A DNA stretch of 30,566 nucleotides from an uncultured Candidatus Poseidoniales archaeon (GTDB taxonomy: Archaea; Thermoplasmatota; Poseidoniia; Poseidoniales; CAYMED01), in assembly GCA_964389655.1 (NCBI GenBank), contig CAYMED010000020.1, positions 1 to 30,566 of the forward strand. Reading direction: 5' to 3'. Positions 1-30,566 of this stretch are shown one piece after another; position 1 is the first letter of the stretch, and every line of letters begins with the position of its first letter. The translations under genes and the position numbers were made by a program. Below the pieces are notes generated by a model. That model worked only from the letters and a program-made list of their open reading frames with translations, had not been told where the DNA came from and did not search any database.

Positions 1-125
1 CCATTGGCGGTGCTCCCATCATTGGGTCTACAGGAGGTGCAGCCATTGGCGGTGCTCCCATCATTGGGTCTACAGGAGGTGCAGCCATTGGCGGTGCCCC
101 CATCATTGGGTCGACGGGGGCAGCA
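1..125. repeat. 42-bp coding tandem repeat, about 3 copies visible
   Basis: Unit ccattggcggtgctcccatcattgggtctacaggaggtgcag is exact at 1-42 and 43-84, with a degenerate third copy from 85. It encodes AAPPVDPMMGAPPM on the minus strand. Confidence 0.95.
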
Positions 126-418
126 GGTAGGTCCGTACGAGTCATTGCATCTGCTGCTGCTTGGAGTTCACCAGCGTCAAGTGTTCCATCAGCATTTGCG
201 TCGAAATGACGAGCAGTATCCAATAGGGCAGATTGTTCAACGCCTGCTGTCTCAGCAATCTGCGCAACTTCTTCGTTGACCTGAAATTCCGCTACGGGGG
301 CAACTTCAGCAATCACTGGTGAGAAATCCGGAAAATAACCGCGCGTATATTCGGTCGCTTGATCGGGTGTATAGCCTTGGCCGATGAGGCCATCGTAGTA
401 ACTCTGTGCGTCGGACAT
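1..418 (-). CDS. Hypothetical protein, partial (runs off the window edge), with an EF-hand loop and a Pro/Met-rich tandem repeat
   Basis: Not in the ORF track because no stop lies in the window. ATG at 418; the frame is open to base 1: MSDAQSYYDGLIGQGYTPDQATEYTRGYFPDF...HFDANADGTLDAGELQAAADAM...(AAPPVDPMMGAPPM)n. Confidence 0.85.
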   Translation of the reverse strand, partial: MSDAQSYYDGLIGQGYTPDQATEYTRGYFPDFSPVIAEVAPVAEFQVNEEVAQIAETAGVEQSALLDTARHFDANADGTLDAGELQAAADAMTRTDLPAAPVDPMMGAPPMAAPPVDPMMGAPPMAAPPVDPMMGAPPM

Positions 419-534
419 GACAATCTGAACATCGACGGTCGAGCCTTTGCCTTAATTCCTCCTCTATGTTGACAGAATTATATCATTCCGGTGTTCCGGA
501 GTGGCTTCAAAAGCATGCAAGCCCCGCGCAACTC

Positions 535-1686
535 ATGCCATCGTTCGCTGAACGTGCGGAAGCGATCCAGCCAACCGGTGTACGTCGAATGTTTGACATG
601 GCTGGAAAAGATACCGTGATGTTTGGTTTGGGTGAACCAGACTTCCAACCACCAGAGATTGCAATTGAGGCATTTCACAGTGCCATGCTTGCCGGCCACA
701 ACAAATACACCACAACAGCTGGCCTCCCAGAACTCCGTCTTCGAATTGCTCAATCGTGGAACTCATATCGTCTCGGTTTAGATGAGAGCAATGTATGCAT
801 GACCATGTCTGGGACCAATGCATTACTGAACTGCATGCTGGCTTTAGTAAATCCTGGTGATAATGTGTTGTTACCTGAGCCCTATTTTCCGTTGTATGGT
901 CCAGACACCCTAATCGCAGGGGGCGAAGCGCGTTATTATTCATGCCGATTTGAAAATGAGTTTGTGCCCAATATTAGCGATCTTGAAGCCCTAGTTGATA
1001 CGCGGACAAAAGCGATATTATACAATTTCCCCTCAAATCCGACGGGAGCAACTTTAACGGCTCAACAGCGCGATAAATTGACGGATTTTGCACGGCGCCA
1101 TGATCTTTGGATCATCTCTGATGAAGTCTATGATCGGATTGTGTATGGGCGCCCTCACGTCTCTTTTCTTACCGATGGTTTTGATGACCTATTCCTGATT
1201 AACTCATTCTCAAAGACGTTTGCTATGACTGGGTGGAGAATTGGATATGTTCTTTCTCCTCGTCTTGATGCGATGGAACAAGTGAATAAGTTGCAATACT
1301 ATATTGCAGCATGTAGTAATGACGCGATGCAGCACGGAGTGTTGGCTGCATTCAACGATGCATCCGAATATCCGGAGGAGATGTCCCGTGCTTTTCGATC
1401 TCGGCGTGATCTGATATGTGATCGCCTGAATGCGATTGAAGGCGTTCAGTGTCACATCCCTCATGGTGCGTTCTATGTTTTTCCTCGTGTTGATGTGCCT
1501 GGAATGACGAGTGAAGATGTTGCAATTGCTCTATTGGATCGCGGTGTCTTATGCTCGCCAGGTTCCGCATTTGGCCCATCTGGTGAGGGGCACCTTCGCT
1601 TTGCATATACCATTAATGAGGACGAGATCAGAAAGGGAATGGATATTGTAGAGATGACCATCCTAGAATTAAGGAAACAAAGTTGA
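535..1686 (+). CDS. PLP-dependent class I/II aminotransferase (aspartate aminotransferase family)
   Basis: Motifs GEPDF, NFPSNPTGA, SDEVYD and the PLP-lysine motif NSFSKTFAMTGWRIG. Start moved from TTG466 to ATG535, which lies 29 nt after TATA-like TTCAAAAG at 506-513. Confidence 0.92.
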   Translation: MPSFAERAEAIQPTGVRRMFDMAGKDTVMFGLGEPDFQPPEIAIEAFHSAMLAGHNKYTTTAGLPELRLRIAQSWNSYRLGLDESNVCMTMSGTNALLNCMLALVNPGDNVLLPEPYFPLYGPDTLIAGGEARYYSCRFENEFVPNISDLEALVDTRTKAILYNFPSNPTGATLTAQQRDKLTDFARRHDLWIISDEVYDRIVYGRPHVSFLTDGFDDLFLINSFSKTFAMTGWRIGYVLSPRLDAMEQVNKLQYYIAACSNDAMQHGVLAAFNDASEYPEEMSRAFRSRRDLICDRLNAIEGVQCHIPHGAFYVFPRVDVPGMTSEDVAIALLDRGVLCSPGSAFGPSGEGHLRFAYTINEDEIRKGMDIVEMTILELRKQS

Positions 1687-1703
1687 TGTGATTTCTCTTG
1701 AAT

Positions 1704-2282
1704 ATGGTCGGTCATCTGATATCTCTTTTTCTTGGGCTTATGCTGGGTTGGATCTTGCCACGTGTAGCGAGTCTCGTCATGACGCGCCGAAAAGCCCTCA
1801 ACCGTCGCTTTCCAGAACATCCAAGGCCCATTCCGATTTCGCCTTTTCTCATCCAGAGACTTGTATCTATGAACCGCTTGTGGTGGTCTTCTGTCCCCGT
1901 TGGAATCCTAATCGGGGGAATTGCCATGTTGCTTTTGATCTCATCACGGAGTGCTTTTGGCTATGGCCTATTTATTGCATCTTTTTGGACATCCTCGACT
2001 CGTTTGTTTGGTCTTTCTCCTTGCCCTTGGAATTTTCACGTGATTGACCAGATTAATGGATTGATTGAACCCTCTAATTCCTGTTGCGATGAGGCAGACG
2101 CCGTGTGGGGCATTGAGGCAGTTCGATGCAGTTCTTGTGAGCTTGTTCTTCTCGCCCTTCCTCGGCCAGACCTCGGCAGGCCTCGTTCAGATGGCTTAAT
2201 ACAAGGCCTTGCGCGTGTGCTATGGATGGATGGATCGGCCATGCCCTCTCTTGTGGATGAATCCCAGTCTCGCACAAAGTGA
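1704..2282 (+). CDS. Hypothetical membrane protein, about 3 TM, with a CC-x13-CxxC putative metal site
   Basis: Three hydrophobic segments followed by SCCDEADAVWGIEAVRCSSC. It directly follows the aminotransferase; ATG1704 is preferred as start. Confidence 0.75.
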   Translation: MVGHLISLFLGLMLGWILPRVASLVMTRRKALNRRFPEHPRPIPISPFLIQRLVSMNRLWWSSVPVGILIGGIAMLLLISSRSAFGYGLFIASFWTSSTRLFGLSPCPWNFHVIDQINGLIEPSNSCCDEADAVWGIEAVRCSSCELVLLALPRPDLGRPRSDGLIQGLARVLWMDGSAMPSLVDESQSRTK

Positions 2283-2289
2283 GATGCCT

Positions 2290-3351
2290 CTAGGGTAGGT
2301 GTCGTAGAATATCTTCGATGGATCTGGGGGGTTGATCTTGCGTATCTTGATGTTTGAGCCCTTCATCATTCACGTCCTTTTCCTCTTCAATTTCTTTGCC
2401 TTCAAGGTTCTCATTCTTTTTTTCCCCTCCGACCCAGTTTGGATCAAGCCACCAAGCAGGTAATGTTCCACCGCCTCCGGACAAAACTGCTAGGCCGGTA
2501 TATGTTGCAAATGGGAGGACGGATAAAGCAACTACAAGGTCTAGGAACGCTTCGGGTGGTGCGAGAATTTCATATCCAAATATCACTGCAAGACTATGTT
2601 CACTCATGATTAACTCATCGATTGGCAGAGCCGGCTCAAGTGCTGTGAGAACTAGGGGTAAGATCAATCTTGAGAGAAACCAAAGCAAGAGAATTGGAGT
2701 TAGCCATGAAAGAGCAGTTCTGCGCACCATACCCCTGCGAACGATGGCCATCGGTGTTAGAAGCCGGCTTGCTACAAGAGGAAACCACCTCAGCATGAGG
2801 CCTAGTAATAACAAGTAGACAATCACCACTGCCTCCAACCATCGACCCTGAGTGATCCATTCTTGAGGGATTGCTGCTACGATGATCAAGGGCACGATCG
2901 CAAGGCAAAATTGGAATGGCATTGCGAGGAGGTGTAACCCTCCATGCGCATCGACAAGGTCCGTTCCCTCTTCCCTGAGATGAACGGCTCGGGCCAGTCT
3001 CCCATGTCCTGATCGCGCAATACGTCGCTGGACCATCAGGACTCTATCGGGACGTGCAGCACTTGAATTCGCCCTCAAAGCGACCATCCACCCTCCACGG
3101 CGTGCGATATTTACTGGCATCCATCCCCCAAGGATCACTGAAAGAAACAAGGCAGTTAGACCGCTGATCAGAGACGCTGTAAGTACCCATCCCATTTCAG
3201 TGTGGTCAATCCCAAGTGCGAGCCGATTTGTGCCTCTCTCAAGGTTTAGCATGTAGGTTACTGTGAATGCTAACAATGGGGTCAGTATGGTGTGAAGGGT
3301 AATCCCCAAGATGATTCGGCCCCGCTCAAGGACACTTGCTCCCCCTCTCAC
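2290..3351 (-). CDS. Hypothetical polytopic membrane protein, about 6 TM, with a charged C-terminal tail
   Basis: 353-aa ORF with multiple hydrophobic helices and a GTG start about 30 nt downstream of minus-strand TCATATAT (3377-3384). No family recognised. Confidence 0.75.
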   Translation of the reverse strand: MRGGASVLERGRIILGITLHTILTPLLAFTVTYMLNLERGTNRLALGIDHTEMGWVLTASLISGLTALFLSVILGGWMPVNIARRGGWMVALRANSSAARPDRVLMVQRRIARSGHGRLARAVHLREEGTDLVDAHGGLHLLAMPFQFCLAIVPLIIVAAIPQEWITQGRWLEAVVIVYLLLLGLMLRWFPLVASRLLTPMAIVRRGMVRRTALSWLTPILLLWFLSRLILPLVLTALEPALPIDELIMSEHSLAVIFGYEILAPPEAFLDLVVALSVLPFATYTGLAVLSGGGGTLPAWWLDPNWVGGEKKNENLEGKEIEEEKDVNDEGLKHQDTQDQPPRSIEDILRHLP

Positions 3352-3482
3352 AGATTAACCCTGATGTGTTGTTGTGATATATGAGCCTGCGTCACCGAAT
3401 TGGCATATGTGCTTTTTTCGTGGCGTTTTGTCACACTCGGCTGCGCGTGAACCTTTAATCCGGTCCATGCTTCGTCGTGTCA
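3352..3482. promoter_or_regulatory. Divergent promoter region
   Basis: TATA-like TTTAAT (+, 3454-3459) lies 29 nt before ATG3483. TCATATAT (-, 3377-3384) lies about 30 nt before GTG3351. Confidence 0.5.
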
Positions 3483-6400
3483 ATGCGTGGGGTATTTGGG
3501 CGAGTATCTCTCGTGGCCTTGGTCCTGTTGCTAGGGCCGATTGCCCTTCCCTTATGCGGTGCAGAAGTTGGCAATACGGCCGGCCGAGCCCAAATTGACA
3601 TCAATGTATCTGGGTTGAGTGTTGGCAATACAACCATGCCATTGGAGATGTGGGAACAACCCGATAGCACGGTACAAGGTTACGCAGTCCGCGGAGTGCC
3701 TTATGAGGTTCAGATAATCATCTCTCAAGATGGAACATCGGTCGCACCAGTTGATGTCAACGTTTCCATTGAGATCATCCACCCTGTTGGTGAAGTGACT
3801 CAAGAATTCTGGGTCAATTTTTCTTCAGTCCGTGATGGCCAAACGAGGCAGGGGTCAGTCAATTGGATCCCCGAAGCGGCACATAGCATTCTTTCAGCAA
3901 CTGGGAAATTGAGTGGAGGGTGGCTGCTGCGAGCAACGGCTACTGCAGATGGTGAAAATGTGGGTGAATTGGCCGACAACGTCCGTGAAGTTACGACTCC
4001 TGTTGCAATTGGGCATGATGTCATGGAAGATTGGTCCGGTGGTCAAATCTCTTTAGGTGATACCATCCATTATGGTACTGGCCGCGATACCAGCGGTCAA
4101 ACAATTGATGCAGGTGAATGGGTCGCCGATACATCTCAGGCCAAATCAGGGAGTTCCTCATTCCGGCATTCGCCTAGTTCTACAGCAAACTATGGCAGTA
4201 ACGCGAATGATTATTTGACATTTGGTTGGTTTTCATCGAGTTGCAGCAGTGAAATGCATCCTATTTGGGGTCAAGGAAGTTATGTATTGAATGCAGGTAA
4301 TGCTGAGTTGTGTAAGTTATGGCTGGATAGTGGCCATTTTGTCGAACTTCATCTAGCAAGTTGGGTCAAAGGTACGATGATGCCAGGTGATGAAACTGGG
4401 TTCTATGCAGAATCAAATGGGTTACAGGCGCACCTAAATTTTACAGATTCTAGCATGGGCATCACCGACTCTGATTGGACCCGCGTTGTTTGGGATTTGA
4501 GTAATGTCCTCACAAACCGTCAATATGAGCTTGGATTTCACTTCAGATCAGACTCCATAGGATCAACACCAGGGATGGTTGTTGATGATTGGGCTGTGTT
4601 TGGAATTGAGAAGGTTGACGCATACACTGTCGATTTGCAGTGTGATGGTCCTAGCTCAGGGTGGGATGCGCGCCCAGGTGATCTATTCAAGGTAGAATGC
4701 ACTGTCCGAAATGATGGATATGAAGTCAAAGACCTATTTTTGAGCAGTCAAGTCGGAGGTTCTAGTCTCAACCCTATTGCATCAGTCTGGAATGGAATGA
4801 TTCGTATCGATACGAATCGCACCATGAATACTGCATCAACGATTTATTTGGAAGATATTCAGCCAGGCGAAGTTGTTGCATTCAATTCTACTTTGACAGT
4901 TCCAGCAGGTGCTCCCGTTCAATCTCTCAGTTGGGGTATTTGGGTGAATGACAGCATTGATCATTACTTGACAAAAGGATTGAGCCTTTATCCTCTCTAT
5001 ATTCAAGCCTTTTATGGTGCACGAATCACGTATGCAGATGCGAAAGTAGATGCCGATGCGACAGTGCTTCCTGGAACGAAATTCACTCGTTCGTATATTC
5101 TGAAGAATATTGGCAATGCCGATGGTACGTTCAACGTCATCGGCCAGTTCTCAAATGCGACTTGGCTGGCGAAAGGTGGCTCAATTACTTTTGAAAGAGA
5201 AAACGGAACCCCTCTCGGTGATGTTGACTTAACAATCCAGCAATCGATTCTTTTTGTTGCAAATGTAACGATGCCCACCCTTGCCCTTCCTGGTGACCAC
5301 AAATTCACTCTGTACGCGACTGCAAAAGGGGCGGGCGTTACGGCTGACCCTGCCTCTCTTTCTGTATCGCTGCAAGTATTGTCTGCTTGGATTGAGGCAG
5401 GGCAGTGGTCGAATGTGAACCCGCGGGCAAGCTTCAATTTATTCGCAGGTGAACCAACAACGCATACCGTTCTAGCAGATGGTAATCCCGTTTCCGTTCA
5501 GTATGAGGTCTCAAACACTGGAAATTATCATGATCGCTTTGACTTGACAGTTCTTGCATATGACCATACCGTTGCTGTAGCCGAATCTTTGCCCTCGGTT
5601 GATGTAAGTGTGAATCCACTTCGAACTCCTTGGCTTGCTCCAGGTGAATCGCAGCGAGTAACTCTGACCTTTGTCCCACATAAAACACTGGATCCTCGAA
5701 CCTACTCAATTCAGTTGACAGCAACTCCTCTCACAGTCGTTGCGGGCCTCCAGCGAAGCGCATCAATGGACCACTTCATTAATGTGGAAACGACTCAAAT
5801 CATTTCCGTCGAAGCACCAGATCTTTCAGATGAGAGTTACTATCCCGGTCAGCAAGGTGAATATCGGTCATTCATCATCCGCAACGATGGAAATATACCC
5901 GATGATATTGATCTTACACTTGTTTCTGGTAGTGGAGTAACCGTCAAAATTGACTCTCCCTCATCTGGCCGGCTGTCACTATCGCCGGGACAATCTGATG
6001 AAGTAGTTCTAAGAATTGATGTTGCAAATGATGCTGAAGGTACAATTGATATTTCCCTGTCTGCGGCCAGTGCCTCTGATGTATCAGTCACTTCTGGTGC
6101 GATTGCCACCTTAAGAGTAGGAAATGAGGCGCGTTTGATTGTCGTAACACCTCCTGTTGATCGTCCCATATCTGGGCCGGAAGTTTGGATGGATCTCGTC
6201 TTTACAATTGCCAGTACGCATAGCAATAATTTGTCTCTGCAATTCAAATCATCGATTGATGACCCTCGTTTGGAATTTGAGACTCACCCTGATCACCGAG
6301 ACCCTGGGAAGCATGTTCTGCCAGCAGGCGATGCAATGCTGCATACGCTTCGTGTCCGCATTCGCACTTCGACATGGAATAACCTTCCATCCACCGAGCA

Positions 6401-6869
6401 GATTGCAACTGTAAATCTCGTTGTCGTATCTGAAGTAGGCTCGGATAGTCAGCAAGTGAAATTGTACTTTTCTGGTTCAGCGCCGGGCGCCCAATCAACT
6501 GGCTTATCTGGTGAAGAGAATGAGGAACCTTCCCAAATCGCATCTCTGATCATTACCGTGCTCAAATATATCGCAATGGTTGCCGTACTCGTGGCATTAT
6601 TAGTCATTCTAGTTCGAATTTTGCGTGGTGTAGAGCGTGAAGATGATGACTCACCTTCTTGGTCCGAAGATGAAGGTTACTCTGGAGCTGTGCCTACGTC
6701 ATATGGCGTCACTGCCGCTCCAGCAATCCCGGCAGCGCCCGTTGTATCTGCTCCTGCAAAAAGTAGTGAAAAAGGGCCACCTCCATTACCCGCTTCTGGG
6801 CTCCCAGATGGATGGACAACAGAGCAATGGCAGCATTATGGATGGCAATGGCTTGAATCTAATCCCTGA
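3483..6869 (+). CDS. Large single-pass cell-surface protein with tandem Ig-like (CARDB/NEW3/COG1470-type) domains
   Basis: Signal peptide MRGVFGRVSLVALVLLLGPIALPLCGA. Repeated xxNxGNxxD strands (VRNDGYEVKD, LKNIGNADGTF, VSNTGNYHDRF, IRNDGNIPDDI). C-terminal TM and a cytoplasmic tail ending GLPDGWTTEQWQHYGWQWL. Confidence 0.85.
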   Translation: MRGVFGRVSLVALVLLLGPIALPLCGAEVGNTAGRAQIDINVSGLSVGNTTMPLEMWEQPDSTVQGYAVRGVPYEVQIIISQDGTSVAPVDVNVSIEIIHPVGEVTQEFWVNFSSVRDGQTRQGSVNWIPEAAHSILSATGKLSGGWLLRATATADGENVGELADNVREVTTPVAIGHDVMEDWSGGQISLGDTIHYGTGRDTSGQTIDAGEWVADTSQAKSGSSSFRHSPSSTANYGSNANDYLTFGWFSSSCSSEMHPIWGQGSYVLNAGNAELCKLWLDSGHFVELHLASWVKGTMMPGDETGFYAESNGLQAHLNFTDSSMGITDSDWTRVVWDLSNVLTNRQYELGFHFRSDSIGSTPGMVVDDWAVFGIEKVDAYTVDLQCDGPSSGWDARPGDLFKVECTVRNDGYEVKDLFLSSQVGGSSLNPIASVWNGMIRIDTNRTMNTASTIYLEDIQPGEVVAFNSTLTVPAGAPVQSLSWGIWVNDSIDHYLTKGLSLYPLYIQAFYGARITYADAKVDADATVLPGTKFTRSYILKNIGNADGTFNVIGQFSNATWLAKGGSITFERENGTPLGDVDLTIQQSILFVANVTMPTLALPGDHKFTLYATAKGAGVTADPASLSVSLQVLSAWIEAGQWSNVNPRASFNLFAGEPTTHTVLADGNPVSVQYEVSNTGNYHDRFDLTVLAYDHTVAVAESLPSVDVSVNPLRTPWLAPGESQRVTLTFVPHKTLDPRTYSIQLTATPLTVVAGLQRSASMDHFINVETTQIISVEAPDLSDESYYPGQQGEYRSFIIRNDGNIPDDIDLTLVSGSGVTVKIDSPSSGRLSLSPGQSDEVVLRIDVANDAEGTIDISLSAASASDVSVTSGAIATLRVGNEARLIVVTPPVDRPISGPEVWMDLVFTIASTHSNNLSLQFKSSIDDPRLEFETHPDHRDPGKHVLPAGDAMLHTLRVRIRTSTWNNLPSTEQIATVNLVVVSEVGSDSQQVKLYFSGSAPGAQSTGLSGEENEEPSQIASLIITVLKYIAMVAVLVALLVILVRILRGVEREDDDSPSWSEDEGYSGAVPTSYGVTAAPAIPAAPVVSAPAKSSEKGPPPLPASGLPDGWTTEQWQHYGWQWLESNP

Positions 6870-6940
6870 ATACACTACATCTATTTCCATCGACGGGTTG
6901 AAGTTTGACATGCACTGCGAAGTGCGCGGAGAGGAGTCAA

Positions 6941-8560
6941 TTGTATTCAGGCGGTCAACCACCAATCTTTATTCTCAAAGAGGGAACAACACGTAATAGA
7001 GGGCGCAGTGCACAAGAAAATAACATTGCAGCTGCCAAAGCAGTAGCCGATTCAGTACGTTCTACCTTGGGCCCCAAAGGAATGGACAAGATGCTCGTGG
7101 ACAGCATGGGTGATGTTGTTATCACAAATGATGGTGCGACGATTCTCAAGGAGATGGATATTGAGCACCCCGCAGCCAAGATGATCATTGAAGTTGCCAA
7201 AACTCAGGAGCAGCATTGCCATGATGGAACCACGACGGCAGTTGTTCTCGCGGGGGAACTTCTCAAGCGTAGTGAGCAACTGATTGAGCAAAATGTGCAT
7301 CCAACAGTCATCAATGAGGGATTCCGACTTGCCGTTGAGAAGGCGATCGATTTGCTAGAGATGCATGGGATTGATGTTAAGACTGATGATCACCAAGCTC
7401 TGCGTGAGGTTGCAATGACATCCCTTACTGGAAAGAGTGCTGGGGCTTTGAAGGAATTTTTGTCAGAGATTTGTGTTCAAGCCGTTCTTGCTGTAAGTGA
7501 AGAGCGAGGCGATCGGCGGGAAACATCACTCTCAGATATCAAAGTCATTAAACGGCAAGGAGGATCTATTCGTGATAGTGAATTGATTAGCGGCATCATC
7601 TTAGACAAGGAGCGTGTTCATGCTGGAATGCCTCGCTCGATAGACAATGCGCGCATTGCCCTTGTTAATTCGGCAATTGAAGTAAAGAAAACCGAGGTTG
7701 ATGCCAAAATTCAGATCACAGATCCAAATATGTTAGCACGTTTCCTAGAGGAGGAAGAGGCGTTCTTACGTGGCTTAGTTGAACGAATCACTTCTGCTGG
7801 TGCAAATGTCGTAATTTGCCAAAAAGGCATCGATGACCTGGCGCAACATTACTTGTCGAGAGAGGGTGTATTTGCTGTGCGAAGGTGCAAGAAAAGTGAC
7901 ATGGAAGCCCTTTCTAAAGCAACGGGTGCAACAATTGTAACCAATATTGATGATCTTGGTTCATCTGAACTTGGGAATGCTGGTTGTGTCGAGCAGAGTC
8001 GCATCGGAGACAGTGAGATGATATTTGTAACAGGTTGTCAAAAGGCCAAATCAGTATCTGTACTTCTTCGAGGAGGCACAGACCATGTTGTGGATGAGAT
8101 TGAGCGCGCATTTATTGATGCACGGGGGGTTGCAGCAGTTGCTTGGGAAGATGGCCGAGTGCTTTCAGGTGGTGGCAGTGTGATGGCGGCCCTCAGTCGT
8201 GACTTGCGCTCGTACGCGGAAGGAGTTGGCGGGCGCGAACAAATGGCGATAGAATCTTTTGCAAGTGCATTGGAAGTTATACCCCGAACTCTCGCAGAGA
8301 ATGCAGGTCTCGATCCAGTGAACACTCTGATTGACCTCCGTAAATCTCATTCTGAAGGCCATACGCACCATGGCGTTGATGTGGCCACAGGAGGCGTTTC
8401 AGACATGCGCAAGGCCAATGTGCTTGAGCCTCTGCGTGTTGTTGAACAAGCTCTTGCCAGTGCAACAGAGACTGCAGTCATGATCCTGCGAATTGATGAT
8501 GTAATTTCATCATCGGGTTCTTCACTTGGAGATGGACCTGAGGATTTTGATGACCTCTGA
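6941..8560 (+). CDS. ths: Thermosome (group II chaperonin) subunit
   Basis: [31 protein letters not shown] and ILRIDDVI. Start is TTG6941 after SD GAGGAG. Alpha versus beta not determinable. Confidence 0.97.
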
Positions 8561-8666
8561 GTGTCAATGATTCCTTCAGCATTCTTCATTGGTGCTGATT
8601 CTGACAACCTTCAAGTGCCCAGCAGCGGTCCCCTAAACAGCAACCCTGAGTGTTGGTGACTCTACG

Positions 8667-10658
8667 ATGACGGGCATCCTCAAGGTCTGGATTGAAGAAG
8701 GGTGCATTACGTGTGATGCTTGCCAAGATGCATGCCCTGAAGTGTTTGAGGTAACTGACGATTCCTGTTTCATCAAAGGCGATGTGAGAATGGATGGGCG
8801 ATTCGACGAAAATAGGGACGCAGGATCTCATCTCAAGGGAAGTTTAGGTGCTGAATTATCCGACTTCATCGTTGATGCAGCAGAAGGCTGCCCTGTTGAG
8901 GTGATCAAGTACGACCTTATTGGTTCCTCTACTGATTCGTCGGAAGGGGTTGAAGGACCTGAAACCGATGTTGGAACAGAAATTTCTGCTGATGCGGAGA
9001 TCTCCGATGTTCCTCCCGCCTCGCCAGAGGGTGATTCTGATGCAGGAATGGATTTTTCGATGGATGGGGATCGCGCGTTGCTCATCCTATTTGGTTCTCA
9101 ATCAGGCAACGCAGAAGGCGTCTGCGCCAAGATGGGTAAACTCGCCTCTAAGTATGGGCTTGATGCTACTGTAAAAGGGATGGATGAGATCCAAATCTCT
9201 GACCTTGAAGGGCAAAAAAGAGTCTTGGTTGTCTGCAGCACATGGGGTGAAGGCGATATGCCCGACAATGCTGAGGATTTGTGGAAGGCTGCAAATGGAG
9301 TATCTATTCCGAATCTTTCTGGGACTTATTTCAGTGTCTTGGCCCTAGGGGATTCGGACTACGAGTATTTTTGTCAATCTGGGATAGACTGGGACGGCTG
9401 GTTTGAGAAACAAGGAGCCCTCCGACTTGTTCCACGAGTTGATTGTGATGTTGACTATGATTCATTAGCTGATGCTTGGATGCTAGATGCTTTGCCACAT
9501 GTTGGTGCAGTTGATGGTAGTGGAGTCTTCCAAATAGATGCGGTTGAGGTGCTGAAGTTCAAGGCATCAGGTGGGAAAACACCCACTGGTGTCGAAGTTG
9601 AGGCAGTGGGTGCGTTGCAGGGCTTTGTCATTCCTGAAATGTCCTCTGCTTCCCGCCTGGCTCTCTTCACGATTCATCGCTATGACCCCAAAGCCACATC
9701 AGTTGGTACGGATGAGATTGAGTTGGAAATAGCGGGGCATATGACTGTCTATGATGCTCTCAATCAGATTCGGAACTGGCATGATGGGTCGCTTGCTATA
9801 CCCCTAGGCTCGAATCCAGTGCTTGAGGTCAATGGAAGAGTGGTACTTGCCAATCATGTCCGTATTGATTCCCTTGTTCCTGAAGCAGGTGGATCTATCC
9901 GAGTAGATCCCGCTCCAGGTTTTCCTGTCATACGAGACCTCATCTCTGATCTAACTTCTCTTCGAAAGGCTTGGGCTAAGAGCGAACCTTGGTTTAATGC
10001 TGAAACAGGACAATCGCAATCAACCGAATCAAAGGCGCGTGTTTCGCGGCAGTCTCCGATTTGCGCCCGTCAGCAATACGAGGCCGGCTCATCTAGGTCT
10101 CGTGCTCTAGTTCATGCAGCATCCGATACAGTACCATATGCGCCAAATTTGCTCGGCCCATCGATTCATGCACATATGTGGGCGAAATTCAATGATGAAC
10201 GATTATCCCGCTCTCAACGCGAAAGAATTGTGGCTCGTTTAGCAGATCCTGTCGAAGGAGTCTTTGCGGAATGTGATTTGCATGCTCTACGAAGGCACGG
10301 GGGTGAAGCCGCCCGTGCTTCTGATGCAAATTTAAAAGCGCGTCGACACATCCTTCATCTTTCAAAATTCTCAGGCCGTTCTGGCCTTCATGTGAAGACA
10401 TTTGCGAAAACCGTTAAGGGATCCGGTTTGCTCAATGAAACCTTCCTTGCAGCCCGCACTTTGGGGCCTTTAGGCATGCTAGGGAATCTCAAAGCAACCA
10501 TGCGCATGGCAACCGGATTCACGCGAACGGGAGGCCCTTTAGCCCGCGACTTGCAAGGATATCTTGCACCAGGGAAATTGCCAAAAATCATTAATCGAAG
10601 AATCGATGGTCACCACGAAGTTGTGGCGTTGTATACCGAACTTGAGAGGAGGTTATGA
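8667..10658 (+). CDS. Fusion protein: single-cluster ferredoxin, acidic linker, flavodoxin (CysJ/diflavin-reductase type), and degenerate SdhB/FrdB-like domain
   Basis: CITCDACQDACP...EGCPVEVI; FGSQSGNAE, STWGEGDMPDNA, LGDSDYEYFC; SdhB landmarks FTIHRYDP, MTVYDALNQI, FPVIRDL and LLGPS, without the cluster cysteines. Confidence 0.85.
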   Translation: MTGILKVWIEEGCITCDACQDACPEVFEVTDDSCFIKGDVRMDGRFDENRDAGSHLKGSLGAELSDFIVDAAEGCPVEVIKYDLIGSSTDSSEGVEGPETDVGTEISADAEISDVPPASPEGDSDAGMDFSMDGDRALLILFGSQSGNAEGVCAKMGKLASKYGLDATVKGMDEIQISDLEGQKRVLVVCSTWGEGDMPDNAEDLWKAANGVSIPNLSGTYFSVLALGDSDYEYFCQSGIDWDGWFEKQGALRLVPRVDCDVDYDSLADAWMLDALPHVGAVDGSGVFQIDAVEVLKFKASGGKTPTGVEVEAVGALQGFVIPEMSSASRLALFTIHRYDPKATSVGTDEIELEIAGHMTVYDALNQIRNWHDGSLAIPLGSNPVLEVNGRVVLANHVRIDSLVPEAGGSIRVDPAPGFPVIRDLISDLTSLRKAWAKSEPWFNAETGQSQSTESKARVSRQSPICARQQYEAGSSRSRALVHAASDTVPYAPNLLGPSIHAHMWAKFNDERLSRSQRERIVARLADPVEGVFAECDLHALRRHGGEAARASDANLKARRHILHLSKFSGRSGLHVKTFAKTVKGSGLLNETFLAARTLGPLGMLGNLKATMRMATGFTRTGGPLARDLQGYLAPGKLPKIINRRIDGHHEVVALYTELERRL

Positions 10659-10659
10659 G

Positions 10660-11520
10660 ATGGCTCTGAAGTATGCTCATTATCCTGGATGTGCTGCTCA
10701 GTCTTCTGCTCGTGAAGTCATGGATGCCATGGTCGCAATTGAGCGTGTTCTAGACTTAGAGTTGGTTGAACTTACTGGTGCGTCATGTTGTGGGGCTGGC
10801 GTGATTCGCCAAGCCAATCCTGAACTTCAAATTGCTCTCAATGCCCGTACATTTGCTCAAGCAGAATCTCAGGGCCTGGATATTCTAACTCCTTGTGCTA
10901 CATGTCAAGGAAATATGTGGGAGGACCTAAACACTTTGAATGAAGATGCTGAATTGAGAGACTCAATCAATCAGGTTCTTGAACGGTCTAGTGGTTTGCA
11001 ATTCAATGGGGATGTTAGAATGCGGCATCTTCTCCACATTCTTGTCGAAGATGTTGGACTCGATACACTTCGTGAAAAAGTTGTCAATCCGCTTGATTTG
11101 CCTATTGCGGGATATTATGGAGCTCCAATGCTGCAGCGTGGTGCTTCTTGCGGTGATGACCCGTGGGACCCAACCTACCTTGAATCATTAGTTGATGCAC
11201 TTGGTGGCACCTCAATTCGAACAGATGGACGTGTCCGAAGCGTAGGATTTCCGAGCCTTATGTCTCAAGAAAAGACTGCGCTTAGGATGACTGCAGCAGT
11301 TCTTGAAGAAGCAAAAAATTCCGGTGCTTCAGTCATTGTTTCGGCTTGTCCTTTGTCGCACATTAATCTCGATAGTTATCAGGATAAGGCAGGACAAACA
11401 GTTGGCCGAGATACAGACATCCCTGTTGTTCATCTTCCCGAGATTGTTGCTTGGGCATTGGGCCAAATGCCCGACCGTTTTGCCTATCTCCGCACTCGTG
11501 CACTCATTATTGGAAATTGA
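10660..11520 (+). CDS. CCG-domain protein (HdrB/SdhE-like iron-sulfur subunit), second CCG domain degenerate
   Basis: YPGC-x31-CCG...PCATC is intact in the N-terminal half. ATG10660 follows GAGGAGG and lies 1 nt after the upstream stop, consistent with translational coupling. Confidence 0.9.
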   Translation: MALKYAHYPGCAAQSSAREVMDAMVAIERVLDLELVELTGASCCGAGVIRQANPELQIALNARTFAQAESQGLDILTPCATCQGNMWEDLNTLNEDAELRDSINQVLERSSGLQFNGDVRMRHLLHILVEDVGLDTLREKVVNPLDLPIAGYYGAPMLQRGASCGDDPWDPTYLESLVDALGGTSIRTDGRVRSVGFPSLMSQEKTALRMTAAVLEEAKNSGASVIVSACPLSHINLDSYQDKAGQTVGRDTDIPVVHLPEIVAWALGQMPDRFAYLRTRALIIGN

Positions 11521-11523
11521 ATT

Positions 11524-14214
11524 TTAATTGCGGATCTGCGCAATTGCTTCAAGCGATATGTTTCCAATTCCTGGGACCTTGAGAAGTACCTCGTCAGGTG
11601 CGGAAAGTATGTTTGGTATATTTCCAAATACATCCAATAACCGTTCAGCACAATCGTGTCCAATTCCAGGTAACGATGACAACATTCCAATCTCAATTTT
11701 CCGATCTCGACGCTCCCCCTCCCCCATCGGGCGAGCCTTGGCTGGTTCACTGGGCTGCGGGTCGAATGCGGCTTGCTGCGCAACTTCAATTGCTTCACTT
11801 TCTTCAATTAAATCCGCAAGGAGATCCCCTTCACTTTCTTCAACAGCAAAGTGAGCAAATGCTGCAGGTACAAATCCCTTTTTCCCTTTCTTTTGATCGC
11901 GGTGGTTGTCTCGTTTCTGTCGGTTGATTGAAGTCCGAGTCCGTCTTCTTGCTCCTTCAGAAAGACCAGTAAGCATTGCATCTTCGCGCCGTGCGGTAAT
12001 TGCAAGGATACGCGCTGTTTCATCATCGCTGCTGGTGTGTATCAGTGGAATTCCATAATCACACGCTATGGTTGACAGCACTCCGAGTAAAGCATTAGGG
12101 TGGATGGATGAGTTACCAAATAATTCTCGACCTTCAACAATGAGAATTGGGCGTGGCGCTGCGGATGCAAGCTGCTCAACTTGTTGGAGAAGACGCCCAT
12201 CTAGTATTGAGGCGACAAAATCACGTGCCGTTTTCCTCTCAATTAATACTCGGTCCCCAATTTGATAGTCACCTGCTGGAAGACGCTTGACTTCAATGAT
12301 CACTCCGTCTCGCTTGAGTGCAACCATCACGGATGCCGTTTTTTCCCGATCATCCACAATGATGACTGGGTTGCGACGTCCCGGTGTGGCCAAATTCCTC
12401 TCCTCCTCCACATTGTCGATAATGGCTGCGCTAGATGATGTATTCTCCTCCTCGTGTTCTGTATCTAGTATATTGGACCCATTAAGGGAGATATCCTGCT
12501 TGAATTCGCCGAGTGTTGTTTGTGATCTGGGAATTCGCCGAATTTGATGCAGATCCTCTTTTTCCCCAATAGGCTGCAGCGCTAAAGTAGTGCTCTTGAT
12601 TTTATCTATGAAGTTATATGTGGCAATTTCTCCTTCTTCAGAGTCGATAACTTTCATCGAGAGATGGCCTGAATTACCTCTTGCAGGGCCATGAATTCCT
12701 ACTAATTTCGCGTGTACTGTCGCAAGTGCCTTGCGCATTCTCCTTTCTCTCGCTTGTGATGCATATCTTGCTCCTTCATCTCTAGTTTTCTCTGCAATAA
12801 GCACGAACACATCTCCTTGGCGCGTGCGTCCAGTTCTGCCTCGACGCTGGATGGTTCGAATTTCACTGCCGACAGGTTCGTAGAATATCACGCGGTCAGC
12901 ACTTGGGATGTCGAGTCCTTCTTCTCCAATCGATGTCGCAACAAGAACATTGGATTCTCCATTTCTGAATCTATCAAGTGCAAGTTTCTGTTTTTTTATA
13001 CTCATTCCTTTGTCTTTCCCTCTGCTGGATTGGCCTACAAAACGTTCTGGGATGACGCCGGGAACCAGTTCCAGTCTGCGTACAACTTCTGCAGCGGTAT
13101 CTCGATAATTGACAAACACAATTACGCGTGAGGAATCTCCAGACCGAATTTTCTCAAGCGTCAATTCACGTACCTTATCGACTTTAGGATGTACCTCTTC
13201 CATCTCAGATAGGCGTCCAAGTAGGCGCACGATTCTTGGGTCTCGCATGAATCGCTGGAGCGCCTTTCCGCCTTCTTCTTCTCTCTCAATTCCCCTCGCA
13301 AGGGATTCACGTGTTGCTGCAACCCCTTGTGATCTCAATATTCCTATGGCATGATGTATTCTCCCAGCATCTGCAAGAGCTTTTGAAGCGGCGAATGCAG
13401 TACCTTCCCCTCTTGCAATCGCCCTCTGTATTGTTGCACGCAAGCTGTTGATAATTCGAATGGATAATGCGCCTGGCCGTCGTGGGAAACCGAGTGCCCG
13501 TATACGTTCAAGTGTTGATTCTAGCCATTGCTTGAGTGGGTCACTGAGTTCTTCAAGAATTTCAGGGACTTCAACATGCAAATCGCGAACGGTTAGATTT
13601 GGTAGGTGGCCTGCTAGCATCGGGTCATTAGCATCTCGATAGTAAATTTGGAGAATTCCCAAACGGTGGCAAACCTCCTCAATTTCTTCCTCAGTTGACC
13701 CAGGGGATGCCGTTGCTGCAAGGATTGTAATTTCAGACTGAACCCCGCGCACTAGATCTGCCACGTCTCCCATTGCCTGACGCCCTCGCGCACGATGTGC
13801 TTCGTCAAAGATCAGTGCATCAATGGATTTTGCATCAAGACGCCCATCCATCAAATCATTTCGAATGACTTGTGGCGTGGCCACAATGATCCTAGTACCG
13901 GGATAATGGTCAATGCGTTTATCTGGTCTGATATCTCCAGTGATTGCTTTGATTTCTTCTTCGGACAAGTTTGATATTTTCCGCAAGTCCGATGTGTGTT
14001 GATCTACAAGTGCATTGGTTGGGGCTAAGAACACAATCCGAGTGGATCCTGACTGGATTTTTTCAAGGGCTAGCATCCATTCCACGACTGATTTCCCCGA
14101 TCCCGTGGGTAGAACAATGAGCGTGGGGCGCGTCAGTGCGATATCGAGCGCTTCAATTTGATAGGCTCTTGCCTCAAGGTCCGCCTTGAGCCGTGGATGG
14201 TCGATTTCGGGCAC
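11524..14214 (-). CDS. hef: Hef helicase-nuclease (FANCM/Mph1-like SF2 helicase, ERCC4 nuclease, tandem HhH)
   Basis: EARAYQ, LPTGSGKS, DEAH, TASPG, QRRGRTGR; nuclease VDDRE, GDY...ERKTARDF; HhH LPGIG...VPGIG. Start moved to GTG14214 (VPEIDHP), about 30 nt after minus-strand TTTTCAG. Confidence 0.93.
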   Translation of the reverse strand: MPEIDHPRLKADLEARAYQIEALDIALTRPTLIVLPTGSGKSVVEWMLALEKIQSGSTRIVFLAPTNALVDQHTSDLRKISNLSEEEIKAITGDIRPDKRIDHYPGTRIIVATPQVIRNDLMDGRLDAKSIDALIFDEAHRARGRQAMGDVADLVRGVQSEITILAATASPGSTEEEIEEVCHRLGILQIYYRDANDPMLAGHLPNLTVRDLHVEVPEILEELSDPLKQWLESTLERIRALGFPRRPGALSIRIINSLRATIQRAIARGEGTAFAASKALADAGRIHHAIGILRSQGVAATRESLARGIEREEEGGKALQRFMRDPRIVRLLGRLSEMEEVHPKVDKVRELTLEKIRSGDSSRVIVFVNYRDTAAEVVRRLELVPGVIPERFVGQSSRGKDKGMSIKKQKLALDRFRNGESNVLVATSIGEEGLDIPSADRVIFYEPVGSEIRTIQRRGRTGRTRQGDVFVLIAEKTRDEGARYASQARERRMRKALATVHAKLVGIHGPARGNSGHLSMKVIDSEEGEIATYNFIDKIKSTTLALQPIGEKEDLHQIRRIPRSQTTLGEFKQDISLNGSNILDTEHEEENTSSSAAIIDNVEEERNLATPGRRNPVIIVDDREKTASVMVALKRDGVIIEVKRLPAGDYQIGDRVLIERKTARDFVASILDGRLLQQVEQLASAAPRPILIVEGRELFGNSSIHPNALLGVLSTIACDYGIPLIHTSSDDETARILAITARREDAMLTGLSEGARRRTRTSINRQKRDNHRDQKKGKKGFVPAAFAHFAVEESEGDLLADLIEESEAIEVAQQAAFDPQPSEPAKARPMGEGERRDRKIEIGMLSSLPGIGHDCAERLLDVFGNIPNILSAPDEVLLKVPGIGNISLEAIAQIRN

Positions 14215-14460
14215 GTCTTTTGGGGGTTGGGTCGGTGGCTGAAAAGCATTGCATGTGCCTCTTCCCTGTAATGTGTTGTGACCGATCCTGTGAAATACCC
14301 CCTCTTGGTCGGCGGGACGCTCAATCGGTGAGCGACTAGACGCATCGGGCTCTGCAACAAGGTATCCCACGTCTTCCATCCCACTCGTGGATGGACGGCT
14401 GGCGTCACAGTTGCTCAAGGCTGAAAGGGCTCCGGGCATAGCCCGTAGGAAGCGATCTGC
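14215..14460. promoter_or_regulatory. Divergent hef / rpl3 promoter region and structured 5' leader of the ribosomal protein operon
   Basis: 246-nt non-coding gap with TATA-like TGAAATA at 14291-14297 and hairpins at 14375-14395 and 14427-14444. Confidence 0.5.
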
Positions 14461-15522
14461 ATGGCGAAAAGGCACCACCCGAGACGCGGTAGTATGGCGT
14501 ATAGCCCGCGTAAGCGGGCCCGCCGTCACTTTGGCCGAATGCGTACTTGGGGCCCTTCCAGTAAAGATGGCATACATGCTCTCGGCTTCGCAGGATGGAA
14601 AGCGGGGATGACTCATGTCATGGTCCGTGATGTAAACCCACATTCTCCTTCTCGTGGACAAGAAATTCGCGTTCCCGTAACTGTGGTCGAGTTTCCAACA
14701 ATGCGCGTATTAGGTGTACGTGGATATACGCTCACGCCGTATGGAAAACAATCCGTCGGCGAGGCTTGGTGGTCTGAAGCGATATGGCCCTCAAGGGATA
14801 CCCCTCCCAATGAATTGCCAGAATCATTTGATGGCCTTCAGATCAATCGTCGCTTAATTCCCAGATCCGGTGCACATGACATTGATGCGAATCTTGACCG
14901 TCTACGCAATTCAGATCTAGCAGAAGTTCGTCTAATCGTTTGTACCGAACCTAGCCGCCTTGGAGTTCCAAGTAAAACTCCTGAGGTTATGGAAATAGGA
15001 ATGGGTGGAGATAATGATCCAATAGTCTTGCTAGAGTCTGCTTCAGAACGCATTGGTGAGAGGATGCAATTTTCTGAATTGTTTTCGGATGGAGATAATC
15101 TTGATGTTGTGGGAATTACCAAAGGCCATGGCTGGCAAGGTGTGATCAAGCGTTTTGGTGGGAAATTACTTTCACATAAGAACAGTAAACGCCGCCGCCA
15201 GCATGGGAATATGGGGGATTTTGGTACAGGATATGTTCGTAAAACAATCCGGCAAGGGGGTCAAATGGGCTTTCACCAAAGAACAGAGTATAACAAACGC
15301 ATCTTGCGAATTTCGACACCAGAGGATCATGAGGTAACTCCAGAAGGAGGCTTCCTGCACTACGGAGTTATCCGCGAGGGCAATGAATACGCAATCATCA
15401 AGGGCAGCCTTCCAGGGCCCGCTGGCCGGCTTCTTCTTTTCCGCCACTCGGTTCGAAAATCGGCGACAGGTGATCCTCCAGAGATCACGTATGTGAGTAC
15501 AGCATCTAAGCAGGGGGCATAA
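14461..15522 (+). CDS. rpl3: 50S ribosomal protein L3 (uL3)
   Basis: PRRGSMAYSPRKRA, GFAGWKAGMTH, GITKGHGWQGVIKRFG, GQMGFHQRTEYNKRI. Confidence 0.98.
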   Translation: MAKRHHPRRGSMAYSPRKRARRHFGRMRTWGPSSKDGIHALGFAGWKAGMTHVMVRDVNPHSPSRGQEIRVPVTVVEFPTMRVLGVRGYTLTPYGKQSVGEAWWSEAIWPSRDTPPNELPESFDGLQINRRLIPRSGAHDIDANLDRLRNSDLAEVRLIVCTEPSRLGVPSKTPEVMEIGMGGDNDPIVLLESASERIGERMQFSELFSDGDNLDVVGITKGHGWQGVIKRFGGKLLSHKNSKRRRQHGNMGDFGTGYVRKTIRQGGQMGFHQRTEYNKRILRISTPEDHEVTPEGGFLHYGVIREGNEYAIIKGSLPGPAGRLLLFRHSVRKSATGDPPEITYVSTASKQGA

Positions 15523-15524
15523 TC

Positions 15525-16409
15525 ATGAAAGCCGCTGTTGTGAACATACGAAATGAAATCTCTCGTGAAGACTATGAAGCGGGTAAGGGTCCTGAAATAT
15601 ACAACATTGCAATCGAATCAGGTGCTAAAATTGAGTTGCCTAGTTCTTTTTCATCAGTGGTACGCCCAGATTTAATCCGCAAGGCCGTTCGTTCAGCTCG
15701 TGCCAACCGAAGACAACCATATGGAAGCCGACCCCATGTTGGAAAGCGCGATCCCATGCCCGGTATGCGGCATAGTGTTGAATGGTGGGGGAAAGGGCGT
15801 GGCGTATCAAGAATCATGCGTATCAGTGGCATGCGCCGTGGTGCTCAAAATCCGCACACAGTTGGAGGACGTCGAGCGCATGGTCCCAAAGTCGAAAAGG
15901 ATTGGAGTGTGAAAATGAATGCGCGCGAACGTCGATTGGCCCGTTCGAGTGCTTTGGCAGCAACGCTTGATGCAGATGTGGTTTCTGCACGCGGGCATCG
16001 CCTTGATGATGATGTAGAGCAATTACCAATTATTTTAGGAGAATATTCAGAGGTTGTCGGGGGGAATGAGGTTCATTACGAGAATTTCGATAGTTTTCCT
16101 CTCGGCAAAGCAACTAGGAAAATCCGTGCGATATTCGAATCAATTGGATTGGGGGCTGACCTCAATCGTGCTAGAGATGGCCGACACCAAAGAGCAGGTC
16201 GCGGAAAAATGCGTGGTCGCCGAATTAGACAACCGAAATCCATTCTTGTTGTTGTAGCTCGAAAAGAAGGTTTGGAAAAAGCGGCTCGAAATCTCCCAGG
16301 TGTTGATGTTGTTGCAGCTAGTGAATTGTCGACTGAAGATTTAGCGCCAGGTGGCGATATAGGTCGCTTGACCGTGTTTACACGTGCTGGTTTGGAGGCC
16401 CTTAGGTGA
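15525..16409 (+). CDS. rpl4: 50S ribosomal protein L4 (uL4)
   Basis: VRPDLIRKAV, WGKGRGVSRI, GGRRAHGPK, RAGRGKMRGRR, LAPGGDIGRLTVFT. Confidence 0.98.
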   Translation: MKAAVVNIRNEISREDYEAGKGPEIYNIAIESGAKIELPSSFSSVVRPDLIRKAVRSARANRRQPYGSRPHVGKRDPMPGMRHSVEWWGKGRGVSRIMRISGMRRGAQNPHTVGGRRAHGPKVEKDWSVKMNARERRLARSSALAATLDADVVSARGHRLDDDVEQLPIILGEYSEVVGGNEVHYENFDSFPLGKATRKIRAIFESIGLGADLNRARDGRHQRAGRGKMRGRRIRQPKSILVVVARKEGLEKAARNLPGVDVVAASELSTEDLAPGGDIGRLTVFTRAGLEALR

Positions 16410-16414
16410 TCATC

Positions 16415-16681
16415 ATGGTGGATCCATATAGCATTCTAATCGCTCCTTGGTATACGGAGAAATCTATGGATAACAGACTTCCTGACCGGGGTAATCGCTT
16501 GGAGTTCATTGTCCGGCTTGATTCAAACAAACCAGAAATAGCTGCGGCAGTTGAACAATTGTTTGAAGTGCGAGTCGAGAAAGTCAATACCCGGATTACT
16601 AAGCGAGGTAAGCACGCAAGCGTGCGATTAGCAGAAGGTTACAATGCAGAGGAGGCATCGCTCAAACTGGGCGCATTCTGA
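16415..16681 (+). CDS. rpl23: 50S ribosomal protein L23 (uL23)
   Basis: TEKS, LEFIV, NKPEIAAAVEQLFEVRVEKVNT; SD AGGTGA; expected operon position. Confidence 0.96.
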   Translation: MVDPYSILIAPWYTEKSMDNRLPDRGNRLEFIVRLDSNKPEIAAAVEQLFEVRVEKVNTRITKRGKHASVRLAEGYNAEEASLKLGAF

Positions 16682-16690
16682 GGTGTTATT

Positions 16691-17407
16691 ATGGGTAAGC
16701 GTACACGATCACAGCGTAAGGGGTCCAGTCCTTCTCATCGAGTCCGAAGCCATCGTTTCCCAGGGAAAAATCAACTTCCACACACATCCGATGTTGTTGC
16801 TGAAGTCATTGATCTCATTCACAGTCCAGTTCATACTGCCCCACTTGCGAAACTCAAATTGCCAGCAGGGGAGAGTTTCTTCCTTGTTGCTGCTGAGGGT
16901 CTATCCATTGGCCAGCGCATTGCGATTGGAGAGAAAGTCGCGACAAAACCCGGTAATGTAACTACACTTGCAAAAGTTCCTGAGGGGACATTGGTCCATA
17001 ACATCGAGATTCGTCCAGGCGATGGGGGAAGAATCGCGCGCAGTGCTGGAACTGCAGCGGTTGTAGAAACGAGAATTGGTGATCAGGTGCGTATCCGTAT
17101 GCCCAGTGGATCCGTACGTGACTTACCACAGTCATGTCGTGCTTCGATTGGGGTAATTGCGGGGCATGGGCGCAGTGACAGCCCGCTCTTGAAGGCTGGA
17201 GCTGCTCATTACAAAGCCAAAGCACGTGGAAAACGCTATCCAAGGGTTAGTGGAGTTGCAATGAACCCTGTTGATCACCCCCATGGTGGTGGAAACCATC
17301 AAGCCGTTCATGGCCCGAACAGTGTGGCACGTTCAGCACCTCCTGGCTCAAAAGTGGGTCATATTGCACCGCGTAGAACTGGTGTGGGCAGGAATAGAGC
17401 AAAATGA
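16691..17407 (+). CDS. rpl2: 50S ribosomal protein L2 (uL2)
   Basis: PGDGGRIARSAG, VSGVAMNPVDHPHGGGNHQ, GHIAPRRTG. Confidence 0.98.
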   Translation: MGKRTRSQRKGSSPSHRVRSHRFPGKNQLPHTSDVVAEVIDLIHSPVHTAPLAKLKLPAGESFFLVAAEGLSIGQRIAIGEKVATKPGNVTTLAKVPEGTLVHNIEIRPGDGGRIARSAGTAAVVETRIGDQVRIRMPSGSVRDLPQSCRASIGVIAGHGRSDSPLLKAGAAHYKAKARGKRYPRVSGVAMNPVDHPHGGGNHQAVHGPNSVARSAPPGSKVGHIAPRRTGVGRNRAK

Positions 17408-17418
17408 GGTGATTGTGC

Positions 17419-17913
17419 ATGGCAAGAAGAAAATGGCGTGGACGAATCACCCCTAAGGCATCACGAAGGATGCGGCGCAAGCGTCAAGCGGGTTTTGCAG
17501 AGAGAAGAAAGAAGGAATTCATGTATCGCGGCCGAACCCTAGATGAATTGTGTGCGCTACCCCTAATGCCCCCTGAAGAAGACCCAGGAGCCGATGCCCT
17601 GATTGGCCTCTTGCCCGCACGCGCCCGCCGTACCTTGTGGAAAGGAATGTCTGAAGAATGTGAGCACTTGCTTCAGAGAATTCGTACATCTGACGGTGTT
17701 GTTCGAACCCATCGAAGAGATATGATCATTCTCCCCGAATTTGTGGGGCGAACTATCGCAATTTATGATGGACGTAGCTTTCAAAATATCGAAATCAAGC
17801 CTGAGATGATTGGGCATTACTTGGGCGAATACGCACTTACTCGTAGATCAGTAACACATAGTGGGCCTGGAGTTGGAGCGACGAGGTCGTCGAAATTTAT
17901 GCCGCTGAAGTGA
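17419..17913 (+). CDS. rps19: 30S ribosomal protein S19 (uS19)
   Basis: RTHRRDMIILPEFVG, PEMIGHYLGEY, GATRSSKFMPLK; SD GAGGTGAT. Confidence 0.98.
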   Translation: MARRKWRGRITPKASRRMRRKRQAGFAERRKKEFMYRGRTLDELCALPLMPPEEDPGADALIGLLPARARRTLWKGMSEECEHLLQRIRTSDGVVRTHRRDMIILPEFVGRTIAIYDGRSFQNIEIKPEMIGHYLGEYALTRRSVTHSGPGVGATRSSKFMPLK

Positions 17914-17923
17914 GTTGAGAAAT

Positions 17924-18538
17924 ATGCATCCTACTCAGCAAACCAATACGACACGCCGACAACGCGCGCGTATGAACCGAGAACAGCGCCGTCGTCTCGT
18001 GCCACAACGTGGTTACACGCAGATTCTTTCCCCGGCCATTGAAGGCGGAAGACTCGCCAAAGCGAAGGCAAGTGGATTGAAGATTTCACCTAAGCATTGC
18101 TTTGACATCTGTCGAGCAATTAAGGGCATGCAGGCAGGCGATGCGATTGAATACCTTGAGGCGGTTATGATTCGGCGAAAGGCCGTCCCGGGAGTTGCCG
18201 GTGGAGGTAACAAGAAGCGAGCACGCGGAGGTGCTCGAAAGATGGGTCATCGCAAGGGCCGTATTGGTCCGGGAAGATATCCCAACAAAGCATCTGCAGC
18301 AATGATTCAGTTGATCCGCTCAGCCATGGCAAATGCAGAGCAGCAGTTTGAGGATGAGATCGACCCTGAAGAAATGCTGATAAATCATCTCGCAGCCCAT
18401 CGTGGGCGAATTCGTAAAGGCTGGATCCCTAGGGCACGTGGTCGTGCAACACCTAGCAACCGCTATGAAGTTTCAATTGAAATATTCCTTGAAACTAGAG
18501 CCGCGATGGATGATGATGGGGACGAAGATCTTTTCTGA
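17924..18538 (+). CDS. rpl22: 50S ribosomal protein L22 (uL22)
   Basis: ISPKHCFDICRAIKGM, PGRYPNKA, PRARGRATP. Confidence 0.96.
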   Translation: MHPTQQTNTTRRQRARMNREQRRRLVPQRGYTQILSPAIEGGRLAKAKASGLKISPKHCFDICRAIKGMQAGDAIEYLEAVMIRRKAVPGVAGGGNKKRARGGARKMGHRKGRIGPGRYPNKASAAMIQLIRSAMANAEQQFEDEIDPEEMLINHLAAHRGRIRKGWIPRARGRATPSNRYEVSIEIFLETRAAMDDDGDEDLF

Positions 18539-18547
18539 GGTGACATG

Positions 18548-19237
18548 ATGTCTGCAAAGCGCACTACAATTCAGAAAATAGTCAACCGTAATGTTGAGAG
18601 GCATCTCGTCAAGGAATTTTTGATGAAGCATACAAACCGTGCAGGCTTTGGCGGACTCGATATTCAACGTAGCCCACGCGGAACGCTCCTTACCATCGAA
18701 GCAGAGCGTCCGGGTATTGTGATCGGCCGTCGTGGACGTCTCATCAATGAATTACAGCGCCGTGTTAGTCGGGAATTTGACCTTGACAATCCGAAACTAG
18801 AGGTGAAGGAGGCAGAAGAGCCAGAACTCAATGCGCAAATTATGGCTGAAAAACTGGCGAGCGCACTTGAGCGTGGTTGGTATTTCCGTCGTGCAGGACA
18901 CAGTACTGCCCAGACAATTATGGAGAAGGGGGCAAAAGGAGTTCTCATTACTCTGAATGGAAAAATTACAGGTGCACGACACCGCACCCAAAAATTTCAA
19001 CATGGCCACATAAAGCATTGCGGGGAAACCGCGTTGAAATACATGGATATTGGATATTCTGTGGCGATTCGCAAACTTGGCACCATAGGCGTCACTGTTG
19101 CTATCATGCGGCAAGATACAATCTTGCCCCACGAAGTTCCAGTTCTTTCTTTAGCAGAGGTTAAGCAACGAGAGGCGGATGCTGCTGCTGGGGATTCTGG
19201 AGAATCTGTGGCATCTGAAGAGGAGGCCAGTGAATGA
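18548..19237 (+). CDS. rps3: 30S ribosomal protein S3 (uS3)
   Basis: KH motif ERPGIVIGRRG, LERGWYFRRAG, KLGTIGVTV. Confidence 0.98.
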   Translation: MSAKRTTIQKIVNRNVERHLVKEFLMKHTNRAGFGGLDIQRSPRGTLLTIEAERPGIVIGRRGRLINELQRRVSREFDLDNPKLEVKEAEEPELNAQIMAEKLASALERGWYFRRAGHSTAQTIMEKGAKGVLITLNGKITGARHRTQKFQHGHIKHCGETALKYMDIGYSVAIRKLGTIGVTVAIMRQDTILPHEVPVLSLAEVKQREADAAAGDSGESVASEEEASE

Positions 19238-19437
19238 CGCACCTTACGGCACGCGAAATTGAGGAGATGGCCCCTGATGAGCGTCTACGGCGCCTAGCAG
19301 AGGTCAAGGAAGAAATGCTTCAATTGCGTGCTCAGCGTTCCATGGGCGGATCAAGTTCAGATTATGGTTCGTATAAACGAACACGGCGTACGATTGCGCG
19401 TTTGTTAACTGCTATTAACAGAGATGGGGGTGCTTGA
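19234..19437 (+). CDS. rpl29: 50S ribosomal protein L29 (uL29)
   Basis: LTAREIEEM...RRTIARLLT; position after rps3. Confidence 0.95.
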   Translation: MTHLTAREIEEMAPDERLRRLAEVKEEMLQLRAQRSMGGSSSDYGSYKRTRRTIARLLTAINRDGGA

Positions 19438-19737
19438 ATGGTTGAAATTGACCCAATTACAGGTCTCCCCAAAGAACTTCTCTCTTTTGAGGAGATCGCA
19501 AAAGAACAGCAGAGGGCTTTGATTTCTACAGTTCGACGTCGCTATGGCAAAATCGTTACGATCGTTGAAGGGATTGAAGATGCAGCGATTGACATCAATG
19601 ACTTAGCGAAGCTGCTCAAAGCAAGATGTGCCGCAGGTGGTACTGTGAAAGGTAGAACGATTGAACTGCAGGGTGATCACAAGAAGAAGGCCTCGAAAGT
19701 TCTTGAGTTGAATGGATATGAAGTAGAGGTGCGGTGA
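19438..19737 (+). CDS. sui1: Translation initiation factor SUI1 / aIF1
   Basis: DPITGLPKEL, RRYGKIVTIVEG, CAAGGTVK, IELQGDH. Confidence 0.97.
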   Translation: MVEIDPITGLPKELLSFEEIAKEQQRALISTVRRRYGKIVTIVEGIEDAAIDINDLAKLLKARCAAGGTVKGRTIELQGDHKKKASKVLELNGYEVEVR

Positions 19738-19998
19738 ATGTCTCCTAACATGCTTTCTTCTTCGTGGCTTGCCCGTCGCCTTGTTGTTTGTGAATCGACA
19801 GACCCGACCCTCATTGGTTTGGAGGGTCAAGTAATTGAGGAGACACGAAATACAATTCTACTCGCATGTGGTGATGGGCTTGAGCGCCGTCTGGCGAAAA
19901 ATGTGATCCATTTCACCCTCGATGGTAATCCAATTGCTGGACCTGAAGTAATCCTGCGAGTTGATGAACGAATACGCAAGAATGTAAGGAGGCGCTAA
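19738..19998 (+). CDS. rnp1: Ribonuclease P protein component 1 (Rpp29/Pop4)
   Basis: STDPTLIGLEGQVIEETRNT; canonical position between SUI1 and rps17. Confidence 0.92.
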   Translation: MSPNMLSSSWLARRLVVCESTDPTLIGLEGQVIEETRNTILLACGDGLERRLAKNVIHFTLDGNPIAGPEVILRVDERIRKNVRRR

Positions 19999-19999
19999 G

Positions 20000-20344
20000 A
20001 TGAATGGCGAGATACGTGATATTGGTGTGGACGTCATGGTGCCTAGGGGAGAATGGGATGGGGATTCTGATTGTCCCTTCTATGGTACTTTAAGCGTGCG
20101 TGGTCAAATCATCAATGGAACCATAGCCTCTATTGGGATGCAGAAAACCATCATTGTTGAGCGTCAGCTGATTCGCAAGATGGAGAAATATGAGCGATAT
20201 GAGAAACGGACTAGGCGTATTTCAGCCCATCTTCCTTCTTGTATTGGTGAAGTATCTGTTGGCGAACGTGTTCGTATAATGGAATGTCGTCCCCTTTCAA
20301 AGACGAAATCATTTGTTGTTATTGAGCGAGGTGATTTGGCGTGA
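20000..20344 (+). CDS. rps17: 30S ribosomal protein S17 (uS17)
   Basis: DCPFYGTLSVRGQ, KYERYEKR, ECRPLSKTKSFVV. Confidence 0.98.
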   Translation: MNGEIRDIGVDVMVPRGEWDGDSDCPFYGTLSVRGQIINGTIASIGMQKTIIVERQLIRKMEKYERYEKRTRRISAHLPSCIGEVSVGERVRIMECRPLSKTKSFVVIERGDLA

Positions 20345-20739
20345 AGGGGCTTGCTGGAAGGCAAACGCGCGGACTTCCGCACTTGGCGAAACTCGATTGT
20401 GTAGACAATACGGGTGCTAAGATCCTCCAGTTGATCTCGGTGAAAGGTACTGGCTCAACAATGAGACGCTACCCCTCGGCAGGAGTTGGGGATATGATTC
20501 GAGTTACTGTCAAGCGAGGATCTCCCGATCGTCGTCGTCAAATGTATGATGCCGTTGTCGTTCGTCAGCGCAGGCCATTTCGGCGTGCTGATGGGACTTG
20601 GGTTCAGTTTGAGGATAATGCAGCAGTGTTAACCAATGAGCGTGGAGACATGCTTGGCTCCGATCTCAAAGGTCCCATAAGCCGGGAGGCTGCTGAGCGC
20701 TGGCCACGTGTTGCTGCGACAGCAAAACAGATTGTGTGA
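20341..20739 (+). CDS. rpl14: 50S ribosomal protein L14 (uL14)
   Basis: CVDNTGAK, AGVGDM, VVVRQRRPFRRADG, FEDNAAV; GTG start. Confidence 0.98.
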   Translation: MKGLAGRQTRGLPHLAKLDCVDNTGAKILQLISVKGTGSTMRRYPSAGVGDMIRVTVKRGSPDRRRQMYDAVVVRQRRPFRRADGTWVQFEDNAAVLTNERGDMLGSDLKGPISREAAERWPRVAATAKQIV

Positions 20740-20749
20740 GGTGTTATGA

Positions 20750-21163
20750 GTGTCGAGTCACAAGCCAAACAAACAACGCAAATCTTTCTTCAATGCCCCC
20801 ATCCATGTAAGGCGAAAGCGGATCCGTGCGCGTCTAGCCCTCAAGGGTGACCGGTATGCAGGGGTTCGCTCTACGACCGTTCGTGCTGGCGATACTGTTG
20901 AAATTCTTCGGGGTGACCATGGAAATCCATCCAAGGGCAAGCGGTCTGATGGTGACCGTAGAGGTCGAGCTGGGACCTCAGGTGTGGTGGTTTCAGTGAA
21001 CTCTCAAAATGGGACTCTGTCAGTTGATGGCGTTACAGTGCAGAAGAAAGATGGAAAAGAAGTTCCTTATCCCGTTCACGCCTCCAATGTCGTAATTGTG
21101 AAACTCGATGAGAGTGATCCGCTCCGCCTTCAAATGCTTAGTGAACGTGCTGGAGGTGCATAG
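20750..21163 (+). CDS. rpl24: 50S ribosomal protein L24 (uL24)
   Basis: PNKQRK..NAPIH, VRAGDTVEILRGD, VHASNVVIVKL; GTG start 6 nt after GAGGTG. Confidence 0.96.
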   Translation: MSSHKPNKQRKSFFNAPIHVRRKRIRARLALKGDRYAGVRSTTVRAGDTVEILRGDHGNPSKGKRSDGDRRGRAGTSGVVVSVNSQNGTLSVDGVTVQKKDGKEVPYPVHASNVVIVKLDESDPLRLQMLSERAGGA

Positions 21164-21164
21164 T

Positions 21165-21866
21165 ATGGGATCTAGTAGCCATCTGAAGCGCCTAAACATG
21201 CCACGTACTTGGCCCCTCCCACGAAAAACGACGGTCTGGATCACTCGCCCGTCCCCTGGAGGGCATAGGCTTGAGATGTGCATGCCAATTGGTTTGGTGT
21301 TGCGTGATGTCTTGGGCATCTCAACTTCCATGCGAGAATCAAAGTTGATTCTATCCTCTCGAAAAATCCTTGTCGATGGGAATATTGTGCGCGATCATCG
21401 CAGAGGAGTGGGTTTAATGGATGTTTTAACCATTGGTGATCAACACTATCGCTGTGTCTTCGACCATCGAGGGCGCCTTGACTATCGACTAATTCCTGCT
21501 AAGGATGCCACTTGGAAAATCTGCCGAATTGAAGGGAAATCTACAATCAGTGGGGGTAAAACGCAACTCAATCTCCATGATGGTCGTAATATCCTCGTTG
21601 ATGATGCATCAGAGCATTCAAGCGGTGATTCGCTACGAATCAAAGTTCCTTCTCAGGAGATTGAAGAACACATCCCTCTTTCTGAAGGAACCCGATGTCT
21701 CATCATTGGGGGGACTCACGCAGGTAATTTTGCAGATGTGAATGAAATCACAATTAAGCGTTCATCGCAGCCAAATGAAGTACAATTCTCCGATTATGGA
21801 ACTCATCTTCGGCATGTCTTCGTAGTGGCAAATTCCGACCTCCCTAATTTGGAGGTGTCTAATTGA
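21165..21866 (+). CDS. rps4e: 30S ribosomal protein S4e (eS4)
   Basis: HLKRLNMPRTWPLPRK, VGLMDV, QLNLHDGRN, IGGTHAG; SD GGAGGTG. Confidence 0.98.
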   Translation: MGSSSHLKRLNMPRTWPLPRKTTVWITRPSPGGHRLEMCMPIGLVLRDVLGISTSMRESKLILSSRKILVDGNIVRDHRRGVGLMDVLTIGDQHYRCVFDHRGRLDYRLIPAKDATWKICRIEGKSTISGGKTQLNLHDGRNILVDDASEHSSGDSLRIKVPSQEIEEHIPLSEGTRCLIIGGTHAGNFADVNEITIKRSSQPNEVQFSDYGTHLRHVFVVANSDLPNLEVSN

Positions 21867-22384
21867 CTGCTGAATCGATGCTGATCCCCCGAGTTACAAA
21901 ACTCACAGTCAATATCGGTGTTGGTGAAGGGGGAAATCGCCTTCAACACGCCGAAAAAGTGCTTGAATTGGTTACGGGTGCAACTCCTATCCGTACTCTT
22001 TCCCGAACCACAAACCGAGATCTTAAACTCCGTGAAGGTGCGCCTATTGGGTGCAAAGTCACTCTACGTGATACTGCCCGTATTGATGCCTTCCTGAAGG
22101 ATGCTTTTTGGATCCGTCAAAATACTCTTCCTCATTATTGCTTTGATGCTCAAGGTAATCTGTCATTTGGTGTGTCTGACTACACAGATTTCCCAGGACA
22201 GCGATATGATCCAGATATTGGAATTTATGGGATGGATATCAATGTCGTGCTTGAACGGCCAGGGCACCGCGTAAGTCGTCGCAGAATTCGCAAAGGCAGA
22301 GTGGGTTTCAAACACCGTGTTGGTCCAGATGAATCTAGAGTTTGGTTTGCTGAACGATATGGCATCAAAATCATGGAGGCATAG
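21863..22384 (+). CDS. rpl5: 50S ribosomal protein L5 (uL5)
   Basis: [39 protein letters not shown]; TTG start. Confidence 0.98.
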
Positions 22385-22388
22385 TAGC

Positions 22389-22541
22389 ATGGCACGAGAT
22401 CATGGGGAGCGTATTGGACGTACAATTGGTTGTCGACGCTGTGGCCGACGTCGCGGCTTAATTCGTCGGCACGGGCTTGATCTATGCCGGCAGTGTTTTC
22501 GGCAAATCGCACCCGAAATAGGGTTTAAGAAATTCAATTGA
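22389..22541 (+). CDS. rps14: 30S ribosomal protein S14 (uS14, zinc-binding type)
   Basis: CRRCG...[17 protein letters not shown]; start at ATG22389. Confidence 0.97.
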
Positions 22542-22550
22542 GGTGATATG

Positions 22551-22940
22551 ATGCAGTCAGATATTGTTAACGATGCGCTCGCAAATATTCACAATGCTGA
22601 GAAGAGCGGTAAGTACGAGGTGGTTGTCCGTCCAGTGAGTCGCTTATTAGAAAATATTCTCTCGATAATGCAGAATTCGGGGTATATTGCGGATTTTGAG
22701 AAAGTTGTTGATGGAAGAGGCGATTCTTTACGGGTTGAGTTGAGTGGTTCTATCAATCATTGTGGTATCATCAAGCCACGATTTAGCGTCCGCCGTGCAG
22801 ATTACGAAAAATGGGAGGCAAGGTATCTTCCGGCTCAAGATTTTGGCCTGCTTATATTGACGACAAATCAAGGCGTTATGCACCATTATGCTGCAAAGGA
22901 AGCAAGAATTGGAGGGCGTTTACTCGCTTATGTGTACTGA
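22551..22940 (+). CDS. rps8: 30S ribosomal protein S8 (uS8)
   Basis: DALANIHNAE, INHCGIIKPRF, YLPAQDFG, GGRLLAYVY. An alternative ATG lies at 22548. Confidence 0.98.
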   Translation: MQSDIVNDALANIHNAEKSGKYEVVVRPVSRLLENILSIMQNSGYIADFEKVVDGRGDSLRVELSGSINHCGIIKPRFSVRRADYEKWEARYLPAQDFGLLILTTNQGVMHHYAAKEARIGGRLLAYVY

Positions 22941-22949
22941 GGGATCGAT

Positions 22950-23513
22950 ATGCCTGTTATTTCTCAAATCACTCACAAAATCCCCCTTCCTGAGGGGACT
23001 TCCGCAGGTCTTGATGGCCATAACTTGTCCATATCTGGAATGTCAGGAAATGTATCAAGGATTTTTGAGAGCCGTCGTATTTCTTTGTGCATAGAGGATG
23101 GAGAGATCGTTGTATCTGTCGATCTTCCTCGCCGTGCAGATAAAGCATTGGCTGGTACTTGGGCAGCTCATGTACGCAACATGGTAACTGGCGCATCTTT
23201 GGGCTTTGTTTATCGTCTCAAAATTGTATATAGTCACTTTCCAATGACGATCGAACCACCCAAAGGTGACCAAGGTGGCGATTTTGTTGTCAAAAATTAC
23301 TATGGGGAAAAAGTTCCACGAAGTGGGCACATTCCAGCAGGTGTATCCGTATCTGTGAAAAACAAGGATGAGGTTGTAGTATCTGGGAGTGATGTTGAAC
23401 TTGTAGGACAAGCTGCTGCAAATATCGAGAGAATTTGCACAGTTGGGAACCGAGATCGGCGCGTGTTTCAAGATGGAATTTACATCACCTCGAAAAAGGA
23501 GGTGGGTGAATGA
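22950..23513 (+). CDS. rpl6: 50S ribosomal protein L6 (uL6)
   Basis: AHVRNMVTG, VYSHFPM, VGQAAANIE, RDRRVFQDGIYI. Confidence 0.98.
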   Translation: MPVISQITHKIPLPEGTSAGLDGHNLSISGMSGNVSRIFESRRISLCIEDGEIVVSVDLPRRADKALAGTWAAHVRNMVTGASLGFVYRLKIVYSHFPMTIEPPKGDQGGDFVVKNYYGEKVPRSGHIPAGVSVSVKNKDEVVVSGSDVELVGQAAANIERICTVGNRDRRVFQDGIYITSKKEVGE

Positions 23514-24241
23514 GTGATTATGCAGATTTGACAGTTGCAGAACTCAAAGAATTGCTCAAAGGCCGTGGCCTCACTGTCTCAGGAAAGAAGGCAGATTTGA
23601 TCGGGCGGCTTTTAGAGCACGACTCCGTAGATTCTTCTCTAGATTCTGACGTCATAGAAGATATTGAGGATGTAGTCGATGATGAAATGGTCTCTGAGGT
23701 GGGTGATGATGTCCCTGAATCCGATGGCCTAGATGATTCACACGATGATGAATCAGTAGATGATGATGATTTTGATGATGATGATTTTGATGATGACTTT
23801 GATGAGTGGGACGATGACGATGAACCACATACAGCGCGCCAGAAAGCAGAACTTAGTGATGAGACCCGTGCAGCATTAGAAATGCGAGCGGAACAGAAGC
23901 GACGAACTCCATCCTTCCGCCGTCAGGAATGGTTCCGATACAAACGCCTTTCTCGAACGGGCTGGCGTCGCCCAAAGGGCCTACACAGCAAACAACGTCT
24001 CAACAAGAAATATCGAGGTGCGAGAGTTCGTATTGGACATAGAAAAGTAACTACGGTTCGACATCTACACCCTAGTGGCTTTCGTGAAATAATGGTACAT
24101 CGTCCAGAGGACCTTGAAGCGATAGACCCCGCTACTGAGGCTGCTCGTATTGGATCGACAGTTGGTGGTCGGAAACGAGAACGAATCCACTTATCAGCGG
24201 ATGAACTCGGGATCCGTATTCTGAATCGGAGGAACTTGTGA
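23510..24241 (+). CDS. rpl32e: 50S ribosomal protein L32e (eL32) with N-terminal SAP domain and acidic linker
   Basis: C-terminal FRRQEWFRYKRL..GWRRPKGLHSKQR, HLHPSGFREI and LGIRILN. N-terminal LTVAELKELLKGRGLTVSGKKADLIGRL. Confidence 0.96.
   Translation: MSDYADLTVAELKELLKGRGLTVSGKKADLIGRLLEHDSVDSSLDSDVIEDIEDVVDDEMVSEVGDDVPESDGLDDSHDDESVDDDDFDDDDFDDDFDEWDDDDEPHTARQKAELSDETRAALEMRAEQKRRTPSFRRQEWFRYKRLSRTGWRRPKGLHSKQRLNKKYRGARVRIGHRKVTTVRHLHPSGFREIMVHRPEDLEAIDPATEAARIGSTVGGRKRERIHLSADELGIRILNRRNL
23759..23800 (+). repeat. Coding (GAT)n-TTT tandem repeat (DDDDF units)
   Basis: gatgatgatgatttt twice, then gatgatgacttt, inside the L32e linker. Confidence 0.85.
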
Positions 24242-24696
24242 TGTCTCTTACGAATCAAAAGCGCCTTGCTGCTCAAGTTCTCAAGTGTGGCGTGCACCGT
24301 GTTTGGGTTGACGATAAGCAGATTGACCGCGTTGAAACTGCAGTTGGACGAGAAGATATCCGCATGCTTATCGAGGAAGGAATCATTTCAGCAAAACAAA
24401 AGCGAGGTACTTCAAGAGGACGTACGCGCCATCACCTTGCCCAAAAGGCAAAAGGAAGGCGCCGTGGACATGGTTCACGAAAAGGCTCGAGTACAACTCG
24501 AACACCAAAGAAAAGGCGATGGATGATGAATATCCGTGCTCAGCGCCGTACTCTCAAAGGATGGAGAGATGATGGGATCCTTAATCGGTCTGCATATCGG
24601 CGTTACTATCTTAGAGCAAAAGGCGGGAATTATCGTAGTGTTGCCCACATGCGGGCGCAGGTCGCTTTAGATGGAATTGCAGTAGGGGATGATTGA
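24241..24696 (+). CDS. rpl19e: 50S ribosomal protein L19e (eL19)
   Basis: LTNQKRLAAQVLKCG..RVW, KGRRRGHGSRKG, YLRAKGG. An alternative GTG lies at 24238. Confidence 0.98.
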   Translation: MSLTNQKRLAAQVLKCGVHRVWVDDKQIDRVETAVGREDIRMLIEEGIISAKQKRGTSRGRTRHHLAQKAKGRRRGHGSRKGSSTTRTPKKRRWMMNIRAQRRTLKGWRDDGILNRSAYRRYYLRAKGGNYRSVAHMRAQVALDGIAVGDD

Positions 24697-24698
24697 TC

Positions 24699-25214
24699 AT
24701 GGCGACTTCAGGAAACAGTAGATTGAGACCACGTCGCAGAAAAAGTGGGCAAACTGACTATCGAAGGCGCTTGCGCTTATTGCGATCTGAGTTGCCCCGG
24801 GCCGTCGTTCGCGTCACAAATCGAAGAACAATCTCTCAGATGGTTTCTTATTCACCTGAAGGCGACAAGGTTGTATCCGCAGTATCGGGAGATGATCTTG
24901 TTAAGCAGTATGGTTGGCCAGAATCAGCGAGCCGGAAATCAGTAAGTGCTTCATATCTTGTTGGCTATGCATTGGGTTATCGTGCATTGACAATCGGCTT
25001 GGGCGAAGCCGTACTTGACATTGGATTGCGTGCAGCCACTCCGGGCGCTCGAATCTTTGCAGCACTCAAGGGCATGGTTGATGCAGGATTGGATATCGCC
25101 CATGGAGAATCCATTATCCCAAGTGAGGAACGTATTCTTGGACAACATATTGATGAGAAACTTGCTTCTAGTGTTGAGGCAACCAAGGCCAAAATCGAGG
25201 AGGTACATGCATGA
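24699..25214 (+). CDS. rpl18: 50S ribosomal protein L18 (uL18)
   Basis: RRRKSGQTDYRRRLRLL, AVLDIGL, FAALKGMVDAGLDIAH. Confidence 0.98.
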   Translation: MATSGNSRLRPRRRKSGQTDYRRRLRLLRSELPRAVVRVTNRRTISQMVSYSPEGDKVVSAVSGDDLVKQYGWPESASRKSVSASYLVGYALGYRALTIGLGEAVLDIGLRAATPGARIFAALKGMVDAGLDIAHGESIIPSEERILGQHIDEKLASSVEATKAKIEEVHA

Positions 25215-25954
25215 GTGAAATTGGTTCAGACGATGAGGGTGTAGAGTACACTGGTCCTGTTTGGGCAGGTCACCGTCCCGAGGACCTTTCCATGGAGCAG
25301 AATGATATTCTCCGCAAATGGGAACCTCGGACCCGTCTAGGGCGCCTCGTTCGTGATGGGCAGGTCACCTCAATCGATGCAGCATTGGCGACTCGATTAC
25401 CTCTTCGAGAGGTACAGGTCGTTGATTTACTGATGCCCGAACTTGAAGATGACATCATCAAGGTAAACATGGTTCAGAGAATGACGGATAGTGGCCGTCG
25501 AGTACGGTTTCACGTGATGGCATGTGTTGGGAATAGAGATGGATATGTTGGTATTGGGATTGCCAAAGGAAAAGAAGTTGCACCTACAATTCGAAAATCG
25601 ATTAGCGTTGCTAAACTAGAGATCATGCGTGTCATGCGTGGTAATGGTTCTTGGGAATCTGGTAGCGGACCTGCAAAGAGTGTTCCATTTGCAGTAACTG
25701 GTCGTTGTGGCTCGACTCGGGTTACTCTTCGCCCAGCACCTGCTGGCAAAGGTCTTGTGATTGGCGAGATCGGTCGAAAGGTGCTTGATTTAGCAGGTAT
25801 TGAGGATGTATGGAGTCAAAGCCGGGGACAGACACGTACTCGGATCAACTTTGCTCAGGCGGTGTTTAATGCCCTTAAACAACTCAATGCGACAAAACTG
25901 AGCCCTGAGCATCATGATCGTCTTCAGATTACAGTTGGGAGGGGTGGAAATTGA
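25211..25954 (+). CDS. rps5: 30S ribosomal protein S5 (uS5)
   Basis: WEPRTRLGRLV, VQRMTDSGRR, VGNRDGYVG, PAPAGKGLV. Confidence 0.98.
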   Translation: MSEIGSDDEGVEYTGPVWAGHRPEDLSMEQNDILRKWEPRTRLGRLVRDGQVTSIDAALATRLPLREVQVVDLLMPELEDDIIKVNMVQRMTDSGRRVRFHVMACVGNRDGYVGIGIAKGKEVAPTIRKSISVAKLEIMRVMRGNGSWESGSGPAKSVPFAVTGRCGSTRVTLRPAPAGKGLVIGEIGRKVLDLAGIEDVWSQSRGQTRTRINFAQAVFNALKQLNATKLSPEHHDRLQITVGRGGN

Positions 25955-26421
25955 GTTACTTAGTGGTCCGAGTAAGATCGGACATCAAGGTCCGTCAAGA
26001 TATCAAAGATACGATGCAAATGTTGAACCTTAGCCGTGTCAATCATGCTACAATAATTCAGGAAACGCCTCAGAATGAGGGGATGTTACACAAAGCCAAG
26101 GATTACATCACATGGGGGAAAATCGACGTTAAGACTCTTGAGTCTTTGCTGCGGAACCGAGGACGTTTAGCTGGTGATCATCCGCTTACAGATGCGGCAG
26201 TATCTGCGGGCAGCCAGCATGAAAATATAGAGGGGTTTGCAGCCGCTTTAGCCAGTAATGATGCGAAAATACGCGATGTTACTGGGCTAAAACCGATCTT
26301 CCGTCTTCATCCGCCTCGTGGAACCAAAGGTTGGGGAGGCATCAAGCGGTCTTTTGCAGTAGGTGGTGCTTTAGGAAACCGTGGAGACGCAATGGGCGAT
26401 TTGGTTACTCGCATGATTTGA
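25951..26421 (+). CDS. rpl30: 50S ribosomal protein L30 (uL30, archaeal long form)
   Basis: VVRVR, KDYITWG, FRLHPPRG..GWGGIKR, GGALGNRG; TTG start. Confidence 0.97.
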   Translation: MSYLVVRVRSDIKVRQDIKDTMQMLNLSRVNHATIIQETPQNEGMLHKAKDYITWGKIDVKTLESLLRNRGRLAGDHPLTDAAVSAGSQHENIEGFAAALASNDAKIRDVTGLKPIFRLHPPRGTKGWGGIKRSFAVGGALGNRGDAMGDLVTRMI

Positions 26422-26427
26422 GGTGGT

Positions 26428-26838
26428 ATGTTGGTATCTAGAACGAGCAAGTTCCGTGGACGAAATCGCACACATGGCCGTGGTAGGAAAGCGGGCAGGG
26501 GTGCAGGAAAGCGCGGCGGCCGTGGTCTTGCTGGAATAAACAAGCACCGAGTGATGACCCGAATCATTCACATGCCAGATCACTGGGGCCGGCATGGCTT
26601 CAACCGCAATCCTGGCTTGCGTACAGTTCACACCACCATGAATGTCTCAGAAGTTTGTGAACTTGCGGGCTCAGAAGGAAGTTTTGATTTGCAGAGTGTC
26701 GGCGCAACGAGACTATTGGGATCGGGGCGCATCGATAAAGCAATTGTGATCCGCACATCGTCAGCTTCAGCTCGTGCGATTGCAAAGGTGGAGGCTGCTG
26801 GCGGTTCAGTAGAACTCATCGGCAAAGATGAGGAGTGA
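26428..26838 (+). CDS. rpl15: 50S ribosomal protein L15 (uL15)
   Basis: KFRGRNRTHGRG, RGAGKRGGRGLAG, LLGSG, AIAKVEAAGG. Confidence 0.97.
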   Translation: MLVSRTSKFRGRNRTHGRGRKAGRGAGKRGGRGLAGINKHRVMTRIIHMPDHWGRHGFNRNPGLRTVHTTMNVSEVCELAGSEGSFDLQSVGATRLLGSGRIDKAIVIRTSSASARAIAKVEAAGGSVELIGKDEE

Positions 26839-26893
26839 GGCAAGGATCAAACGCATCCGGAAGTGCGTTACTGAATGAAAGGGGAATGGCGCA

Positions 26894-28831
26894 ATGGCGA
26901 CAAACAGGCAACCAGTAGCATGGGGGATTGCTACAATCGCTTTGATTTATTGGGGCCTTCTTGTCTATTGGCAGCGCAGTGTTTTATTTGATGATCTCCC
27001 CGTTGCAGATGCATGGCAGCGCAATCGCGCAATGCTGGGGCTGGGGGCCAGTGTTCTCTACGTTGCATATGTGATGTGGGGCTTGATGGCACCCCTCCCA
27101 AGTTTTTTGCAGAATATCAAGTTCTTTAACCGCTATGGTAAATTCTCAGGGTGGTTGTTGATTGCAGCAGGTGCTACTTGGTGGGGCCTTAAGGATCCTG
27201 AGTTCGTTGGATTCCTATTTGTTGGCGTCATTCTTATGGGCTTAACAACTGGCCTTGCATTGACTTGTCTGTTCTATCGTGGAGACGAATCTAGCAGACT
27301 CTATGCACTTATTCGGATGATTGATATTTATCCCTCTATCAAAAAACCAGAAGGACATGTACGCTTTAATCAGAAATTATGGACTACAACACTTGTCCTC
27401 ATCATCTACTTCGGAATGACGAATGTAGTGGTTTGGGGTCTTTCCTCAACTGCAATCGATATTTTCTCTAGTTTCCGAGCAATTATGGCAGGGGCTAGCG
27501 GTTCAATCATGCATTTGGGGATTGGGCCTATTGTTACTGGCAGCATCATCATGCAATTGTTTGCGGGGGCAAAAATTATTCAACTTGACTTGCAAGATTC
27601 TGATGACAAGAAAGTGTATCAGGGCGTCCAAAAAATCCTAGTTCTTCTTATGATTCCCATTGAGTCGATTCCTCAGGTGTATGGTTTCTTAGAGGCTGAT
27701 CTTGAACTAGTCGCTAGAATCGGCTCAGGATGGGCAAATACATTGATTGTTGCCCAACTTTTTGCTGGGTCTTACCTCGTCTTTTTACTTGATGAATTGG
27801 TTTCAAAGTGGGGTATCGGTTCGGGAATCTCTCTCTTCATCGCAGCGGGAGTTGCTCAGAGCACGTTTGTTGGAACTCTATCACCTCTCAAACTCATGCC
27901 TGGTACTGCATATTCTCTGCAAAACCCTCCAGCAGGGACTCTCCCCATGATCTTCTTCCTTCTGCGCTCGTCTAGCCACGCTGACCTTGTTTCCCAGAAT
28001 GGGTTTGAAGTGATGCTATTGACACATGCAAATCCATTGATTGCGCTTGCTTCATCAATTCTCGTGTTCCTAATTGTTGCTTATGCGGAATCCAGCAAGC
28101 TGGAACTTCCTCTTACTCATGGAAAAGTACGTGGACATCGGGGGAAATACCCCATCCGTCTTGTCTATGCAAGTAATATTCCAGTGATTTTGATGGCGGC
28201 TCTGCTTGCGAATGTCAACATGTTCACGCTATTGTTTTGGAGCCATGAGGTACTTTCGACTTTCCCAGTCCTTGGAAGCAATGGTGCCTTTAGTTTGGCT
28301 CATTATATTGGATATTATGAGACGGGTGCTACAACACCATCTGATGGTATTGCATGGTACATTTCGATGGTAAGCGGGGTGAATTCTTGGCTGATGCCAA
28401 TTCTTAATGGTACGGATGATGGGTTGGGGCACAATACGTGGCAAATCTTGCTTCATATTTTCCTCTATGTGGCTGTGATGACGCTGGGTTCGATGGTTTT
28501 CGCGAAATTTTGGATTGAGACGACGAATATGGGCTCAAAGGATGTCGCTAAACAAATTGAGCGAACAGGGATGCAGATACCCGGATTTAGGAAAAATCCG
28601 CAGGTCCTTGAACGAATTTTAGAGCGATATATTCCTCCCGTAACTATGTTTTCTGGTGCTTTTGTTGGCCTATTGGCTGCGGGTGCAGATCTATTGGGTA
28701 CGGTTGGAAATGCGACGGGAACAGGCTTGCTTTTGGCAGTTGGGATTATCCTTCGAACATATGAGCAGATTCAGAAAGAGCAGGCAATGGAGATGCACCC
28801 TGTCCTGAGACAATTCTTTGGTGCAGAATGA
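26894..28831 (+). CDS. secY: Protein translocase subunit SecY with ~130-aa hydrophobic N-terminal extension
   Basis: LGIGPIVTGSIIMQL, DELVSKWGIGSGISLFIAAGVA, YPIRLVYASNIPVIL, MQIPGFR, GTGLLLAVGI; position after rpl15. Confidence 0.97.
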   Translation: MATNRQPVAWGIATIALIYWGLLVYWQRSVLFDDLPVADAWQRNRAMLGLGASVLYVAYVMWGLMAPLPSFLQNIKFFNRYGKFSGWLLIAAGATWWGLKDPEFVGFLFVGVILMGLTTGLALTCLFYRGDESSRLYALIRMIDIYPSIKKPEGHVRFNQKLWTTTLVLIIYFGMTNVVVWGLSSTAIDIFSSFRAIMAGASGSIMHLGIGPIVTGSIIMQLFAGAKIIQLDLQDSDDKKVYQGVQKILVLLMIPIESIPQVYGFLEADLELVARIGSGWANTLIVAQLFAGSYLVFLLDELVSKWGIGSGISLFIAAGVAQSTFVGTLSPLKLMPGTAYSLQNPPAGTLPMIFFLLRSSSHADLVSQNGFEVMLLTHANPLIALASSILVFLIVAYAESSKLELPLTHGKVRGHRGKYPIRLVYASNIPVILMAALLANVNMFTLLFWSHEVLSTFPVLGSNGAFSLAHYIGYYETGATTPSDGIAWYISMVSGVNSWLMPILNGTDDGLGHNTWQILLHIFLYVAVMTLGSMVFAKFWIETTNMGSKDVAKQIERTGMQIPGFRKNPQVLERILERYIPPVTMFSGAFVGLLAAGADLLGTVGNATGTGLLLAVGIILRTYEQIQKEQAMEMHPVLRQFFGAE

Positions 28832-28837
28832 GAGCAA

Positions 28838-30136
28838 TTAGGGCTCTGAACTTGTTGCACATTCTTTGCTATTCGTGTGGTATCGCTCCAATACATTACC
28901 CTCATCAAATAGTTGCATGGGGTCGTGGGTCCCTGAATAAATTTCATCATACCCGTCCCCATCAAGGTCAATTGCAAGAACAGAAACCATCATCCTGTTC
29001 GTGTTCTCGACTTCATGATGCACATATTCAGTATCTGAGATGCGCTCAAACCATGCCATTCCGTTTTGCCTTCCGCCAGCTGATGGATTCGGATCCATCA
29101 TTGATACGAGGACAAAGTCGAGATCGCAATCTCCATCGACATCGATGGCAGTCGCATCATAGGATCCCGCATGTTGTCCAATGACATGGCGTGTGAACGC
29201 GCCTGTGCCATCATTCTCAAACCAAGAGAGTCCATGATGCTCAGAGGGAATCATATCAGATGGTGTATCTCCATCCCACATGTCACCATTCGTCATGATT
29301 ACATCAGGGTCACCATCTAGGTCTACGTCTCGAGTTTGTATCCCCGATAAGCCGAACCAAGGCTCTTCTGCATTATGGATGATTTCTTTTGAGAATGTCG
29401 CATTTCCATCATTTCTCCACAGTTGTACTTCTTCAGAGCGCTGTGCAAGTGCAACAGTGAGGTCTAGGTCCCCATCTGCGTCTATATCGATAGGGTGTGC
29501 ATGGATGGCCCCTGGTCTTCCATCTAGTCGGTGGCGGGTGAATTGAAGGGGTGATGTCTGTTCCATCCAAAGGAGCTCTCCCACTTTCTCGTGCCCAAAA
29601 ATACACACGGCTAGATCTAGATCTCCATCCCCATCTAGGTCACCGGCTTCAGCACAAGTGACGCGCCCCACACCTTCGAGCACCACGGTTGCATTCCATT
29701 CGCTCCCATTCTTCTGAAGGATTACGACTCGCCCTACTAGGTCGTCGGATGGGTGAAGCATTCCGATATCGGCAACGATTAGGTCCCTAGATCCATCTCC
29801 GTTGATGTCGCTCACATGCGTGCGAACGGGCTGAACCACGCCCGTTGTGATCGTTTCCGTTAGACAAGTGGGATTGCAATTCCAAATTCGATTGATGCGT
29901 CCCTCAATGGGCTCTGTTACCCACAATTCATCCTCACCATTGCCATCAAGATCTCCCCCCCTGATATTCGCTGTAACTGGATGATTTATTCCTCCTATGA
30001 TGACTTCTTCAATACTCAGGTAGGCCAAACTCTGAATTTGACCTTCCTCCTCCTGATTACTACCCAAGCATCCTGAAAATGCGAAACATATGGTGAGAAT
30101 GGCGATGAAAAAACCCCTCGGCCTTTGCATTTCCAT
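28838..30136 (-). CDS. FG-GAP/VCBS-repeat (beta-propeller) putative lipoprotein
   Basis: Lipobox-like FAFSGCLG. Seven DxDGDGxxD-type loops: DLDGNGEDE, DINGDGSRD, DLDGDGDLD, DIDADGDLD, DVDLDGDPD, DVDGDCDLD, DLDGDGYDE. Confidence 0.88.
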   Translation of the reverse strand: MEMQRPRGFFIAILTICFAFSGCLGSNQEEEGQIQSLAYLSIEEVIIGGINHPVTANIRGGDLDGNGEDELWVTEPIEGRINRIWNCNPTCLTETITTGVVQPVRTHVSDINGDGSRDLIVADIGMLHPSDDLVGRVVILQKNGSEWNATVVLEGVGRVTCAEAGDLDGDGDLDLAVCIFGHEKVGELLWMEQTSPLQFTRHRLDGRPGAIHAHPIDIDADGDLDLTVALAQRSEEVQLWRNDGNATFSKEIIHNAEEPWFGLSGIQTRDVDLDGDPDVIMTNGDMWDGDTPSDMIPSEHHGLSWFENDGTGAFTRHVIGQHAGSYDATAIDVDGDCDLDFVLVSMMDPNPSAGGRQNGMAWFERISDTEYVHHEVENTNRMMVSVLAIDLDGDGYDEIYSGTHDPMQLFDEGNVLERYHTNSKECATSSEP

Positions 30137-30235
30137 TGAAATCTAGCGGGAAAGATGTGGGTCCCTTCTTCAGCATGTATGATCCAGCAGTCATGTAGGT
30201 GCCAGTTCAACTGGTGTGATGCCTTCGCAGGCACG

Positions 30236-30513
30236 TTCATATAGAGCATTCAAGTCGGTGGCTCGCCCCGTATGCAGGCGTTAGGAAGCGAGCCTTATGG
30301 CCGTGACCTTCCTTTTCGTGCGGACGGGTGCCGAGGATGTGCGGTCCCGAGAACCCGGCCTTTGTGCCGCTCGCTCGGGGCTTAGAGGTGATCCACGATA
30401 CAAGGAGCATGTAGTAACACGCTCCTTCGTCAAATAGAGCGTATTTAGACAAGTTTCAGTAACAAGCAACCGTTTCCGAATTAAGGATCGAACGAAGACC
30501 CCACGTTAGGGGA
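30236..30513 (+). promoter_or_regulatory. Putative 16S rRNA promoter and 5' external transcribed leader
   Basis: TATA-like TTCATATA at 30236-30243, followed by GC-rich hairpin-forming non-coding sequence up to the 16S 5' end. Confidence 0.55.
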
Positions 30514-30566
30514 AATCCGGTTGATCCTGCCGGAGGCGACCGCTATTGGAGTTCGATTAAGCCATG
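30514..30566 (+). rRNA. rrs: 16S rRNA, 5' end (partial, truncated by window edge)
   Basis: AATCCGGTTGATCCTGCCGGAGG...CGATTAAGCCATG is the conserved archaeal 16S 5' terminus. Confidence 0.97.

What the first reader, a model, noticed from the sequence alone, without database searches (positions are those of the whole stretch)
8667..11520. Candidate undescribed redox module: ferredoxin-flavodoxin-pseudo-SdhB fusion coupled to a one-cluster CCG protein
Seen: two genes 1 nt apart with an SD, bounded by the thermosome gene and convergent hef, and no flavoprotein (SdhA/HdrA) gene nearby. Known: an SdhB next to a CCG-domain subunit is the layout of the SdhE-type, non-cytochrome-b succinate dehydrogenases, and is also the layout of HdrC/HdrB. 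Inference: this is a repurposed copy of that pair. The SdhB Fe-S wire has been removed and two low-potential carriers (ferredoxin, flavodoxin) have been fused on. They could deliver electrons to the one remaining CCG cluster, or the pair could act as a regulatory or iron-sparing decoy of complex II. I do not recognise this architecture from any characterised system.
Basis: partly seen in the sequence, partly recalled or inferred. Interest (0 to 1): 0.85.

Follow-up and report, generated by a model that had tools for sequence, protein, structure and literature searches.

The report
Iron-sulfur-stripped SdhB/SdhE pair with tethered carriers
Every genome examined of the abundant ocean archaea Marine Group II carries an uncharacterised two-gene redox module, a relic of succinate dehydrogenase whose built-in iron-sulfur wire has been deleted and replaced by swappable ferredoxin or flavodoxin domains on flexible tethers.

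Summary
Gene A (8667-10658) encodes a single-cluster ferredoxin, an acidic tether, a CysJ-type flavodoxin and a full-length SdhB homologue with none of its 11 Fe-S cysteines. Gene B (10660-11520), 1 nt downstream, is an HdrB/SdhE-fold protein. Its N-terminal CCG motif is complete and its C-terminal one is degenerate.

The pair is not an assembly artefact. The pseudo-SdhB domain is in 150 of 151 genomes of the order. B follows it in every locus examined, and the neighbourhood was syntenic in 12 of 12 long loci. It is not the cell's complex II, because a canonical anchor-sdhA-sdhB operon with intact cysteines lies on another contig. The nearest relatives are the long SdhB and the SdhE of sdhA-sdhB-sdhE operons in other Thermoplasmatota.

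New here:
- The carrier region varies between genomes: Fd-Fld, Fld-Fld, Fd-Fd, Fd alone or Fld alone.
- B's five-Cys motif is clade-specific. Elsewhere four positions (44, 79, 163, 230) persist.
- An orphan CysJ-type FAD/NADPH module and a degenerate SdhA are also order-wide.
- Modelling supports pseudo-SdhB binding to B.

Best reading: a reductase in which tethered carriers replace the Fe-S wire. The substrate is unknown. No paper found characterises it. This scan's only earlier notes on this DNA are first-reader notes on this same stretch.

The parts
8667..10658 (+). Gene A: Fd - tether - Fld - linker - pseudo-SdhB fusion, 663 aa
   Evidence: ORF and translation; Pfam and NCBIfam; more than 1900 homologues
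8667..8921 (+). Single-cluster [4Fe-4S]-type ferredoxin domain (res 1-85). Candidate ligands are C13, C16, C19 and C75.
   Evidence: Fer4_13 at 28.1 bits over the 24.5 cut-off. The CxxCxxC...CP pattern is kept in Fd-type orthologues.
8922..9071 (+). Acidic tether (res 86-135): 15 D+E, no K or R
   Evidence: Composition. Unalignable and of variable length among orthologues.
9072..9521 (+). CysJ-type flavodoxin (FMN) domain (res 136-285)
   Evidence: Flavodoxin_1 at 2e-28; cysJ TIGR01931 positions 60-202 at 1e-35. The FMN-loop motifs are near-invariant in 63 sequences. It is the only Flavodoxin_1 domain in the genome.
9522..9659 (+). Linker 2 (res 286-331) with conserved AVD.xG and GF..P motifs
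   Evidence: Alignments A1 and A3
9660..10655 (+). Pseudo-SdhB (res 332-663): both SdhB domains plus the C-terminal extension of long type-E-like SdhBs. It has 0 of 11 Fe-S Cys and a family-specific GFTRTGG insert.
   Evidence: The model has pLDDT 84. The top PDB hits are all SdhB/FrdB, with target-normalised TM (TMt) 0.78-0.84 among the first ten.
10644..10652 (+). Shine-Dalgarno-like GAGAGGAGG, 7 nt before the start of gene B
   Evidence: Sequence
10660..11520 (+). Gene B: HdrB/SdhE-fold CCG protein, 286 aa
   Evidence: The model has pLDDT 91 and TM 0.87-0.88 to HdrB chains. It is 38-39% identical to the SdhE of type-E operons.
10675..10917 (+). N-terminal CCG domain with the complete five-Cys motif (C11, C43, C44, C79, C82)
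   Evidence: PF02754 at 3.6e-17; alignment with the SdhE outgroup
11107..11379 (+). C-terminal CCG domain, degenerate: first Cys lost, CC replaced by SV, CxxC replaced by CxxS. Only C230 is kept, in 120 of 120 sequences.

Best explanation
A and B form a soluble or peripheral heterodimeric redox enzyme. It descends from the SdhB and SdhE subunits of a type-E (non-cytochrome-b) complex II. The hard-wired chain of three Fe-S clusters in SdhB has been deleted, so the pseudo-SdhB is now a cofactor-free, net-basic scaffold that holds B.

Electron transfer is done instead by one or two acidic one-electron carriers on flexible tethers. In this genome these are a [4Fe-4S] ferredoxin followed by a CysJ-type FMN domain. 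They most likely pick up electrons from NADPH through the genome's orphan CysJ-type FAD/NADPH protein, or from the 2-oxoacid:ferredoxin oxidoreductases. They would deliver them to the metal site in the cleft between B's two CCG half-domains. In this genome that site has a complete noncubane-cluster motif. In homologues (SdhE, HdrB) this cleft reduces a quinone or a disulfide.

Shown: homology, cofactor-ligand status, order-wide conservation, variable carrier layouts and the predicted pseudo-SdhB:B interface. Inferred: the direction of electron flow, the donor, and the substrate (quinone or disulfide).
For: Descent:
- The pseudo-SdhB aligns along its whole length with 314-348-aa SdhBs of the PRK12576/12577 type.
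- B is 38-39% identical to SdhE proteins encoded next to sdhA and a long sdhB in other Thermoplasmatota. Those SdhE proteins keep both CCG motifs.
- The folds are confirmed: SdhB target-normalised TM (TMt) 0.78-0.84 among the first ten hits, HdrB TM 0.87-0.88.

Not complex II: a canonical anchor-sdhA-sdhB operon with intact Cys motifs lies on contig 6.

Under selection: found in 150 of 151 genomes of the order and 58 of 58 high-quality ones. There are 41 invariant columns in 63 A sequences and 45 in 48 B sequences. Synteny is fixed.

Heterodimer: the complex model scores ipSAE 0.86 against a best control of 0.00. That mark was reached by 58 of 80 solved complexes and 2 of 110 mismatched pairs. 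The runs share at least 78% of their contacts, and the partner's pLDDT is at least 89. The interface places A's motifs that replace the clusters (D487, T536, D537) against B's former CCG sites. HdrB-HdrC complexes are solved, so the pass may partly reflect that likeness.

Redox role:
- The carrier cofactor-binding motifs are conserved.
- Fd and Fld modules replace each other repeatedly, with at least 9 layout changes among 39 loci. Two unlike folds that share only electron carriage would be expected to be interchangeable only if electron carriage is the function.
- B keeps positions 44 (Cys or Asp, 120/120), 79 (119/120), 163 (74/76 in the motif-lost forms) and 230 (120/120).

Donor:
- A holds the genome's only Flavodoxin_1 domain.
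- A stand-alone CysJ-type FAD/NADPH module is present in 36 of 36 order genomes sampled.
- There is no CysI for it to serve.
- Two OFOR genes are present.
Against: - No cofactor has been measured.
- The complex model did not place the flavodoxin confidently against B or anything else, so the last electron-transfer step is unsupported.
- B's noncubane-cluster motif is incomplete in about two thirds of lineages, so HdrB-type chemistry cannot be the family's constant mechanism unless a remodelled site replaces it.
- Neither protein has a transmembrane segment, and no SdhF-like partner is adjacent, so quinone access is unproven.
- The FAD/NADPH module also occurs in two sister-family genomes that lack both a flavodoxin and B, so it is not tied exclusively to this module.
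- Some genomes have no flavodoxin domain at all, being Fd-Fd or Fd only.
Confidence: 0.45

Rival explanations
1. Three-subunit 'shadow complex II'. The order-specific degenerate SdhA (contig 22) is the third subunit. Its FAD site, rebuilt for a substrate other than succinate or fumarate, is the catalytic centre. The tethered Fd/Fld carriers exchange electrons with that FAD in place of the lost Fe-S chain. B is a structural or membrane-docking remnant.
For: - An SdhA-like protein of 536 aa keeps the dinucleotide-binding motif. It lacks the covalent-FAD His, the Thr-Glu pair, the catalytic Arg and both substrate-binding His/Arg motifs.
- It is found in 36 of 36 order genomes at E 1e-60 to 1e-79. 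Outside the order only ordinary SdhAs match, at E 2e-34 or weaker, and 0 of 2 sister-family genomes have it.
- It has no SdhB gene of its own.
- All three subunits of the ancestral operon type would then have decayed together.
- The conserved loops of the pseudo-SdhB N-domain (RYDP, DGSLTFRDG) are not used in the B interface.
Against: - It is not linked to A/B on the chromosome. It sits in its own operon behind a family-less membrane protein.
- Co-occurrence is uninformative, because every core gene of the order shows the same pattern.
- Its origin is unresolved: 24-26% identity to both type-E and canonical SdhAs.
- If it docks as SdhA does, the pseudo-SdhB would cover the FAD edge and hinder access by a carrier.
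Confidence: 0.2
2. Non-catalytic scaffold or regulator. The pseudo-SdhB/B core is a dead pseudoenzyme. It parks or localises the cell's Fd/Fld carriers, or acts as a decoy or iron-sparing regulator of complex II.
For: All classical catalytic cofactors of SdhB are gone, and most of SdhE's as well. A carries the only flavodoxin domain in the genome, so it could be the general carrier pool.
Against: - B keeps four potential ligand positions nearly universally and 45 invariant columns. That is more than a passive anchor would need.
- These are small genomes (1.2-2.2 Mb) that keep the pair everywhere.
- Nothing links it to the canonical sdh operon.
Confidence: 0.12
3. Alternative iron-free SdhB isoform that plugs into the canonical SdhA and anchor under iron limitation.
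For: The SdhB fold is retained. The open-ocean habitat is iron-poor (general knowledge).
Against: - Without any cluster there is no path from FAD to quinone.
- The partner encoded next to it is an SdhE-type protein, whereas the canonical operon uses a different membrane subunit.
- Its SdhB-model scores are far below the cut-offs.
Confidence: 0.03

Closest known systems
Type-E (non-cytochrome-b) succinate:quinone oxidoreductase / methylmenaquinol:fumarate reductase, subunits SdhB (long form) and SdhE (SdhC of Sulfolobales)
   Same: The gene order is SdhB then SdhE. The pseudo-SdhB includes the C-terminal extension typical of long SdhBs. B is 38-39% identical to the SdhE of such operons in the same phylum. 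The predicted interface runs between the SdhB C-domain and the CCG protein.
   Different: There is no adjacent SdhA, 0 of 11 Fe-S ligands in the SdhB part, and the second CCG motif is lost. Fd and Fld domains are fused on. All curated model scores are far below their cut-offs.
HdrB/HdrC of heterodisulfide reductase (for example PDB 5ODC, 8RVY)
   Same: B has the HdrB fold (TM 0.87-0.88, about 30% identity) and one complete noncubane-cluster motif. It pairs with a subunit derived from a ferredoxin-like protein.
   Different: The partner has no clusters, there is no HdrA, and the organism is an aerobic heterotroph. The second cluster site is degenerate. The TIGR03288 score is 158 against a cut-off of 345.
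Thiol:fumarate reductase TfrB (SdhB-HdrB fusion)
   Same: It combines an SdhB-like and an HdrB-like module in one electron-transfer unit (weak NCBIfam hits).
   Different: Here there are two genes, no clusters in the SdhB part and no TfrA neighbour.
Diflavin reductases (CysJ, CPR) and split Fpr/flavodoxin systems
   Same: The FMN domain is of CysJ type. A CysJ-type FAD/NADPH module is encoded separately. A mobile FMN domain on a tether is how these enzymes work.
   Different: The FMN domain is fused to a pseudo-SdhB rather than to its FAD partner. There is no CysI in the genome. In some genomes the flavodoxin is replaced by a ferredoxin.
Helicobacter pylori uncharacterised protein, PDB 3KWL (DUF5644 family)
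   Same: It is the only solved chain hit by both the B model (E 8e-10) and the pseudo-SdhB model (E 7e-6). ESM Atlas places DUF5644/HdrB-like_C clusters next to the pseudo-SdhB.
   Different: No detectable sequence similarity, bacterial, one polypeptide, no carrier domains. Its function is also unknown.

Membership tests
SdhB/FrdB iron-sulfur subunit of complex II | N-terminal plant-ferredoxin-like domain (Fer2_3) | tested here: met
   PF13085 at 32.6 bits against a cut-off of 27. Foldseek top hits are all SdhB/FrdB.
SdhB/FrdB iron-sulfur subunit of complex II | Eleven Cys ligands for [2Fe-2S], [4Fe-4S] and [3Fe-4S] | tested here: not met
   All three motifs are replaced in the alignment with real SdhBs, and in all family members.
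SdhB/FrdB iron-sulfur subunit of complex II | Score above the curated family cut-off | tested here: not met
   Best scores are 55.8 against 228 (PRK05950) and 55.1 against 344 (PRK12576).
SdhB/FrdB iron-sulfur subunit of complex II | Encoded with, and bound to, an SdhA flavoprotein | tested here: not met
   No SdhA in the syntenic neighbourhood in 12 of 12 loci. Binding to the orphan degenerate SdhA was not tested.
HdrB/SdhE CCG-domain proteins | Two-domain HdrB fold | tested here: met
   TM 0.87-0.88 and rmsd 2.2-2.4 A to 8rvy_B and 5odc_B
HdrB/SdhE CCG-domain proteins | N-terminal Cx(n)CCGx(m)CxxC motif | tested here: met
   C11, C43, C44, C79 and C82 are present here, but in only 44 of 120 family sequences.
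HdrB/SdhE CCG-domain proteins | C-terminal CCG motif (second noncubane cluster) | tested here: not met
   CC is replaced by SV in 120 of 120 sequences and CxxC by CxxS. Only C230 is kept.
HdrB/SdhE CCG-domain proteins | Score above the curated cut-off for HdrB or MFR SdhE | tested here: not met
   157.6 against 345 (TIGR03288); 152.2 against 500 (NF042965)
Flavodoxin / diflavin-reductase FMN domain | Flavodoxin_1 domain with FMN-binding loops | tested here: met
   99.7 bits against a cut-off of 25. The GSQSGN, STWGEG and LGDxxYE loops are near-invariant. FMN binding itself was not measured.
Flavodoxin / diflavin-reductase FMN domain | Covalently linked FAD/NADPH domain (CysJ, CPR) | tested here: not met
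   The FAD/NADPH module is a separate gene on contig 1.
Single-cluster [4Fe-4S] ferredoxin (Fer4_13) | CxxCxxC...CP ligand set and domain match | tested here: met
   28.1 bits against 24.5. C13, C16, C19 and C75 are conserved in Fd-type orthologues.
Type-E complex II as a whole | Succinate or fumarate turnover by an SdhA with catalytic His/Arg residues | tested here: not met
   The only unpaired SdhA-like gene lacks those residues. The genome's functional-looking SdhA sits in another operon.

The most novel reading that the evidence does not exclude
Marine Group II archaea keep a complete 'shadow complex II': a degenerate SdhA, a carrier-fused pseudo-SdhB and a remodelled SdhE. In it a hard-wired Fe-S chain has been replaced by tethered, interchangeable Fd/Fld cassettes. 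The cassette choice (Fd or Fld) and the stepwise loss of Fe-S ligands would be iron-adaptive alleles that are exchanged between species. That would be a new wiring principle for a respiratory-type enzyme, and a natural iron-economy polymorphism in a core gene.
Probability: 0.2. Interest if true: 0.85.

Novelty: new variant of a known kind. Interest (0 to 1): 0.7.

Why it matters
Marine Group II archaea are among the most abundant archaea of the surface ocean and remain uncultured. Their published metabolic reconstructions list complex I, complex II and an oxidase (PMC6336850). This module appears only as automatic labels, 'SDH cytochrome b subunit' and 'sulfite reductase flavoprotein', noted for its fixed position (PMC6741140).

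A universally kept, unassigned redox enzyme is a gap in those models. It could be the missing route by which low-potential electrons from OFOR or NADPH are used. Mechanistically it would show that an intramolecular Fe-S wire can be swapped for tethered mobile carriers.

The repeated exchange of Fd and Fld, and the graded loss of Fe-S ligands, give a directly testable case of protein-level iron economy. Cassette type can be read from metagenomes and compared with measured dissolved iron.

Tried and rejected
Synteny was taken from the genome search and the fetch from genomes instead.
- Literature searches found no functional study. Terms tried: Marine Group II or Poseidoniales with flavodoxin, succinate dehydrogenase or heterodisulfide reductase; DUF5644; 3KWL. 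One search failed on syntax.
- A search for longer fused forms (a Rosetta-stone partner) found none. This is weak evidence.
- No RNA holder was listed among public runs, so expression and co-transcription could not be examined.
- In the DNA contigs, the Fld to pseudo-SdhB junction (about 9589-9652) is bridged only by the probable source run. That junction rests on homologues instead.
- The complex model gave no confident contact for the flavodoxin domain, so docking of FMN onto B is neither supported nor excluded.
- An assimilatory sulfite reductase role was rejected, because there is no NIR_SIR gene in a 93% complete genome.
- A role as an input module for a complex I lacking NuoEFG was rejected, because NuoF is present.
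- The origin of the degenerate SdhA could not be resolved by identity: 24-26% to both candidate ancestors.
- The quick gene tree grouped all B sequences with the full motif together, which needs 1 change. The deep branch has only 21% support, and a tree with family f2 held together is better by 37 log-likelihood units (p-AU 0.82). One loss cannot therefore be told from two parallel losses or a transfer.
Full report
**What is in the window.** Gene A runs from 8667 to 10658 on the + strand and encodes 663 aa. Gene B starts 1 nt after A's stop (10660-11520, 286 aa) and is preceded by GAGAGGAGG. Upstream lies a thermosome gene (Cpn60_TCP1, E 7e-184). Downstream and convergent lies Hef, with DEAD/Helicase_C, ERCC4 and HhH domains.

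Pfam finds three domains in A:
- Fer4_13 at residues 10-81 (28.1 bits, cut-off 24.5).
- Flavodoxin_1 at 140-264 (E 2e-28).
- Fer2_3, the SdhB N-domain, at 334-432 (32.6 bits, cut-off 27).

NCBIfam places the flavodoxin closest to the FMN domain of CysJ (TIGR01931 positions 60-202, E 1e-35). It matches residues 332 to about 600 to several SdhB models at about 1e-15, far below their cut-offs. B matches the CCG domain (E 3.6e-17) and, over its whole length, HdrB (TIGR03288, E 4e-46) and the SdhE anchor of methylmenaquinol:fumarate reductase (E 2e-44). Both are again below their cut-offs.

**The SdhB half is a true homologue with no ligands.** A phmmer scan of 1.84 billion representatives found only 15 at E 1e-30 or better (22 at 1e-10 or better). 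The listed family members have lengths fitting the different layouts. After them come ordinary SdhBs of 314-348 aa at E 1e-10 and weaker. Those are PRK12576/PRK12577-type long SdhBs.

In the joint alignment, homology runs from the N-terminal strand to the C-terminal extension. The [2Fe-2S] loop and both CxxCxxCxxxC(P) motifs are replaced. A family-specific insert (GFTRTGG...) appears near the C-terminus. The AlphaFold model (pLDDT 84) hits only SdhB/FrdB chains at the top (E about 1e-13, target-normalised TM (TMt) 0.78-0.84 among the first ten). None of the 11 ligand positions is Cys in any of 63 aligned family members, yet 41 columns are invariant.

**B is an SdhE/HdrB-fold protein.** Its model (pLDDT 91) superposes on HdrB chains with TM 0.87-0.88 at about 30% identity. 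Its nearest relatives outside the order are closer still, at 38-39% identity. These are CCG proteins encoded directly after sdhA and a long sdhB in three other Thermoplasmatota genomes, which is the layout of type-E complex II.

Those outgroup SdhE proteins carry both complete CCG motifs. B here keeps the N-terminal one (C11, C43, C44, C79, C82). In the C-terminal one, the first Cys is lost, CC reads SV and CxxC reads CxxS. Only C230 remains.

**It is real, universal in the order and confined to it.**
- The pseudo-SdhB domain was found in 150 of 151 sampled genomes of the order (58 of 58 high-quality, 22 of 22 genera). It was typically a single hit per genome.
- In 165 genomes from the rest of the phylum, only ordinary SdhBs matched, at E 2e-11 or weaker.
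- B lies immediately downstream in all 28 and 44 loci examined.
- The whole stretch is syntenic in 12 of 12 long loci: large surface protein, thermosome, A, B, Hef, ribosomal protein operon.
- A published survey of Marine Group II contigs noticed the same fixed order under automatic names, without analysis (PMC6741140).
- Contigs from a second study bridge the Fd-Fld and A-B junctions at 99% identity or more.

**It is not the cell's complex II.** Contig 6 carries a membrane subunit, a 607-aa SdhA and a 249-aa SdhB whose three Cys motifs are intact.

**The carrier region is modular.** Most database members are about 725 aa and carry two flavodoxin domains in tandem. The window's form has a ferredoxin in the first position. 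A census of 44 loci from 22 genera found five layouts:
- Fd-Fld, the commonest.
- Fld-Fld.
- Fd-Fd, in the other genome of the window's own genus.
- Fd alone.
- Fld alone.

Sequences of lengths that would fit the three rarer layouts also occur in the representative library. On a tree of the constant parts, the layout changes at least 9 times among 39 loci, including within five genera. Pairwise DNA comparison shows that the replaced segment is flanked by homologous sequence on both sides. The ferredoxin's CxxCxxC...CP ligands and the flavodoxin's FMN loops are conserved wherever the domains occur. The carriers and tethers are acidic, and the pseudo-SdhB is net basic. Two unlike folds that share only the ability to carry one electron at low potential are interchangeable here. 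That is the strongest argument that the module's job is electron transfer.

**B's cluster site is remodelled, not constant.** The five-Cys motif is complete in 44 of 120 database sequences and in 9 of 22 genera, spread over all three families of the order. Elsewhere it reads N-S-C-C-T or N-S-D-C-(S/A). A tree with family f2 held together is not rejected and is in fact better (p-AU 0.82). The motif was therefore lost at least twice or moved between families.

Four positions persist:

| Position | Residue | Count |
|---|---|---|
| 44 | Cys (83) or Asp (37) | 120 of 120 |
| 79 | Cys | 119 of 120 |
| 230 | Cys | 120 of 120 |
| 163, motif-lost forms | Cys | 74 of 76 |
| 163, full-motif forms | Cys | 24 of 44 |

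I read this as a possible four-ligand site spanning the two half-domains, which would take over when the noncubane motif goes. This is an inference, because no coordinates were available to measure distances. Fld-Fld layouts were seen only with motif-lost B: 8 of 25 loci against 0 of 14. The genomes are related, so this is a pattern and not a statistical test.

**Predicted heterodimer.** For A residues 130-663 with B, the model supports binding:
- ipSAE is 0.86 against a best control of 0.00.
- That mark was reached by 58 of 80 solved complexes and 2 of 110 mismatched pairs.
- The runs share at least 78% of their contacts, and the partner's pLDDT is at least 89.

The interface uses only the pseudo-SdhB (389-391, 412, 487-663). 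It puts A's residues that replace the cluster motifs (D487, T536, D537) against B's SVGxP (192-199) and CCGAG (39-56) regions. HdrB-HdrC complexes are solved, so part of this pass may reflect likeness to them. The flavodoxin was not placed with confidence.

**Possible partners elsewhere in the genome.**
- A holds the only Flavodoxin_1 domain in the genome.
- Contig 1 encodes a 415-aa stand-alone CysJ-type FAD/NADPH module (E 4.5e-115 to PRK06214; cysJ positions 338-597). It is present in 36 of 36 order genomes and 2 of 2 sister-family genomes, and in none of the other 162 phylum genomes sampled. The sister-family genomes lack both a flavodoxin and B.
- No sulfite reductase haemoprotein is present. 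NuoF is present, and so are two OFOR alpha subunits.
- Contig 22 encodes an order-specific SdhA-like protein. It has lost the covalent-FAD His, the Thr-Glu pair, the catalytic Arg and both substrate-binding motifs. It always lies behind a family-less membrane protein.

This scan's first-stage notes had flagged both orphan flavoproteins. I found them independently and checked them myself.

**Interpretation.** The most economical reading is a heterodimeric reductase descended from the SdhB/SdhE part of a type-E complex II. The internal Fe-S chain has been replaced by tethered mobile carriers, which bring electrons from NADPH (through the orphan FAD module) or from OFOR to the metal site in B's cleft. 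In this genome that site should be a noncubane [4Fe-4S] cluster. By analogy with SdhE and HdrB, the acceptor would be a quinone or a disulfide.

I put this at 0.45. The main rival, at 0.2, is a three-subunit shadow complex II built around the degenerate SdhA. A non-catalytic scaffold or decoy (0.12) and an iron-free SdhB isoform for the canonical enzyme (0.03) fit the conservation pattern less well. The substrate, the direction of flow and the cofactor content are untested.

**Novelty.** No paper in the searched library characterises this architecture. The only solved protein that resembles both halves, H. pylori 3KWL (DUF5644), is itself of unknown function. I class the module as a new variant of a known kind, the SdhB/SdhE and HdrB/C modules, with an unusual wiring solution and a natural Fd/Fld cassette polymorphism.

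Noticed in passing
own genome, contig 22: 4493-6106 (-) (locus L048): Order-specific degenerate SdhA-like flavoprotein. It lacks the covalent-FAD His and all dicarboxylate-binding and catalytic residues. It is found in 36 of 36 order genomes and always lies downstream of a family-less membrane protein of 410-470 aa.
   Followed up: partly
own genome, contig 1: 91233-92480 (+) (locus L047): Stand-alone CysJ-type FAD/NADPH module without an FMN domain, in a genome with no CysI. It is present throughout the order and in two sister-family genomes that have no flavodoxin.
   Followed up: partly
own genome, contig 6: 83652-84518 (-) (in locus L050): The 287-aa membrane protein encoded directly upstream of canonical sdhA-sdhB has no Pfam or NCBIfam match. 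It may be an undescribed type of complex II anchor.
   Followed up: no
proteins P0004 and P0005; loci L059 and L060, L066 and L067: Pairs with closely similar Fld-pseudo-SdhB and B parts but a different N-terminal module (Fd or Fld). At DNA level the exchanged segment is flanked by homologous sequence. This suggests cassette replacement by recombination.
   Followed up: partly
loci L083 (G210:C45), L084 (G296:C130), L085 (G173:C11): Intact type-E sdhA-sdhB(long)-sdhE operons in other Thermoplasmatota. These are the likely ancestral form of the window's pair.
   Followed up: partly
own genome, contig 9: 13872-14423 (+), in a 1339-aa open frame (locus L005): The only other CCG domains in the genome sit in a very long open frame. 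I did not examine it.
   Followed up: no
window 3477-6869 (+): A 1130-aa putative surface protein with a signal-like N-terminus and a C-terminal hydrophobic segment. It holds the same position in all 12 long loci but is only about 26% identical between them.
   Followed up: no
B model against PDB: After HdrB, LutA and EtfD, the B model draws many Asp/Glu racemase hits with high probability but low TM. B's two invariant Cys (79 and 230) sit one in each half-domain, as the catalytic Cys pair of racemases does.
   Followed up: no
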